A DNA stretch of 64,000 bases. Origin: an uncultured cyanobacterium. GTDB lineage: Bacteria > Cyanobacteriota > Cyanobacteriia > PCC-6307 > Cyanobiaceae. The translations under genes and the position numbers were made by a program. Below the pieces are notes generated by a model. The model was not told the origin of the DNA. It searched no databases and saw only the letters and a list, made by a program, of their open reading frames with translations. This document shows positions 1 through 64,000 of the stretch, piece after piece (within the stretch, counting starts at the first letter, position 1; the number at the start of each line of letters is the position of its first letter). The stretch lies in contig CAVONQ010000005.1 in NCBI GenBank assembly GCA_963697335.1, positions 64,001 to 128,000 of the forward strand, given 5' to 3'.

Positions 1-1
1 C

Positions 2-517
2 ATCAACCGCCATCTGGAATCGGAGTTCCAGGCCAGCCACAGCTACCTCTCGATGTCGATCTGGCTGCGGGAAAAGGATCTGGCGGGATTCTCCAAGTAC
101 ATGCTCGAGAAGAGCAACGAGGAGCGTGCCCACGCGGCACGGATGATCGCCTACCTGGTGGACTGTGATGAGGAGGTGATCCTGCCCACGATCCAGGCAC
201 CCCAGCGCGACTGGCAATCGGTGCAGCAGCTGTTCGACCGGGTCTCGGAGATGGAGAGGGAGGTGACAGCCTCCATCAACCGGCTCTATGGCCTGGCGGA
301 GGAGAACAGCGAGCGCAGTGCCTCGTCCATGCTCGACTGGTTCGTGGAGGAGCAGATCAAAGAGGAAGCCGAGGCCCGTTTCGTGCGCAAGCGCCTGCGA
401 CTCGCCGGCGACAATTCAGCGGCTCTGCTGCTGCTGGATCAGCAGTTCCTGGAGGGCACTGCCCTGGCCCACGTCAAGGCCACCATGGTGGGCTACGGCG
501 CCGCTGGCGGCGCCTGA
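2..517 (+). CDS. ftn: Ferritin (5' end truncated by window edge)
   Basis: Frame open from base 2: INRHLESEFQASHSYLSMSIW...EERAHA...LDWFVEEQIKEE, ferroxidase-centre motifs of non-haem ferritin. Confidence 0.9.
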   Translation: MNRHLESEFQASHSYLSMSIWLREKDLAGFSKYMLEKSNEERAHAARMIAYLVDCDEEVILPTIQAPQRDWQSVQQLFDRVSEMEREVTASINRLYGLAEENSERSASSMLDWFVEEQIKEEAEARFVRKRLRLAGDNSAALLLLDQQFLEGTALAHVKATMVGYGAAGGA

Positions 518-576
518 CGCCCTGTGGCGATGGCACCTCCGCCCGGCAACAATGGCCAGGAGCAACGCCTGGGCCC

Positions 577-993
577 ATGAGTGAACTGCGCGCCATCATG
601 CAGCGCCTCGGACAGCGTCTGGACAACCGGGGAACTGCAGCCCCAACCGGCGCAGCAGATCGGCCCGTGGCCGATCTGTTTGTCAGCGAGCTGGAGCACT
701 GCAGCGAGGCGATGCTCCACTACGAATGGAACTGGCTGGAGCAGCACCGTCAGGATTTAGCCCTGTGCGGCTCCAACGAGGCCATGCTGAAGGCGGCAGG
801 CGGCCAGCAGCACCTCACCAGCCTGATCGCCCAGGCGGAGCACTACGACGGCCAGCTGCGGCAGGCCTTTGCCCAGCGCGGTCTGGTGCCCTGCCGCCAG
901 CCCCACAACGTGGCCCCCACTGAGCACGCCTGGGAGCTGAGCAACCCGGGCCTGAGGGCGCAGTGGGGCCTGCTCGATCGGCCAGCCCCCTAG
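577..993 (+). CDS. Hypothetical protein
   Basis: 138-aa ORF with host-like codon usage; no recognised motif. Confidence 0.6.
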   Translation: MSELRAIMQRLGQRLDNRGTAAPTGAADRPVADLFVSELEHCSEAMLHYEWNWLEQHRQDLALCGSNEAMLKAAGGQQHLTSLIAQAEHYDGQLRQAFAQRGLVPCRQPHNVAPTEHAWELSNPGLRAQWGLLDRPAP

Positions 994-2354
994 TTGGGCA
1001 TCGTGACGAACTCTTCCGCCACCGTGGGATGGAGGGCCATGGTGCGGTCGAAATCAGCCTTGGTGGCCCCCATGCCAATCGCCACGGCGGCCATCTGAAT
1101 GATCTCGGCTGCGTGCTCTCCCACCATGTGGCAGCCCAGCACGCGGTCAGTGGCTTTCTCCACGATCAGCTTCAGCAGCACCCTGGGCCCCCGCGCCGGC
1201 AGCGCCTGGCTCATGGCCCGGAAGCGGGCCCGATGCACCTGGATCGCCGCGGCGCCGTGGCGCTCACAGGCCTGCTCTTCCGTGAGGCCCACCCCGGAGA
1301 GTTCCGGCTGGGAAAACACAGCGCTGGCCACCAGATCATGGTTCACCTGGCGCGGCCGCTGCCCGTAGACCGTATCGGCAAAGGCCCGGCCCTCATCCAC
1401 CGCCACCGGGGTGAGGTTGATGCGGTCGGTCACATCGCCCACTGCGTAGATGTGACGCACGTTGGTGCGCTGGTCGGCGTCCACCGGGATTGCATCGCCC
1501 TCCACGGCGACACCGGCGGCCTCGAGGTTGAGGTTGTCCAGAAACGGCTTGCGGCCAGTGGCCAGCAACACCCCACCACAGGCAATCTCTTCCCCGGACT
1601 GGGTGGTGAGGGTGAGCGCGGCGGACGGGGAAGCCTGTGTGAGCGACTCCGGGGTGTGGGCGAAGCGCAGATCGATGCCCTGCTCCTGCATGGCCTCCCT
1701 CACGGTCTCGCTGGCCTCACGGTCAAAGCCCCGCAGCAGGTGGTCGCCCCGCACCAGCTGGGTCACTCGCACACCGAGGCCGTTCAGGATGCAGGCGAAT
1801 TCGCAGGCAATGAATCCGCCCCCCACCACGGCCACGGCCTCAGGCAGGCTCTCCTGCAGAAACATGTCATCACTCACCCAGGCCAGCTCGGCACCGGGGA
1901 AGGGGGGGCGATAGGGGCGCCCGCCGACGGCCACCAGGATGTGATCCGCCTGCAGCTGCCGCTCGGAACCATCGGCGGCCCGCACCGCCACGCTGTCTGC
2001 CGCCACAAAGCGACCCCAGCCCCGCAGCAGCGCCACGCCGGCCTTCTCCAGGAAGCTGATGTGCAAGCTGTTGAGCCGATCCACCTCGGCCCGCACTGCC
2101 GCCAGCAACCGCGCCGGGTCGCTGCGCCAGGGGGCCAGCTCCCAGCCGTAACTGCCGGCATCGGCGAGCAGGTGGCTGTAGGCCGAGCCGTACACCAGCA
2201 ACTTTTTGGGGACACAGCCACGGATCACGCAGGTGCCGCCCACACGGTCGCCCTCCACGATCGCCACCCTGGCGCCATAGCTGGCCGCCCGCTTGGCGGC
2301 AGCCAGCCCTCCGGAGCCGGCACCGAGCACGATCAGATCAAAGCGATCACCCAT
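990..2354 (-). CDS. gor: Glutathione-disulfide reductase
   Basis: GAGSGG FAD motif, GGTCVIRGCVPKK redox disulfide, C-terminal HPTVAEEF; start taken at MGDRFDLIV. Confidence 0.95.
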   Translation of the reverse strand: MGDRFDLIVLGAGSGGLAAAKRAASYGARVAIVEGDRVGGTCVIRGCVPKKLLVYGSAYSHLLADAGSYGWELAPWRSDPARLLAAVRAEVDRLNSLHISFLEKAGVALLRGWGRFVAADSVAVRAADGSERQLQADHILVAVGGRPYRPPFPGAELAWVSDDMFLQESLPEAVAVVGGGFIACEFACILNGLGVRVTQLVRGDHLLRGFDREASETVREAMQEQGIDLRFAHTPESLTQASPSAALTLTTQSGEEIACGGVLLATGRKPFLDNLNLEAAGVAVEGDAIPVDADQRTNVRHIYAVGDVTDRINLTPVAVDEGRAFADTVYGQRPRQVNHDLVASAVFSQPELSGVGLTEEQACERHGAAAIQVHRARFRAMSQALPARGPRVLLKLIVEKATDRVLGCHMVGEHAAEIIQMAAVAIGMGATKADFDRTMALHPTVAEEFVTMPN

Positions 2355-2442
2355 GGAGACAGACGTAGAGAACGGATGGGAAGAAACCCCAGCTTGCTTG
2401 GTCGGGGTTCGGCTCGGAGGGCTCCGCAGGGGGCCCAACAGC

Positions 2443-2467
2443 AAAAAACCCGCGGCAGAGCCGCGGG
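2443..2467 (-). terminator. Intrinsic terminator after amt
   Basis: Minus strand CCCGCGG-CTCTG-CCGCGGG followed by T6. Confidence 0.8.
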
Positions 2468-2510
2468 CTGGTGGGAGCCTGGGCCGAGGCTTCAGCCCCG
2501 GCTCGCAGCT

Positions 2511-3948
2511 TTACTTGGCGCTGGCAGCGAAGTCGGGGTAGGACTCCATGCCGTGCTCGCTGATGTCGAGACCCTCGATCTCCTCCTTCTCGGAGACGCG
2601 GATGCCTCCAAAGATGCCGCCAATGACGGACCAGGTGATCAAGGAAGCCACGATGGCAAAGATCGCGTAGGCGAGAACGCCCACGATCTGAAAGCCGAGC
2701 TGGGCAGGACCATGCCCAGTGAACAGGCCCTTGTCCACGTTGAACAGACCCACGGCCAGGGTGCCCCAGATGCCGCAGGTGCCGTGCACAGAGAAGGCAC
2801 CCACCGGGTCATCGATCTTGAGGCTGTCGATGAAGGACACCGAGAGCACCACGAGGGTGCCACCGATGAAGCCCACCACCCATGCGCCAGCCATCGAGAA
2901 GCCGTCGCAGCCGGCCGTCACAGCCACCAGCCCGGCCAGGATGCCGTTGATGGTCATGGTCAGGTCGGGCTTGCCGCCCCGGATCTGGGACACCAGGGTG
3001 CCGGAAATACCGCCGCCGGCGGCTCCCAGGGTGGTGGTGACGGCCACGAAGGGAACCGTTTGATCCATGGCCAGAACAGAGCCCGGGTTGAAGCCGTACC
3101 AGCCGATCCAGAGGATGAGGCAACCCAGGGTGGCAATGGCCATGTTGTGACCGGGGAGGGCCTGGGGCTTGCCTTCGGCGAACTTGCCAATCCTGGGGCC
3201 AAGCAGGAGGGCGCCGATCAGACCGGCCCAGGCACCGAAGGAGTGAACGATCGAGGAACCGGCGAAATCGATGAAGCCGAGCTCGGAGAGCCAGCCACCA
3301 TTCCACTGCCAGGAGCCGGAGATGGGATAGAGGATCCCGACCAGCACCAGGGAGAACACCACGAACTCACCGAACTTGATGCGCTCGGCCACCAGGCCGG
3401 AAACGATGGTGGCGGCCGTGGCGGCGAAGGCGACCTGGAAGAAGAAGTCGACTGTGGGAACAAGGGACCCTTCGGTCACCATCTCAGGTGTGACAGTGGG
3501 GTCGAAGAACAGGCCCTTGAAGAACAGCCAGCCACCCAGCACCGAATCTCCGTACATCACGGAGTAGCCGATGAACCAGTAGGCAGTGGCGGCCAGGGCG
3601 AAGACGATGAGGTTCTTCAACAGGATGTTGACCGCATTTTTTTGGCGGCACATCCCCGACTCCACCATGGCGAAGCCGGCATTCATGAAGATGACCAGAA
3701 TCGCGCAGATGAAAATGAAGAGGTTGTTGGCCAGGAAGGCGGCCGTGAGCTCCGGAAGCTCAGCAGCGTGGGCCGAGAGGTTGAACACCCCCAGGCCGAA
3801 CAGCGCCAGGGGAACGCAGGCCAACCAGATGAGGCCGCGCTGGGAAGAAAGACCTCGGATCCTGCTCATCAACAGGGCTGGGGCTTCCAACAGACTCGCC
3901 TCATTGCAGACGTTTCGTGCGCCTGGGAGGGTGCGAAGCAATGGTCAT
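2511..3948 (-). CDS. amt: Ammonium transporter (Amt family); apparent 1-nt insertion near 3903 splits off the first 15 codons
   Basis: FMNAGFAMVESG, DFAGSSIVH, WYGFNPGS and DDPVGAFSVHG motifs, both conserved His present. ATG at 3948 gives MTIASHPPRRTKRLQ then CAA-T-GAG, which rejoins EASLLEAP if one base is removed. Confidence 0.93.
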
Positions 3949-4039
3949 GGGCAGATCAGAAAGACGGCTGCTCGATGGAGATTGAATGCCGCAAGACATC
4001 CATTGCGACTGACAATGCGCTCTGACGCTGCAGGCCGAT

Positions 4040-4053
4040 GTTCTTTTCGCTAC
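4040..4053 (-). promoter_or_regulatory. Possible NtcA site upstream of amt
   Basis: Minus strand GTA-N8-AAC (consensus GTA-N8-TAC, one mismatch), followed 22 nt later by CATTGT as a weak -10. Confidence 0.4.
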
Positions 4054-4179
4054 CAAATGAGCCTGCAAGCCCTGGCCAGGCCCGCCCTGGCCCCGCAGAA
4101 GTGCAACGTTTCAGCACGAAACCGCAGATCTGTTCGCAGTGGACAGAAATCCGGGCTTTGATGGGGGCTCAGGACAAAA

Positions 4180-4292
4180 CGTTGGGCCTATGCACTCGCC
4201 TTGGACTCCCCTGAGCCCGTCAGGCCGTGCCTGCTGGAAGTAGCCCGATCCTCGCGTCGACCGCGGTCACGCCGAGAACGGACGAAGCAACG
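4180..4292 (+). ncRNA. Glutamine riboswitch, glnA RNA motif type, with extended stems
   Basis: CGTTGG (4180)...TGGAAGTA (4235-4242)...GAAGCAACG (4284-4292) match the conserved core; CGTTG/CAACG form P1; lies upstream of a DUF4278 gene. Confidence 0.75.
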
Positions 4293-4379
4293 CTCCTCCA
4301 CGTCAAGGGGGTCGTCAACGACGCCACGACGCACCGAGCCGCCCTACTTGGCTCTTCTCTTCCAACTGAGGACGCCACC

Positions 4380-4565
4380 ATGACCAATTCCCCACTGCGC
4401 TACCGCGGCGTGGCCTACGACGCCAGCCAGCACGAGCACCCCTCCAGCGAAGCCGTGGAGCACACCTACAGGGGCCTCCACTACGTAGCACCCCTGCGGC
4501 ATGAGCCGGCACCGGTGGATCCCTCCACCGATCTGCAATACCGGGGTGCCCACTACCACCACTGA
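4380..4565 (+). CDS. DUF4278-type small protein (61 aa)
   Basis: Three YRGxxY repeats (LRYRGVAY, TYRGLHY, LQYRGAHY); GAGG RBS before ATG. Confidence 0.8.
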   Translation: MTNSPLRYRGVAYDASQHEHPSSEAVEHTYRGLHYVAPLRHEPAPVDPSTDLQYRGAHYHH

Positions 4566-4708
4566 GCCTGGCGAGGGGTTGGCCGGCAGGGCCAGCCCCG
4601 ACGGGCCCGTCTTGATGGGGTTCAACGGCTACGCCTGCAGAAAGCCGTCATTGCTACAGAAGCGGGCGCTTTCAGCCTCTAGAAGAGGCTGGGTCAACCT
4701 GGTATCAC

Positions 4709-5053
4709 GTGAAACAGATTCAAGCCATTGTGCGCCCGGAAAAGCTGGACGCGGTCAAGGACGCCCTTGTGGCCATCGGCATCAACGGCATCACCGTGGC
4801 AGCGGTTCAGGGCTTCGGACGCCAGATGGGCCACACCGAGGTGTACCGCGGCGTGAAGGTGGAGGCCAAGCTGCTCACCAAGATGCACATCACCACGGTG
4901 GTCACTGATCAGGTGGTTGACAGTGTGGTGGAAGCCATCAAGACGGCAGCCCGCACTGGTGAGATCGGCGACGGCAAGATCATCATCACTCCGGTGGACA
5001 ACGCCATCCGGATTCGCACCGGCGAATCCGGGGACGACACTCTCCAACCCTGA
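4709..5053 (+). CDS. PII-family nitrogen regulatory protein, divergent paralog
   Basis: [26 protein letters not shown] and IRIRTGE PII signatures; T-loop atypical. Confidence 0.9.
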
Positions 5054-5072
5054 GACCCCGATCAGGACGGCC

Positions 5073-6335
5073 ATGCCGGCTTCGGTCCCCCAGAGCATGG
5101 GTCCACTGTCATGGCCGGAACTCGCCTCCTGGGCAGAACCCCAGGGGGATAGGGTCCAGGGCGGCACCAATTCCCAGGCCCAGCTCAGGCTGTTCGGTCA
5201 GCCCGAGACAGAGGTGCGGGTCACCCTGTACCGCGATCACCACGCCTGGTGTCCCTACTGCCAGAAGGTGTGGCTCTGGCTGGAGGAGAGGCGGATTCCC
5301 TATCGGATCCGCAAAGTCACGATGTTCTGCTACGGCGAAAAGGAGCGCTGGTATCGCCAGCTGGTTCCTTCCGGCATGCTGCCGGCCCTGGAGCTGGACG
5401 GCGAGCGGATCACTGAGAGCGATCGGATTCTTGAGGCCCTGGAGAGGGCCTTTGGCCCTTTGGTGGCAGGGATGGGCCATCCCCAGGTTCTGCCGCTAAG
5501 GCAGCTGGAGCGGAACCTGTTCCGTAGCTGGTGCCAGTGGCTGTGTCAGCCCCAGCCCAGCCCAGCCGCCGAGCAGGAGGCCCGCCTCCAGTTCCAGCGC
5601 ATGGCCGCCCGGCTGGAGCAGGCCCTGGAGGAAGGGCCCGGGCCGTTCCTGCTGGAAGAGCTGAGCACTGCCGACCTCGTGTTTGTGCCCTACGTGGAGC
5701 GGATGAACGCCTCCCTGGCCTACTACAAGGGGTTTCTGCTGCGCCAGGAACACCCGGCGATCGACCGCTGGTTCACCGGTCTGGAGCAGCGCTCCACCTA
5801 CCTCGGCACCCAGAGCGACTTCCACACCCACGCCCACGACCTGCCACCCCAGATGGGCGGCTGCTACGCCAACGGCAGCGCTGCGCAACAGGCCCTGGCC
5901 GCCCGCATCGACCGGGGCCCCTGGCCGCTGAGTGACGCCTCGGGCGCCGATCCGGAAACCTCCGCCCCAGAGCCAGGCGATGCCGCTGCCGTGGCTCTGG
6001 GCCGCATGCTGCGCCACCGCATCCCCCTGCAGCAGCGCCAGGCCCTGGCCGGACCGGCCATGGACCAGGCCCTGCGCTGCGCCCTCAGTCACCTGGTGCA
6101 CGGCACACCCTGCCCTCCACCAGCCGGCACGGCCGTTGGCCTGCGCGCCCTGCGCGATCGCATCAGCGTGCCGCGCGACATGCCCCTGCATGCGGCTCGA
6201 CACCTGCGGACCAGCCTGGAGACCACCGCCGCCCTCGATCCGCGGGATCCCTCAGCCCAGCCCGACTCCCTCCCCGTCCACCACCGACGCGACCAGGATC
6301 CCCAGCCCTTCCTCAGCTCCGCACCTAGCGTCTGA
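5073..6335 (+). CDS. Glutathione S-transferase family protein
   Basis: [21 protein letters not shown] thioredoxin-like N-domain and ITESDRI motif. Confidence 0.85.
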
Positions 6336-6357
6336 GGGCGCGCAGCCGTTCCCGCCC

Positions 6358-6987
6358 ATGGCCCCCCTCAGCCGCCACCACGGTCTTGAGCAGACCAGCC
6401 TTCAGCCAGGCAGCCTTCGGCAGCAGCCCTCACGGCCGGTCCAGCAGCAGCGCCTGGGCGCCGCAGCTGTGGGCCTGGCGTTGCTGGCGCTGCTGGCTCC
6501 GGTCCCGCTGCGGGCCCTGGAGTTGCGCGGCAGCACCTACTTCACGCGCCCGCCCTGGAAGGTGGATCTGGTCAGCTACTACACCACCGTGTCCCAGCCC
6601 GCAGCGGAGTACTACTTCAGTGTGGAGCTGGCTGCGGACGCCGGCGCCTCCCTTGGGGGCCTGACATTCCGCCAGACCCGGGGCGTCGACACCAATTTCC
6701 AATTCAGCCCCGAACGCACTCGCGCCTTTGTCGGCAGGCCGCGCCGGGAGGGTGCGTCGATTCCCGTGGAGGCCAGCTTTGACCCCGCGCAACGGCAGGT
6801 GCAGGTGCTCTTTCCCGAACCGGTGGCACCGGGGCAGACCATCACAGTGATGCTCAAGCCCTGGGCCAATCCGTCGGTCAGCGACACCTACATGTTTCAG
6901 GTTCAGGCGATCCCGGCTGGCCCCCGACCCACGCCGGCATCCCTGGGCTTCGGCACCCTGCGGATCTACCAACCGGACTGGCTCTGA
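6358..6987 (+). CDS. DUF2808-type secreted protein
   Basis: Signal-like segment, FTRPP...FPEPVAPGQTITVMLKP..NP pattern; start uncertain. Confidence 0.7.
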   Translation: MAPLSRHHGLEQTSLQPGSLRQQPSRPVQQQRLGAAAVGLALLALLAPVPLRALELRGSTYFTRPPWKVDLVSYYTTVSQPAAEYYFSVELAADAGASLGGLTFRQTRGVDTNFQFSPERTRAFVGRPRREGASIPVEASFDPAQRQVQVLFPEPVAPGQTITVMLKPWANPSVSDTYMFQVQAIPAGPRPTPASLGFGTLRIYQPDWL

Positions 6988-7004
6988 AGCTGAAGGGCCT
7001 GCAA

Positions 7005-7238
7005 TCAGGGGTTGCCGCCCGGGTAGCGCAAAGTGCGCCAGTCGCCGCTGGCCGTGCTCACCTCAACGCCGATCTCCACCGGTCCCTGACTCGCACCCAC
7101 CTGGTCCTGCCACCATCCCATCGCCTCGGCCCAGGCGGCGTCGAGCGAGTCATAGAGGTCGTCCAGCACCGGGTGGGGCGAGCCTTGCTGGTCGACGAGG
7201 CGGTAGTGACGCAAAGGCTGGGCATGAACTGAAGCCAT
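7005..7238 (-). CDS. Small hypothetical protein
   Basis: HYRLVDQQGSPHPVLDDLYDS...IGVEVSTASGDWRTLR, coding-like codon usage. Confidence 0.6.
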   Translation of the reverse strand: MASVHAQPLRHYRLVDQQGSPHPVLDDLYDSLDAAWAEAMGWWQDQVGASQGPVEIGVEVSTASGDWRTLRYPGGNP

Positions 7239-7348
7239 CTCCCACAACGCGAAAACCAATCCTGATCATGGCCCTTGTGACAGCCAGAAACTGTCACCTT
7301 CACAACATCTTCGGGTCAGGCCGGCGGCTGCAGCCTGGACAGCCACCC

Positions 7349-7810
7349 TCAGCTGAGGTAACGGCGGATGCTGGGACGGCACCAATAGACCAGGGCCGCC
7401 GTGTTGGCCGCCCAGAGCACCCCTGCCACCACGGCGGTCAGGCCACGACCTTCGCTGAACACGGCCAGTCGCACGATCCCATAGGGGAGGCCCACCGCCA
7501 GGCTCATGGCCAGGGCCACGATCACCACGATCTGGCCCCAGGCCCGCCATTTGAGCAGGGCGATCGCGCCCACCAGGCCCACCACGGCAGTGGGCAGCAC
7601 GGCGCTGGCCCCCACCACGATGTGGACGGTGCGCCAGGTGGGCTCGCGCAGGATCACCCAGAGCACCAGGGGCAGCACCAGCAGATTCGCCACCAGACCC
7701 AGCCAGCTGAGGGTGAGGTAGCCACGCGGGGGCTGAAGCATCGCAAGCCGGGCGGGGAGCACGGGAGGGTACCGGTCCCCCATGGTCGGATACGGCGGGC
7801 GTAGGGCCAT
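7349..7810 (-). CDS. Hypothetical membrane protein (about 4 TM)
   Basis: Four hydrophobic segments. Confidence 0.6.
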   Translation of the reverse strand: MALRPPYPTMGDRYPPVLPARLAMLQPPRGYLTLSWLGLVANLLVLPLVLWVILREPTWRTVHIVVGASAVLPTAVVGLVGAIALLKWRAWGQIVVIVALAMSLAVGLPYGIVRLAVFSEGRGLTAVVAGVLWAANTAALVYWCRPSIRRYLS

Positions 7811-7822
7811 CAGCGCTGCCCC

Positions 7823-8581
7823 TCAGCCCAGCTCAAAGAGCAGCAGATCGGCCCCGTTGGGGCCGGCACCGAAGGACCGCAGGCTCTCCGCCCCGAAGCC
7901 CAGGCCATCGCCGCGCTGCAGGGGCTGGCTCCGTTGATGCCCCCCGGAGGCGCCCGGCGACTCTGCCTCAGCCTGCACTTCGCCGGCGCCATCGATCAAC
8001 TGCAACCAGCCGAGCCCGCCGGGGGGCAGGGGCAGATCCAGCACGTCGCCAGACCCGGGACTGGCCCGCCACAGCCGGATCGGCCGCCGCACCGAGAGGG
8101 CACCGGCGGCACCGGCGGGATCCACCAGGGGGGTCCAGTCGGCACCGATCTCGAACGACTTCTGGCCGTAGACCGGCGGCAGACCGCCCTGGCTGGGTTC
8201 GATCCAGATCTGCAGCAGCCGGCAGGGGCGATCACCCTGGTTCATCTCGCTGTGCACCACGCCAGTGCCGGCACCCATCACCTGCACCTCTCCCGCCTCA
8301 ATCACCGCAGCATGGCCCATCGAATCGCGGTGGCTGAGCTGGCCCTCCACCATCACCGTGACGATCTCCATATCGCGGTGCGGGTGCATGCCGAAGCCCC
8401 GACCAGCGGCGATGGTGTCGTCATTGATCACGCGCAGAGGTCCGAAGCCCATCCAGGCCGGATCGTAGTGATCGGCAAACGAGAACGAGTGCCAGCTCTC
8501 CAGCCAGTCGAACCGGCTGTGGAACCGCTGCGCCGCCGGACGCAACAGCGGTTCGGGGGCCGCGGCAACGCTGCTGGTCAT
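7823..8581 (-). CDS. Pirin-family bicupin protein
   Basis: WLESWHSFSF, GFGMHPHRDMEIVT, HRDSMG, GVVHSE and LLQIWIEP motifs. Confidence 0.9.
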   Translation of the reverse strand: MTSSVAAAPEPLLRPAAQRFHSRFDWLESWHSFSFADHYDPAWMGFGPLRVINDDTIAAGRGFGMHPHRDMEIVTVMVEGQLSHRDSMGHAAVIEAGEVQVMGAGTGVVHSEMNQGDRPCRLLQIWIEPSQGGLPPVYGQKSFEIGADWTPLVDPAGAAGALSVRRPIRLWRASPGSGDVLDLPLPPGGLGWLQLIDGAGEVQAEAESPGASGGHQRSQPLQRGDGLGFGAESLRSFGAGPNGADLLLFELG

Positions 8582-9090
8582 GGGCGGGGTGCCTGCATGG
8601 AGCACAGCCGATCCACCAGATCGGCGATGCTGCTGTCCTTGGCGGGATTGGCCCCATTGCTCACCAGCTGGCGGCCCACCACATGGGCCCCCAGATGGGC
8701 CAGCTGCAACCGCAGCGCCGCCAGCACGGTGTGGCCGCCCCCACCCGAATGGGTGGCGATGGCAATCGGCCGCTGGTTGAACAGGGCCCGGAAGTCGCTG
8801 CCCTGCACGGAGAGCCAGGCAATGGCGCTGGTGAGAACCGGCGGAATCGAGCCGTTGTATTCCGGCGCGCAGATCACCCAGCGCGGCACCTCGGCCAGGC
8901 TGCTCTCCAGGGCGGGCAGGGCTGCAGGCATCCCCTCGGCCTGGGCCCTGGGGGAATACAGCGGCAGCTCCAGGGCGGTGAGATCGAGCACCTCGGCCCT
9001 GAGCTTGTGCGCCGTGGCTGCCGCCACAAAGCGCTCGGCCAGGCGCAGGTTCTCGCCGTTACTGGCGGCGAGCACAAGCAGATCGTTCAT
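8578..9090 (-). CDS. NADPH-dependent FMN reductase family protein
   Basis: PEYNGSIPPVL motif, flavodoxin-like pattern. Confidence 0.85.
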   Translation of the reverse strand: MNDLLVLAASNGENLRLAERFVAAATAHKLRAEVLDLTALELPLYSPRAQAEGMPAALPALESSLAEVPRWVICAPEYNGSIPPVLTSAIAWLSVQGSDFRALFNQRPIAIATHSGGGGHTVLAALRLQLAHLGAHVVGRQLVSNGANPAKDSSIADLVDRLCSMQAPRP

Positions 9091-9356
9091 GGTCGCGGCG
9101 TGTTGAGCGTGAACACGATCGGCTGGATTCGGAGTCTGGTCATGCCCCAGCTTGGCGCGCCCGCCCACCCATGTTGAGCTGAACCACTGCGAAGGCCTGA
9201 CAGGATCACCCCGATCCCTTGGCTTTCAGCCGGCCCTGGATAGCGTGATGAGGGTTGTCAATCCAGCCGGCGGTCCCGGTCCCCTTCCTCCAGGCCCATG
9301 CCTCCCTCCAGGCCGCACCAGCGGCCATTGATCGGCGCCCCCTCAGGATCGTTCTG

Positions 9357-9944
9357 ATGCACTCCCGGCTGATCACCGGGCTGGTGCTGGTTGGGCTTGC
9401 CGCCACACCCTCGAGCCGCGCCCTTCAGCAGCCGGAGCTGCCGGTGGCCGTGTGTGTGGTGGCGCCGCGCGTGGAGCCGGTCGAGATGGCCGACGCCCTC
9501 GGCGTTGTGCCGGTGTCCCGCCCCCGACTGGTGCTGATGGAACCCCTGCTGGAGCTGCGCATCGAACGGCCCCGAGCCGACACCTGGCGCCTGGTGGGCA
9601 GCCCCGAGCAGCCCATCCGCACCCCCCTGGACTGGCCCACCACGCCGATCCTGCCCGACGAGCCGGTGCTGTTGCAGCTGCGCCCCCAGGACGCCTCCGC
9701 TGAGGCCTTTGCCCATGTACACCTGGTGGGTGCCTCGGCCAGCCGCATGGCCCAGAGCCAGCGGCTGATCGACCAGCTCAGCGAGGGGGGGCAGGCGGCC
9801 GACTGGCTGGGAGCCATCGACAGCGCCCTGCGGGAGGGCGATGTCCCCCTCGCCTGGGCGCTGCTGTTCGCGCCCCAGCTCCCCGACGATGGCCCGCTCA
9901 GAGCCCTGCAGCAGGAGGTGATCCGCCGCGGCTGCGGCGACTGA
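9357..9944 (+). CDS. Hypothetical exported protein
   Basis: N-terminal hydrophobic signal, coding-like codon usage. Confidence 0.55.
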   Translation: MHSRLITGLVLVGLAATPSSRALQQPELPVAVCVVAPRVEPVEMADALGVVPVSRPRLVLMEPLLELRIERPRADTWRLVGSPEQPIRTPLDWPTTPILPDEPVLLQLRPQDASAEAFAHVHLVGASASRMAQSQRLIDQLSEGGQAADWLGAIDSALREGDVPLAWALLFAPQLPDDGPLRALQQEVIRRGCGD

Positions 9945-9965
9945 CACCGGTGGAGCCAGGAGTGC

Positions 9966-9979
9966 AGTACAAATGTACG
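9966..9979 (+). promoter_or_regulatory. Cyanobacterial LexA (SOS) box
   Basis: AGTACAAATGTACG fits RGTAC-NNN-DGTWCB, directly upstream of the umuD-like gene. Confidence 0.75.
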
Positions 9980-10001
9980 CAGCAGGTTGGGCCGGCACTG
10001 G

Positions 10002-10547
10002 ATGGGCCACTTTGATAACACCTCCCAGCGGGCCGATCTGCACTGGCTGGGTGCCATCAGCGGCGAGGCCTCAGGCGAAGCGCTGCCGCTCGCCCTGGAG
10101 AGCATCGCGGCCGGGTTCCCCAGTCCCGCCGACGACTACGTGGAGGCGTCGATCGACCTGAACGCGGCGCTGGTGCCGCGGCCCACCTCCACGTTCCTGA
10201 TGCGGGTGGAAGGCGACGCCATGCAGGGAGCCGGCATCCAGCACGGCGACCTGCTGGTGATCGACCGGAGTGTGGCCGCGCGGCCAGGCTGCACGGTGGT
10301 GGCCATTCACGAGGGGCGCTTCGTGCTGCGACAGCTGCGGGGCGAGCGGCCGCCATGGCACCTGGTGGCAAGCGATCCCGCCATCCCCGCCATCCGCGTG
10401 GACGAGCCCGGGGGAGAACTGCTGATCTGGGGCGTGGTGATGCATGCCGTGCACCATCTGCTGCCCCGGCGTCAGGCGTTCACCAGAAACCCTGGGAGCG
10501 AAGCCACAGCCCCAGCAGGGCCATCGGCACAAACACCGCCGCCATGA
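10002..10547 (+). CDS. UmuD/LexA-family S24 protein with substituted catalytic dyad
   Basis: IAAGFPSPADDY, IDLN, TFLMRVEGDAM and GDLLVIDRS; the Ser and Lys positions read Ala and Arg. Confidence 0.85.
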   Translation: MGHFDNTSQRADLHWLGAISGEASGEALPLALESIAAGFPSPADDYVEASIDLNAALVPRPTSTFLMRVEGDAMQGAGIQHGDLLVIDRSVAARPGCTVVAIHEGRFVLRQLRGERPPWHLVASDPAIPAIRVDEPGGELLIWGVVMHAVHHLLPRRQAFTRNPGSEATAPAGPSAQTPPP

Positions 10548-10747
10548 TCTGCAGCTTCACGACCCGTGGAGAGGGCGTCTGGGAGGGAGGCATAGAACGC
10601 AAACCGGGTCTCTGACAGTGTCAGGGACCCGGTGAAGGAACGCAGCCAGGAGGCTGGGGAACAATGTGTTCTGGGATCAGAAGCGAGGGTGGGGCGCAGC
10701 GATGATCAGCACGGAGCCGAGGGGGCTGCGCCCGGCAACAGAGACCT

Positions 10748-10894
10748 TCAGCCGAGACCCACCTGGGCCAGGATGCCCTGGCCGGTGAGGATCTCGGTGG
10801 CCAGGCCGATGACGAAGCCCATCATGGCCATACGGCCATTCCAGGTTTCAGCGAAAGCGACGAAGCCGAAGCGGGAGGCGGTGTTGTCAGCCAT
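10748..10894 (-). CDS. hli: High-light-inducible protein (HLIP), not in ORF track
   Basis: MADNTASRFGFVAFAETWNGRMAMMGFVIGLATEILTGQGILAQVGLG with the ExxNGRxAM chlorophyll-binding motif. Confidence 0.93.
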   Translation of the reverse strand: MADNTASRFGFVAFAETWNGRMAMMGFVIGLATEILTGQGILAQVGLG

Positions 10895-10973
10895 GGGAGG
10901 CAAGTGACGAAACGTTGCGCTGACTGTAACAGAACATGAAGGGACGTGGGTCGGGGAGGGCGAGGGTCATCAA

Positions 10974-11291
10974 GTGCTGACGCTGGCAGCTCTGACCTCA
11001 GCGGAAGCCATCCCTAGGGTGCCAACAGCACACCAGCGTCAGAGGCCAACCGTGGAGATCGACCGCCCGGGGGCACGGCCCCTCAGCAGCGAAGAAGAGG
11101 CGCTACTGGAGCAATTCCGCCAGAAGCTCCACGCCAAAACCCTGCAGGGGGGCCTCAGCCCTGAGGATGTGCAGCGGATCATCGCCGGCATCAAGGAGCA
11201 CCCCGCCGCCAGCCAGGCGGTGATGGCGGCGATCTCCGAAGAGCAGCGCAACCTGGCGCCGGGCCAGCGGCTGCTGCGCCTGGATGGTTGA
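10974..11291 (+). CDS. Hypothetical protein (start uncertain)
   Basis: Coding-like ORF overlapping the start of the next gene. Confidence 0.5.
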   Translation: MLTLAALTSAEAIPRVPTAHQRQRPTVEIDRPGARPLSSEEEALLEQFRQKLHAKTLQGGLSPEDVQRIIAGIKEHPAASQAVMAAISEEQRNLAPGQRLLRLDG

Positions 11292-11883
11292 GGCACCACC
11301 GCCCCTGGTGTTGGTGCATGGGCTCTGGGACAGCCCGCGGGTGTTCAACCCCCTGATCCGCCACCTGGACGGCCGCCGCCAGCCGATCCTGGCGCCGCAC
11401 CTGCCCCATGGCATCGGCCAGGTGCCCCTGGAAAGGCTGGCGGAGCAGCTGGCCTCCTATCTGGCCACTCAGCTGGGGGCGGACCAGCCGATCGACCTGC
11501 TGGGCTTCTCCATGGGAGGGGTGATCGCCCGGATCTGGCTGCAGTGGCTGGGGGGCCATCGGCGCACCCGCCGGTTCATCAGCCTGGGCAGCCCCCAGCA
11601 GGGCACCCTCAACGCCCTGGCCTGCCCGCCCTGGCTGCTGCCAGGCATCGCCGACATGGGCCGGGGCAGCTCCCTGCTGCGGCGCCTCAACCAGGACACC
11701 ACGGCCCTGCAGCAGCTGGAGTGCGTGAGCCTCTACACGCCCTTCGACCTGATCGTGACGCCGGGGTGGCAGGCGGCTCTGCCCTGGGGCCGCCGCGAGG
11801 GACTGCTGGTGTGGACCCACGACCAACTGCTGCGTTCCCCGATCGCCCTGGAGCGGCTGGGCAAGGAGCTGCTGAGGCCGTGA
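11284..11883 (+). CDS. Alpha/beta-hydrolase (lipase/esterase)
   Basis: LVLVHGLWD, GFSMGG nucleophile elbow, LGSPQQGT. Confidence 0.85.
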   Translation: MVEAPPPLVLVHGLWDSPRVFNPLIRHLDGRRQPILAPHLPHGIGQVPLERLAEQLASYLATQLGADQPIDLLGFSMGGVIARIWLQWLGGHRRTRRFISLGSPQQGTLNALACPPWLLPGIADMGRGSSLLRRLNQDTTALQQLECVSLYTPFDLIVTPGWQAALPWGRREGLLVWTHDQLLRSPIALERLGKELLRP

Positions 11884-11964
11884 GCAGCGAGGGGCTGGGC
11901 TCACCAATCCTGGAGAAATCCGGAGGCTGGAGCAGAGCGCAGAGTGTGCCCCCAGAATGGCCGG

Positions 11965-12186
11965 ATGGTCGTGCCCAATCCAGAAGGTCGGTATCGCGTG
12001 CGCCCCAAAGTTGAGCGCGAGCAGAGTGTGCCCCAGCAGGTGATCGCGCCGAGGTTCTGGGACCGGGATGAAGCCGAGACCTTCGCCCAGAGCCTCGCCC
12101 AGCAGCAGCACCGCAGTGTGGTGGTGGAGAAGCTGGCCCCCAGCGGCTGCTGGCTGCAACTCAGCACGGTGACCTCGATCCCCTGA
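11965..12186 (+). CDS. Small hypothetical protein
   Basis: 73-aa ORF with plausible codon usage. Confidence 0.45.
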   Translation: MVVPNPEGRYRVRPKVEREQSVPQQVIAPRFWDRDEAETFAQSLAQQQHRSVVVEKLAPSGCWLQLSTVTSIP

Positions 12187-12193
12187 GCCGACC

Positions 12194-12469
12194 TCAGGGC
12201 TCGGCGGGCCTGTCGCGCTGCAGGGCGATCACCTCAGGGGCGAACACGAAGGTGAGGGCATCGAGGCACTCCGCCTGCCCATCGATGGCGCAGACGCCTC
12301 CGGCCACGAAGTCGATCAGACGCTGGGCCTCGGCCCGGTCCATGGCACCGGCATGGACCACGGCGGTCTTGAGCTCCCGCACCGCCTCAACGATCGCCTG
12401 GGCATCCTCGAAACCGATGGGGTGGAACACCACCACCTCCGGCAGCCAGTCGCCAAAGGGACTCTGCAT
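12194..12469 (-). CDS. SepF-domain protein
   Basis: FEDAQAIVEAV, AQRLIDFVAGG and FVFAP pattern of the SepF C-terminal domain. Confidence 0.75.
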   Translation of the reverse strand: MQSPFGDWLPEVVVFHPIGFEDAQAIVEAVRELKTAVVHAGAMDRAEAQRLIDFVAGGVCAIDGQAECLDALTFVFAPEVIALQRDRPAEP

Positions 12470-12552
12470 AGCCGTGCCGTAGGGCGGCAGGTTACTCGGG
12501 GGAGCGGGGTCTGACCAACACGACCGCTACCGAACCTGCGGCTCGGGGGCCG

Positions 12553-13152
12553 TCAAGCGGAAAGGGGTCCTGTCGATCCGGAAACGGGTGGCAAGCAAAA
12601 AGGGCTCCGCAGAGCCCCATCTCGGAAAACGCCCCCAACGGATTGGGGACATCGTCCACCTCGACCCCCTGACGCTACCGGGACGCGGCGGCAGCTGGCG
12701 ACCGGAGGAGCTGGCGGCCCGGAGGCGGGCAGAACCGAGCAGGCGTAGCTGGTCTGCTGGGCCTGCTGCAGCAGCAGGGTGGGCCGGCTCGGATCCTCCA
12801 GGCTCCACCACCAGCGTCCGTCACCGAAGCTGGGGGCTCCGGCGTTGTTGGTACGGGGCAACTGCAGGTGCAGCTCGCGCCAATCGATCACCACAAAGGC
12901 CCCCGGCAGGGTGCCCGCCAGGGTGTTGGGGATGCCGGGGGCGTCGACCGCGCCGTTCTCGACCCGGGCCAGCAACAGGTCGCCATCGCAGCTGTAGCGG
13001 CTGGGCTGGTTGGCCGCCTCCTCCAGCCCCCAGGCCGCCGAGCCAGGGCCCAGCAGCAGCAGCCCCAGGGCCAGCAGGGGCGGCAGGAGCCATCGCGTGG
13101 CAGCCGCGGAGAGCAGGCCGCGGAGCAGCGGGGGCAGCAGGTGGGACGGCAT
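12553..13152 (-). CDS. Hypothetical exported protein (true 3' end probably earlier)
   Basis: Signal peptide and LQLPRTNNAGAPSFGDGRWWWS core; the tail runs through a terminator. Confidence 0.55.
   Translation of the reverse strand: MPSHLLPPLLRGLLSAAATRWLLPPLLALGLLLLGPGSAAWGLEEAANQPSRYSCDGDLLLARVENGAVDAPGIPNTLAGTLPGAFVVIDWRELHLQLPRTNNAGAPSFGDGRWWWSLEDPSRPTLLLQQAQQTSYACSVLPASGPPAPPVASCRRVPVASGGRGGRCPQSVGGVFRDGALRSPFCLPPVSGSTGPLSA
12596..12618 (-). terminator. Intrinsic terminator
   Basis: Minus strand GGGCTC-TGCG-GAGCCC-TTTTT. Confidence 0.65.
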
Positions 13153-13167
13153 CGGGCGCTCCCGGCT

Positions 13168-14379
13168 CTAGGTCAGCCCAGCTTGCAGCAGGGACGAGGC
13201 CAGCTGTTCGGCGCTGTGCAGAGCACCCTCAATGCGGCCAAAGCCCTCGCCATCGAGGTAGTCGCCGCAGAAGCCGACGCGGCTGAGCGGGCATAGCCGC
13301 AGGGACGGGGGCAGGCCTGGCGCCACGGGGAACGCCGCCGCCCAGCGCATCAGCTGGGGAGAGGCCCGTTCCAGGGTGAGGTCATCAATCCAGGGGGCCA
13401 GGCACTCCATCACGGCCCTGGCCAGGGCCTGGATCACGTCCTCCTCACGGCCGGCATCGACGGGAAGAGCCAGCAGCCGGGCCGCCGCGGAGTGGGATCC
13501 ATAGACATCGAGGTGGTCGGCCGCGAAGGCATCGCTGGAATGGGCGACCACGGCACAGCGGCCGTCCGGGAGGGGCTGGATGCTGATCCGGCGCAGACCC
13601 CAGCGCTGCTGAGCCGCTGGATCAAAGTTCACCAGGGAGAACGGCAGGGAGTTCCAGGGCAGGGCTTCCTCAGGAGGGAAGAGCAGCAGCAGGTTGCTGC
13701 GGGCCTCGGCACGAATACCCGCAATGGTGGTGAGGGCGTGATCGAGCTGGAGATCCCCCAGCGATGCGGCCGCCCGTACCAGCGGCACCTCCGGCCACTC
13801 AAACAGCAGGCAGCTGCGGGGGTGGGCCAGCAGGGTGCTGCTGAGCACCAGCCAATCGGCCTCGCCCTGGAGCTCACCGTGGCGATCCCACAGCCGCCAG
13901 GGGCCGCTGGAGGAGCACTCCAGGGAGCGGATCAAGGTGCCGTAATGGGCCTCGGCGGCAGGCTGGGCACCACTGGCCCCCAGTTGCAGCAGTCCGCGGC
14001 AGAGGCCATCCATCCCGTCCGCGCCCCGGTAGAGGTGGCCGATCCCGAGGACATCGGGGCGACCGATGTGCAGGCGCGACTCCCCCTCCAGCAGGGCCAT
14101 CAGACCGTTCCAAGGCGTGATCCAGCCCCCCTCCAGCAGGGGCTCCAGCAGCTCCGGAGGACACTCGCTGCGGATGTTCAGCAGGGGCGCCCCATGGTCG
14201 ATGGCCAGGGCTGCATCCCTCCGGGAGCGGCGTGTGCTGGCCCGCCCGCCCGGACCCCGCCCGGTCTCCCAGAGGCTGATCAGGCCATCAAAACCCGCCC
14301 GACGCAGCTGGGCGGCAGTGGCGCAGCCAGCAACCCCAGCCCCGACGACAGCAACGGATCCCGATCCAGACCGGGCCAT
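13168..14379 (-). CDS. FAD/NAD(P)-dependent oxidoreductase (renalase-like)
   Basis: VAVVGAGVAG, GPGGRASTRR, DHGAP, RWAAAFP and CGDYL...RIEGALHSA. Confidence 0.85.
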   Translation of the reverse strand: MARSGSGSVAVVGAGVAGCATAAQLRRAGFDGLISLWETGRGPGGRASTRRSRRDAALAIDHGAPLLNIRSECPPELLEPLLEGGWITPWNGLMALLEGESRLHIGRPDVLGIGHLYRGADGMDGLCRGLLQLGASGAQPAAEAHYGTLIRSLECSSSGPWRLWDRHGELQGEADWLVLSSTLLAHPRSCLLFEWPEVPLVRAAASLGDLQLDHALTTIAGIRAEARSNLLLLFPPEEALPWNSLPFSLVNFDPAAQQRWGLRRISIQPLPDGRCAVVAHSSDAFAADHLDVYGSHSAAARLLALPVDAGREEDVIQALARAVMECLAPWIDDLTLERASPQLMRWAAAFPVAPGLPPSLRLCPLSRVGFCGDYLDGEGFGRIEGALHSAEQLASSLLQAGLT

Positions 14380-14514
14380 GACGGGGGCACCACCCAGGAA
14401 TCCCTCAGGATGCCAGCGCCGCTGCACAGGTGCAGAAGCCGATCCGCGACCCCAGCGGGCCGGCCAGCTCCCAGGGCCCCTGTCGCAGTAGCGTCGTGCT
14501 CGACGTAAGCGTCC

Positions 14515-14907
14515 ATGGCGCGATTTCTGCTGGTGCTCAAGCCCGAAGGCCACCCCGAGTCGGCGGCGATCCTCGAGGCTCTCGACCCGGTGCTCAGGGA
14601 CCTGAACGCCGAGGTGGATCACCGCACCTCGGCCCACCTCGGGGCCATGGTCAAGCAGGGGGGCGAAAGCCAGCGCATGCAGCTGTTTGCCGACGTGCAG
14701 TCCAAGGCCGATGGCAGGGTGCTGGAGCTGGTGCTGCTCAGTCGCGAGGCGATGGGCCTGCGGGCACCCCAGACCCACCAGACCTTTGTGCGGCTGCTGG
14801 AGCTGGTGAGCCAGCACCTGGGAGGCATGACGCTTCAGTTCCGCTCCGACCGGGATGGCCCCTTACCTCAGATCCGCAGCTCCGCCGATCCGGCGGCAGC
14901 CGGGTGA
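14515..14907 (+). CDS. Hypothetical protein
   Basis: 130-aa ORF with host-like codon usage. Confidence 0.55.
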   Translation: MARFLLVLKPEGHPESAAILEALDPVLRDLNAEVDHRTSAHLGAMVKQGGESQRMQLFADVQSKADGRVLELVLLSREAMGLRAPQTHQTFVRLLELVSQHLGGMTLQFRSDRDGPLPQIRSSADPAAAG

Positions 14908-15309
14908 TCATCCAGGCAGGATCACCCGATCGATCACGTGAACCACGCCGTTGTCACAGACGACATCGGCAGCCACCACCGTGGCGTTCTTCACTTCAAA
15001 GGGCTCAGCCCGCCTGATCGGCACGGGCGCGCCCTCCAGGCTGTCCCACTGGGGCTGCTGCACCAGCTGCTCGCGGCGATGGTCGCCGGAGAGCACATGG
15101 AACTTGAGGATGCGGGCCAGCTGGGGTGGGTTGTCCACCAGGGTCTGGACCGTGCCGGGGGGCAGGGCCGCGAAGGCATCATCCACCGGGGCAAACACGG
15201 TGAAGGGCCCCGGGCCCTCCAGGGCGCCCCGCAGGCCAGCAGCATCAACGGCGGCAAGCAGGGTCTGAAAGCTGCCGGCGGATGCAGCCGTTTCGAGAAT
15301 GGTGGCCAT
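14908..15309 (-). CDS. cupS: Fasciclin-domain CupS subunit of the NDH-1MS complex
   Basis: GPFTVFAP..DAF and NGVVHVIDRVI fasciclin motifs; directly downstream of cupA. Confidence 0.85.
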   Translation of the reverse strand: MATILETAASAGSFQTLLAAVDAAGLRGALEGPGPFTVFAPVDDAFAALPPGTVQTLVDNPPQLARILKFHVLSGDHRREQLVQQPQWDSLEGAPVPIRRAEPFEVKNATVVAADVVCDNGVVHVIDRVILPG

Positions 15310-15332
15310 GGGAAAAGGGCAAAAGGAACGGA

Positions 15333-16643
15333 TCAGCGGTAGTCCTGGGTCTGAATGGCGCTCAGGCGGGCTTCCGGCCGCAGGAAACGGTCCATCTGGG
15401 CTTCAAAGAACTGGCGATTGGCACTCAGGTGGGCGGGATCAGGGTCGTCGAGGGGGTAGAGAAGCGCGCAGCGCAGGGCCTGGATCACCGCTGAGGTGAC
15501 GTTGTACATCGAGCGCTGGAAGGTGATGCCCAGCTGAATCAGCTTGTCCTCATCGCCGCGCTTGTGGTTGCGGTACATCTCTTCCAGATAGGGAGGCAGA
15601 AAGTGCAGCATGTCCTGCATCAGCAGGGTTGGGGGGATCCCCGCTGAGCCCACGGGAAAGACATCGGCATAGAGAATGCCGTAGTGAAAGTCGGCCTGAT
15701 CAGCGGGCACCTGCATGGCCTGGGCGTTGTAGCTCTTGGTGCCACGGAAGGGCGCCGTGCGGTAGAAGACCGCCTCCACGTAGGGCAGAGCCGCCTCATA
15801 CAGCCAGGTGAAGCCGCAGCTCTTGGGAATGATCTCGAAGCACTCACCCCGGATGAACACATGGTGATAGATCGGGCGCCCGGCGACGGCGAAGATCCCG
15901 TTCACCAGGAAGTCCATGGCCGCAGGCACCGAGGTGAGTTTGCCCTCGTCGTAGAGGTCACTCATCTCGAAGAACACAGGCGCCATCACCTCCCAGAAGA
16001 GACCCAGGTTCGCGTAATAGGAGAGCTTCCGCACCTGCTCAAGGAACATGTCAGGAAACAGGCGGTAGAGGCCCAGCATCAGGGGATTGCCCTTGAAGTA
16101 GGCCTTGATGGCACGGTCGGCCTGCTCCCGGTAGGGCTCGGAATCGAGGTAGTCGTTGAAGCGGCCACCCATGCCCTGGTGCCAGAACATGGCATCCATG
16201 CAAGCCTCAGCAAACTCCATGTTCACCCGGTCGTGCCAGAGGTGATGCAGCAGCTTGGACATGGAGCCGGTTTCACCCTTGGCCATGAACTCCAGCAACT
16301 CGGGGTGGGTTTTCTCTCCACCCCTCCAGATCCGAAGTTGAGACTGATCGCCTGAATAGCTGTTGGGCCGATCCAGATACTCCTGGGAGATGAAGTACTT
16401 GAAGGCCGGCAACGGGTTCAGGAAAACCTTCTCGGCGATGTAGAGGAGGTCGCGCCAGTAGAAATCCATCGGCACGGCATAGGCCTTGTAGATGCCGATG
16501 ATCTGCTGCAGATTCTCCGGGTTGTCCGGCAGCATCGAACCACCCGCCTCCAGGCGATGGATCACCTCCGCATAGGGGTGGGTGGAGGGGGGAATCGGCG
16601 GGGCCTGGGTCTCGGAGGGGGCGAGCGCGGAGGGAGGGGTCAT
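15333..16643 (-). CDS. cupA: CO2 hydration protein CupA (ChpY)
   Basis: PPSTHPYAEVIHRLEAGG, HLWHDRVNMEFAEAC and PFRGTKSYNAQA; own ATG preceded by AAGGAG RBS. Confidence 0.93.
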   Translation of the reverse strand: MTPPSALAPSETQAPPIPPSTHPYAEVIHRLEAGGSMLPDNPENLQQIIGIYKAYAVPMDFYWRDLLYIAEKVFLNPLPAFKYFISQEYLDRPNSYSGDQSQLRIWRGGEKTHPELLEFMAKGETGSMSKLLHHLWHDRVNMEFAEACMDAMFWHQGMGGRFNDYLDSEPYREQADRAIKAYFKGNPLMLGLYRLFPDMFLEQVRKLSYYANLGLFWEVMAPVFFEMSDLYDEGKLTSVPAAMDFLVNGIFAVAGRPIYHHVFIRGECFEIIPKSCGFTWLYEAALPYVEAVFYRTAPFRGTKSYNAQAMQVPADQADFHYGILYADVFPVGSAGIPPTLLMQDMLHFLPPYLEEMYRNHKRGDEDKLIQLGITFQRSMYNVTSAVIQALRCALLYPLDDPDPAHLSANRQFFEAQMDRFLRPEARLSAIQTQDYR

Positions 16644-18221
16644 GCCAGGAGCTCCTTGGTGGCGGCAGAGGGAAAGGCAGGGGCGGGGGGCAGGGCAGCG
16701 GCAAGGGCCGGAGCTGCTGCGCGTCGATCGGGAGATCAGGGTGGAGCTGGTGCCTGTGGACTGCCTCAGGGCCAGAAAAGCCGTGGTGGATTCACTCCAG
16801 CCCGTCAACAGGTCCGGGCGGATGCCCGTGAACAGCACCAGGACCGAAAGCACGATCGCCGGGGCCCGTTCACCCCATGTCGTGGCCAGCCAGTCGGCGC
16901 GGTCGTTGTCGAGGCGACCGAAGCCCACCCGGTTGAACAGACGCACCGCGTAGACAGCGGTGAATCCGGAGGCCACAAGGCACACCAGGGTGGCCCGGGG
17001 GAAGGTGACCCAGCTGCCTTCAAACACCAGCAGCTCAGCGGGGAAACCCGCCAGACCAGGAATGCCGGCAGCAGCCATCAGAGCCAGCAGCAGCATGCCC
17101 GTGGTGAACGGCAGGCCACGAATCGGGTTCATCAGGCCCGAGAGTTCAGGAATGGAGGTGGTGCCGGTCTTGCGCTCAATCAGGCCCACGCAGGAAAACA
17201 GCAGGGCCGTGATCAATCCCTGGGCCAGGATCTGGGCCACGGCGCCCTGCAGACTCATCGGCGTGGCTGCAGCCAGGGCAAGGGTGAGCAGGCCCATGTG
17301 GCCCAGGGCGCTGTAGGCCATCACGCGACGGATGTCGGTCTGGGCAATGGCGTTGAGGGCCCCGTACACCGCACTCACCGCAGCCGCCGCCGCGATCCAG
17401 GGGGAAAAACTGGCCCAGGCGTCCGGCAGCAGACCTACGCCGAAGCGCAGCAGGCCGTAGGCCCCCAGCTTCGACACCGAGCCGCTGAGCAGCATCACCA
17501 CAGGAATCGGCGCCTCGGCATAGGTGATGGGCTGCCAGCCATGCAGGGGCACGATCGGCAGCTTGAGGCCAAAGCTGAGCAGCAGCAGGGCCAGGATCCA
17601 CTGGCCCGCCGATGGGCTGAAGCTGGCGTTGGCGAGGGTCTGGAAGCTGAACAGCGTCATGCCGGCGGCGGCATCGCCCCCAGGCTGGGCCAGCCAGCCC
17701 AGGGCCAGCACCGCGGCCAGCAGGGCCAGGCCGGACACCGCGCCATAGAGCAGATAGCGGATTGCGGCTCCCCGGCCATTGGCCTGTCCCCAGATGGCCA
17801 CCAGCAGGGTGGTGGGGATCAGCACCAGCTCAAAGGCGAGCAGAAAGAGCAGGGCGTTCTGGGCCATGAAGGCCCCCACCAGTCCAAGGTTGGTGGCCAG
17901 CAGCAGGCTCACGTAAAGCCGCGGTCGGACCTGATCGACGGGCGAGGCGAGCAGCACCAGCATCGTCAGCAGTGCCGTGAGCAGCACCACCGGCAGGGAG
18001 AGGCCGTCGAGCCCCAGTTCAAGGGCCAGGCCGAGCTTGGGCAGCCAGGCGATGGCGAGATCGGCCGGCTGCTGGAGCCAGCACAGAGCCCCGAGCAGGA
18101 GCTGAAAGGCCACCGCGGCGATGGCCAGGGTGCGGGGCCGAAGGGCGCCATCGGCGGGCAGCACGGCCACCGCCAGGCCGGACAGCAGGGGCACCAACAA
18201 CAACAGGATGAGCAGCGACAT
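16640..18221 (-). CDS. ndhD3: NDH-1 subunit NdhD3 (apparent frameshift near 16730 reads it through into cupA)
   Basis: NuoM-like FELVLIP, LKLPIVPLHGWQP and KLGAYGLLRF; alternative frame ends ...PSAATKELLA-TGA overlapping the cupA ATG. Confidence 0.88.
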
Positions 18222-18230
18222 GGCCGGGAT

Positions 18231-20150
18231 TCAGGGCAGGGTCGTGGGCAGGAGAGGGGTGGGATTGGCCAACAGCCAGACGGCCATCAGCACCACGCCG
18301 AGGATCAAGGTGAGGGCATAGAGCTGGGTGCGGCCGCTGGTGGTGAAGCTGAGCCGGCGGGCGGTCGCCATCGCCGCGGCGCCGGTGCCGGTGCTGAAGC
18401 CATCCACCACCCGGCCGTCGCTCCAGGCCCCCAGCCGGGCCAGGGCCAGCACCAGGGCCACCACGGTGCGGTGGTAGAAGCGCTCGGTGTCCATGTCCTG
18501 GGCCAACCAGCGCTGCAAGCCGCCCATGGCAGCGGGCAGCTTCGCCAGGGGGTGGGGCCGCAGGTAGAACACAGCCGAAAGCCCACAGCCCGCCACGGTG
18601 CTGAGCAGCAGCGGCACGGCCATCGGTCCCCAGGCCGGCAGGGGACTGAGGCCAAAGACCCCGGTGGAGGCCAGGATGAACGGCAGATGCAGTACCAGGC
18701 CCATCAGCACCATGGTGGGCAGCACCATCAACCAGATCACCTCGGCGGAGCGGGCCGTGAACACCGAGGCGGAACCGCCCCAGATCAGGCCGAAGACGCG
18801 GATCAGTCCAGCGGCGATCAGGGCGTTGCTGAGCAGCACCAGTCCGGACAACAGCACGGGATGGGTGCTGCTCGCCGTGAGGGCCAGCAACTCCCGCAGG
18901 GCCGAGAAGCCCGCAAAGGGCGGCAGGCCGATCAACCCGGCGGTGCCGACCAGAAAGGCCACGCCCATCAACGGCCGGCGACTCCAGAGGCCTCCGAGCT
19001 GGGTGAGGTCCTGGGTGACATTGCTCACCAGCACCGTGCCCACCACCATCAGCAGCAGGGCCATGGGCAGGGGGTACACCAGCAGCAGGTGATTGGCCTC
19101 GGGAATGCCGCCCAGACCCACGGCCACGAACAGCAGTCCGAGCCAGCTGCTCACCAGGAAGGAGAGGGCGCGCTTGACATCCACCTGGGCCAGGGCAATC
19201 AGCGAGGCGACCAGGGCGGTGGAGCCACCCACCACCACCAACACCGAACGCACCAGGGGGCTCAGGGCCAGCAGGGGCTCCAGCCGCAGCAGCACCCAGG
19301 CCCCGCCCAGCACCACCACGGAGTTGCGCAGCACCGTGGAGGGCAGGGGGCTCTCCATGGCCTCATCGAGCCAGAGGTGCAGGGGGATCTGGGCACATTT
19401 CCCCATCGGCCCCGCAATCAGGGCCAGCAGGATCAGGGTCACGCTGAGCGGCAGGGTGACAGGGCCATCAGGGCTGGCGGCGATCTGGGCCTCGGCCCAG
19501 GCCTGCAAGCCATGGAAATTCCAGGTGCCGGTGATCGGCAGCAGGGCGATCACACCGGCCAGCAGGATCAGGTCGCCGATCCGCTTGGTGAGAAAGGCAT
19601 CGCGGGCACCCTTGACGACAAGGGACTGGTTGTACCAGGTGCCCACGATGAGATAGGTGCCCAGGGTGAGCAGCTCGAGGATCACATAGCTGAAAAACAG
19701 GGAATCCGTGAGTACAAGGGCACACAGACCGGCTTCGAAACAGCTGAGGGAGCCGAAGAAGCGGGCCCAGCCCCAGTCCATCTCGAAATAGCCGATGGTG
19801 TAGATCTGCACGAGGACATGCAGCCCCGTGATCACAATCATCGCGATCAGGGCGGGCTCCGTGATCAGCCCATCGAAGCCGATCTTGAGGCCGGCGGTGT
19901 CCATCCAGGTCCAGCCGAAGCGGACCGGTTCCAGAGCCGTGGCATCAACGGCCAGTTGCCTGGCGTGAAGGCCCAGCAGGGCCAGAACGCCGTGGCAGAA
20001 GGCCACAGTCACCATCAGCAGGTTGAGGTAGCCGCAGGGGCGTGGACCACTGCGCCAGATCACCCCCGGCGACCAGGCGAGGGAAAGGAAGGCGGCAACG
20101 AGGGGGTAGAGCGGCACAAGCCAGGCCGTCTCCAGAAATGCGACGGTCAT
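18231..20150 (-). CDS. ndhF3: NDH-1 subunit NdhF3
   Basis: GPRPCGYLN, GYFEMDWGWARFF, ARDAFLTKRIGD and GKCAQIPLHLWLDEAME; operon with ndhD3-cupA-cupS. Confidence 0.92.
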   Translation of the reverse strand: MTVAFLETAWLVPLYPLVAAFLSLAWSPGVIWRSGPRPCGYLNLLMVTVAFCHGVLALLGLHARQLAVDATALEPVRFGWTWMDTAGLKIGFDGLITEPALIAMIVITGLHVLVQIYTIGYFEMDWGWARFFGSLSCFEAGLCALVLTDSLFFSYVILELLTLGTYLIVGTWYNQSLVVKGARDAFLTKRIGDLILLAGVIALLPITGTWNFHGLQAWAEAQIAASPDGPVTLPLSVTLILLALIAGPMGKCAQIPLHLWLDEAMESPLPSTVLRNSVVVLGGAWVLLRLEPLLALSPLVRSVLVVVGGSTALVASLIALAQVDVKRALSFLVSSWLGLLFVAVGLGGIPEANHLLLVYPLPMALLLMVVGTVLVSNVTQDLTQLGGLWSRRPLMGVAFLVGTAGLIGLPPFAGFSALRELLALTASSTHPVLLSGLVLLSNALIAAGLIRVFGLIWGGSASVFTARSAEVIWLMVLPTMVLMGLVLHLPFILASTGVFGLSPLPAWGPMAVPLLLSTVAGCGLSAVFYLRPHPLAKLPAAMGGLQRWLAQDMDTERFYHRTVVALVLALARLGAWSDGRVVDGFSTGTGAAAMATARRLSFTTSGRTQLYALTLILGVVLMAVWLLANPTPLLPTTLP

Positions 20151-20527
20151 GATGGCGACAATTCCGGTGGCATCTGAACGACAGAACGTCAGGGAAGGGA
20201 AGAAACTGCTGAGAAGTCATCGCCGTAAACGGAACGAAGACTGGCGATAATCCTGAGAATTGAGCGAACCAGGAGTGGTGCCGTTAGGCACAATCGAGTG
20301 GCTGGGGCAAAGCCCATCCAGGTGTTGCGAACAGCAGCGGTGGAGCAGGGTCAACCGCTGCACGGCTGAAGCGATAATGCATAGAGAACAAAGGGCAGTG
20401 GCAGGTGATGGGAGGTTGCGAAGGAAACCTTAAGCGGCTTCTCTGCCCGCTGGGCTGGCGTCGCGAAGGAATGTCCTATGGCTTCAAGAAGCAGGGGTGA
20501 TCCAATCCCGGCGGAGATGGTCCCGGT

Positions 20528-21265
20528 TCAGGATTGGGGTCGTCGGGACTGGGCCAACCGGCGCGCAGCCAACACCCCCACGCCGGCGATCAGGGCGACC
20601 AGCAGCAACACCCGCAGGGTCTGGCCGTAGGGCACCAGCCGGGCGGCCACCAGGGGGTACTGCTGCCCCAGCAGCCGGCCGGCCAGGATCAGGGCCGTGC
20701 TCCAGATCAGGCTTCCTGCCGTGGTCCAGAGCAGGAAAGGGAGCTGGGGCATCCGCTCGAGGCCGGCCGGCACCGAGATCAGCGTGCGCAGCCCAGGCAC
20801 CATCCGGCCCCAGAACACCAACGCCCAACCATGGGCCAGGAACCAGGAGCGGCTGCGCTCCAGGTCAGCCCCCTGCAGACCGATCCGGCCGCCATGGCGC
20901 TGCAGCCACTGCTCCAGCCGCGGCTGCGGCACCAGCCGACCCACCAGATACCAGCACCAGGCCCCGAGCACCGTGCCGACCAGGGCCGCCAGCAGGGTGG
21001 GCAGCAGGGCCAGATCGCCGCGGGCCACGCCATACCCCGCCAGGGGCAGGAGCACTTCCGAGGGAATGGGCGGGATCAGGTTCTCCAGCAGCATGGCCAG
21101 GGCGATGGCGCCGTAGCCGAGCAGGGGATCCAGCTGGGCGGCCTGGTCGATCAGCTGGGGAAGATCCGGCAACCAGGCCAGCAGCGGGGGCAAAAGCCAG
21201 GGGGACAGGGGGTTTAGGTTAAGCGGCTCCGGCCCGGATCCTGCGGCGATGCCGCCCCCTGACAT
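20528..21265 (-). CDS. DedA family membrane protein (start uncertain)
   Basis: LENLIPPIPSEVLLPLAG and GRMVPGLRTLISVPAG. Confidence 0.88.
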   Translation of the reverse strand: MSGGGIAAGSGPEPLNLNPLSPWLLPPLLAWLPDLPQLIDQAAQLDPLLGYGAIALAMLLENLIPPIPSEVLLPLAGYGVARGDLALLPTLLAALVGTVLGAWCWYLVGRLVPQPRLEQWLQRHGGRIGLQGADLERSRSWFLAHGWALVFWGRMVPGLRTLISVPAGLERMPQLPFLLWTTAGSLIWSTALILAGRLLGQQYPLVAARLVPYGQTLRVLLLVALIAGVGVLAARRLAQSRRPQS

Positions 21266-22691
21266 CGCCCTTCAAGACAGCCACCAGCGACGTTCTGGCC
21301 GCACCGGCCCGTGGGAGGCCCTGCTGCGCTGGCGCCACGCGCTCACCGTGCCCCAGTTCGCGGTGGTCACCGGGGCCCTGGTGATTGCGGCGGGCACCCT
21401 GGTGCTCTCCAGCCCGCTCTGCTCCACTTCAGAGGTGGGGCTCTGGGAAGCCCTGTTCACCGTCACCTCCGCCATCACCGTGACGGGGCTTTCGGTGATC
21501 GACATCGGCACCGACCTCACCCTGCTGGGGCAGGTGGCCCTGGCGGGCCTGATCATCACCGGCGGCCTGGGCCTGATGGCGATCACCACCTTCCTGCAGG
21601 GATTCGTGCAGGGCCACTCCGGGCTGCGCTCCCGTCTCGACAAGGGCCGTGCCCTCGATGAATTCGGAGTGGGCGGCATCGGCCCCACCTTCAACAGCAT
21701 CCTGGTGGCGGGCTGCTGGGTGATGGGGCTGGGCACCGTTGTGCTCTACAGCTTCGGTTTCACCGACATCGCCAACCCGCTGGAGCGGTTCTGGGCCTCG
21801 CTGTTTCATGCCATCAGCGCCTACAACAATGCGGGCTTCGGCCTGTGGAGCAGCAGCCTGGAGCGCTACCGCGACAACGCCGTGGTGAATGGCGTGATCG
21901 GCACCATGATCGTGGTGGGGGGAATCGGCTGGCGGGTGATCAATGACCTGTGGGCCAACCGCTCCTCCTGGCGTGGCATGCGGAGGCTCAGCCTGCACAC
22001 CCGTCTGGTGCTGCGGTCCACCCTGCTGCTGGTGGTGTTCGGCACCCTGGGCCTGGTGTTCACCGAATCCTTCGCCACCGGAGGCGTGGTGGAATCCCTC
22101 GGCCTGCTGCAGAAGCTCCAGGTCACCCTGTTCCAGTCGATCACCACGCGTACGGCCGGGTTCAACACGGTGCCGCTCTCGGTGGAAACCATCTCCGACG
22201 CCGGCCTGCTGCTGGTGATCGTGCTGATGTTCATCGGCGCCAGCCCCGGCGGTACCGGCGGTGGCATCAAGACCACCACCTTCGCCACCTTGATGGCCAC
22301 CACCCGCTCCACCCTGCAGGGGAGGGAAGAAGTGGTGATTCACAACCGCCAGATTCCCGATCGGGTGGTGATGCGCGCCATCGGAGTCACGATCGCCTCG
22401 CTGATCTTTGTGCTGCTGATGGCCCTGCTGCTGGGCCTGGGACCCGCAGCCGATGGGGCCGATGCGGCCAACAGTTTCAACTTTCTCGAGAAACTGTTCA
22501 CCTGCATGTCCGCCTTCGCCACCGTGGGGCTCGATCTCGGCGTCACGGCCCAGCTCAACCGCTGGGGCCAGCTGGTGCTGATGGTGGGGATGTTCGTGGG
22601 CCGGCTGGGCATCCTGCTGCTGCTCTCGGCGCTGTATGGAAGCCGCCGCCAGCCCAGGGTGGGCTACCCGCGTGAAGACCTCTACATCTGA
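21249..22691 (+). CDS. ktrB: TrkH/KtrB potassium uptake membrane subunit
   Basis: Pore loops SAITVTGL, SAYNNAGF, TTRTAGFN and SAFATVGL; SPGGTGGGIKTTT. Confidence 0.92.
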   Translation: MPPPDIALQDSHQRRSGRTGPWEALLRWRHALTVPQFAVVTGALVIAAGTLVLSSPLCSTSEVGLWEALFTVTSAITVTGLSVIDIGTDLTLLGQVALAGLIITGGLGLMAITTFLQGFVQGHSGLRSRLDKGRALDEFGVGGIGPTFNSILVAGCWVMGLGTVVLYSFGFTDIANPLERFWASLFHAISAYNNAGFGLWSSSLERYRDNAVVNGVIGTMIVVGGIGWRVINDLWANRSSWRGMRRLSLHTRLVLRSTLLLVVFGTLGLVFTESFATGGVVESLGLLQKLQVTLFQSITTRTAGFNTVPLSVETISDAGLLLVIVLMFIGASPGGTGGGIKTTTFATLMATTRSTLQGREEVVIHNRQIPDRVVMRAIGVTIASLIFVLLMALLLGLGPAADGADAANSFNFLEKLFTCMSAFATVGLDLGVTAQLNRWGQLVLMVGMFVGRLGILLLLSALYGSRRQPRVGYPREDLYI

Positions 22692-22774
22692 CCCCGGTCC
22701 GGCGGGCAAACCGGGCTCGGGGCCTGGCTTGAGCGAGGATCCACCCATCTGGCCCCGCACGACGCACCACAACG

Positions 22775-23479
22775 ATGAGCAACTGGTGGAACTGGAATCC
22801 AGCCGAAAGCCGGGCCCTGGGCAGCTTCGCAGTGATCGGGATCGGGAGATTCGGCACGGCCCTCTGCCTGGAACTGAGCAAGGGAGGGGCCGACGTGCTG
22901 GCGATCGACAATGATCCAGCCGCCGTGGATCGGATCAACCGGCTCGACCCCTCGATCACCGCCCGCAAGGTGGAGAGCACCGATGAGGAAGCCCTGAAGG
23001 CCGCCGGGGTGCTCGATGTCACCACGGTGGTGGTGGCCATGAGCGAACCGATCGAGGTGAGTATCACTGCCACCCTGATCGCCAAGGACAGCGAGGGCAG
23101 CCAGGTGAAACAGGTGATCGCCCGGGCCACCAACGACCTGCACATGAAGATGCTGCAGCGGGTCGGCGCCGACCGGGTGATCTTCCCCTCCAAGATGCAG
23201 GGCCAGCGGCTGGGGCTTGAGCTGGTGCGGCCCAACCTGCTGGACCGGCTGCGGCTCGACGATCGCAACAGCATCGAGGAGATCCGGGTGCCGGAGCCCT
23301 TCATCGGCCAGTCGCTGCGGGATCTCAACCTGCGCAAGAACTTCAACGTGAGCGTGCTGGCCGCGGGGCCGGACAACCAGCTCACCGTGAACCCACCGGC
23401 CTCCCATGTGCTGCAGAAGGGGGAACTGCTGGTGGTGATGGGCGCCACGGAGGATCTGGCCGAGCTGCCGGGGAGCTGA
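22775..23479 (+). CDS. ktrA: TrkA/KtrA RCK regulatory subunit
   Basis: FAVIGIGRFG nucleotide-binding motif, VGADRVIFP, TrkA-C domain. Confidence 0.9.
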   Translation: MSNWWNWNPAESRALGSFAVIGIGRFGTALCLELSKGGADVLAIDNDPAAVDRINRLDPSITARKVESTDEEALKAAGVLDVTTVVVAMSEPIEVSITATLIAKDSEGSQVKQVIARATNDLHMKMLQRVGADRVIFPSKMQGQRLGLELVRPNLLDRLRLDDRNSIEEIRVPEPFIGQSLRDLNLRKNFNVSVLAAGPDNQLTVNPPASHVLQKGELLVVMGATEDLAELPGS

Positions 23480-23562
23480 CCCAACCTGGCTTCCCAGTCG
23501 GGAGGCCCCTACATTCATCCGGCGTTGGCGCCTGCCCCTTGCCCCCCCTCTTCGAGGCCTTG

Positions 23563-25356
23563 ATGGCCCCCCAGGCCCTGATCACCCTGGCGGTGATGGT
23601 GCTGTCGGTGGTGCTGTTCATCGGTAACTGGATTCCAGCGGAGGTGACCGGCCTGCTGGCCGTGGGGCTGCTGATGGCCCTGGGGGTGCTGAAGCCGGCC
23701 GAGGCCCTGGAGGGCTTCGGCAGCCCCGCCCTGCTCACCCTGATTGGCCTGTTCGCCCTCTCGGCGGGGCTGTTCCGCTCAGGCGGCCTTGACCGACTCA
23801 GGGGACTGATCGGCTCCGATGCCGTGCGCAGCCCCAGGCGCATGATTCTGCTGCTGGCCGGCGTGGTCGGGCCTGTCTCGGCCTTTGTGCCGAACACGCC
23901 AATCGTGGCCTCGCTGCTGCCGGTGATTGAGGGATGGTGCCACAGGCGAGGGGTTTCCCCCTCCAAGGTGCTGCTGCCGCTGTCCTTTGCCACCGTGCTG
24001 GGCGGCACGCTGACGCTGCTGGGCAGCTCGGTGAACCTGCTGGCCAGTGAGGTGAGCAACAAGCTGGGTTACGGCGCCTTCGAGCTGTTCTCGTTCACAC
24101 CGGTGGGGCTGGGGGTGTGGCTGGCCGGCAGCCTGGCGATGGTGCTGCTCTCGGATCGCTTCCTGCCAGACCGGGGTAACAATGACGACGACCTGGCCGG
24201 GGGGCTCTCCAGCAGCGGCTACGTCACTGAGGTGGAGATCCCGAGGGGTTCCGAGCTGGTGGGCCAGTCCCTGCACGGCAGCCGGCTGCAGCGCCGCTTC
24301 GACGTGGATGTGCTGGAGCTGCACCGGGGCCAGGAGCGCTTTCAGCCGCCCCTGGCCGACCGGCGGCTGCAACTGGGCGATCGGCTGGTGCTGCGCTGCA
24401 CCCGCAGCGACCTGTTGCGGCTGCAGCAGGAGCACACGGTCGTGCTGGCGCCCACACCGGAGGAGGGGGCCTCAAGCCCCCCGATTCCCGACGCCCAGAA
24501 CAGCCAGCGCATGGTGGAGGCCCTGCTGCCTTCGGGCTCCACCCTGGCGGGAAGCTGCCTGCGCGATCTGCGCTTCCGCCAGCGCTACAACGCCACCGTG
24601 CTGGCCCTGCGCCGTGGCAGCGCCGTGGTGAGGGAACGGCTCGGCCAGGCCCAGTTGCACGAGGGCGATGTGCTGCTGCTGCAGGGACCCCAGGATGCCA
24701 TCCGCGGACTGCTGGCCGGCAATGATCTGGTGGTGCTGGAGCAGATCGAGGACGACCTGCCCACCGTGAGCCGCAAGCGGGTGGCGCTGGCCATTGTGGG
24801 GCTGTCGATCCTGCTGCCGAGCCTGCAGGTTCTGCCCCTGGTGGCGTCAGTGCTGCTGGGCACCGTGGCCATGGTGGTCACCGGCTGTCTGCGGCCAGGG
24901 GAGCTGCAGCGCTCGATCCGGCTGGATGTGATCCTGCTGCTGGGATCCCTGGCCAGCTTCAGCGTGGCTCTGGAGAAAACGGGTCTGGCGGAGGCCCTGG
25001 CCCAGGCGCTGATCCAAGGGCTGGACGCATGGCCGCTCTACTGGGCCCTGGCGGTGGTGTTCCTATTCAGCACCCTGCTCACCGAGGTGATGAGCAACGC
25101 CGCCAGCGTGGCGATGCTGATCCCGATCGCGGCCCAGCTGGCGCTGGGGCTGGGCATGCCCCCGATGGCCGCCATCTTCGCGGTGCTGTTCGGGGCCAGC
25201 CAGAGCTTCCTGAGCCCTGTGGGCTATCAGACCAACCTGATGGTGTTCGGCCCCGGGCGCTATCGCTTTCTCGATGTGGCCCGCTACGGCTTCCCGCTCA
25301 CGGTGTTGATGACCTTGCTGGTGCCCTGGCTGATCTGCAGACAATTCGGGCTCTAG
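23563..25356 (+). CDS. SLC13/DASS family permease with TrkA-C domains
   Basis: SAFVPNTP, GGTLTLLGSSVNL, LTEVMSNAAS and SPVGYQTNLMVFGPG. Confidence 0.88.
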   Translation: MAPQALITLAVMVLSVVLFIGNWIPAEVTGLLAVGLLMALGVLKPAEALEGFGSPALLTLIGLFALSAGLFRSGGLDRLRGLIGSDAVRSPRRMILLLAGVVGPVSAFVPNTPIVASLLPVIEGWCHRRGVSPSKVLLPLSFATVLGGTLTLLGSSVNLLASEVSNKLGYGAFELFSFTPVGLGVWLAGSLAMVLLSDRFLPDRGNNDDDLAGGLSSSGYVTEVEIPRGSELVGQSLHGSRLQRRFDVDVLELHRGQERFQPPLADRRLQLGDRLVLRCTRSDLLRLQQEHTVVLAPTPEEGASSPPIPDAQNSQRMVEALLPSGSTLAGSCLRDLRFRQRYNATVLALRRGSAVVRERLGQAQLHEGDVLLLQGPQDAIRGLLAGNDLVVLEQIEDDLPTVSRKRVALAIVGLSILLPSLQVLPLVASVLLGTVAMVVTGCLRPGELQRSIRLDVILLLGSLASFSVALEKTGLAEALAQALIQGLDAWPLYWALAVVFLFSTLLTEVMSNAASVAMLIPIAAQLALGLGMPPMAAIFAVLFGASQSFLSPVGYQTNLMVFGPGRYRFLDVARYGFPLTVLMTLLVPWLICRQFGL

Positions 25357-25372
25357 AGCCGCGGGGGCGGGC

Positions 25373-26449
25373 TCAGATTCCGGCCTTGCGCTCATGCCGC
25401 CAGCGCAGGGCTTGCCACACCAGAAACACCAGCACCAGGGGCACCACGGCGGTGAGGGTAATCAGTCGGTATTCATCGGTGAGGCTGCTGACGCTGTTGC
25501 TGAGCACCTGTTCCCCCAGGTACAGCGCATACAGCATCACCAGGATCCCCCCCTCCAGCCGGGTGATCTGGCCATGGCTCCAGAAAATCGGCAGACAGGC
25601 CAGGGTGGTGACCACCATGACCGGCAGATCGCGTTGGATCAGCACCGGGTCCACCCCCAGCCCCCTGCTGCCCGACGCCGTGGCGCAGAGGCCGAGGATC
25701 AGGAACAGGTTGAGCAGGTTGCTGCCCACCACATTGCCGATGGCCAGATCCACCTTGCCCCGGTAGGTGGCCACCAGGGAGGTGACGAGCTCCGGCATCG
25801 ACGTGCCGGCCGCCACGATCGTGAGCCCCACCACCGTCTGACTGACGCCCAGGGCCAGGGCTGCCGTGGTGGCGCCGCTGACCAGCACCTGGGAGCCCAC
25901 CACCAGCAGCACCAGTCCCCCCAGCAGCCTCAGGCTCGCCCCGGGGACCGAAAGACGCTCGCTGGAGTCGAACCCCCCCACCTCCTCGGGGTTTTCTCCC
26001 GCCGTACGGACCTCCCAGACCAGATTGATCAGCAGGCACACCAGCAGGGCCACGCCGGCCTGCCAGGTGAGCCGGCTGCCACTGGCCATCCCCCAGACCG
26101 CCATCGAGAGGGCCACCAGCAGGGGTACATCGCGGCGCACCAGACGGCTGCGCACGCTCAGGGGCACCACCAGGGCACTCAAGCCCAGCACCACCAGCAC
26201 GTTGAAGATGTTGCTGCCCACCACGTTGCTCATGGCAATGGCGTCGTTGCCCTGCACCGTGGCGATCAGACTCACGAACAGCTCCGGGGCACTGGTGCCC
26301 AGCGCCACCACCGTGAGGCCGATCACAATCTGGGGGATGCCGAGCACCAGGGCCACCGCCGTGGAGCCCACCACGAACAGCTCGCCGCCGCCGAACAGCA
26401 ACAGGATGCCCAGCAGGATCTGCAGGAAGCTGGGGAACAAGTTGGTCAC
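25373..26449 (-). CDS. Calcium/sodium antiporter (YrbG-like)
   Basis: Two alpha repeats, GTSAPEL/NVVGSNIFN and GTSMPEL/NVVGSNLLN. Confidence 0.9.
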   Translation of the reverse strand: MTNLFPSFLQILLGILLLFGGGELFVVGSTAVALVLGIPQIVIGLTVVALGTSAPELFVSLIATVQGNDAIAMSNVVGSNIFNVLVVLGLSALVVPLSVRSRLVRRDVPLLVALSMAVWGMASGSRLTWQAGVALLVCLLINLVWEVRTAGENPEEVGGFDSSERLSVPGASLRLLGGLVLLVVGSQVLVSGATTAALALGVSQTVVGLTIVAAGTSMPELVTSLVATYRGKVDLAIGNVVGSNLLNLFLILGLCATASGSRGLGVDPVLIQRDLPVMVVTTLACLPIFWSHGQITRLEGGILVMLYALYLGEQVLSNSVSSLTDEYRLITLTAVVPLVLVFLVWQALRWRHERKAGI

Positions 26450-26552
26450 ACGAGCCAGCGCGGGGTGAGTGGGCTCAATTGTGGAGCCAAGGGGTGATGG
26501 CTCAGGAGGCGGCTCAGTCAGCGGCAAAGATGGGGACACCTGCCGCACCCCG

Positions 26553-26945
26553 ATGACGAGCCTCGCCCTGCCGGCTCTGGTGACCCTCGCCGCTCTCAGC
26601 CTCTATCAGGGCACGGCTCTGGCGGTGGGCCGGGCGCGGTTCAAGCACCTGGTGAAGCCACCGGCCATGGACGGCCCCGAGCCCTTCCAGCGGGCGGTGC
26701 GGGTGCAGCAGAACACCCTGGAGCAGCTGGCGTTCTTTCTGCCCAGCTACTGGCTCGCCTGCCTCTGGAGCGGGGCGGCAGTGGCCAATCTGCTGGGGAT
26801 CTTCTGGGTCGCAGGGCGCGTGGCCTATGCCGTGGGCTACCTGCAGGCTCCGGAACGACGGGGCCCCGGCTTCGGGATCAGTTTTCTGAGTGCGGTGGGG
26901 TTGTGGGTGCTGGCCCTGGTCGGCGCCGTCCGCGAGCTGGGCTGA
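26553..26945 (+). CDS. MAPEG family protein
   Basis: VGRARFKH..KPPAMDG...FQRAVRVQQNTLEQ and GRVAYAVGY. Confidence 0.88.
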   Translation: MTSLALPALVTLAALSLYQGTALAVGRARFKHLVKPPAMDGPEPFQRAVRVQQNTLEQLAFFLPSYWLACLWSGAAVANLLGIFWVAGRVAYAVGYLQAPERRGPGFGISFLSAVGLWVLALVGAVRELG

Positions 26946-26969
26946 TGGGCGGCCGGGCCTCGATCGGTG

Positions 26970-27137
26970 TCAGCGCTGCCCGAGCAGGTCTTCCCAGCTG
27001 ATGGGCTGGGGGGCTCCCGGCTGACGTGAGCCGGTGCTGCCCAGGGGCCTCAGCGGGCAGCACGGTCCCGAAGGACCGCGAGCCACAGATCCCCCCCGCA
27101 GGGGGTGTTGGCGGCTGGAATGATGGAATGTGGTCAT
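26970..27137 (-). CDS. Possible small protein (55 aa)
   Basis: ATG-initiated ORF downstream of the structured RNA; weak support. Confidence 0.3.
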   Translation of the reverse strand: MTTFHHSSRQHPLRGGSVARGPSGPCCPLRPLGSTGSRQPGAPQPISWEDLLGQR

Positions 27138-27185
27138 GGTGATGGGTTGAAAAACGAGACTGGAACTACATGAATCCATGGACTG

Positions 27186-27417
27186 GGCTGGACGCCGAAA
27201 TGCGCCGTTGCCGCTAGACCCATGGCCTGGTGGAGATATCGAAATGACGCACCGGGGACAACCCTTCCCGTGCTGACGGGACTCTCCTGGGGTTGTGACC
27301 TTCAGACCTGGTGGCCTGGACAGCTCTCCCAGGAAGCACGGGGAGCGAAAGGTGCTGTGGTCGGCGTGAGCAGAACGGGCTTGCGGCGATGGCCCGTACT
27401 GCCGGCTTCTGCCGAAC
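27186..27417 (-). ncRNA. 6S RNA-like structured non-coding RNA
   Basis: Minus strand GCACC-TTTCG-CTCCCCGTGCT...AGCACGGGAAG-GGTTGTCCCC-GGTGC forms a long rod with a bubble, resembling cyanobacterial 6S as recalled; TATGGT -10 at 27429-27424. Confidence 0.5.
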
Positions 27418-27574
27418 CCAACAACCATACCTGAAATACTCACCCCAATCAAGCCTTCAGGCCTTCCAGCCACCATTTGATGGCGCCGGGATCTCCGCTC
27501 CGTCGTCGCCAGGAGCACCCCGCCAGGATCTGGATGGGGTAACAGCAGACTCTGGCGTTTGGATCGTGCGTGGG

Positions 27575-28150
27575 ATGACTTCTGAGCCCGCCGCTGCTGT
27601 CCCCAGCCCAGAAGCACTGGACCTGCTGCAGTTCTGGTTTGAGACCACCGAGCCCCGGCAGTGGTTCGCCAGGGATGACGCCTTCGATGCCTGCGTGCGC
27701 CAGCGCTTCCTGCCGCTCACCGAGCAGGCCGCTGCGGGAACGCTGGTGCGCTGGGGGGACGAGCCCCTCGGGGCTCTGGCCCTGGTGCTGCTCTTCGACC
27801 AGCTGCCACGCCAGATCTGGCGCGACAGTGCTCGGGCCTTCAGCACGGACCCTGAGGCCCTGGCCCTCAGCCAGGCCGCCGTGGCGCGGGGCTGGGTGGC
27901 CAGGGAGCCCTCCATGGCCCGCCGGCAGTTCTGGCTGATGCCGATGATGCACAGCGAAAACCTGGCCGTGCAGGACGCCTCCCTGCCCCTGTTCGCCCGC
28001 TGGAGCGACCCGCGCACAGCCCGGTTCGCCGAGCGACACCACGCTGTGATCGCCCGCTTCGGGCGCTTCCCCCACCGCAACCAACTGCTCGGTCGCCCGA
28101 CCACGCCGGAGGAGACGGCCTTCCTGCGGGAGCCGGGATCCCGTTTCTGA
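27575..28150 (+). CDS. DUF924 family protein
   Basis: LLQFWF..WF..DDAFD, LFDQLPRQIWR, MPMMHSE and FGRFPHRN. Confidence 0.88.
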   Translation: MTSEPAAAVPSPEALDLLQFWFETTEPRQWFARDDAFDACVRQRFLPLTEQAAAGTLVRWGDEPLGALALVLLFDQLPRQIWRDSARAFSTDPEALALSQAAVARGWVAREPSMARRQFWLMPMMHSENLAVQDASLPLFARWSDPRTARFAERHHAVIARFGRFPHRNQLLGRPTTPEETAFLREPGSRF

Positions 28151-28169
28151 GCAGGGCTGCCTCGGCCCC

Positions 28170-28586
28170 TCAGTGCAGCTGCTCCAGGGCCTCGAGGGCA
28201 CAGCGGAGCGAAGGGGCGGTGGGACGGTGTTCCCCCAACCTCGGGCTCCATGCCCTGCCGCTGCGCAGCTGATCAGGACAGGCGAGCACCATGTCCTGGC
28301 CCTCCAGCAGCTGGAGCGCCTGCAGGGGAAGCGGCAGTGGGGCGCGGAAGACATGGGCGACCCGATCGGCGTTGCGATGCAGGAACCAGAAGGGCAGCGG
28401 CGCGGGGGGCCACCAGCCGATCTCCTCGAGCAGCTCGCGCCGCAACGCCTCTCCGGGGCTCTCCCCCGGGTCGAGATGGCCCCCGAACAGTCCCCAGGCC
28501 CCTGGGGCCACGATGCCGGGGATGTCGTCCCGCAGCTGGATCAACCACTGGCCGCCCTGCTCGAGCACGGCCAGGGCCACCTCCAC
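28170..28586 (-). CDS. NUDIX hydrolase
   Basis: Nudix box GGHLDPGESPGEALRRELLEEIG. Confidence 0.88.
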   Translation of the reverse strand: MEVALAVLEQGGQWLIQLRDDIPGIVAPGAWGLFGGHLDPGESPGEALRRELLEEIGWWPPAPLPFWFLHRNADRVAHVFRAPLPLPLQALQLLEGQDMVLACPDQLRSGRAWSPRLGEHRPTAPSLRCALEALEQLH

Positions 28587-28603
28587 CGGAGGGGATGGGA
28601 GGT

Positions 28604-28996
28604 TCAGGGTTCGATCCCCCAGGGCTCCCAGCCGGATTGCCGAAAGATGGCATAGGCCACGCTGCTGTTGACCAGAGGGTCGAGCAGCTGCTCGGGGCTG
28701 CGAATGCCCATCGCGGCGATCAGCCCCCGGTTGGCGCTGAAGTTGATCTGGAACAGGCCAAAGCAGTCCCCACCGCAGCCACGGGCCGTGGGGGTGAGAC
28801 CGCTCTCCAGATGGGCCAGGCGGATGGCGCTGCCGAGGTGCTCCTGCGGCCACACCTGGCGGATGGCCTGAAGCGCATCGGCCCTCGGCGTGTCGCGCGC
28901 CAGAACGGCAGGGGAGCGCAAGCCGAGGCCGCCAGCGAACGACAGCAGCAGGGACAGCAGCACGCCGCCAGTGGAACGAAACAACCAGGCAGGCAT
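28604..28996 (-). CDS. Small secreted lytic transglycosylase (SLT/lysozyme-like)
   Basis: Signal peptide, catalytic-type ESG motif, GLFQIN, LLDPLVN and GWEPW. Confidence 0.75.
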   Translation of the reverse strand: MPAWLFRSTGGVLLSLLLSFAGGLGLRSPAVLARDTPRADALQAIRQVWPQEHLGSAIRLAHLESGLTPTARGCGGDCFGLFQINFSANRGLIAAMGIRSPEQLLDPLVNSSVAYAIFRQSGWEPWGIEP

Positions 28997-29075
28997 GCCT
29001 GTGGGCCAGGAACTCGCCGGCAACGTATCGGCCCCGAACCGGCGCCGCCAGGGTCAGGGATGGCTGGATCCGGGC

Positions 29076-29936
29076 TCAGACACCCGGAGCGGGAGCCGGG
29101 GGAGGAATGGCTCCCTCCTGTGGGGCCTGCACCTCGTCGCAGAGGTCGAGCACGATCTGCTGTCCCACGGAACGGGGCTCGGGCACGGCCCAGGCCAGCC
29201 AGGCCCCATCGACGCGCCAGGTCTGGCGAAGGCTGCTGCACTGCACGGCCACGGCCGTGGCCCTGGCCCGGGAGGCCCCCACATCTTCCGCGGCGGGCTG
29301 AACCACTGTCACCCGCAGCCCACCGGGGTGCAGCTTCCAGCCGCCCCAGTCCACCAGGGTGTTGCCGAAATAGCGCCAGCGGCCCTGCTGAGGCTTCTCA
29401 ACGGGGCCCGCTTCGGGGGCCGTCCCTGGCGCGGACGGCTCCGCCGGCTTGGTCTGGGCAGGCGTGGTGGCTGGGGTGGGGGTCGCAGGAGTGGGGGTTG
29501 CCGGTGTCTTGGCGGCTGGCTTGGCGGCTGGTTTGGCGGCAGCGGGCTTCGCCGCTGCGGGTTTCGCCGCTGGGGCCGGCTTCGCGGCGGGGCGCGGAGC
29601 GGTGGCGGGGGGAAGCTTCAGCACCTGGCCGATCTGCAGGGTGCGCGGATCGCTGATGCTGTTGAGACGCTGCAAGGCCTCCACGGACACCCCGTGGCGT
29701 CCGGCAATCACCTCAAGGGTGTCACCCTCCTTCACCGTGACCTGACGGGGTTTGGCCGCAGCCTGGGCCAGGGCGGGCCGGGCTCCCGGCACAAGCACCG
29801 CTGTGGCCAGCGCTGTCCCGAGCCCCCCGATAACCCACAGGCAGCCGAACACCAGGGGGGGCAGCACGCGGGAGGGCGCAACTGTTGCTCCCTGCAGGCC
29901 TGAGCCTGGTTTCTGGGCTGGAACTTCTCTCACCAC
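29076..29936 (-). CDS. LysM-domain protein with Pro/Ala/Lys linker
   Basis: [47 protein letters not shown] repeats. Confidence 0.85.
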
Positions 29937-29967
29937 CCTGGCTCCCTTCGACTTGGTTCGACCCTAG

Positions 29968-30051
29968 TGGGGGCAGGGGGACTTGAACCCCCACAACCTC
30001 GCGGTCTGCAGATTTTAAGTCTGCTGCGTCTACCGATTCCGCCATGCCCCC
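29968..30051 (-). tRNA. trnL: tRNA-Leu(UAA), intron-less, CCA not encoded
   Basis: GGGGGCA/TGCCCCC acceptor stem, anticodon arm GCAGA-CTTAAAA-TCTGC, long variable arm, GTTCAAGTC T-loop. Confidence 0.97.
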
Positions 30052-30095
30052 GGCAAAGGCACTCTAGATTTGGTGCCATCGTTGCCACATCGGCC

Positions 30096-30347
30096 GTGTC
30101 CCTTTTCGGTCTTCTGGGTGCGCTGCCCTCCGGGGTGCTGCCGGTGCTCGCCCTCTACGTCGCTCTCGGCGGGGCCTATCTGGTGGTGATCCCCCTGGCC
30201 CTTTACGCCTGGATGGTCAAGCGCTGGACGGTGATGGGCAAAGTGGAGCGCTTCGGGGTCTATGGACTGGTGTTCCTGTTCTTCCCTGGTCTCATTCTGT
30301 TTTCTCCGTTCATCAACCTGCGCATGGCCGGCCAGGGTGCCCGATGA
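30096..30347 (+). CDS. ndhL: NDH-1 subunit L
   Basis: [16 protein letters not shown]...[26 protein letters not shown]. Confidence 0.92.
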
Positions 30348-30727
30348 CCAAGGGTCAATCCCTGCTGCTGGGGCTGGCAGTCTTCGGCCTTGGCGCTCTG
30401 GGCTACGCCCTGTTCCAGGCCAACGGTTTCGAGAGCTTCTCCGCCGGAATCGCCGCCTCGGCCCTGTTGATGGTGCTGGTGGTGGGCTGGACAGCCACCT
30501 ACCTGCTGCGGGCCCTGAGCGGCAACATGACCTACATGCAACAGCGCCGCACATATCGCGAGGGCTACGACGCCGCCACCACCGAAGCCCTGCAGCGCAA
30601 GTTCGATGCCCTCAGCCCTGAGGAGCAGCTCCGCCTGCTACGCGACACCGGCCAACTCGGCACTGATGCAGACGAGCCCGCCTCGGGCGACGCCACTCGC
30701 CCAGACACGCTCCACGGCGAGGCATAG
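30344..30727 (+). CDS. DUF3007 family protein
   Basis: [23 protein letters not shown]; usual ndhL-DUF3007-trpA synteny. Confidence 0.85.
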
Positions 30728-30754
30728 GCTCACAGGCCAGCCCCTGCAGCCGCT

Positions 30755-31570
30755 GTGTCCGTCGCTCCAACTCCGATCCAGCAGCGCTTCCGACACCTGG
30801 AGCAGCAGGGTCGCTGTGCCCTGATGCCGTTTCTGATGGCCGGGGATCCGGATCTGGCCACCACCCGGGCCACCCTCCTGGCCCTGGAGGCAGCCGGCGC
30901 CGATCTGGTGGAGCTGGGCATCCCCTACAGCGATCCCCTCGCCGACGGCCCCGTGATTCAGGCAGCGGCCAGCCGGGCCCTGGCCGCTGCCACCACCCCT
31001 GCCAAGGTGCTGGAGATGCTGGCCAGCCTGCGCGGCGAGCTCACCCTGCCGGTGGTGCTGTTCACCTACAGCAATCCCCTGCTCAACCGGGGCATGGAGG
31101 CCTTCTGCCAGGCGGCGGCGGCCAGCGGAGCCGCCGGCCTGGTGGTGCCGGACCTGCCCCTGGAGGAGGCCGAGAAGCTCTCCGGCATCGCCGCCGCCGC
31201 CGGGCTCGATCTGGTGCTGTTGGTGGCCCCCACCACGCCGCCCGAACGCATGGCCCGCATTCACCAGGCCAGCCGCGGCTTCACCTATCTGGTCAGTGTC
31301 ACCGGGGTCACGGGCGTGCGCGCCGGGCTCGAGGCCCGGGTGGGGCCCCTGGTGGGACGGCTCAAGGAGGAGGGAGACACCCCGGTGGCCGTGGGCTTCG
31401 GCATCTCCGGTGTGGAGCAGGTGCGTCAGGTGCGCGACTGGGGGGCCAATGGCGCCATCGTGGGCAGCGCCCTGGTGCGGGTGATGGCCGAGGCCCAGGC
31501 CCAGCAGGCCGATGTGGCCGCGGCCGCGGGCCGCTTCTGCGCCGAGCTGCGGGCCGGACTGGATCCCTGA
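30755..31570 (+). CDS. trpA: Tryptophan synthase alpha chain
   Basis: [31 protein letters not shown] and GAIVGSA. Confidence 0.97.
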
Positions 31571-31589
31571 GCGTCTCAAGCCAACTCTG

Positions 31590-32201
31590 ATGCTGTATTC
31601 CCCTGCCTGCGACCGCAACGCGGCTCCGATCCTGGCCGTGCTGCGCCAGTGGCTGCCTGAGGGGGGAGCGGTGCTGGAGGTGGGCTCCGGCAGCGGCCAG
31701 CACGGGGTGGCCTTCACCAGGCAATTGCCGCAGCTGATCTGGCAGCCCAGTGAGCGTCCCGAAGGAGTTGGCCCCCTCCAGGAGCGCATCGCTCGGGAGG
31801 GGAGCGACCAACCCGCCCCAGGCTCCCGCCTGCTGCCGGCGATGGCGCTCGATGTGCTGGAGGCTCACGCCTGGCCTACCGGCCCCTACGACGCCGTGTT
31901 CAGCGCCAACACCGCCCACATCATGGGCGAGCCCGCCGTTGGGGCCTTCTTCGAAGGCAGCGCCAGGGTGCTGGCCCCTGGGGGGCTGCTGCTGCTCTAT
32001 GGCCCCTTCTGCGACAACGGCGTTCACACCGCTGAGAGCAACGCCGCCTTTGATGCCCACCTGCGCAGAATTGACCCAGCCATGGGCGTGCGCGACACCA
32101 GTGCTCTGGATGGTCTGGCCCGGGGGCTGGGGCTGGGACCGGTGGCAGATCTGGCGCTGCCCGCCAACAATCGCATCCTGATCTGGCGCCGCCAGCCCTG
32201 A
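31590..32201 (+). CDS. DUF938 family SAM-dependent methyltransferase
   Basis: SPACDRN..PIL, VLEVGSGSGQH, YGPF, SNAAFD.HLR and LPANN. Confidence 0.88.
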   Translation: MLYSPACDRNAAPILAVLRQWLPEGGAVLEVGSGSGQHGVAFTRQLPQLIWQPSERPEGVGPLQERIAREGSDQPAPGSRLLPAMALDVLEAHAWPTGPYDAVFSANTAHIMGEPAVGAFFEGSARVLAPGGLLLLYGPFCDNGVHTAESNAAFDAHLRRIDPAMGVRDTSALDGLARGLGLGPVADLALPANNRILIWRRQP

Positions 32202-32243
32202 ACCCGCCTGGGCCAGAAGCGGGCCAGCGACAGCCGGGTGATT

Positions 32244-32513
32244 TCAGAGCTTGTATTTCTTGGCGGTGCGGGCCTTGCAGGTGTTTTTGGCCTGCTCCTG
32301 GCTGCTGCCGCTCTTCATCTGCTGCACCACACAGTCGCAGGTGTAGTCGGCCATGCCGGCCGGGGCAGGCTTCCCGGAGGCCTTCACCTCATCATTCACT
32401 GCAGCCAGGCAGTACTTGCGGATCATGAAATCCATCATGTTGGCCTCGGCGGGCAGCTCTGACGCCAGTGCTGCGAAGGCCAGGGTCACAAGGGCAACGG
32501 CACGGATCAACAT
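32244..32513 (-). CDS. Small secreted Cys-containing hypothetical protein
   Basis: Signal peptide; YC...YTCDCVV...TC pattern. Confidence 0.7.
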   Translation of the reverse strand: MLIRAVALVTLAFAALASELPAEANMMDFMIRKYCLAAVNDEVKASGKPAPAGMADYTCDCVVQQMKSGSSQEQAKNTCKARTAKKYKL

Positions 32514-32644
32514 GGCTGGAAAGGGGCTCAGAGGTCGTTCTGCCTTCCTATCACCACGACCCGGGGATGAGGATGGCGTTGGCGGCAGCGCGTTCCGGTT
32601 TGTGCACCGGCACCGATAGGGTCGAGAAACTCCACAACTCCGCC

Positions 32645-32915
32645 ATGGCCCGCTTCGTGCTCTGGGGTACCTACTGCAGCGATGCCCTGGACAAGCGCAC
32701 ACCCTTTCGGGAAGAGCATCTCGCCGGCCTCAAACAGCAGACAGCAGGCGGGAACGCTGATCACCCTGGGACCCACCGAAGGCAGCACCCATGTGTTCGG
32801 CATCTATGAGGCCGAGAGCCGCGAGCAGGTGGAGGCCCTCGTCAAAGGGGACATCTACTGGCGAGAGGGCATCTGGACGGCCGTGGAGATCCATGGCTGG
32901 ATTCAGGCCTTCTAG
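32645..32915 (+). CDS. yciI: YciI family protein with apparent 1-nt insertion near 32740
   Basis: MARFVLWGTYCSDALDKRTPFREEHLAGL in one frame and GTLITLGPT...DIYWREGIWT in the next. Confidence 0.8.
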
Positions 32916-32939
32916 CCCTGCTCGAGATCAGCGACGCCA

Positions 32940-33320
32940 TCAGCCACGGGGCCAACCCGCCTGGGCCTGATCCCAGACCCATGCCGCTACAGCCTGCACG
33001 CCGTCATCGCCGAGCACGTTCGCGTACCCCCCCATCTGGCCCACACCAGCTGCTGCAATCGCAGCAATCGCGGCCTCAGAAGCAACGCCCTGGCGCTCCA
33101 GGGCAGCCAGCTTGAGGGTTTTGCCCCGGCGCAGAACATTGCCGCCATGGATGTGGCAGCCCGAGCAGTGATTGGCAAACAGCTGGGCCGCATCGCTGCC
33201 GTCAGCGGCGGCCTGGGCTGGAGGCACCACGGGCATCAGGCCGATCCACACCAGGGTCACCAAGGCCACAAGGCCCCTGCTGAAAACCTCCTGCAACCGC
33301 TGGGCTGCAGGAGGTCGCAT
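32940..33320 (-). CDS. Cytochrome c6-like protein (c6B/c6C type)
   Basis: CSGCH haem motif, GGNVLRRGKTLK, axial Met in GQMGGY; lacks the Gln typical of canonical PetJ. Confidence 0.85.
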   Translation of the reverse strand: MRPPAAQRLQEVFSRGLVALVTLVWIGLMPVVPPAQAAADGSDAAQLFANHCSGCHIHGGNVLRRGKTLKLAALERQGVASEAAIAAIAAAGVGQMGGYANVLGDDGVQAVAAWVWDQAQAGWPRG

Positions 33321-33430
33321 GGAGAGAACAGTGGATGGCATCGGCTGGATCACACCTGGTGATCCCTCAGGTTGACAGCCCAATGGCCATCAGCGTTACG
33401 GCTCCGAACCAGGTGGTGCCCAGAGGGGCA

Positions 33431-33796
33431 TCAATCCTCGTCTTCGTCGGTGGCGCCTGCGGGGATCAGACGGATCTGCTTGCGGCCCAGCTTGATTTCA
33501 AACTCATCGCCGGGCTTGAGATCCAGCAGGGCGGTGTAGGCCTTGCCGATCAACAGGTTGCCATTGCCCTGCACGGTGGCCACATAGCTGAGCTTGCGCC
33601 CACCTTTGCCAACCTTGCCCGTGCCGCCGAGCTCGACGCCCTTGGCTTCGAGGAGAGCTTCATAGAAGGCCGTGAAGTTGAGGCGATCGCCGCCGTCCTT
33701 CTTGGTGGAGACGTAACCGCAGGCGCGGACGATCTCCGACTTACTCACGTCACCAAGCTCTTTGACCTTGGCGAGCAGTTCAGATCCAATGAGCAT
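33431..33796 (-). CDS. Cyanobacterial AbrB-like regulator (cyAbrB)
   Basis: LNFTAFYEALLEAKG and GRKLSYVATVQGNGNLLIGKAYT. Confidence 0.92.
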   Translation of the reverse strand: MLIGSELLAKVKELGDVSKSEIVRACGYVSTKKDGGDRLNFTAFYEALLEAKGVELGGTGKVGKGGRKLSYVATVQGNGNLLIGKAYTALLDLKPGDEFEIKLGRKQIRLIPAGATDEDED

Positions 33797-33989
33797 CGGT
33801 CAGGGAGGTGGTAGGGGGAGGTGATAGGGGGAAACTTCCCTCTAAGACATCTGAAATTTACACCACCGGATGCTGTTGACAAGCTTGCAACTTGAGAATG
33901 GTGAGCCCAAGCCAATTTGGCTGCCCTCTTGCCATGGCCACCGCCACCATGGAGAAGGTGATAGAACATGCCTCTGGTGGATCGGGTGG

Positions 33990-34499
33990 ATGAACCGCTT
34001 GCGCATCCTGCGACCGAGCGATCTGGATCAGCTGATCCTCCTCTATCAGGACGCTGTCATGAGCCAGGCGGTTCGGCTCTACAGTCCCGACCAGATTGCG
34101 GCCTGGGTTGAGCATGCGTCCCACGGCAATGGCGTGGCGATGGCCCTCGAACGCGGCCATGGCTTGGGCAGCCACCCGATCAATCAACCCGATCAGCTCG
34201 AGGCCTTCGGCATTCTCGAGCCGGCCGATCGCCTCTCCCTGCTCTACAGCCGCGGCTTGGCCAGCCGGCGCGGGCTGGCGAGCACCATTCTTGAGCAGTT
34301 GGAGGCCCACGCGCGGCGGCATGGCGTCACCCAGCTGCGCACGGAGGCCAGCCAGCTTTCCAGGCCCCTGTTGCTGAGGCGCGGCTGGCAGGTGGAGGCG
34401 GCTGAAACCGTGCAGCTGCAAGGGGTGAGCTTCGAGCGCTGGCGCATGATCAAACCGCTGACCACCGCGCACCCCGGTGCCGCTGCCCACCTTGGCTGA
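33990..34499 (+). CDS. GNAT family acetyltransferase
   Basis: YSPDQIAAW, RRGLASTIL and LRTEASQLSRPLL. Confidence 0.85.
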   Translation: MNRLRILRPSDLDQLILLYQDAVMSQAVRLYSPDQIAAWVEHASHGNGVAMALERGHGLGSHPINQPDQLEAFGILEPADRLSLLYSRGLASRRGLASTILEQLEAHARRHGVTQLRTEASQLSRPLLLRRGWQVEAAETVQLQGVSFERWRMIKPLTTAHPGAAAHLG

Positions 34500-35022
34500 A
34501 GCCCAACTGCAACAGTTTCTGGAGAAGGTGAGGCAACTGAATGCCTTTGTGGCTCTCAGCGAAACGGATCCAGCCCTGCGCCAGGCCTTGAGGGACTGTG
34601 AGCACCATCACCAGGTGGTGGAGCTGGCGCGCCGTTGCGGTTTTGAGATCGGGCGCCGCTGGGGAGAGCAGCAGCCAGGTGAAACCGCCGGCACCAACCT
34701 CCTGAGCCAACCCTGCCCCCCTGAGGGAATGGAATCCAGCAGCGTGCTGGTGAGGGGCGAAGGCTGGAGGCTGGAGCGGATCCACTCCTGCGCAGCCAGT
34801 ACCGCCACTGATCAGTGGTATGACCAGGCCGACTATGAATGGATCACCCTGGTGCAGGGTTCAGCCTTGCTGCAGTTCGCCGATGAGCCCGTGGCCAGGC
34901 CGCTGAGGCAGGGCGACTGGATGGTGATCCCCCCCCACCGCCGCCATCGGGTGGCCGCTACTGATCCTTTCCCCGGATCCGTCTGGCTTGCGCTGTTCTG
35001 GAGGGTTTCTTGCGCAGGGTGA
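34477..35022 (+). CDS. Nif11-like domain plus cupin fusion protein
   Basis: LNAFVALSETDPAL...VVELARRCGF followed by WYDQ..EWITLVQG and IPPHRRHRV cupin motifs. Confidence 0.78.
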   Translation: MPLPTLAEAQLQQFLEKVRQLNAFVALSETDPALRQALRDCEHHHQVVELARRCGFEIGRRWGEQQPGETAGTNLLSQPCPPEGMESSSVLVRGEGWRLERIHSCAASTATDQWYDQADYEWITLVQGSALLQFADEPVARPLRQGDWMVIPPHRRHRVAATDPFPGSVWLALFWRVSCAG

Positions 35023-35473
35023 GCGAGCGCACCAACCAGTAGGCACCTGCCAGGGCCAGCACGGCGATGCCCAGGCCGGCCAGCAGCTGGGGCTTGCTCT
35101 CGGCACCGGCCGGCAGCACGATCACCTTCCGGGCCACGGCGGTCATGGCCGTCAGCAGCACCAGCTCGATCTGAACGACATGGCGGCGCAGATAGGAGGT
35201 GATGTTCTGCAGAACCTCCACCGCGATCAGCAGGTTGAGCAGATCGCCGAGCACCCGGTTCAGCTTGTCCCCCAGCCAAGGGGTCTGGGGGACGCTCAGG
35301 GCCAGGGCCACCTGCCAGATCAACTGGAGGGTGGCCGCAGCCATCACCACGACCAGCACGATGCCGAGCAGCTTGGCCAGCTGCCGCTCGGCGCGGTCGA
35401 TCACGAACAGATAGTTGAGATCGTCGAACAGACGCTGCAGGCGCAACACGGGGGGCCGGGACAGGGTTGGCAT
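34958..35473 (-). CDS. Phosphate-starvation-inducible PsiE family membrane protein
   Basis: LLIAVEVLQNITSYLRRHVVQIELVLLTAMTAVARKVIVL. Confidence 0.85.
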   Translation of the reverse strand: MPTLSRPPVLRLQRLFDDLNYLFVIDRAERQLAKLLGIVLVVVMAAATLQLIWQVALALSVPQTPWLGDKLNRVLGDLLNLLIAVEVLQNITSYLRRHVVQIELVLLTAMTAVARKVIVLPAGAESKPQLLAGLGIAVLALAGAYWLVRSLTLRKKPSRTAQARRIRGKDQ

Positions 35474-35554
35474 CCATCAGGCGCCCAACTCTTGCACCAG
35501 GGGTGGGGCTGGGGCCTGAGCAGCCCAAAGAACGATGCAGAGGCCAGGGGGCGC

Positions 35555-35803
35555 TCAGTTTCCAAACAACTCGAACTGGGGGCGGGCTGGGGTGTCGCCG
35601 ACGGGATTTTCCAACTCAGTGTCACAGGTCACGGCTCCATCGGGCCCGGTGACACAGTTGGTGGGCTTCACCTTGGTGGCAGGGCCGACAGAACTGCCTG
35701 GACCCAGCAGGTAGCCCTCCCGCTGGGCCAGGGCTGCTGGCACCTCCATGGCAGCGCATGCCAGGCAGAACAGCCCCAGGACCCGGCCCAAAGACGTGAT
35801 CAT
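35555..35803 (-). CDS. Small secreted hypothetical protein
   Basis: Signal peptide; NCVTGPDGAVTCDT disulfide-like motif. Confidence 0.6.
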   Translation of the reverse strand: MITSLGRVLGLFCLACAAMEVPAALAQREGYLLGPGSSVGPATKVKPTNCVTGPDGAVTCDTELENPVGDTPARPQFELFGN

Positions 35804-35842
35804 GCAGATGAGAAACGTTCACCCCACTCTGGCGAAAACGAC

Positions 35843-36172
35843 TCAATCGCGCCGTTCAGCGCGGATCTCCTGCAACAGAAGATCCAGCTGACCGAGGGAA
35901 GCGCTGCCGTCGTGGGCGGCCGGAGCAGGAGCGGAGTCGACAGCCCGATCCTCCACCTGCCAGCGCTCCTCGATGCCGCAGAGCTGGTCGGCCAGGCCCG
36001 TGAGCCCCTGGCCGGCGTAGGTGTGCTGCAGGGCATCGAGCAGCACCGGCATCCGGATCGAGCTCGCCTGCAGCGCCCGCCGCAGGTCGGCCTGGGTGCG
36101 ACCTGTGTGCCGCAGCCAGTCCTTGAGGAAGGCCTGAAGCTCCTCGAGCTGCTCAGGACTCAACTGGGACAT
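35843..36172 (-). CDS. Hypothetical protein
   Basis: LKDWLRHTGRTQADLRRAL...LGQLDLLLQEI. Confidence 0.65.
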   Translation of the reverse strand: MSQLSPEQLEELQAFLKDWLRHTGRTQADLRRALQASSIRMPVLLDALQHTYAGQGLTGLADQLCGIEERWQVEDRAVDSAPAPAAHDGSASLGQLDLLLQEIRAERRD

Positions 36173-36231
36173 GGCGACACAGCATCACGGCAGGAACGGG
36201 GCAGCAGGGGGAGGGCCAGGGCGTTGGCCGA

Positions 36232-36582
36232 TCAGCGTCCCAGCGGGAACCAACGGTCCAGTCTGCGCTGCGCCCGCATCCGGATGGTTTCGGTGCGGTG
36301 GCGACCGCAGATGCCCAGAAGGGCGGTGATGGCCACCAGATCATCACTGAAGCCGGCCACCGGGATGAAATCTGGGATCAGATCCAGGGGCACCAGGAGG
36401 TAGGTGAGCGCCGCCAGCACCGTGAGCTTGGCCGGCGTGGGGGTGTCGCCATCCAGGAGCATCTCCAGGCATTCCAGGGCCGGCCTGGCCATGCCCCGCC
36501 CAGCACGGCGCAACAGCCTCAGCAGCAAGGCTTCGTCAACGACGGTGCTCTCCAGCACCTCAGCATCAACGGATTGGGACAC
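36232..36582 (-). CDS. DUF1232 (YkvA) family protein
   Basis: ALTYLLVPLDLIPDFIPVAGFSDDL. Confidence 0.88.
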   Translation of the reverse strand: MSQSVDAEVLESTVVDEALLLRLLRRAGRGMARPALECLEMLLDGDTPTPAKLTVLAALTYLLVPLDLIPDFIPVAGFSDDLVAITALLGICGRHRTETIRMRAQRRLDRWFPLGR

Positions 36583-36622
36583 AGAACGATCCAACGGCCG
36601 ACCCGTCCATTCTTGACCGACT

Positions 36623-37543
36623 TCAGGCTTCGACCAGGCCGGTTTCAATGCCGGTTTTCCGCAGTTTGCGCAGGGCGCGCTGCACGACCTGGCGGCAATA
36701 CTCCCGGCTGCAATCCAGCTGTCGCGCCACTTCCGCCAGGGTGCGCCACTCGTGGCTGCCATCCAGCCCGAAGCGCAACATCAACACCGTGCGCTCCTTG
36801 GGGGTGAGGTTGGAGCGCTCCAGCAGCACCCACACCGAGGCACTTCGTTCTGCCAGTTCGGCCCGCTCCATGGGGGCCAGCTCCTGGCTGGGCAGCACAT
36901 CCACCAGCTCCGAGGGGTCTGACTTCGACTTCACCACACCCTGCAGGCTCACCGTGATGCTGCGCAGTTCACAGCCCAGCAGCTCCTCCACTTCAGTGAG
37001 GGGCAGATTCATCGCCCGCGCCAGGGCCGGGGCAGCAGGGTTTACCCCGTGGGACTGCAGGTAGCGGGCCTTGGCAGCCCGCAGGCGCGTGAGCTTCTCG
37101 TTCACATTGACGGGGATCCGAATCGTGCGGCTCTGGGTGGAGAGCGCCCGGTTCAGCCCCTGTCGGATCCACCAGTAGGCATAGGTGCTGAAGCGGTGAC
37201 CGCGGGTGGGGTCATACTTCTCCACGGCGCGGGTGAGGCCCAGGGTGCCCTCCTGAATCAGATCCAGCAGATCGAGCCCCTTGTTCTGGTAGCGCTTGGC
37301 CAGGTTCACCACCAGGCGCAGGTTGGCGGTGATCATCTGGTTCTTGGCCCGCTCACCGAGGCGCATGGTGCGGCGCTCCTGGTCGCTGTACTCACAGGCT
37401 GGCCCCTGACCGCCGGCCTCCCGGCAGCGCTCCTGCAACCCGGCCATGGCCTGCACCTTGCGGCCCAGGGTGAGCTCCTGCTCCGGGGAAAGCAGTTGAT
37501 GGCGACCGATCTCGGCCAGATAGGCGCTCAGTGAGCTTGGCAT
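36623..37543 (-). CDS. RNA polymerase sigma-70 factor, group 2 type
   Basis: YLAEIGRHQLL, ANLRLVV, DLIQEGTLGL..AVEKYDPTRG.RFSTYAYWWIRQ, region 4. Confidence 0.93.
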   Translation of the reverse strand: MPSSLSAYLAEIGRHQLLSPEQELTLGRKVQAMAGLQERCREAGGQGPACEYSDQERRTMRLGERAKNQMITANLRLVVNLAKRYQNKGLDLLDLIQEGTLGLTRAVEKYDPTRGHRFSTYAYWWIRQGLNRALSTQSRTIRIPVNVNEKLTRLRAAKARYLQSHGVNPAAPALARAMNLPLTEVEELLGCELRSITVSLQGVVKSKSDPSELVDVLPSQELAPMERAELAERSASVWVLLERSNLTPKERTVLMLRFGLDGSHEWRTLAEVARQLDCSREYCRQVVQRALRKLRKTGIETGLVEA

Positions 37544-37737
37544 CGATAGCGACTTGAGTTGAATGAACCTAAGGAATTTTTCGGCCAAACCAAGAATCAA
37601 CGGAAAAGCTTCCAACCTTCCAACTTGCTACACATTTTCAGCAACACTTCATCTTCACTTCGGAGCTGCCAGCTCGCGGCCGCGGTGATGTCGCCGTTAA
37701 ACTCGCGCGGCTGAAGAACCATGGAATTCACCCCCGC

Positions 37738-38238
37738 ATGCCCCTGCTGGCCGCACTTCCCGCCGATGTGCTCCCCCGTGCCGGGGTGGCCTATGTGCAC
37801 TACCTGAGCTTCATGGTCTGTTTCGGGGCGCTGGTCCTGGAGCGGCGTCTGATCGCCCCGAACCCCAGCAAGGAGAACGCCACCTTGATGGTGATCACGG
37901 ACATCGTCTACGGCCTGGCGGCCCTGGCGCTGCTGGGCAGCGGCATCCTGCGTGTGTTGTATTACGGACAGATCAGCAGCTTCTACACCGAGAATCCCCT
38001 CTTCTGGTGGAAGGTCGGGGTCTACCTCTCCGTGGGTGCCCTGTCCCTCTATCCAACAGTCACCTACATCCTCTGGGCGATTCCGCTGCGCAAGGGAGAA
38101 CTGCCCCAGGTGAGTGAGGCCCTGGCCCAACGGCTGGCCTGGATCCTGAACATCGAACTGGCCGGTTTCGCCCTGATTCCCCTGCTGGCCACTCTCATGG
38201 CCCGGGGCGTGGGTCTGCCCAGCCAGGGGTTGGGCTGA
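37738..38238 (+). CDS. DUF2214 family membrane protein
   Basis: AYVHYLS, DIVYGLAA, FWWKV, LSLYPT and LATLMARGVG. Confidence 0.85.
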   Translation: MPLLAALPADVLPRAGVAYVHYLSFMVCFGALVLERRLIAPNPSKENATLMVITDIVYGLAALALLGSGILRVLYYGQISSFYTENPLFWWKVGVYLSVGALSLYPTVTYILWAIPLRKGELPQVSEALAQRLAWILNIELAGFALIPLLATLMARGVGLPSQGLG

Positions 38239-38330
38239 GACCACTGACCAGGATGCGACGCTTGCTGCGACGGGTCGTCCCCCCCACCCCGATCCCCTTC
38301 GGGCTTCTGGGGGTTGGGATTCCAGCCTCG

Positions 38331-39128
38331 ATGGCCAAGCACCTCCTGGTCCTGCCCCTGACCAGCGCCCTCCTGGCCCAACCCCTGGCCCAGCCGCTGC
38401 TGGCCGCCACGCCAGCCGGCTCCCCTGGCTGCCCCGTCGCCGAAGACAGGCACCTGCTGCCCCTGCCTCCAGCCGCTGAGCGAACCCCGCCCCCAGCAGC
38501 TCCAGCAGTGGCCCGCGACTACCGCCACCTGCTGAGGCCCACCCACAGGGGGTGGCCCCGGCGCGACCACTGGTGCGTCTGGATCGAGCCGGGCGCCACG
38601 ACAGGGCCGGCAGCCCGCTGGGATGGCCGTTGGCGTCAGGCAGTGCAGGCCGCCCTGAACACCTGGAGCGCGGAGCTGCCGATCACCCTGGTGGACGATC
38701 CCCGCCAGGCCCAGATTCAGCTGCTGCGCCGCCGGCCTCCCCTCAGGGGTGGGCGGGCCAGCCATGGCCGGGCCGAGTTGCAGCTCGTGGCCGTGTTGCG
38801 GCAGGGCCGCTGGCAGCTGGAGCCCGAGGTGCTGGTGAGCATCAGTCCGGGGCAGCGGCTGGAGGCCACCCAGGCCACGGCCCTGCATGAGCTGGGCCAC
38901 GCCTTCGGGCTCTGGGGCCACAGCGATGTTGCCGGCGACGCCCTGGCCGCGATTCCAGGCCCGATGCCAGTGCTGGAGCTGAGCGAGCGGGATCGGGCCA
39001 CCCTGCGCTGGCTGCAGGCCCAGCCCGGCCTCAGCCAGCCGCCGCCTGCAGCCACGGCGCCAGCAGCAGGGCCAGCAGAAACGCCAGCAACTGCAGGATC
39101 ACCACACACGGTCCTGAGGGCAGATTGA
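38331..39128 (+). CDS. Secreted zinc metallopeptidase (metzincin-like)
   Basis: HELGHAFGLWGHS (HExxHxxGxxH). Confidence 0.85.
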   Translation: MAKHLLVLPLTSALLAQPLAQPLLAATPAGSPGCPVAEDRHLLPLPPAAERTPPPAAPAVARDYRHLLRPTHRGWPRRDHWCVWIEPGATTGPAARWDGRWRQAVQAALNTWSAELPITLVDDPRQAQIQLLRRRPPLRGGRASHGRAELQLVAVLRQGRWQLEPEVLVSISPGQRLEATQATALHELGHAFGLWGHSDVAGDALAAIPGPMPVLELSERDRATLRWLQAQPGLSQPPPAATAPAAGPAETPATAGSPHTVLRAD

Positions 39129-39879
39129 GCAGGCCGGAGAGCAGCAGCCCGGCCACGCCGCAGCCGGCCCCCAGCAGGGTGGCCGTGGCCATGTAGCTGC
39201 CGAAGGAACGGCTGACCAACCGGGCCGAACAGGCCGGAATCACCAGAAAAGCACTGATCAACAGCACCCCCACCGCCTTGATCGAGAGGGCCACCACCAC
39301 CGCCAGCACCACCACGAACAGCAGGCGCTGTCGTGCCACCGCCACCCCCTGAGTGGTGGCCAACCCCTCATCGAGGGTGAGCAGGATCTGGCTGCGGCGG
39401 GTGAGCAGCAGGTAGGCCAGCACCAGCACCAGCAGGCCGGCGATCAGGGCCAGATCCAGCCAGCCCACCGCCAGGATGTCGCCGAACAGCAGCTGTTCCA
39501 GGCTGTTGCGCCGGCCAGGCACCAGGCTGAGCACCACCACTGCGATCGCCAGGGCCGAGGAGTAGACGATGTTGAGCAGGGCATCGGCGGGCAGGCTGCT
39601 GCGCTGCACCAGCTGGCCCACGAGCAGGGCAAACAGCACGGCAAAGGGGATCAACACCGCGGTTGGGTTCAGGCCCAGCACCAGCCCGAGGCTGATGCCG
39701 AGCAGGGCTGAATGGCCCAGGGCATCGCTGAAGAAGGAGAGCTGCCGCAACACCGCCACACTGCCCAGCAGGCCCCCGAGGCCGCCGCTGAGCAGCCCGG
39801 CGAGCATGGCCCGCTGCATGAAGGGCAGGGCCAGCAGCTCATCCAGGGGGGGCAGCGGGGCGAGGGCCACCGGGGTCAT
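39031..39879 (-). CDS. znuB: Zn ABC transporter permease
   Basis: FFSDALGHSALLG, LLFGDIL, VGVLLISAFLVIPA and NLPSGP. Confidence 0.9.
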   Translation of the reverse strand: MTPVALAPLPPLDELLALPFMQRAMLAGLLSGGLGGLLGSVAVLRQLSFFSDALGHSALLGISLGLVLGLNPTAVLIPFAVLFALLVGQLVQRSSLPADALLNIVYSSALAIAVVVLSLVPGRRNSLEQLLFGDILAVGWLDLALIAGLLVLVLAYLLLTRRSQILLTLDEGLATTQGVAVARQRLLFVVVLAVVVALSIKAVGVLLISAFLVIPACSARLVSRSFGSYMATATLLGAGCGVAGLLLSGLLNLPSGPCVVILQLLAFLLALLLAPWLQAAAG

Positions 39880-40772
39880 GGACTGGGCAGGGCCAGGCCG
39901 CTCGGATGATGGTGGTGGTACGGCACGTAGCCGGAGCCATAGAGGCGCTCCAGTTCCGCCGGTTGCAAGGCGTGGTCGGGCGGGCCGGAGCAGCGCAGGC
40001 TGCGGTTGAGGCACAGCACCCGGTCGCAGGTGCGGCGCACCATGGCCAGGTCGTGGGACACCTGCAGCACGGCCCAGCCCTCGGTGCGGCGCAACTCAAA
40101 CAGCAGGCTGTGAAACTGATCGGAGGCCTGGGGATCGAGGCCGGCCTGGGCCTCATCCAGCACCAGCAAGCGCCGCGGCCGCACCACGCAGAACGCCAGC
40201 AGCACCCTCTTCCACTGGCCGGGAGAAAGGCTGCTGATCAGGCGTTCGGCCAGATCCTGCACCGCCGTGCGGCGCAGGGCCTCGCGCACCGCCGCGCTGC
40301 GGCCGGCCCGGCGGCTCCAGGGCAGCTGCAGCCCGCTGGGCTCCCAGCCCAGGGCCACGAATTCGGCCACCGTGAGGGGAAAGCGGCCGCGAATCACCAC
40401 CTGCTGGGGCAGGTAGGCCACCTGGGCGCGCACGGCGGCAGGCAGGTGGCCTGCCGGAGAGAGGGGCGCTCCGAGCAGGCGCACCTCGCCGGCCTGGCGC
40501 GGCAGCAGGCCCAGGATTGCCTGCACCAGGGTGCTCTTGCCGGCTCCGTTGGGGCCTACCAGGGCCGTGTCGGATTCGGCCTCCAGCACAAAGCTCACGT
40601 TCTCCACAGCGGCGGGCCGTCTGGAGGGTGATGGCCCTGGGGCTGATCGCGCCCTCCCCCGAGGGCTCAGGCTGGTTGCAGGCCCGTCAGCGCCGCCGCC
40701 GCCGTGGACGTGGCCACCGTTGACGCCGCGGCACACGGTGAGTCCGCTGACTTCGAGAACGGTTTCCATCAT
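39876..40772 (-). CDS. znuC: Zn ABC transporter ATPase
   Basis: GPNGAGKST Walker A, LVLDE Walker B, VSHDL, C-terminal YHHHH. Confidence 0.9.
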   Translation of the reverse strand: MMETVLEVSGLTVCRGVNGGHVHGGGGADGPATSLSPRGRARSAPGPSPSRRPAAVENVSFVLEAESDTALVGPNGAGKSTLVQAILGLLPRQAGEVRLLGAPLSPAGHLPAAVRAQVAYLPQQVVIRGRFPLTVAEFVALGWEPSGLQLPWSRRAGRSAAVREALRRTAVQDLAERLISSLSPGQWKRVLLAFCVVRPRRLLVLDEAQAGLDPQASDQFHSLLFELRRTEGWAVLQVSHDLAMVRRTCDRVLCLNRSLRCSGPPDHALQPAELERLYGSGYVPYHHHHPSGLALPSP

Positions 40773-40781
40773 CAGTTGAAT

Positions 40782-41834
40782 TTAGCTGCCAGATGGGCGC
40801 GAACCCTTCAGCACCTCAACCAGGGCCGAGCCGTTGCGCTCCATCACCTCCAGGAAGTGGTCCGGGGCCTCAGCCACGGGCACCGAGGCGGCCTCGAGGG
40901 GGTCGAAGGGCACCAGCACCAGCTGCCGATCACGCACCAGGGCGACCAGGGCCCCGGGGGGTTCGCCTGGATCCACCAGGACGCCGTTGAGGCCCTGGCT
41001 GCGGACCACGGCGTCCACGCGGCGCAGGTCGGCGGGACCCGGGGCCATCTCTGGCTCCGGGACCAGGAAGGTGCTGCTGAGGCCGTAGCGCTGGGCCAGG
41101 TAGGGAGTCACATCGTGCTGGCTCACCAGGGTGCGGCCGCGGTAGGGGGCCAGGGCGGTCGCCAGCCGCTTGTCCAGGGCTTCGAGGCGCTCGGTGTAGG
41201 CCGCGGCTCGCTCGCGGTAGCCCTCGGCGCAGCCGGGGTCCTCGCGGATCAGGGCATCGCGGATGGTGCTCACCTGCTGGGCGGCATTGCGGGGATCGAG
41301 CCAGCCATGGGGGTTGTCGGGGCCGTGCCTGTGGCCCGCGTGGCTGTGGTCGTCGTGGCTGTGGTCGTCATGGCCCTGCTTGCCGCCATGGGGCTCCTCA
41401 GCAGGGATGGGGGTGAGCTCGGCGCTGGCATCGATCACGGTGAGGCCACTGGCGGCGGCGCCGCTCACCAGCTTGTCGAGAAAGGTCTCGAGCCCGAGGC
41501 CATTGATCACGAGCAGCTCGGCCTGCCCCACCTTCAGCAGATCGCCGGGGCTGGCCCGGTAACTGTGGGGCCCGGTACCCGGCGGCAGCAGCTGGGACAC
41601 CGTGGCGCAGTCGCCGGCGACGGCCTGGGTGAGGGCCGTGGCGGGAAACACGCTGGTGAGCACAGCCAGGCGCTGCTGGTCGGGACCCGACGACTCGGCC
41701 GGCGCTGAAGACCCCTGGGGCCCACCGGCGCGGGGAGCACATCCCACCAGGAGGGCCGTTGCGGCCAGACAACCTGCGGCCCGAAGGATGGAAGCGAGCA
41801 CAAGAACCACGTCGAGGAGGGGATCGCGGCCCAC
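40782..41834 (-). CDS. znuA: Zn ABC transporter substrate-binding lipoprotein
   Basis: LLVGC lipobox, GPHSY, NGLGLE, His-rich loop and NPHGWLDP. Confidence 0.9.
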   Translation of the reverse strand: MGRDPLLDVVLVLASILRAAGCLAATALLVGCAPRAGGPQGSSAPAESSGPDQQRLAVLTSVFPATALTQAVAGDCATVSQLLPPGTGPHSYRASPGDLLKVGQAELLVINGLGLETFLDKLVSGAAASGLTVIDASAELTPIPAEEPHGGKQGHDDHSHDDHSHAGHRHGPDNPHGWLDPRNAAQQVSTIRDALIREDPGCAEGYRERAAAYTERLEALDKRLATALAPYRGRTLVSQHDVTPYLAQRYGLSSTFLVPEPEMAPGPADLRRVDAVVRSQGLNGVLVDPGEPPGALVALVRDRQLVLVPFDPLEAASVPVAEAPDHFLEVMERNGSALVEVLKGSRPSGS

Positions 41835-41862
41835 TGAACCGCTGAGCCGCCAAGAGGCTAAA

Positions 41863-41877
41863 CGATAATGGTTCTCA
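41863..41877. promoter_or_regulatory. Zur box upstream of znuA
   Basis: CGATAATGGTTCTCA resembles TGATAATNATTATCA. Confidence 0.7.
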
Positions 41878-41895
41878 CTTTCTGCGGGGATGGGC

Positions 41896-42627
41896 TCACG
41901 GCCTGCGGGGCGCGCCGCTGCGGGCAGCCAGAACCTGCTGCACCTGCCGCCAGCTGACGCCGTGGAAGGCCAGGGCCACCTGCAGGTGATACACGAGATC
42001 GGCGGCCTCCCCAGCGATCTCCGCAGGCTGGCCGTCCTTGCAGGCCATCACGAACTCGGCACTCTCCTCGCCGATTTTCTTGAGGATGCGATTGTCGCCC
42101 CCCTCCAGCAGTTTGTTGGTGTAGCTGCCGGGCTCGGGCTGGTCACGGCGCCCCTCAATCACCCGCATCAGTTCGGTGCAGGCATCGGCGGGCGGCGGCG
42201 GCGCGGCGGCTCCGCCGGCACTGGGCTCGGGCCCGTCGTCATAGAAGCAGCTGCGGGCGCCGGTGTGGCAGGCCACATCACCCACCTGCTCGATGCTGAG
42301 CAGCAGCACATCGGCGTCGCAGTCGTAACGCAGGCCGCGCAGGTGCTGGGTGTGGCCACTGGTGGCCCCCTTGTGCCAGAGCTGCTGACGCGAGCGGCTC
42401 CAGTAGTGCACTTCGCCGCTCTCCAACGTGCGTTGCAATGCCTCCCGGTTCATCCAGGCCAGCATCAGCACCGCCCCGTCCAGCCAGTCCTGGGCCACGG
42501 CGGGAATCAGGCCATCGGCACTGAAACGCAGCGCCTCGATCAGGCCTGGCTCCGGCAGCTGCCCCGGCCCACGCTGAAATAGACCTTGCAACGTCACCGC
42601 TCTGCCGCTGCTTCGATCCTCTCCCAT
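41896..42627 (-). CDS. hisIE: Bifunctional phosphoribosyl-AMP cyclohydrolase / phosphoribosyl-ATP pyrophosphatase (start uncertain)
   Basis: WSRSRQQLWHKGATSG, DCDAD, ACHTGARSCF, KKIGEE and EAADLVYH. Confidence 0.95.
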   Translation of the reverse strand: MGEDRSSGRAVTLQGLFQRGPGQLPEPGLIEALRFSADGLIPAVAQDWLDGAVLMLAWMNREALQRTLESGEVHYWSRSRQQLWHKGATSGHTQHLRGLRYDCDADVLLLSIEQVGDVACHTGARSCFYDDGPEPSAGGAAAPPPPADACTELMRVIEGRRDQPEPGSYTNKLLEGGDNRILKKIGEESAEFVMACKDGQPAEIAGEAADLVYHLQVALAFHGVSWRQVQQVLAARSGAPRRP

Positions 42628-43117
42628 GCCCGCGCCGGCGACCTACACCTGCAGCAAGCACTTTGAGGGCTATCCGTGCTGCCATCGCCAGTGGCGCCAT
42701 GGCGGCCACTGCCGCTTCGTGCACGGCTACAGCCGCAGCTTCACCTTCTGGTTCGCCGCCACCGACCTCGATGCCTGCGGCTTCGTGGTGGACTTCTCCA
42801 GCCTCAGGCCCCTGGAGGCCCAGCTGGCCCACCAGTTCGACCACACGTTTCTGGCCAATGCCGACGATCCCCTGCTGGAGCAGTGGCAGACCCTGCACAA
42901 TGCCGGTGCCCTGGATCTGCGGGTGATGCAGAACGTGGGCATGGAGGCCAGTGCCGCCCTCGTGTGGGGCTGGGCCAACGAACTGCTGCAGCGCCGCGAT
43001 GGCGGCCGCAGTTGCTGCTGGAAGAGCGAAGCCCGGGAAAACAGCCACAACGCCGCCACTTACACCGCAACGCCGACGTGGTTCGAGGGCAGTCTCTTCG
43101 CGGGGCCTCAGGCGTGA
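42626..43117 (+). CDS. queD: 6-carboxytetrahydropterin / 6-pyruvoyltetrahydropterin synthase
   Basis: CHRQWRHGGHCRFVHGY, GFVVDF and FDHTFL. Confidence 0.85.
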   Translation: MPAPATYTCSKHFEGYPCCHRQWRHGGHCRFVHGYSRSFTFWFAATDLDACGFVVDFSSLRPLEAQLAHQFDHTFLANADDPLLEQWQTLHNAGALDLRVMQNVGMEASAALVWGWANELLQRRDGGRSCCWKSEARENSHNAATYTATPTWFEGSLFAGPQA

Positions 43118-44076
43118 GTCTCACCCGGCTGGCCACGGCCTGGGCCCTGTTTCAGGGGTTGCTGGTGGAGGCCCTGCCCTTTTTGCTGATCGGCGTGGCG
43201 ATCGCCGCCCTGGCCCGGCGCTTTGCGCCGGGGGGGCGCTGGCTGCGGCGGCTGCCGGCCCACCCCGTGTGGGGCCCCCTCACCGGCGCCGCCCTGGGGT
43301 TCGCCCTGCCTGCCTGTGAGTGCGGCAACGTGCCGGTGGCGCGGCGGCTGCTGGTGGGCGGCGCGCCGGTGGGCACGGGGCTGGGCTTTCTGTTCGCGGC
43401 TCCGGTGCTGAATCCGATCGTGCTGGCCAGCACCTGGGCGGCCTTTCCGGACCGGCCCTGGATGCTGCTGGCCCGACCCCTCGGGGCCGTGCTGCTGGCC
43501 CTGGGCCTGACCCTGGTGCTGCGGCAGCTGCCCGAGGCCGAGCTGTTCCGCACCGATCTGCTGGAGGAGCGGCGGCTGAACCAGCCCCTGAGCAGCGTCA
43601 GCCTGCTGGAGCGCCGCGCCGGGGTGGTGGGCCTCACCGAGCCGATGGCGCCGCCGCAGCCGGTGGAGCGGCCGAGCTGGGCCACCGTGCTGCAGCACGG
43701 CAGCCGCGAGTTCATCGATCTGGCCCTGCTGCTGGTGCTCGGCTGCGCCATCGCCGCCCTGGTGCAGAGCCTGCTGCCCCGCCAGTGGTTGCTGGCCGTG
43801 GGGGGCGCCCCCACCCTCTCGATCCTGGCGCTGATGGCCCTGAGCCTGGTGGTGTCGGTGTGCTCGAGCGTGGATGCCTTTCTGGCCCTGGGCTTCGCGG
43901 CCCAGGTCACACCCGGGGCCCTGCTGGCCTTCCTGCTGCTGGGCCCCGTGATCGACCTCAAGCTGATCGGTCTGCTGGGCCTGCTGTTCCGCCCCAAGGG
44001 CCTGCTGGTGACGGCCACCGGCGCCAGCCTGCTGGTGCTGGTGATCGGCCAGTGGGTGAACCTGTGGAAGCTCTGA
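43114..44076 (+). CDS. DUF318/YcgR-type permease
   Basis: EALPFLLIG, PACECGNVPVARRL, FLFAAPVLNPI and SVCSSVDAF. Confidence 0.88.
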   Translation: MSLTRLATAWALFQGLLVEALPFLLIGVAIAALARRFAPGGRWLRRLPAHPVWGPLTGAALGFALPACECGNVPVARRLLVGGAPVGTGLGFLFAAPVLNPIVLASTWAAFPDRPWMLLARPLGAVLLALGLTLVLRQLPEAELFRTDLLEERRLNQPLSSVSLLERRAGVVGLTEPMAPPQPVERPSWATVLQHGSREFIDLALLLVLGCAIAALVQSLLPRQWLLAVGGAPTLSILALMALSLVVSVCSSVDAFLALGFAAQVTPGALLAFLLLGPVIDLKLIGLLGLLFRPKGLLVTATGASLLVLVIGQWVNLWKL

Positions 44077-44077
44077 G

Positions 44078-44758
44078 ATGGCCAGCCTGAAACAACGCTT
44101 TCTGCCCCGGCTGCGCCAGGCCATGCCCCTGGCCCTCTGGGCCGCCGTGATGCTGCGCAGCAGCGTGGATGGCCGGCTGGATCTGCTGCTGCGGGCCGTG
44201 TTCCATCCGCTGGTATGGATCGCCGGGGTGCTGCTGCTCGGCCTGGCCGTGGCCCAGCTGCGCTGCCGGCCGGAACGGCCCCAGCCCGGCAGCGCCTGGC
44301 GGGACCTGCTCACCGTGGCCATCGCCATCGGCCTGCTGCTGCTGCCCCCCAACCCCTCCTTTGCCGATCTGGCCAGCCAGCGCCCCAGCGACGAGACCGC
44401 CGACGCCGAGCTCAGCTTCGTGCTGCCACCGGCCCAGCGCAGCCTCACGGACTGGGTGCGGCTGCTGCGCAGCCAGCCCGACCCGCAGCTGTTCGAGGGC
44501 GATCCGGTGCGCATCAGCGGCTTCGTGCTGCCGATCGAGGGGGAGCCACCCCAGCTGGCCCGGTTACTGGTGCGCTGCTGCCTGGCCGATGCCACACCGG
44601 TGGGATTGTCGGTGCGCTGGCCCAGCGAAGGGCCCAGGCCCCAGACCGACCAGTGGCTGGCCATCCAAGGCCGCATGGCGGTGACCGAGGGGCGGCTGGA
44701 GGTGGTGCCCAGCTCGATTCAGCCGATTCCGCGGCCGGCCCGGCCGCTGGAGCCATGA
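44078..44758 (+). CDS. TIGR03943/YcgQ-type permease partner
   Basis: G.PVRISGFV, ARLLVRCCLADA.PVG and DQWLAIQG. Confidence 0.85.
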   Translation: MASLKQRFLPRLRQAMPLALWAAVMLRSSVDGRLDLLLRAVFHPLVWIAGVLLLGLAVAQLRCRPERPQPGSAWRDLLTVAIAIGLLLLPPNPSFADLASQRPSDETADAELSFVLPPAQRSLTDWVRLLRSQPDPQLFEGDPVRISGFVLPIEGEPPQLARLLVRCCLADATPVGLSVRWPSEGPRPQTDQWLAIQGRMAVTEGRLEVVPSSIQPIPRPARPLEP

Positions 44759-46137
44759 AGCCCAGCTTCCAGGCGCTGCGCTCGGTCGGCAGCCGCGGCC
44801 TGTTCGGGGCCCTGGGGGCCCTGGCCGCTGTGGCCACCGTGCAGCAACAGCTGCTGGTGCGCCTGCCGCCCCGCCTGGAGCGCCTCAGCACCGCCCCGGC
44901 CAGCTCCGGCCCCGCGGCGCTGCAGGCCCGCTTCAGCCGACCGATCACGGCGGAGAGCCTGCAACAAGGCAGTCGTCTGGAGCCGGACCTGGAGCACCGC
45001 TGGCTGGGCCGGGGCGACAACCTGCTGCTCAGCCTCGGCGATGGCCAGCGGCTGGCGGGGCCCCTGCAACTCGATCTCGCCGGCCGCGATGGCCGCGGCC
45101 TGGCCCTGCCGCCCAGCAGCTGGCTGTGGGATCCCCGCCCCAGGGTGATGGCGGTGGTGCCTGAGGGGGACGGGGAGCAGCTGCAGCTGCGCCACCACGA
45201 CGGCAGCTGGAGCGCCATCAGCCCGGTGTGGCCCTCGATTCCCGTGGTGATCCCGCTCGGCAATGGCTCTGGGGTGGCCGCGGCCAGCCGCGAGCCCTCC
45301 GGGCAGCTGCGGCTCTGGACCATCGCCCTGCAGCAGCGCAACCTGGCGCCCGCTGAGCGCGGACTGGCGCCCGTGCGGGCGGCCGCCCCCCAGCCCCTGG
45401 GAGAGGAACGGGTCACCTTCGCCCACCTCAGCAGCAACCGGCTGGGGGAGCTGCTGGTGCAGAGCGGCGACCTCGACGACTCGGGCACCCGCGCCGAGCT
45501 GATCGCCCCGCGCCGCGATGGCACCCCCCAGGGATCACGCTCGCGCCTGCCCTGGCAGGCCACCGGGCCGATGCTGCTGCTGCCCGGCGGCGGCGCCGTG
45601 GTGGTGCCTGACAGCGAGGGGCTCCATCTCGAAACCCTGCCGCCCCGCCAGCCCCGGCGGCAGACCCTGCCGGGCAGCCGCGACCTGAGCAGCTTCTGTC
45701 CCCAGGCGGGTCGGGCCCTGCTGCTGCGGCACTGGCCCGACTTCCGCCGCTCCCTGGAGCTGGTGGAGCCGGGCCAGGCGCCTCGCCAGCTGTGGCTGGG
45801 CTCGGAGGCCGTGGTGGCCAGTGCCTGCAGCCGGGGCGGCGAGCGCGCCTGGGCGCTGCTGGTGGAGGGCCGCGGCCAGCCGGAACTCTCCCTGCTGGTG
45901 CTGGACCGACAAGGCAGGGAGCTGGGGCGCCGCCGCCTCAGCGGCTGGGAGCTGGAGCCGGGCACGGGCCTCCACTACGACCCCAGCAGCGAGCAGCTGC
46001 TGGCCGCCCTGCGCCCGCTCTCTCCGATCGGCGAGCCCCCCCCACCGGCCCAACCCGTGCTGATTGACGCGGTGAGCCTGGCCCTGACCCCCCTGCCCCT
46101 GGCCGTGAGCCAGGTGCACTGGCTCCCTCCCGGCTAG
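44755..46137 (+). CDS. Hypothetical membrane-anchored extracytoplasmic protein
   Basis: N-terminal anchor, FSRPI Ig-like segment, beta-rich remainder; ATGA overlap with the previous gene. Confidence 0.65.
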   Translation: MKPSFQALRSVGSRGLFGALGALAAVATVQQQLLVRLPPRLERLSTAPASSGPAALQARFSRPITAESLQQGSRLEPDLEHRWLGRGDNLLLSLGDGQRLAGPLQLDLAGRDGRGLALPPSSWLWDPRPRVMAVVPEGDGEQLQLRHHDGSWSAISPVWPSIPVVIPLGNGSGVAAASREPSGQLRLWTIALQQRNLAPAERGLAPVRAAAPQPLGEERVTFAHLSSNRLGELLVQSGDLDDSGTRAELIAPRRDGTPQGSRSRLPWQATGPMLLLPGGGAVVVPDSEGLHLETLPPRQPRRQTLPGSRDLSSFCPQAGRALLLRHWPDFRRSLELVEPGQAPRQLWLGSEAVVASACSRGGERAWALLVEGRGQPELSLLVLDRQGRELGRRRLSGWELEPGTGLHYDPSSEQLLAALRPLSPIGEPPPPAQPVLIDAVSLALTPLPLAVSQVHWLPPG

Positions 46138-46161
46138 AACAGCCGCATCGACCATGCGCCT

Positions 46162-46608
46162 GTGGGTCCCACACTCAACGCCAGGCAGATGCGCCTGCTG
46201 GACACCCTGCGGCAGACGCCCCAGGAGCTCTCCGGCCAGGATCTGCATGCGCGGCTGAAGGCCGAGGCCGCCCCCATGGGCCTGGCCACGGTGTACCGCC
46301 ACCTGCGCCAACTGCAGCAATGGGGCCTGGTGCGCTGCCGCCATCTGCCCAGCGGCGAGGCCCTGTTCGCCCCCACCGAACGCGACGACCATCACCTCAC
46401 CTGCGTGGACTGTGGCCACACCCACAGGCTGCAGTGCTGCCCCGTGCACGGCCTGGAGCCACCCCGCAGCGAGCTGGCCGGCTTCCTGCCCCTGTTCCAC
46501 ACCCTGGAGTTCTTCGGGCTGTGCGAGGCCTGCCAGCAACGCCAGAGCCAGCAGGGATCCGAGGGGGTGGGCAGGGTTCCAGAGAGGGCGGGTCCAGGCC
46601 CCGCCTAG
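46162..46608 (+). CDS. zur: Fur-family regulator, Zur type
   Basis: MGLATVYRHL, DDHHLTCVDC and HTLEFFGLCEAC; inside the zinc cluster. Confidence 0.85.
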   Translation: MGPTLNARQMRLLDTLRQTPQELSGQDLHARLKAEAAPMGLATVYRHLRQLQQWGLVRCRHLPSGEALFAPTERDDHHLTCVDCGHTHRLQCCPVHGLEPPRSELAGFLPLFHTLEFFGLCEACQQRQSQQGSEGVGRVPERAGPGPA

Positions 46609-46652
46609 GTTCGAAGCGGCCCCGGTGGGCCCTCACCACAGCGCCTGCCTCC

Positions 46653-47114
46653 ATGAGCGAGACCGTCGACCGCCTGACCGGCCTGGGCTTCCAGGTGTTT
46701 CGCCGCAAGGACAGCGCCTATGTGATGCTCGAAGGCCCCCTGAGCTGGAAGCGGGCCCGCAAGCAGGCGCGCAAGCTCGGCGGCGACCTGGCCACCGTGA
46801 ACAACCGCAAGGAAAACCGCTTTCTCACCCAGCGCTTCTCCCCCATCGCCGCCGATGAGTGCGGGCTCTGGATCGGCCTCAAGCGCAGCAACAAGACCGG
46901 GGGCTACAGCTGGTCGTCGGGCCAGCGGGCGAAGTACCGCAACTGGCTGCCGGCGGGCACCCCCGGCTACCGCCGGCCCGAGCCCAGCCCGGAACGCAAC
47001 CAGCGCTTCGTGCACCTCTATTTCAATCCGAATGCCCTCGGGCGCTGGAAGAATTCCGACAACACCTACCGCGAGGTGCTGATCAGCGGTGGCATTGCCG
47101 AATTCCAGATCTGA
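46653..47114 (+). CDS. Stand-alone C-type lectin-like domain protein
   Basis: SWKRARKQARKLGGDLATVN..KENRFL, LWIGL, WSSG...YRNW. Confidence 0.75.
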   Translation: MSETVDRLTGLGFQVFRRKDSAYVMLEGPLSWKRARKQARKLGGDLATVNNRKENRFLTQRFSPIAADECGLWIGLKRSNKTGGYSWSSGQRAKYRNWLPAGTPGYRRPEPSPERNQRFVHLYFNPNALGRWKNSDNTYREVLISGGIAEFQI

Positions 47115-47125
47115 GCCCTCCCCCC

Positions 47126-48244
47126 ATGTCCCCTCAAGCCATGAGCAGCTCCAGCCCCGCAGCCCCCGCCGCCTTGCCGGTGACGATCCTCTCCGGCTTC
47201 CTGGGCGCCGGTAAAACCACCCTGCTGAACCACATCCTCAGCAACCAGCAGGGGCTCAAGACCGCCGTGCTGGTGAATGAGTTCGGCGAGATCGGCATCG
47301 ACAACGAACTGGTGATCGCCACCGGCGATGACATGGTGGAGCTCAGCAACGGCTGCATCTGCTGCTCGATCAACGGCGAGTTGCTGGATGCCGTCTACCG
47401 CATCCTCGAGCGCCCCGAGCCGGTGGACTACCTGGTGGTGGAGACCACCGGCCTGGCCGATCCGCTGCCGGTGGCGATGACCTTCCTGGGCAGCGACCTG
47501 CGCGACACCACGCGCCTCGATTCGATCATCACCCTGGTGGATGCCGAGAACTTCAGCGCCGATCTGCTGGAGGGCGAGGTGGCCCGGGCCCAGATCGTCT
47601 ACGGCGACATGCTGTTGCTCAACAAGTGCGATCTGGTGGAGGAGGAGAAACTCCAGGCCCTGGAGCGGCAGTTGCGCGAGATCAAGACCGATGCGCGCAT
47701 CCTGCGCTCGGTGAAGGGGGAGGTGCCCCTGGCCCTGCTGCTCAGCGTGGGCCTGTTCGAGAGCGATCGCCTCGTGGCCCAGCCGCCGCCGGCACCCGCC
47801 GCCGAAGACCACAGCCACTGCGACCACGACCACGGCCACTGCGAACACGAACAGGAGCACGAACACGACCATCACGACCACGCCCACAGCCACGACCACA
47901 GCCACGACCACGGCAGCAATCCCGACCACGCCGCCATCGAGGGCTACACCTCCCTGTCGTTTCAGAGCGAGGGGCCCTTCTCGCTGCGCAAGTTCCAGAA
48001 CTTCCTCGACAACCAGCTGCCCGCAGGAGTGTTCCGGGCCAAGGGGATTCTCTGGTTCAACGAGAGTGAGCGCCGCCACGTGTTCCATCTGGCGGGCAAG
48101 CGCTTTTCGATCGATGACAGCGACTGGCCCACGGCGAAGCGCCAGAACCAGATCGTGCTGATCGGCAAGGAGCTCAACCACGACCAGCTGCGCCGCCAAC
48201 TGCAGGCCTGCGTGGCCAAGGATGCCGGCAAGGGCTTCGGCTGA
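47126..48244 (+). CDS. COG0523/CobW family metallochaperone GTPase
   Basis: GFLGAGKTT, NEFGEIGID, GCICCS, ETTGLADP, NKCD, His-rich insert and CobW_C domain. Confidence 0.93.
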   Translation: MSPQAMSSSSPAAPAALPVTILSGFLGAGKTTLLNHILSNQQGLKTAVLVNEFGEIGIDNELVIATGDDMVELSNGCICCSINGELLDAVYRILERPEPVDYLVVETTGLADPLPVAMTFLGSDLRDTTRLDSIITLVDAENFSADLLEGEVARAQIVYGDMLLLNKCDLVEEEKLQALERQLREIKTDARILRSVKGEVPLALLLSVGLFESDRLVAQPPPAPAAEDHSHCDHDHGHCEHEQEHEHDHHDHAHSHDHSHDHGSNPDHAAIEGYTSLSFQSEGPFSLRKFQNFLDNQLPAGVFRAKGILWFNESERRHVFHLAGKRFSIDDSDWPTAKRQNQIVLIGKELNHDQLRRQLQACVAKDAGKGFG

Positions 48245-48289
48245 TCGGGAACTGGCCCAAGCCCCAGGACGAGAGAGGGGCGACTTGAG

Positions 48290-48304
48290 CGATAATGATT
48301 CCCA
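48290..48304. promoter_or_regulatory. Zur box upstream of porin
   Basis: CGATAATGATTCCCA, nearly identical to the znuA box. Confidence 0.65.
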
Positions 48305-48321
48305 TTCAAGTCTTTCCCGTC

Positions 48322-49813
48322 TTGGCCCCGCCCCCCGGCCCCCTCGTCCCTGGCTCTGCCCCTGCTGTGGCTTGCCCCCGTGGCCGCCACCGCGGCGCCC
48401 CTGCCCGGGCCTCTGCAGGCCAACCTTGCAGGCGTTGATCGCTACGCCGCTCAGGAGCAGGTCACCAGCATCTCCCAGTTCTCCGATCTTCAGCCCACCG
48501 ACTGGGCCTTTCAGGCCCTCGCCAACCTGATCGAGCGCTACGGCTGTGTGGCCGGCTATCCGGACGCCAGCTTCCGCGGCCAGCGCGCCATGACCCGCTT
48601 TGAGGCCGCGGCCCTGCTCAACGCCTGCCTCGATCGCGTCACCGAGGTCACCGACGAGCTCAAGCGGCTCATGGCTGAGTTCGAGCAGGAACTCGCCATC
48701 CTCAAGGGCCGTGTCGATGGCCTCGAGGCCAAGGTCGGGGAGCTCGAAGCCAACCAGTTCTCCACCACCACCAAGCTCTCAGGACTCGCCACCTTCGTTG
48801 TCGGTGGCGTCAACAACAGCCCCCTGGGGGAGCAGGTCAGCTTCAACTACGACGTTCAGCTCAACCTCGACACCAGCTTCACCGGCAAGGACCTGCTGCG
48901 CACCATCCTCAGGGCTGGCAACTTCGATGGTGACCGCAATGCCTTCGGGGCCGGCCTCTCCGCCCTCGAGGTCGCCTTTCAGGAAGAAGGCGGTCCTGAT
49001 TCCGTCGGCATCGACAAGCTCTACTACCAGTTCCCCATCGGCAGCCAGTTCACCGCCACCGTGGGCCCCCGCGTTGGCCAGGAGGACATGCTCGCCCTCT
49101 GGCCCAGTGCCTACCCGAGCGACACCATCCTCAACCTGCTCACCCTGAACGGCGCTCCCATCGCCTACAACAAAAATCTCGGCCCCGGCGCCGGGATCTG
49201 GTGGCAGCAGCAGGGCTTCAGCGTCAGCGCCAACTACGTGGCCGCCCGTGGCGCCGATTCCTCGATCGGCCTGTTCAGCAGCGACTCCGCAGGCACCGCC
49301 ACCGTCCAGCTCGGCTACGGACAGGAGACCTGGGGCCTGGCCGCCATCTATTCCTTCATCGAGGGCGGCGTCGAGGTGCCCGGCGGCAGCCCCTTCGTGA
49401 GCCAGGCCATCGCCACACCCTCGGGTGACACCAACGCCTTCGGGATCAGCGGCTTCTGGCAGCCCAGCGAGGCCAGCTGGATTCCCTCGATCAGCGCCGG
49501 CTACGGCTACAACCGCACCAGTGGTGACTCCAACCTCCGCGCCTCCCAGTCCTGGATGGTCGGCCTCCAATGGAACGCGGGCTTCGCGGATGGCCATGCC
49601 TTCGGGATGGCCCTCGGCCAGCCCGGCTTTGCCACCGACACGCGCCGCAGCGCCAGCACCGAATCCGGGCTCTGGGCCATGGAGGCCTGGTACCAGTGGC
49701 AGCTCACCGATGCCATCGCCATCACACCCGCCGTCTTCTACCTCACCAACCCGGAAGGCAACAACAGCTCGGATCAGTTCGGTGCTCTGCTTAAAACCAG
49801 CTTCAGCTTCTGA
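48322..49813 (+). CDS. Cyanobacterial SLH-domain porin (start uncertain; possible extra C in the 5' C-run)
   Basis: QVTSISQFSDLQPTDWAFQAL, YGCVAGYP, FSTTTKLSG, TSFTGKDLL and terminal FSF. Confidence 0.9.
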
Positions 49814-49912
49814 GCCAGAGCAGCACCCCAGATCACCGTCCCTGGGAACGGTGGTCCCCGTTACACCCGCACCGGACGGCCTGGCTAGCATCAGCACATT
49901 CCTGAGAACGAC

Positions 49913-50056
49913 ATGGCTGAATTGCTGTTGTGCATCGGCGTTCTGGGCGTGCTCGGTCTGGCCTTCTGGCTCACCACGGACTCAGACGACGACAACGGCG
50001 GTGGCGGCCTGATGCAGCCCGCCTTAGTGCCGGTGCGCGTGCGCCGCAACGGCTGA
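49913..50056 (+). CDS. 47-aa single-pass membrane microprotein, not in ORF track
   Basis: MAELLLCIGVLGVLGLAFWLTTDSDDDNGGGGLMQPALVPVRVRRNG. Confidence 0.7.
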   Translation: MAELLLCIGVLGVLGLAFWLTTDSDDDNGGGGLMQPALVPVRVRRNG

Positions 50057-50179
50057 GGCCAGCGCCCCATCACGGCTCCCTGGGCCGTATCAATGGTCAC
50101 GCGCCCCTGCCTCTTAAGCACGGGTCCACGCCTGGGCTGATCCCTAGGTTCTGGGGGTTGTTGACGCCAAGCGTCCTGA

Positions 50180-51256
50180 ATGATCTCTTCAACCCTGAGC
50201 GGACGTGCCCTTGGCAAGCTCGCCCTGGCTCTGGTCGTCTCCCTTGGTGCCGTGGGATGCGCCAACCAGAAGCAGGAGGCGGCCGATTCCTCCGCCGTGC
50301 CGCCTGAGCTGGCCGGCACCGAGGTGGGCGTGTATTCCGGCCGCCACTACAACACCGATAAGGAGCTCTACAAGGAATTCACCCGCCGCACGGGCATCAA
50401 GGTGAACCTCCTGGAAGCCAAGGACGACGCCCTGATCGAGCGCCTGCGCAGCGAAGGTGAGAACAGCCCCGCAGACCTGCTGGTGCTGGTGGATGCGGCC
50501 CGGCTGGACAAGGCCACCCGCATGGACCTGTTCCAGCCCGCCAAGTCGGCTGCGCTTGAGAGGGATGTGCCCGCCGACCTGCGCGACTCCAAGGGCCGCT
50601 GGTTCGGCCTCACCCGACGGGTGCGGGCCGTGATCGTGAATCCCGATCTGGTGGATCCCGCCACGATCACCACCTACGCCGATCTCACCAAACCGGAACT
50701 CAAGGGCAAGCTCTGCCTGCGCAACAGCAAGAGCGTCTACAACCAGTCCCTGGTGGCAGACCAGATCATCCAGCAGGGCGACGACGCCACCAAGGGCTGG
50801 GTGAAGGGCATGGTGGCCAACGTGGAGCAGCCCTTCTTCACGTCGGATACGCCCATGTCCCGGGCTGTGGCCAAGGGCGACTGCGGCGTGGCGGTGGTCA
50901 ACACCTACTACGTGGCCCGCATGCTCTCCGGCGAGAACGGAGCGGAGGACAAGCAGCTGGCTGGCAAGCTCAAGGTTGTGTTCCCCGATCCCTCCCACGT
51001 GAACATCAGCGGTGCCGGCGTGACCCGCCACGCCAGCAATCCTGAAGGCGCCCGGCTGCTGCTTGAGTTCCTGGCCTCCCCCACCGGCGGCAAGGGCTAC
51101 GCCGAAGCCAACAACGAGTACCCCCTCAGCGGCTACGGCGATAATGAGGTACTGAAGACCTTCGGCACCTTCAAGGCCAACGGCGTCTCAGCCGAGCAGA
51201 TGGGCAACAAGAACCAGGACGCCGTGGCGTTGATGCAGGCCAGCGGCTGGAAGTGA
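50180..51256 (+). CDS. futA: Fe(III) ABC transporter substrate-binding protein
   Basis: VYSGRHY, EGENSPADL, YNQSL, NTYY, HVNISG and ANNEYP; lipobox. Confidence 0.93.
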   Translation: MISSTLSGRALGKLALALVVSLGAVGCANQKQEAADSSAVPPELAGTEVGVYSGRHYNTDKELYKEFTRRTGIKVNLLEAKDDALIERLRSEGENSPADLLVLVDAARLDKATRMDLFQPAKSAALERDVPADLRDSKGRWFGLTRRVRAVIVNPDLVDPATITTYADLTKPELKGKLCLRNSKSVYNQSLVADQIIQQGDDATKGWVKGMVANVEQPFFTSDTPMSRAVAKGDCGVAVVNTYYVARMLSGENGAEDKQLAGKLKVVFPDPSHVNISGAGVTRHASNPEGARLLLEFLASPTGGKGYAEANNEYPLSGYGDNEVLKTFGTFKANGVSAEQMGNKNQDAVALMQASGWK

Positions 51257-52830
51257 TCGCCCACTCCGCAGACGTCCAGGCAGCTCAGAGCCGTCCAGCC
51301 CCCTGGCCCCGTTGGCCCACTCACGCCCACCTGCCCCAGCGGTCGCTGCTGGGGGCGGGCGTGGTGCTGGTGTCGGGCCTGGCCCTGCTGCCGGTGGCGG
51401 CCCTGCTGGTCTTCGCCGTCCAGGAGGGCGGCCTGGAGCGGCTGGGTCTGGGCTACGAAGGGGGCGAGCAGGTGGCCAACACCCTGGCGCTGGTGCTGGG
51501 AGTGGGGGTGGCGGGGGCAGTGCTGGGCACCGCCAATGGCTGGCTCACCGCCAACTGTCAGTTCCCGGGCCGGCGTTGGCTGCGCATCGCCCAGCTGCTG
51601 CCCCTGGCCACCCCCACCTATCTGCTGGCGGCCACCGCTATCGACCTCGGCAGCCGCCTGAGCTGGCGGGTGCATGGGCTCGGCTGGGCCCTGGCGGTGC
51701 TCACCCTGGGCACCTACAGCTATGTGTTCCTGCTCAGCACCGAGAGCTTCGCCGTCAGTGGGCGGCGCCAGCTCGAGGCCTGCCGCTCCCTGGGCACCGG
51801 ACCCTGGGGCTCCTTCCGGCGGGTGGCCCTGCCGATGGCCCTGCCCGCGATCGGCGCCGGCGTGGCCCTCAGCGGGATGGAGGTGGTGAACGAGCTGGGG
51901 GCGGTGGAGTTGCTGGGCGTTCCCACCCTCTCCACCGGGATCCTGCGTCGCTGGCAGGACCAGGGCGACCCCCAGGGGGCAGTGGCCCTGGCCCTGGTGG
52001 CCCTGGCCATCGTGAGTCTGCTGGTGGCGATCGAAGGCCAGCTGCGCCGCCGCAGCCGCCGCTGGCTGATGGGCAGCCGCGGTGACAGCCTCAAGCCCTG
52101 GGTGCTGACGGGCTGGCGGGCCAGCCTCAGCCAGCTGCTCACGGCCCTGCCCCCCCTGCTCACCCTGGGCCTGCCGCTGGTGTGGACGGCCATGAGCTGG
52201 GATCAACTGCGGGGCGAAAGCGTGGCGGAGCTGGCCGGACTCACCGGCCGCAGTCTGGGTCTGGGCCTGGTGGCCGCTGGGCTCACCATGGGCCTGGCAC
52301 TGCTGCTCTCCATCGCCCGGCGCTGGATCCAGCAGCCGCTGATCCGGCAGCTGACCTTCGTGGCCGGCATGGGCTACGCGGTGCCAGGCACCGTGCTGGC
52401 CCTTGCCCTGATGCTGCTGGGCGGACCCTGGCAGCTGAGCCCCCTGCTGCTGTTGGTGTGGGGTTACAGCGACCGCTTTCTGGCCGTGGGCAAAGGCGGC
52501 CTCGACGCCGGCCTGGAGCGGATTTCCCCCTGTGTGGATGAGGCTGCCACCGGACTGGGCTGCAGCTGGCCCCAGGTGCTGCGGCGGGTGCATCTGCCCC
52601 TGCTGCGCGGGCCCCTGTTGGTGGGCGGACTGCTGGTGTTCGTCGACACCGTGAAGGAGCTGCCCCTCACCTTTGCGCTGCGGCCCTTTGATTTCGACAC
52701 CTTGTCGGTGCGGGTGTACCAGTACGCCAGTGACGAACGGGTGGGGGCGGCCCTGATTCCGGCGCTGCTGATCCTGCTGCTGGGCCTGGTGGCCGCCCTG
52801 GCCCTGGTGCCCAGCCTCAAGGAGGACTAG
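51253..52830 (+). CDS. futB: Fe(III) ABC transporter permease
   Basis: LPLATPTY, EACRSLG, GYAVPGTVLA and KELPLTFALRPFDFDTL. Confidence 0.92.
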   Translation: MIAHSADVQAAQSRPAPWPRWPTHAHLPQRSLLGAGVVLVSGLALLPVAALLVFAVQEGGLERLGLGYEGGEQVANTLALVLGVGVAGAVLGTANGWLTANCQFPGRRWLRIAQLLPLATPTYLLAATAIDLGSRLSWRVHGLGWALAVLTLGTYSYVFLLSTESFAVSGRRQLEACRSLGTGPWGSFRRVALPMALPAIGAGVALSGMEVVNELGAVELLGVPTLSTGILRRWQDQGDPQGAVALALVALAIVSLLVAIEGQLRRRSRRWLMGSRGDSLKPWVLTGWRASLSQLLTALPPLLTLGLPLVWTAMSWDQLRGESVAELAGLTGRSLGLGLVAAGLTMGLALLLSIARRWIQQPLIRQLTFVAGMGYAVPGTVLALALMLLGGPWQLSPLLLLVWGYSDRFLAVGKGGLDAGLERISPCVDEAATGLGCSWPQVLRRVHLPLLRGPLLVGGLLVFVDTVKELPLTFALRPFDFDTLSVRVYQYASDERVGAALIPALLILLLGLVAALALVPSLKED

Positions 52831-52967
52831 GCCTTGCCGCAGCGGCACTTGCCGCCCTTCCAGTTGGAGCACTTGCTGGTCTTGCAGCCCTTTTTCTTGG
52901 CTTCGCTGGGGCCCCGGCGGTTGGCGGAGTCGGGGCTGTCGTTGGCGGGTCCGATCGGCTGAGCCAT
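52827..52967 (-). CDS. 46-aa basic Cys-rich microprotein, not in ORF track
   Basis: MAQPIGPANDSPDSANRRGPSEAKKKGCKTSKCSNWKGGKCRCGKA; strong codon bias; follows the crp-like gene. Confidence 0.7.
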   Translation of the reverse strand: MAQPIGPANDSPDSANRRGPSEAKKKGCKTSKCSNWKGGKCRCGKA

Positions 52968-53020
52968 GGTTCGAGTTGACGGGCGAAGGGAGGAAAGGAA
53001 ACAAGGGGGGGGGAGCCTGC

Positions 53021-53617
53021 TCAGGCGTTGGCCAGGGGAGCTGACTCGACCAGGGAGGGAGCCAGGCGCATCCCGGCGGACCCGGCGGGCACCTCGATCA
53101 ACTGGGCCTGGCGGATCCTCGAGATCAGCCGGGTGGTGGTGACCCGGGTGGTGCCGATCAGTTCGCCGATGCGCTCGTGGGTGAGGCGGAAGGGCAGATC
53201 ACACCAGGGGCCGCAGCGGCGTCCCATGCGGCGCACCAGCATGGCCAGCAGGGCATGGAGGCGCTGTTCCGCCGTGCCGAGGTGGCGGATCCGCAGCAGC
53301 TGCAGGGTCCACTCGTTCACCGGGTCGAGCCCCGCCTCGGGGTCGAGGGTGCTGCTGGTGCTGAAACAGAGCGGCGTGAGGGCCTCCACGCAGGCGCCCT
53401 CGCTGCACAGGCGTGAGGCGTCGAGCTGATCGCCGGCCTGCAGGAAGGCCAGGGTCATGCCTTCGGTTTCCTCACAGGGGCAGTAGACGCGGGCCACGCC
53501 TTCGAGCACCTCAATGCAGCCACTGCCGGCGCGGCGGGCGGGATCGAGCAGCACCGAGTGCCCGGCCGGCAACCGCACGGCGCTGAGGGGCGTGTCGGAG
53601 AGCAGTCGAAAGGTCAT
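53021..53617 (-). CDS. Crp/Fnr-family transcriptional regulator
   Basis: C-terminal LTHERIGELIGTTRVTTTRLI HTH; N-domain with YCPCEETEGMTLAFL. Confidence 0.88.
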   Translation of the reverse strand: MTFRLLSDTPLSAVRLPAGHSVLLDPARRAGSGCIEVLEGVARVYCPCEETEGMTLAFLQAGDQLDASRLCSEGACVEALTPLCFSTSSTLDPEAGLDPVNEWTLQLLRIRHLGTAEQRLHALLAMLVRRMGRRCGPWCDLPFRLTHERIGELIGTTRVTTTRLISRIRQAQLIEVPAGSAGMRLAPSLVESAPLANA

Positions 53618-53633
53618 CGCCTGAAGGGCCTAG

Positions 53634-53690
53634 TTGCGAATGACTCGCAACCTAAACAAGAGCGGCGCATTTTGCAAGCGATTCTCAATA
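53634..53690. promoter_or_regulatory. Two Fur-like palindromic boxes
   Basis: TTGCGAATGACTCGCAA (53634-53650) and TTTGCAAGCGATTCTCAATA (53671-53690) upstream of the crp-like gene. Confidence 0.55.
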
Positions 53691-53813
53691 GCGAGTGCCT
53701 GCTGCGATCCAGCCGACCCCGCAGCACCAGTCATGTGCAACAAAGCCGTGACGTCTGATTCCACCGTCGCCACGTGGAGAGGTATCCCGCAATTCTCTGG
53801 GGATTGACCATTC

Positions 53814-54365
53814 ATGCTCACCCGCACTCCTCGTCTGCACCGGGGCGCCCAGGGCCTCCTGGCCCGCATGGGACTCCTGGCCACGGTCGCCGTCGCCTCC
53901 ACCTGGGCCGCCGCCACGGTGCTGGGACTGTCACCGGCCAGGGCCGCTGAGGACACGCTCCTCTACCAACTCGAGACCACCTGCACGGTGCGGGGCGGGG
54001 CCGCCCAGCCCTGCACCGTGGAAGCCATCGATGAGGCCAGCGGCGATGTCACCGTCTACCGCCACACGATCGGCAAGAGCGTCACCTCCATCCGGGTGAC
54101 CGACAGCCCGCTGACCATGAGCGTGATGACCGCCGGCAGCCAGGACTGGGAGAACCTCACCTCCGCCGGTGCCCGCTTCTCCACCAACACGATCTGCTTC
54201 AACGACCGCGACCTCTGCGTGGTGAACCCCAACTACCTCAACAGCGTGCGCGAGGAGCGTCCCGAAGCCACCGCGGGCCGTGACCTGGTGGTGGTGATGT
54301 TCGATGACAGCGGTCGCGTGGACCTCACCTGCTACGACGACGGCTGCGAGGGGGTGCTGGAATGA
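53814..54365 (+). CDS. Secreted six-Cys hypothetical protein (module gene A1)
   Basis: Signal peptide; LYQLETTC..CTVEA..YRHTIG..NTICFNDRDLCVVNPNYLNSV..GRVDLTCYDDGC. Confidence 0.8.
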   Translation: MLTRTPRLHRGAQGLLARMGLLATVAVASTWAAATVLGLSPARAAEDTLLYQLETTCTVRGGAAQPCTVEAIDEASGDVTVYRHTIGKSVTSIRVTDSPLTMSVMTAGSQDWENLTSAGARFSTNTICFNDRDLCVVNPNYLNSVREERPEATAGRDLVVVMFDDSGRVDLTCYDDGCEGVLE

Positions 54366-55389
54366 AACGCCCACGTTCAGCCTTCGGCCTGCTGCTGGCA
54401 GGCACTCCTGGTGCTGCCCAGCCTGCCGGCGATGGCCAGCTTTGACGCTCCGGGCCCAGCGCAGATGGAGTCGGCCTCCAACGGCGAGCTGATCGCCCGC
54501 AAGGGCGGCGGTGGCGGCCGCAAAGGAGGGGGCAGCCGCAAGAGCGGGGGCCGCAGCGGTGGCGGCAGCAAGAACCGTGCCTCCAAGGGGCACAGCGGCT
54601 TCAAGACCTCGGGCTCCAGCCTGAACCGCGGCTCCAAGAAGCCCAGTGGTGGCTGGAGCAAGAAGGCCAAGAGCAGCGGCGGCCCCTCCCTGAACCACGG
54701 CAAGAGCTCCAAGGACCAAGGGCCAGCAAGGCGCAGGCCAGCAACAACAACGCGACCGCAACCGCACCACCGCCAGCAACGACCGCAACCGGAACGGCAA
54801 CCGCGACGGCAATCGTGACCGCAACCGCGACAATCGCGATGACCGGCGGGATCAACGGGGCGACCGGGCCGAAAACAGGCGCGACTGGAAGGATGACCGC
54901 CGCGACGATCGCTGGGACCGGCGCGACAACATCCGCGACGACCGCTGGGATCGCCGCGACGACCGCTGGAACGACCGCTGGGATCGCTATCCCGGCTGGG
55001 CCCGGCCCGGCTGGGGCTACGCCCGGCCTTGGAACACCGGCTGGTACGGCGGCTGGTCCAGTCCCAGCTGGGGCTGGTGGGGCGCCAGTGCGGCCACCTG
55101 GGGGATCACCACCCTGGCCACGGCGGCGATCATCAACTCGGCCGTGGACAACGCGGTGAGCAACGAGACCACCTACATCGTGGTGCCCAACAGCGACTAC
55201 CGGCTGCTGTACGGCACCGTGGAGCCCGTGGGTGATCAATCGGTGTCGTTCGAGGCGATCAGCGGCGACAACTCGATCACGATGCAGGCCGACTGCAACC
55301 GCGGCACCCTCAACGGCAGCACACCCAACAGTGCCTCCGAAGCGGAGCTGCTGAATGCCGCCTGCCAGGTGGCCTACGGGTCGGTCTGA
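54362..55389 (+). CDS. Secreted low-complexity, Trp/Gly-rich protein (module gene B1); frameshifted near 54401 and 54711-54752
   Basis: Pieces in three frames align to intact paralog B2: MKRPRSAFGLLL / ELIARKGGGG / DRRDDRW repeats / GWARPGWGYARPW...ELLNAACQVAYGSV. Confidence 0.75.
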
Positions 55390-55410
55390 GGGCGCCGGCC
55401 GCCATCAACG

Positions 55411-55439
55411 CCTGCCCTCTCAACGGGGGCAGGTTTTTT
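55411..55439 (+). terminator. Intrinsic terminator after module copy 1
   Basis: CCTGCCCTC-TCAAC-GGGGGCAGG followed by T6. Confidence 0.75.
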
Positions 55440-55557
55440 GCTGCGACTGAATTCAAGGCCGGAAAAAAATGTGGCCAACTGCTACGGCACGCCCCCCAGG
55501 CGCGGCCAACGGCACAAGATGAAAAGTAGGCCTTCACGGATCGGGAGTATCGACACC

Positions 55558-56058
55558 ATGCCTTTTCGTGTCCCATCCCCCCTTCAGCTGCTTCCCGTCG
55601 CGCTCACTGCAGCCGCGGCGCTGACCTGGGCGCTGCTGCCGGCGCCGGCCCGATCGGAGGTGCTTTACAGCCTCGAGACCCAGTGCAGCCTCAAAGAGGG
55701 GGCGGCCCAGGCCTGCACAGTGGAAGCCACGGAACAAGACGGCGCCACCCTCTACCGCCACACCATCGGCGACCGCGTCGTGCTGATCCGGATCGAGGCT
55801 GAACCCAGCCGCATGAGCCTCTGGGATGCCACCAACAGCCAGTGGACCTACCTGGCCTCCGCCGGAGCCCTGCTCTCCAGCAACACCGTTTGCTTCAACG
55901 GCCGGGATCTCTGCGTGGTGAACCCCAACTACCTCAACAGCGTCGTGGAGGAGAAGCCCGCGCTGTACGAGGGGCGGGATCTGGTGCGGGTCATATTCGG
56001 AGTGGATGGTCGTGTCGACCTGAGCTGCTTCGACAAGGCCTGCGATGAGGTGAACTGA
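55558..56058 (+). CDS. Secreted six-Cys hypothetical protein (module gene A2)
   Basis: Paralog of A1: LYSLETQC..CTVEA..YRHTIG..NTVCFNGRDLCVVNPNYLNSV..GRVDLSCFDKAC. Confidence 0.8.
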   Translation: MPFRVPSPLQLLPVALTAAAALTWALLPAPARSEVLYSLETQCSLKEGAAQACTVEATEQDGATLYRHTIGDRVVLIRIEAEPSRMSLWDATNSQWTYLASAGALLSSNTVCFNGRDLCVVNPNYLNSVVEEKPALYEGRDLVRVIFGVDGRVDLSCFDKACDEVN

Positions 56059-57086
56059 TGAAACGGCCCCTTTCAGCCTTCGGCCTGCTGCTGGCCGCGG
56101 TGATGGCCCTGCCGGCCACCCCTTCCCTCGCAGCGTTCACCCCAGCCCCCGAGAGCCAGGACATCAGTGAGCTGCTCGCCCGTAAAGGTGGGGGCGGCCG
56201 AGGGGGTGGCAGTCGAGGGAGAAGCAGCCGAGGAGGTGGTCGCTCCGGAGGCGGGCGCCGCTCTGGGGGAAGTCGCAGTGGAGGCGGGGGCAGCCGTAAC
56301 CGCGCCCCAAGCCGAGGCAACACCGGCTTCAAGCACTCAGGTTCCAGCATGAACCGCGGCTCCAAGCAGCCCAGAAGTGGCTGGAGCAAGTCATCGAAGA
56401 GCAAGCGCGGCCCCTCCATGGACCGCTCCAACCGGAACAGCGCCAAACGCAACAGCAACCGCAGTGGGAACAGAACCACCAACAGAAACACCAACCGCAA
56501 CGTCAACCGCAATACATCTCGGAACACCAATCGGAATGTGAACCGGAATGTGAACAGAAACGTCAACCGGAATGTCAACCGCAATGGCAATCGTGCCAGG
56601 GCTTACAACCGCGGTTACAACCGGGGCTACAACCGGGCCAACAACAATTGGCGGCGCTACAACAACAACTATCGCTACCGGGGCGGCTGGGCTCGGCCCG
56701 GCTGGGGCTATGCCCGCCCCTGGAACTACGGCTGGTACGGCGGCTGGTCAAGCCCCAGTTGGGGTTGGTGGGGAGCCAGTGCGGCCGCCTGGGGGGTCAC
56801 CACCCTGGCCACAGCCGCCATCATCAATTCGGCCGTGGACAACGCCGTGACCACGAAAACCGAGTACATCGTGGTGCCAAACACCGACTACGAGCTCTAC
56901 TACGGCTCGATTCAGCCCACCAATGACGATGATGTGACCTTCCTGGTGAAGGCTGACGACGGGGATTACCAGATCGAGGCCGATTGCAAGGCAGGCACCA
57001 TCGACGGCCAGTCCCCCAGCAACGCCTCCGAAGCTGAGCTGCTCAATGCGGCCTGCCAGGTGGCCTTCGGCTCCGTGGAGGCCTGA
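56058..57086 (+). CDS. Secreted Gly/Arg- and Asn-repeat, Trp/Gly-rich protein (module gene B2)
   Basis: Signal peptide, G/R/S tract, NRNT/NRNV repeats, WGW segment and two-Cys C-domain. Confidence 0.82.
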   Translation: MKRPLSAFGLLLAAVMALPATPSLAAFTPAPESQDISELLARKGGGGRGGGSRGRSSRGGGRSGGGRRSGGSRSGGGGSRNRAPSRGNTGFKHSGSSMNRGSKQPRSGWSKSSKSKRGPSMDRSNRNSAKRNSNRSGNRTTNRNTNRNVNRNTSRNTNRNVNRNVNRNVNRNVNRNGNRARAYNRGYNRGYNRANNNWRRYNNNYRYRGGWARPGWGYARPWNYGWYGGWSSPSWGWWGASAAAWGVTTLATAAIINSAVDNAVTTKTEYIVVPNTDYELYYGSIQPTNDDDVTFLVKADDGDYQIEADCKAGTIDGQSPSNASEAELLNAACQVAFGSVEA

Positions 57087-57178
57087 CGGCTGATGCGGCC
57101 GCAGGCACAGCTGGAATAGGCCATCGGCCCAGTCCCTCGGCTGGATGAGACAGTGGGAAACCACAAAATCGTCTGTGC

Positions 57179-58093
57179 GTGCAAGCCCCTTCCAGGACCA
57201 AGGTGCCCATCCCCTTTTGCCTGGCCGCCGGCCTCTGGGCCGCCACCACGCTGATGGGAGGTAGCTGGGCCAGGGCTGAGGAGACGCTCCCCGATCCCGA
57301 GACCCTGCCCGCTGAGGTTGAGGAGATGGCCGAGAGCCCTGAACCCGAAACGGTTCCCGACTGGTCGGGCACCGTGGAGCTCTACGGCTTTGCTCCCTTG
57401 AGGACGACGGGCACCACCACCATTAAGGGGTTCGAGACCGATGTGGACCTCGACCTTGGCGACGTCCTCTCCGCCCTGGACTGGGCCACCTTCGTGCGGG
57501 GAAGCGTGGAGCGGGGCCGCTGGGGCCTGCTCACGGATCTGAGCTACGTGAAGCTGGGCGCCGTCAACGGCAGAACCACCCCAAGGGGCCTCATCAGTGG
57601 CAAGACAGACATCATCTCCACCCAGGGGATCTACGACTTCGCCGTGCGTTACCGCCTCGGTGACCCCGAAGCGGCGGTGGCCAAACCCGGCAGCTACAGC
57701 CTGATTCCCTACATGGGGGTGCGGGTGATCGATGTGGGCCTCGATGTGCGGGCCCAACTGCAGGGCAACGGGCCTCGGCAGATCGAGCTGGGCGCCGAGC
57801 GGTCATTTGATCGCACCTGGGCCCAGCCCCTGGCAGGCATCCAGGGCACCTATTTCCTCTCACCCAAGCTGCGGGCCTTTGCCCGGGCCGATATCGGCGG
57901 CTTCGATTTCAGCGGCGCCAAGAACGTTTCCGGCAATGCCCAGATTGGCCTGGGCTATGCGGTGGGGAACAACACCGATCTCACCCTGTCGTGGCGCTAT
58001 CTGGGGCTGCAATACGGCAATGGCAACACCCCTGCCAGTGGGTTCACCAGCTACCAGAACGGCATCGAGGCTGGCGTGAAGTTCTTCTTCTGA
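57179..58093 (+). CDS. Outer-membrane beta-barrel protein
   Basis: Signal peptide, alternating beta-strand pattern, RADIGGF, C-terminal GVKFFF. Confidence 0.75.
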   Translation: MQAPSRTKVPIPFCLAAGLWAATTLMGGSWARAEETLPDPETLPAEVEEMAESPEPETVPDWSGTVELYGFAPLRTTGTTTIKGFETDVDLDLGDVLSALDWATFVRGSVERGRWGLLTDLSYVKLGAVNGRTTPRGLISGKTDIISTQGIYDFAVRYRLGDPEAAVAKPGSYSLIPYMGVRVIDVGLDVRAQLQGNGPRQIELGAERSFDRTWAQPLAGIQGTYFLSPKLRAFARADIGGFDFSGAKNVSGNAQIGLGYAVGNNTDLTLSWRYLGLQYGNGNTPASGFTSYQNGIEAGVKFFF

Positions 58094-58113
58094 CTTCGAT
58101 CCTCTGACTCAGA

Positions 58114-59004
58114 TCAGCCGACTCCGGCCATCTCCCGTTTCTGCCAACTGAGAAACAGGGTGGACACGACCACCGTGATCAGCACATAGGACAGGATGGC
58201 CGGAATCACTTCAGGCAGCACCGTTGGCGGCGCATAGGTGAAGGCCAACTCCGCCGCCAGGCCCGTGTTGCGCATGCCGATCACCAGGGCAACCGTGCGG
58301 CGCTCCAGAGGATCCCGACCCGCCAGGCCATAGCCGATCGTCAGGCAGAGCACGCTGAGGCCGGCCATGGCCGCCAGGCCCACCAGGTTCTGTCGCAGGA
58401 ACGGCAGGAGCTGGCGGGCGCTCAGCGCCAGCAGGGCGATCAGCACCAACGCCAGCATCAGAGTGGCCAGCTTGCCGAGCACCACACTGCAGCGCTGGGC
58501 CAGGCGGGGCCGCCACTGGGACAGCAGCACACCGGCGACCACAGGCAGCACCTGCACCTTCAGCACCTGAACAGCCACGGCGATCGGCCTCACCTCCCAG
58601 CCACTCACTTGCCAGCCACTCAGGCCCGCACTGGCCTTGAACAGGATGGCCAGCAGGGGAATGGACAGGATGGCCAGCAGCGCCGCTGAAATCTGCAGCC
58701 GTGCCGCCAGCTCAGCGGTACCGCCACTGCCGCGCACCCGGAACAGGATGAGCGGGGCGCTGGGGCAGGCCAGCATCAGGGCCATGGCCACCCAGGCCGG
58801 CAGTGAGAAAAGTCCGTGCAAGGGCAGCAGTACCAGCGCCAAGCCGGCCAGGGGCACCAGCAGGCAGGTGCCGAGCACCACCCGCCAGAGGAAGCCGGGT
58901 CGATCCCTGAGCAGCACGAAGGGGTAGTCCTTCAGTCCCAGGCCCAGGCTGAACATGAGCGTCACGATCGTGGCCGTGACCAGCAGCGCTGCAGATTGGT
59001 GCAT
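58114..59004 (-). CDS. Bile acid:sodium symporter (BASS) family transporter
   Basis: MFSLGLGL, LACPSAP and IGMRNTGLA; multiple TM segments. Confidence 0.82.
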   Translation of the reverse strand: MHQSAALLVTATIVTLMFSLGLGLKDYPFVLLRDRPGFLWRVVLGTCLLVPLAGLALVLLPLHGLFSLPAWVAMALMLACPSAPLILFRVRGSGGTAELAARLQISAALLAILSIPLLAILFKASAGLSGWQVSGWEVRPIAVAVQVLKVQVLPVVAGVLLSQWRPRLAQRCSVVLGKLATLMLALVLIALLALSARQLLPFLRQNLVGLAAMAGLSVLCLTIGYGLAGRDPLERRTVALVIGMRNTGLAAELAFTYAPPTVLPEVIPAILSYVLITVVVSTLFLSWQKREMAGVG

Positions 59005-59009
59005 GGGTG

Positions 59010-59396
59010 TCAGCCGAGTGAGGTACCGCTCACCAGCAAGGCGAAGGCTGCGATGCCGATGATGGTGAGGGCAATGGCGGTGAAGACCGTGATCGAGTGC
59101 TGATCCACGTAGACGAAGTCATCGCGGCGGATCAGCTTGAGCATGCGCAGGTGCTGCCGGGTGGCCGCGGCCATCGCCAGGATGCCGACGAGCACAAAGC
59201 CCATCGCCACCAACCGCACGCTCATGCCGGCATGGCCACTGCCTTCGAAACGGCTTCTGTTGATGGCGCCGATGATCTTGTCCAGGCCGAAACCAAAGCT
59301 GATCAGCGACAGGCAGGTGCGGATCCAGGCCATCATCGTGCGCTCGGCGGCGGCCCGATTGCGCTCCTTGGCCAGTTCGTTGGTGAGGTTGGCCAT
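59010..59396 (-). CDS. YidH/DUF202 family membrane protein
   Basis: ELAKERNRAAAERTMMAWIRTCLSLISFGFG. Confidence 0.88.
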   Translation of the reverse strand: MANLTNELAKERNRAAAERTMMAWIRTCLSLISFGFGLDKIIGAINRSRFEGSGHAGMSVRLVAMGFVLVGILAMAAATRQHLRMLKLIRRDDFVYVDQHSITVFTAIALTIIGIAAFALLVSGTSLG

Positions 59397-59776
59397 CAGC
59401 GGGCCTCGGCGATGGTTGGCCTGTGCTCGTCCTCAAACTTCTGCTCGGCCTCCACTTCCCTGGCCAGGAAGACATTCAGGAAGGTTCGAATCACGGCCAC
59501 CGCCCCGAGCTGGATCAGGTTCTGGGGGGAGGGTGCCGTGGTGGTCGCCACGATGTCGGCGGCGAGTTGAAACTCCAGCGCCAGCGACAGCCAGCTGCCG
59601 AAGGAGAGCCGGATGCTGTTGAAGCGCAACGACCCGACCCTGCGCCGCAGCCGCAGCGACTGGCGCAGGATCACCAGCAGGCCGATCGCCACGCAGACCA
59701 CGGAGGTGAACTCCAGCACCAGGCGCAGGGAGCCCGCACCCACCTCCAGCCAGGTCTCCAGGGGAATCACTGCCAT
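59396..59776 (-). CDS. DUF1622 family membrane protein
   Basis: RLSFGSWLSLALEFQLAADIVATT.AP and IRTFLNVFLARE. Confidence 0.88.
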   Translation of the reverse strand: MAVIPLETWLEVGAGSLRLVLEFTSVVCVAIGLLVILRQSLRLRRRVGSLRFNSIRLSFGSWLSLALEFQLAADIVATTTAPSPQNLIQLGAVAVIRTFLNVFLAREVEAEQKFEDEHRPTIAEAR

Positions 59777-59779
59777 GGC

Positions 59780-60760
59780 TCAGACCCTCACCACACAGCG
59801 GAAGCCCATATGGCAGGTGGAGGTGTCGATGCCCTGGGCCAGTCGCGCCGGGGCACGATAGCGGCGGCAGTAGCTGGGAGCACAGAGGAACGAGCCTCCC
59901 TTCACCACCTTGCGGGGCATGGTGCCGTGCTGGGAGGTGGGGTCAATGCTGGCCTCCCTGGCGGCACTGGCACAGCAGCCACCCTCATCCACCGCGCCGT
60001 GCTGCTGGTACCAGCTGTCGGTCCATTCCCAGACATTGCCGATCATGTCCACCAGGCCGTAGCCGTTGGCGGCAAAGGCCCCCACCGGAGAGGTGCGCTC
60101 GTAGCCATCCAGGCGGCTGTTGTGATGCGGGAAGTCCCCCTGGAACGTGTTCGCCATCGGGACCCCGCCGGGATGGAGCGCCTCGCCCCACACGAACTCC
60201 GTACCGCCCTGGCCTCCCCAGGCGGCGAACTCCCACTCGGCCTCCGTGGGGAGCTGCTTGCCGGCCCAGGCGGCGTAGGCCAGGGCGTCCTCGTGGGCGA
60301 TGTGCACCACGGGGTGATGGTCACGGGCCTTGATCGAGGAGCCCGGCCCCTCCGGGTGCCGCCAGTTGGCCCCCGGGATGTAGTGCCACCAGCGGTAGGG
60401 ATCACCCCGACCCACGGGGCCCGGTGGCGCCACGAACACGATCGAGGCGGGCTGGAGCCTCTCCGGCAGAGCATCGGGGTAATCGGCCGGGTCCGCGGCC
60501 CGCTCCGCCAGGGTCAGGTGGCCGGTGGCCTTGACGAACCTGCGGAACTGGGCATTGGTGACCGGGGCACGGTCGATCCAGAAGCCCTCCACCTGGCGGC
60601 GACGGGCCGGCGCCTCCTCCGGGTAGTGGTGGTCGGAGCCCATCGTGAAATTGCCGCCCGGGATCCACACCATCTCCCGGGCGGGCGGACGCCCGGGGGA
60701 TGGGCGTCCTCCGGGTGCCGGCCCAAGCCGAGGGGCGGTGCGATCGGAACTCAGGGCCAT
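59780..60760 (-). CDS. Formylglycine-generating enzyme (sulfatase-modifying factor)
   Basis: FTMGSD..YPEEAP, HPVVH, LPTEAEWE.AA, GNVWEWT, KGGSFLCAPSYCRRYR and GFRC. Confidence 0.92.
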   Translation of the reverse strand: MALSSDRTAPRLGPAPGGRPSPGRPPAREMVWIPGGNFTMGSDHHYPEEAPARRRQVEGFWIDRAPVTNAQFRRFVKATGHLTLAERAADPADYPDALPERLQPASIVFVAPPGPVGRGDPYRWWHYIPGANWRHPEGPGSSIKARDHHPVVHIAHEDALAYAAWAGKQLPTEAEWEFAAWGGQGGTEFVWGEALHPGGVPMANTFQGDFPHHNSRLDGYERTSPVGAFAANGYGLVDMIGNVWEWTDSWYQQHGAVDEGGCCASAAREASIDPTSQHGTMPRKVVKGGSFLCAPSYCRRYRAPARLAQGIDTSTCHMGFRCVVRV

Positions 60761-60843
60761 GCCGCCAGCGGGGATTGACCGCAGTGTGATGACGCGGTTC
60801 AGGCCCCGCAACGGCGGGGGTGGGCCAATGTCACCGGATTTCG

Positions 60844-61012
60844 GGGGGCTCGACAGCTTGATCAGAGCGGGGTGCGCCTCAAGCTCTGGATCAAGACACA
60901 GCCGCTCAAGCAGTGGGCCGTGGCACGGGAATACCGCCGGCGGCTCAAACAGGCCCTCGATGGGGCCGGCATCGAACCCGGCATCCCGCAGCGGCTCTCA
61001 CGACAGGCCTGA
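60844..61012 (+). pseudogene. C-terminal remnant of an MscS-family channel
   Basis: DQSGVRLKLWIKTQPLKQWAVAREYRRRLKQALDGAGIEPGIPQ with no start codon or N-terminus. Confidence 0.65.
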
Positions 61013-61183
61013 GCGATTCGGCGAGGCCTGAACGATCCCCAGGACTTGGGGGCCCAAGGCACCAGCGTCACGAATCTGCAGCTTGACGGCAGCCAACCAC
61101 TGACAGGCGCCACGTCCATTCCCACCCTGGAGAGACGACAACCAGAGCCCGCAGGGCCCCTCCCCACGACCGGTCTGCCTTTC

Positions 61184-62866
61184 ATGCGCCTGCGTACTCG
61201 TTTCCGGCGGCCGGCCTGGATCGGGAGGATGGTTCTCCTGTGGACAGCCTTGGCCGTGGCGCTCCTGGTGGGCCTGGCCCCACCCGCCCGGAGCTTCCTG
61301 GTGCTGGATCAGAAGCAGGTGCCCGAAGGCTGCGCAGCCGACCCGGCCCCCATCCGCCTCGATGGCCGGAAGGTGCTGGAGGTGCGCAGCACCGCCGGCG
61401 CCGAGAGCATCACCACGGTGGCCGAGCGGGGCAGCAAGACCCTGCTGCAGCTGGCCCAGAACCTCACGATCGCCCCCGGCGACATCGGGGTGAACCATCT
61501 GGACAGCGAGAGCTTCATCGTGCTGCAGCAACCTGGAGAGCCGGTGCGCCGGCTGGGGGTGATGAACCAGCGCATCGCCCGCTGCTACGGCATGGACCCG
61601 CAGCGGCTGGCCGAACTCAGCCGCGACCAGATCCGCGCTGCGATGGTGCGCTATCGCGAGGCCCATTCCCTGCAGTCGTGGCTGCGGGGCAGTGCCCTGG
61701 CCGCTCTGCTGCTGGCGGTGTATGTGGCGTGGCTGCGCCTGCAGTTCCGCCTCAACGGGCGGATCCGCGATCTGATCGCCAGCCGCGAACGCTTCCTGCT
61801 GCAGCAGCTGGCGCGTTTCGGCCTCTCCGCCCTGCTGGAACCCGCGCAGGTGCGGCGCCTGCTGCAGGGCCTGCGCAGCACCGTTCACTGGGCTGCGCTG
61901 CTGCTGATCAGCTATCTGCTGGTGCCGCTACTGCTGGGCTTCTTCCCCCCCACCCAGGGCATCGCCAGCGGCCTGCGCCAGCAACTGCGGAGTGTGACCC
62001 TGGGGCTGCTCAACGGGGTGGTGGCCGCCATCCCCAACCTGCTCTCGATCGCGGTGATCATCGGCCTCGGGGTGCTGGTGGTACGGGCCAGTAACGGCGT
62101 GTTCGAGGCCCTGCGCCTCGGCCGCCTGCGCATCCCGGGCTTCTACCGGGAATGGGCGCGGCCCACCTCGCGGCTGGTGGCCCTGCTGATCGCCGTGGCC
62201 ACCCTGGTGATCGCCTTCCCCTACATCCCCGGATCCGGCAGCAGGGCCTTCCAGGGGGCCGGCCTGTTCGTGGGGGTGTTTGCGGCGCTGGGCTCCAGCG
62301 CCGTGGCCGCCAACATCATCAGCGGCCTGATGCTGATCTACACGCGGGCGTTCCGGGAAGGCGATTTCGTGGAACTCAATGGCGTGCTCGGCACGGTGCA
62401 GGACCGCACCCTGCTGGTGACGCGGGTGCAGACGCCCCACAACCAGCTGGTGAGCATTCCCAATGCCACGGTGATCAGCAACGCCGTGGCGAACTACAGC
62501 TTCTCCCGCCGGGAGATCCGCCAGCCGGTGGCACTGGCCTGCACGATCACGATCGGCTACGACGTTCCCTGGCGCCAGGTGGAAGCGCTGATGCTGGCTG
62601 CCGCCCGCAGCGTGGAGGGGGTGACCGATGAGATGGAGCCCTTCGTGCTGCAGACGGCCCTGAACGACTTCCACATCAGCTATGAGCTCACCGCCTACCT
62701 GCGGGATGCCAACACCTACCGGCTGAGCCTCTCGCAGCTGCATGCGGCCCTGCAGGACAAGTTCGCGGAAGCCGATGTGGAGATTCTCTCGCCGGGATAC
62801 CACGCCGTGCGCAACGGTAATCCCAGCACGGTGCCGAAGACCGCTTCGGTATCTCCGGAGGCCTGA
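61184..62866 (+). CDS. mscS: MscS-family mechanosensitive channel, large form
   Basis: FPYIPGSGS.AFQG, ANIISGL, FREGDFV, SIPNA and TIGYDVPWRQV. Confidence 0.9.
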   Translation: MRLRTRFRRPAWIGRMVLLWTALAVALLVGLAPPARSFLVLDQKQVPEGCAADPAPIRLDGRKVLEVRSTAGAESITTVAERGSKTLLQLAQNLTIAPGDIGVNHLDSESFIVLQQPGEPVRRLGVMNQRIARCYGMDPQRLAELSRDQIRAAMVRYREAHSLQSWLRGSALAALLLAVYVAWLRLQFRLNGRIRDLIASRERFLLQQLARFGLSALLEPAQVRRLLQGLRSTVHWAALLLISYLLVPLLLGFFPPTQGIASGLRQQLRSVTLGLLNGVVAAIPNLLSIAVIIGLGVLVVRASNGVFEALRLGRLRIPGFYREWARPTSRLVALLIAVATLVIAFPYIPGSGSRAFQGAGLFVGVFAALGSSAVAANIISGLMLIYTRAFREGDFVELNGVLGTVQDRTLLVTRVQTPHNQLVSIPNATVISNAVANYSFSRREIRQPVALACTITIGYDVPWRQVEALMLAAARSVEGVTDEMEPFVLQTALNDFHISYELTAYLRDANTYRLSLSQLHAALQDKFAEADVEILSPGYHAVRNGNPSTVPKTASVSPEA

Positions 62867-62957
62867 GCATCCATCCACTCCGCGCCAGGTCCAGCAATCG
62901 TCTGCCACGGGGACTGCGGTTGCACCACGACGGGACCCTGAAGGCGCCTCAGGCCAC

Positions 62958-63490
62958 ACTTAAGGCGACTGGAATGAGTCGGATCGTTAGCGGAGAGACC
63001 ATGGAGTTTATCGGTGCGATCGCATTGGAGGTTGTTATTATTTCGGCCATTGCCACTATGTCACTAGTGTCCATCGAGCGCAATCTTGAACCGTTTGCAT
63101 CACTAGCACTTATGGGCACGGCCTGGAACTTGACTGCCTTTTCGCTGCTGGCACCGCGACTCATGTCAGAGCCCTGGTTTGAGCGAGGCATTGGCGATGT
63201 ACGGCCAATCGATGGGGATGACAGCGACCGGTCTGCTGCTGATGAGCTCAGCCGACCCGGCTAATCGATCGCAGGCATTCGAGCGATTTGGTTACAAGCA
63301 ATTATTGTGTGATCCTGTCGTTGGCGGTGGCTTGTTTACCGCGGCGTCTATGATCCTGATCGCGAACTACGGATTAGGCGCTATCTTTGTGTTGACGCTC
63401 ACCTTGACTTTGCTCTGGATCATACTGGGCTTGGTCTGTTTTAGCTCCCATCGGCGCCATAGAGGTGCGCGCAGGAGGGGACACCAATAA
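62958..63490 (+). pseudogene. 3' fragment of a sodium:glutamate symporter (GltS-like), frameshifted near 63200
   Basis: WFERGIGD / GQSMGMTATGLLL..ADP..FGYKQL..P.VGGGLFTA; N-terminal part absent; lower GC. Confidence 0.7.
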
Positions 63491-63636
63491 GACAATATTG
63501 CGGGAGGGGAATGGATGACGCGATTTCCAAACCATGGATGATGCAAAGAAGATTGCAAACCTGCTAACGCCTCGCTCCACCGGACTCGCTGCCGCTCGCT
63601 CAGCGAGCGAGGCGTATGGGCGGTATCTGCTGAAAC

Positions 63637-64000
63637 CTGCGCAAGAGCCTCTTTCACAAACGTGAGAGCCTTGGTAGGATATGTCGCAAGGATTGTCGGT
63701 TCATTTCGGAGCAGTCAATCTACAATTATCGTGACATCCATGACCACCTAGTCAGGCTCATTGAGCCGACCGAGTCCTATCGGGCTATCGTTACCAGCCT
63801 GACGGAAAAGCGTCATTCGATGTTAAACAATGAAGAACTGCCAATGATGCCAATATCACCGTGGAACCATTGACATTAATCACCACCATCTTCGTACCAG
63901 CGCTGCTTGCCGGCATCGGGGGGATATCCGAATGGTCGATGCTCACAGGCCCCAGGAACTGGAGGGTGTCCTATCCGGCCTTCATGCTCGTCACGAGCCT
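63637..64000 (+). pseudogene. Degenerate CorA-family Mg2+ transporter fragment, running off the window
   Basis: LRKSLFHKRE..ICRKDCRFISEQSIYNYRDIHDHLVRLIE.TESYR, then a frameshift, then LTLITTIFVPALLAGIGGISEWSMLTGPRNWRVSYPAF. Confidence 0.7.

Follow-up and report, generated by a model that had tools for sequence, protein, structure and literature searches.

An amt1 locus of picocyanobacteria with a second PII gene and a DUF4278 peptide gene behind a putative glutamine riboswitch

The DNA under study comes from an uncultured cyanobacterium (Cyanobiaceae; GCA_963697335.1) with a genome of 2.58 Mb. The window is the whole stretch analysed, 64,000 nucleotides at positions 64,001-128,000 of contig CAVONQ010000005.1, forward strand. 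Near its beginning lies a real four-part locus, consisting of the ammonium transporter gene amt1, a likely glutamine riboswitch, a DUF4278 peptide gene and a gene for a second PII protein (PII2). Its features, in window coordinates, are:

2447-2469, minus strand: intrinsic terminator of amt1, with a 10-pair stem and a T run
2511-3948, minus strand: amt1, ammonium transporter, the sole amt in the genome, with an ATG start at 3948
4012-4054, minus strand: putative amt1 promoter, an NtcA-type site and a -10 box
4131-4162, plus strand: likely promoter of the riboswitch-peptide cassette, a palindrome at the -35 position and a -10 candidate at 4157-4162
4178-4296, plus strand: long-armed glutamine aptamer of type 1 (glnA), recognised by core motifs and orthologues
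4293-4373, plus strand: predicted expression platform, an anti-RBS pairing with the RBS
4380-4565, plus strand: DUF4278 peptide of 61 aa (PF14105), with three YRG motifs
4575-4599, plus strand: GC-rich hairpin downstream of the peptide stop codon, lacking a U-tract here
4643-4685, plus strand: putative PII2 promoter, an NtcA-type site and a -10 candidate
4709-5053, plus strand: PII2 (PF00543), whose strain pattern matches Cyanorak glnB2

An earlier sequence-only reading had placed the three genes in these orientations, and domain models agree, with PF00909 (412 bits) and TIGR00836 above cut-off for a full-length Amt1 frame, PF14105 (52 bits) for the peptide and PF00543 (95 bits) for the PII protein. 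The true start of amt1 is the ATG at 3948, conserved in the compared relatives, and not a TTG at 3941; it is obscured by a spurious extra base near 3904-3906 of the assembly. This base is missing from four of four DNA runs, so that amt1 is read as intact, with about 478 codons, and a broken gene is ruled out. That reading had also proposed looking for a separate glnB and for further amt copies, and surveying synteny. The canonical glnB is found elsewhere in the genome (C7:104200), amt is single, and the arrangement is conserved: PII2 occurs in 16 of 16 genomes of the same genus, and stands back-to-back with amt1 in 46 of 48 distinct loci.

The aptamer sits in the 5' leader of the DUF4278 gene and has the complete core of RF01739: a three-way junction, P1 (4180-4184/4288-4292), the E-loop GGAAGUA (GGAAGTA in the DNA, 4236-4242), GAAG (4284-4287) and nucleotides C1, G22, C58, G59 and C60, the last at 4293 (ligand nucleotides of the type-1 aptamer as named in PMC6698751; nucleotide roles also in PMC6212724). 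This core pattern has a single occurrence in the 2.58 Mb genome and none in 20 shuffled genomes, and the same core is found ahead of 66 of 70 orthologous peptide genes. The glnA-type riboswitch of the earlier reading is thus supported by core and orthologues, but it misses the Rfam gathering score in this genome (15.1 against 35 bits, E 3.3) because its P2 and P3 inserts are long: they measure 50 and 41 nt, and the medians for the 66 orthologues are 32 and 14; 7 of 40 orthologous loci scanned score above the cut-off. The inserts form predicted hairpins in eight of eight aptamers tried, and in this genome they fold no better than shuffles (59/200 and 42/200). The element is not a formal Rfam hit; it is likely a long-armed variant with the function of RF01739.

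Immediately after C60, the anti-RBS CTCCTC (4293-4298) is predicted to pair with the RBS GAGGA (4368-4372). The motif CTCCT[C/T] lies directly past the aptamer in 57 of the 66 orthologues, and an equivalent anti-RBS model has been put forward for gifB (PMC6212724). The predicted opening of the RBS on a locked aptamer is small (0.48 to 0.55), with an increase in six of eight cases. Judged by these motifs, the riboswitch very probably governs translation of the peptide. A terminator-like hairpin at 4336-4354 was rejected as an attenuator, being broken by variants in close relatives and absent from short leaders.

The DUF4278 domain fills residues 6-59 of the 61-residue peptide. Its three invariant YRG motifs (residues 8, 30 and 54) are each predicted to form a beta-hairpin whose turn holds R-G, and in the peptide model, which is of low confidence overall (pTM 0.30), these hairpins share register with the T-loop tip of PII2. 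The extended motif YRGxx[Y/F] is present in 204 of 210 peptide repeats, in 27 of 27 cyanobacterial GlnB and in 43 of 47 other PII proteins, against a background of 5 in 142 YRG sites. Profile comparison by hhalign gives a weak match of the peptide to the T-loop (probability 1.8%, P 0.027); a Foldseek search with the peptide model returned nothing at E <= 0.001, and the peptide had no match among 50,697 phage records. All 70 examined peptide loci are tied to Amt or PII genes: 22 lie beside amt1, 40 upstream of the canonical glnB, and 8 beside both amt1 and PII2. This family-wide link supports the module more strongly than could be told from the sequence-only reading. The two homes can be explained by a single relocation of a cassette-ORF-glnB block, and the 70 loci are therefore not independent. 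What appears to be new is this tie to amt1/PII loci, together with the apparent match, in sequence and model, of the three YRG hairpins to the PII T-loop tip.

The earlier reading had noted that glutamine riboswitches switch on peptides resembling GS-inactivating factors, and the DUF4278 peptide could be an IF17-like GS inactivator, or an adaptor or stabiliser for such a protein, brought close to amt1 and PII by clustering of nitrogen genes or by a single block move, which the synteny fits. IF17 has DUF4278 as its N-terminal domain, and in 25 of 28 genomes a type-1 aptamer lies ahead of DUF4278 genes (PMC6212724). Most cyanobacteria carry the three-YRG domain joined to an IF7-like part and not near amt or PII: outside the peptide family, 31 of 32 IF17-type proteins have three YRG motifs, and none of 30 DUF4278/IF17-type loci has amt or PII within 1.5 kb. 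Against this, the peptide corresponds to the N-terminal domain only, ending at residue 61 without the C-terminal IF7-like region required for GS binding, and IF17 functions without its N-terminal part (PMC6316151; PMC6212724); moreover, both genomic homes of the peptide are Amt/PII genes. A GS-inactivating role is doubtful, and action on Amt1/PII rather than GS is plausible, if somewhat short of an even chance.

A more specific and tentative proposal, drawn from the motifs and the model, is that DUF4278 is a glutamine-induced, single-chain, three-pronged mimic of the T-loop tip, whose YRGxxY hairpins would plug the three pores of Amt1. The repeats are spaced by 21-25 residues and could span the 31.3 Å between R47 tips in the GlnK-AmtB complex (PMC3198391). 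The GlnK variants R47A and Y51A both retain AmtB binding (PMC4274968), so that the tip motif need not confer binding by itself. Were the mimic real, (i) glutamine would close ammonium uptake by way of a riboswitch and its peptide product, independently of PII and 2-oxoglutarate, (ii) the N-terminal DUF4278 of IF17 would link GS inactivation to Amt closure in other cyanobacteria, (iii) lineages with an Amt1-dedicated PII2 could lose the peptide, and (iv) channel gating would have a new form, in which a riboswitch-made peptide copies the plug of a signalling protein.

PII2 has the PF00543 domain and the PII fold with its T-, B- and C-loops. The effector residues for nucleotides and 2-oxoglutarate (G35, G37, R38, Q39, K58, G87, G89, K90, R101 and R103) are all retained here, R47 lies at the T-loop hairpin's tip in model and alignment, and S49/E50/Y51 are replaced by V/K/V. 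Among 47 orthologues, R9, G35, G37, Q39, Y46, R47, G48, K58, G87, D88, G89 and K90 are invariant, position 49 is always V, and 40 carry K or Q at position 38; position 51 is aromatic in 0 of 46. Lacking S49 and the YRGSE[Y/F] tip, PII2 is not a canonical GlnB, and in a quick tree its orthologues form one separate clade (SH-aLRT 99). A quick topology that keeps this clade together with cyanobacterial GlnB could not be rejected (p-AU 0.55, on 50 of 126 rows and 113 columns).

In GlnK the residue that blocks the pore is R47, and phosphorylation of S49 prevents NAGK binding (PMC6243067); PII-Amt1 binding needs R9 and is weakened by S49D (PMC6603209). Because the Y51A variant of GlnK still binds AmtB, V51 is no bar in PII2. 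These residues and the linkage to amt1 suggest that PII2 is likely the GlnK for Amt1. The genes amt and glnK usually share one operon, and the divergent arrangement at this locus counts against that assignment; with the two genes divergent and their promoter motifs separate, PII2 is better described as working like GlnK than as part of a glnK-amtB operon.

PII2 might instead modulate the canonical PII network, through mixed trimers with GlnB, as a PipX sink or as a regulator of nitrate/urea transporters, and be merely co-induced with amt1 without plugging it. Amt1 of Synechocystis already has the canonical PII as a binding partner (PMC6603209), and PII2 has no Y/F51, carries K or Q at position 38 in most orthologues and at one locus of 48 (L030) lies distant from any amt; duplicated PII proteins have also been reported in Synechococcus WH5701, as cited in PMC8042125 and PMC7344720. 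This role is unlikely, given that PII2 stays beside amt1 at nearly all loci, that R47 and R9 are invariant, and that, in the published table of PMC9361551, 15 of 15 glnB2 strains carry amt1. One small supplement file of PII pull-downs from PMC6603209 contains no row for IF17 or ssr1528, and is uninformative.

Regulation at the locus is read from motifs throughout. The amt1 promoter would comprise an NtcA-type site GTA-N8-AAC on the minus strand (4039-4054), a spacing of 22 nt and the -10 box CATTGT (4012-4017), and a loose form of the NtcA motif is present in 46 of 46 loci. Upstream of PII2, the NtcA-type site (4643-4658) has a strong right half GCTACA, identical to that of the glnA NtcA site of the same genome, followed after 22 nt by the -10 candidate TAGAAG (4680-4685), which lacks the final T; the left half is weak in this genome. 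The PII2 promoter motif occurs in 41 of 46 loci against 0.36% of shuffles. A second NtcA-like match lies over the PII2 start codon (4702-4715) and could repress. It is fairly probable that PII2 is an Amt1 regulator under its own NtcA promoter.

The cassette has a likely promoter motif of another kind, a 15-bp palindrome TGTTC-N5-GRACA (4131-4145) overlying the -35 position, which is found in 12 of 12 cassette loci and remains in 8 of the 34 loci without the peptide gene. Its membership of a regulon was rejected: it has 11 matches in the genome at <=2 mismatches, no other of which is clearly at a promoter. The palindrome is not taken as CGRE1, as its length and flanks differ from the description available from PMC6191309, or as an NtcA site, being one base short. 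A sigma-70 scan gave no sites. RNA libraries of close relatives hold contigs of the aptamer-peptide, amt and PII. RNA cover is absent at 3998-4185 in four of four runs, consistent with a stretch between the divergent promoters that is not transcribed.

The sequence-only reading had tentatively joined these parts into one circuit, in which riboswitch, peptide and PII share a transcript and glutamine raises PII too, shutting Amt1 on demand. RNA contigs span peptide and PII in two of four metatranscriptomes (4424-4845 and 4400-5122) and in a third they tile the intervening gap, no U-tract terminator separates the two genes here, the PII2 NtcA site has its weak half and its match on the start codon, and the cassette also lies upstream of the canonical glnB in 40 loci. 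Some read-through from peptide to PII is possible, but a contig across two genes does not prove a single transcript. The cassette is missing from 34 of the 46 amt1-PII loci, and the riboswitch is therefore probably not the driver of PII; 4 of the 12 cassettes at such loci have lost the aptamer, 5 of 12 have a U-tract behind the hairpin, the PII2 promoter motif is widely conserved, and the anti-RBS is aimed at the start of the peptide itself, with 143 nt and a hairpin between it and PII. The single circuit is distinctly unlikely. What survives of the earlier reading is a second PII adjoining amt, a glutamine ON-switch ahead of the peptide and a nitrogen module that is conserved and directed at ammonium uptake, but not one glutamine-triggered circuit through PII. 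At least five changes mark the history of the cassette in a quick tree, and frequent loss of cassette or aptamer where PII2 joins amt1 is as expected of overlapping jobs.

It is most improbable that PII2 is a decaying duplicate, the aptamer a dead remnant and the locus an accident of rearrangement: the aptamer score far under the Rfam cut-off, the cassette lost or eroded in many relatives and one degraded-looking locus (L048) would fit, but the ligand residues are invariant in 47 of 47 PII2 proteins at 60-92% identity, promoter spacing is conserved, aptamer core and anti-RBS are intact, and relatives yield RNA contigs.

The preferred reading is of two separately wired brakes on ammonium uptake, established (i) by NtcA, which under nitrogen limitation would activate amt1 and PII2 from their back-to-back promoters, so that transporter and brake are made together, (ii) by PII2, which, as ammonium rises and 2-oxoglutarate falls, would in its ADP-bound form extend its T-loops and block the pores with R47, as in work on GlnK-AmtB and PII-Amt1, and (iii) by glutamine, whose accumulation would free the RBS of the peptide gene only, as in the gifB model. 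Without S49, PII2 would not be phosphorylated there, and NAGK would likely be left to the canonical GlnB. Taken jointly, and leaving open the role of the peptide at Amt1/PII, these three steps have about an even chance of being correct. A fourth step is hypothetical: the three YRGxxY hairpins would have the Amt1/PII system as their target, and in the simplest case they would insert into the three pores of the Amt1 trimer.

Picocyanobacteria rank among the major primary producers, and both the shut-off of ammonium uptake and the action of IF17-like peptides on GS have been described as open (PMC6316151, PMC8042125); the locus makes the two questions testable. It also offers a candidate function for DUF4278, the N-terminal domain of IF17, and indicates that type-1 glutamine riboswitches, mostly missed by Rfam, are widespread in this family.

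Among the closest known systems is GlnK-AmtB of E. coli, with archaeal GlnK-Amt, which shares a PII gene tied to amt, a nitrogen-regulated promoter motif, the PII fold, R47 at the T-loop tip and the residues for ATP/ADP and 2-oxoglutarate (PMC6243067, PMC3198391). It differs in being one operon, whereas the locus here is divergent with separate NtcA-type promoters, and PII2, having no Y51, lacks the uridylylation site. Most cyanobacterial genomes have one PII (PMC8042125). In Synechocystis PCC 6803, GlnB-Amt1 involves a protein with the same fold, R9 and effector residues as PII2, but PII2 has V, K and V for S49, E50 and F/Y51, falls in a separate clade and is 53% identical to the GlnB of its own genome. 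As the canonical glnB is still present, the Amt1 job would have been split off to the paralogue.

A second PII of freshwater and brackish picocyanobacteria is catalogued as Cyanorak glnB2 (CK_00041583; 12/67 and 3/17) by Cabello-Yeves et al. 2022 (PMC9361551), where the text consulted does not describe its genomic surroundings, promoter, residues or target. PII2 matches it by strain pattern in three of three strains: T1B-Tous, CH-040 and 8F6, the named strains shared with Table S4 of PMC9361551, all have glnB2 = 1. With this locus the catalogued glnB2 gains a likely target and promoter. The second PII of WH5701 was reportedly studied by Laichoubi et al. in 2011; this strain is scored glnB2 = 0, and its second PII is therefore probably another duplicate.

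The RF01739-gifB/IF17 system (Klähn et al. 2018, PMC6212724) shares P1, the E-loop, the ligand nucleotides, the anti-RBS after C60 and a downstream DUF4278. In contrast, the cassette here belongs to picocyanobacteria and has long P2/P3 arms that escape Rfam, and its peptide is tied to amt1/PII and lacks the IF7-like GS-binding part. Type-1 and type-2 aptamers did not co-occur in 60 genomes of that study, whereas type-2 aptamers are present in five of five genomes with a cut-off-passing type 1, and in three more with sub-cut-off cores. A second peptide type is associated with glutamine-II aptamers in 20 of 20 loci scanned from the same genus. These IF17-like peptides of picocyanobacteria are likewise short, DUF4278-only and equipped with YRG motifs, but they have another N-terminus and two or three repeats, with no amt or PII neighbour in the loci checked; the genome studied here has the amt-linked type only.

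The sequence-only reading placed a divergent amt gene beside DUF4278 and PII genes, and all three are present over their Pfam cut-offs:

minus strand: amt (amt1), ammonium transporter gene
4380-4565, plus strand: DUF4278 ORF, encoding a 61-aa peptide
4709-5053, plus strand: P-II ORF, here PII2

The longest amt frame starts at TTG 3941, and the start in relatives is an ATG equivalent to 3948. Because an extra base near 3904-3906 is missing from all four DNA runs, we take it for an assembly error and regard amt1 as intact. One run, which otherwise differs from the window by only four substitutions, also has one base fewer at each of 2429, 2508 and 4065; the extra bases at these four places fall mostly in base runs. 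The assembly likely has insertion errors, capable of faking frameshifts elsewhere. The amt1 of a close relative (L147:2183-3165, genome G132) is likewise interrupted by a frameshift around residue 171. Glutathione reductase (990-2354) lies downstream of amt1, with ferritin beyond. On the other side a glutathione S-transferase gene (within 5073-6335) starts 19 nt past PII2, as it follows PII2 in most orthologous loci, and one RNA contig extends into it from the peptide gene.

The genome (2.58 Mb, 98.8% complete) contains two PII genes, and amt and DUF4278 in single copy. PII2 is thus not the sole PII: the separate canonical glnB that the sequence-only reading proposed to look for lies at C7:104200 and encodes a canonical T-loop with S49. 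PII2 orthologues occur in 16/16 same-genus genomes, and matches of at least 67% identity in 34 of 301 Cyanobiaceae genomes, these 34 spread over five genus groups (counted from the table); 251 genomes of the phylum gave no match above 60% identity apart from the genome itself. Among 61 fetched loci (48 distinct), synteny is kept in 46, with PII2 divergent from amt1 either directly (34) or with the peptide gene between (12); the exceptions are L030 and L048, which looks degraded.

The tree places PII2 orthologues in one clade, separate from cyanobacterial GlnB, and position 49 is V in place of S in 47/47 proteins. Position 51 is, with few exceptions, V, M, I or L. A second PII of Synechococcus WH5701 was reportedly described by Laichoubi in 2011. 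PII2 is probably not that protein but the catalogued glnB2, because Table S4 of PMC9361551 (two of three table parts) gives glnB2 as 1 for three named strains among the fetched loci and as 0 for WH5701. The 47 PII2 proteins show no variation at R9, Q39, Y46, R47, G48, K58 or the B-loop glycines. R47 obstructs the AmtB pore and S49 phosphorylation prevents NAGK binding (PMC6243067); R9 is required for Amt1 binding in Synechocystis (PMC6603209), and GlnK Y51A retains AmtB binding (PMC4274968). A third PII type with a YRG[N/T]EF tip (L029:4439-6079, L035:291-1908, L036:287-1904) nests with picocyanobacterial GlnB and is co-oriented with a distant, amt2-like amt (30% identity), adjoining the amt1-PII2 locus in some genomes. 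Two record titles look wrong: L009 (Bradyrhizobium) has a picocyanobacterial amt1-PII2 locus, and L041 (Bifidobacterium) groups with Planktophila-type PII.

Upstream of PII2, G[C/A]TACA followed after 21-22 bases by TA or AA is found in 41/46 loci, against 0.36% of shuffles. The left half of the site is degenerate and palindromic, the right half is identical to that of the genome's own glnA promoter, and amt1 has a matching NtcA-type site on the other strand. The NtcA consensus is GTA-N8-TAC, centred near -41.5 in activated promoters (PMC8092223 for the layout), and the spacing of the PII2 motif fits this layout. amt1 and PII2 are therefore likely co-induced when nitrogen is limiting, in the manner of amtB and glnK. 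The PII2 start codon is overlapped by another NtcA-like match, GTA-N8-AAC (4701-4716), which is partly conserved and may either serve in repression or simply follow from the coding sequence.

The peptide profile matches 91 of 201 family genomes, once per genome. Seventy of these loci were examined (the best 30 matches listed and 40 fetched for coordinates not at amt1), and every one adjoins amt1, a PII gene or both, which supports the peptide's membership of an amt/PII nitrogen module: in 22 the peptide gene diverges from amt1 and no PII is present, in 40 canonical glnB lies downstream, in eight there are both amt1 and PII2 as here, and none of the 70 is solitary. Three YRG motifs occur in all 70 peptides. 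Of the remaining 21 loci, 14 are assigned to amt1 or PII by other loci or coordinates; 40 additional amt1 upstream regions contain the peptide in eight and PII in none. The flanks of the 40 glnB-linked copies match the glnB region of the genome studied here; we take them to be queF-like and tlyA-like. The simplest history would be the relocation of a single block between the glnB and amt1 sites, together with a copy of glnB that gave rise to PII2; the tree neither shows nor rejects this (p-AU 0.55). Under this history the peptide loci are kin and not independent draws, but both homes of the peptide are Amt/PII genes. A further module member is likely a small ORF that lies between peptide and glnB in 38/40 glnB-linked loci, between peptide and PII2 in 6/12, and after the peptide in 14/22 amt-only loci. 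The predicted product (L008:3647-3892, plus; L280:1134-1451, minus; L314:1819-2067, plus) is about 80 aa long and contains a WLQxHF motif; the ORF matches no Pfam family over cut-off and is absent from the genome studied here.

The glnA-type riboswitch proposed ahead of the DUF4278 gene is upheld by its conserved core, though it scores below the Rfam gathering level, at which the window gives no aptamer match. A permissive scan aligned the entire RF01739 model at 4178-4296 (15.1 bits) with long P2 and P3 insertions. The core pattern occurs once in the genome and in 0 of 20 shuffles, and has the glutamine contacts C1, G22, C58 and G59 of the glutamine-I structure (PMC6698751), plus C60. It recurs in 66/70 orthologous peptide loci, with P1 as CGTTG/CAACG in 64/66; the 41-nt P3 insert is among the four longest of these 66 (median 14). 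The gathering score is passed by 7/40 orthologous loci scanned and by none of 20 loci in an earlier scan (eight with the peptide; best 32 bits). Downstream, CTCCT[C/T] is found in 57/66, and its predicted pairing partner here is the RBS GAGGA, the arrangement postulated by Klähn et al. for gifB (PMC6212724). The computed effect on RBS opening is small (up in 6/8; 0.48 to 0.55 in this genome). Because the core is conserved and the anti-RBS pairing gifB-like, high glutamine very likely turns on peptide translation through the aptamer. A palindrome, TGTTC-N5-GRACA (4131-4145), occupies the -35 position of the cassette. It accompanies the cassette family-wide, wherever that sits, and persists in 8/34 loci that lost the peptide gene. 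The window's sole Rfam gathering-level match is a tRNA gene (29968-30051, minus), whose variable arm is long. A second DUF4278 type (L150-L173; two or three YRG repeats) has a glutamine-II riboswitch in 20/20 loci scanned; this type is absent from the genome studied here.

The peptide is a putative three-pronged T-loop mimic plugging Amt1, a role we regard as possible yet doubtful. An AlphaFold2 model (pLDDT 72.5, pTM 0.30) has three beta-hairpins, each turning at R-G, in the register that the PII2 model gives the tip of its T-loop (strands 43-46 and 49-52). YRGxx[Y/F] is found in 204/210 peptide repeats, 27/27 cyanobacterial GlnB and 43/47 other PII T-loops, against 5/142 background YRG sites; PII2 itself has an aromatic residue at the [Y/F] position in 0/46. 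With its repeats 21-25 residues apart, the peptide could bridge the 31.3 Å that separates R47 tips in GlnK-AmtB (PMC3198391). A second plug also agrees with the number of hairpins, which equals that of the pores (three), with a glutamine ON-switch and with the frequent loss of the cassette beside PII2. Against the mimic, GlnK R47A, like Y51A, still binds AmtB (PMC4274968), and outside the family 31/32 DUF4278 proteins have three YRG motifs but 0/30 loci lie near amt or PII, most of these proteins having a long C-terminal part like that of IF17, the glutamine synthetase inactivating factor. A short motif may also match by chance; hhalign aligned repeat 2 with PII residues 45-55 at a probability of only 1.8%. 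Direct riboswitch control of PII2 is improbable, because 34/46 amt1-PII2 loci have no cassette, 4/12 cassettes no aptamer, and a hairpin follows the peptide gene in 12/12 (U-tract in five). Some read-through from peptide to PII is likely in this genome, since its hairpin has no U-tract and RNA-library contigs of relatives bridge the two genes in 2/4 runs; a contig of this kind is no proof of a single transcript.

The aptamer-DUF4278 pair is already known (25/28 genomes), links of the aptamer to amt and PII have been noted in environmental sequence only, and a second PII of picocyanobacteria is catalogued as glnB2 (PMC9361551). The full-text literature searched does not describe the amt1-glnB2 pair, its promoters or the YRG/T-loop likeness, although subscription papers and supplements could differ; no IF17/DUF4278 paper among the full-text matches listed contains 'YRG'. 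In contrast with the survey of Klähn et al., in which none of 60 genomes combined a type 1 with a type 2 aptamer (PMC6212724), both are found in 5/5 genomes selected because their type 1 passes the cut-off and in 3/7 others with a type-1 core; the genome studied here has no type 2. The locus offers a testable, possibly new role for DUF4278. It is a real, conserved nitrogen module, in which the GlnK-Amt pairing takes a new form together with a long-armed type-1 glutamine riboswitch cassette: joint induction under nitrogen limitation is likely shared with amtB-glnK, whereas here amt1 and PII2 are divergent.
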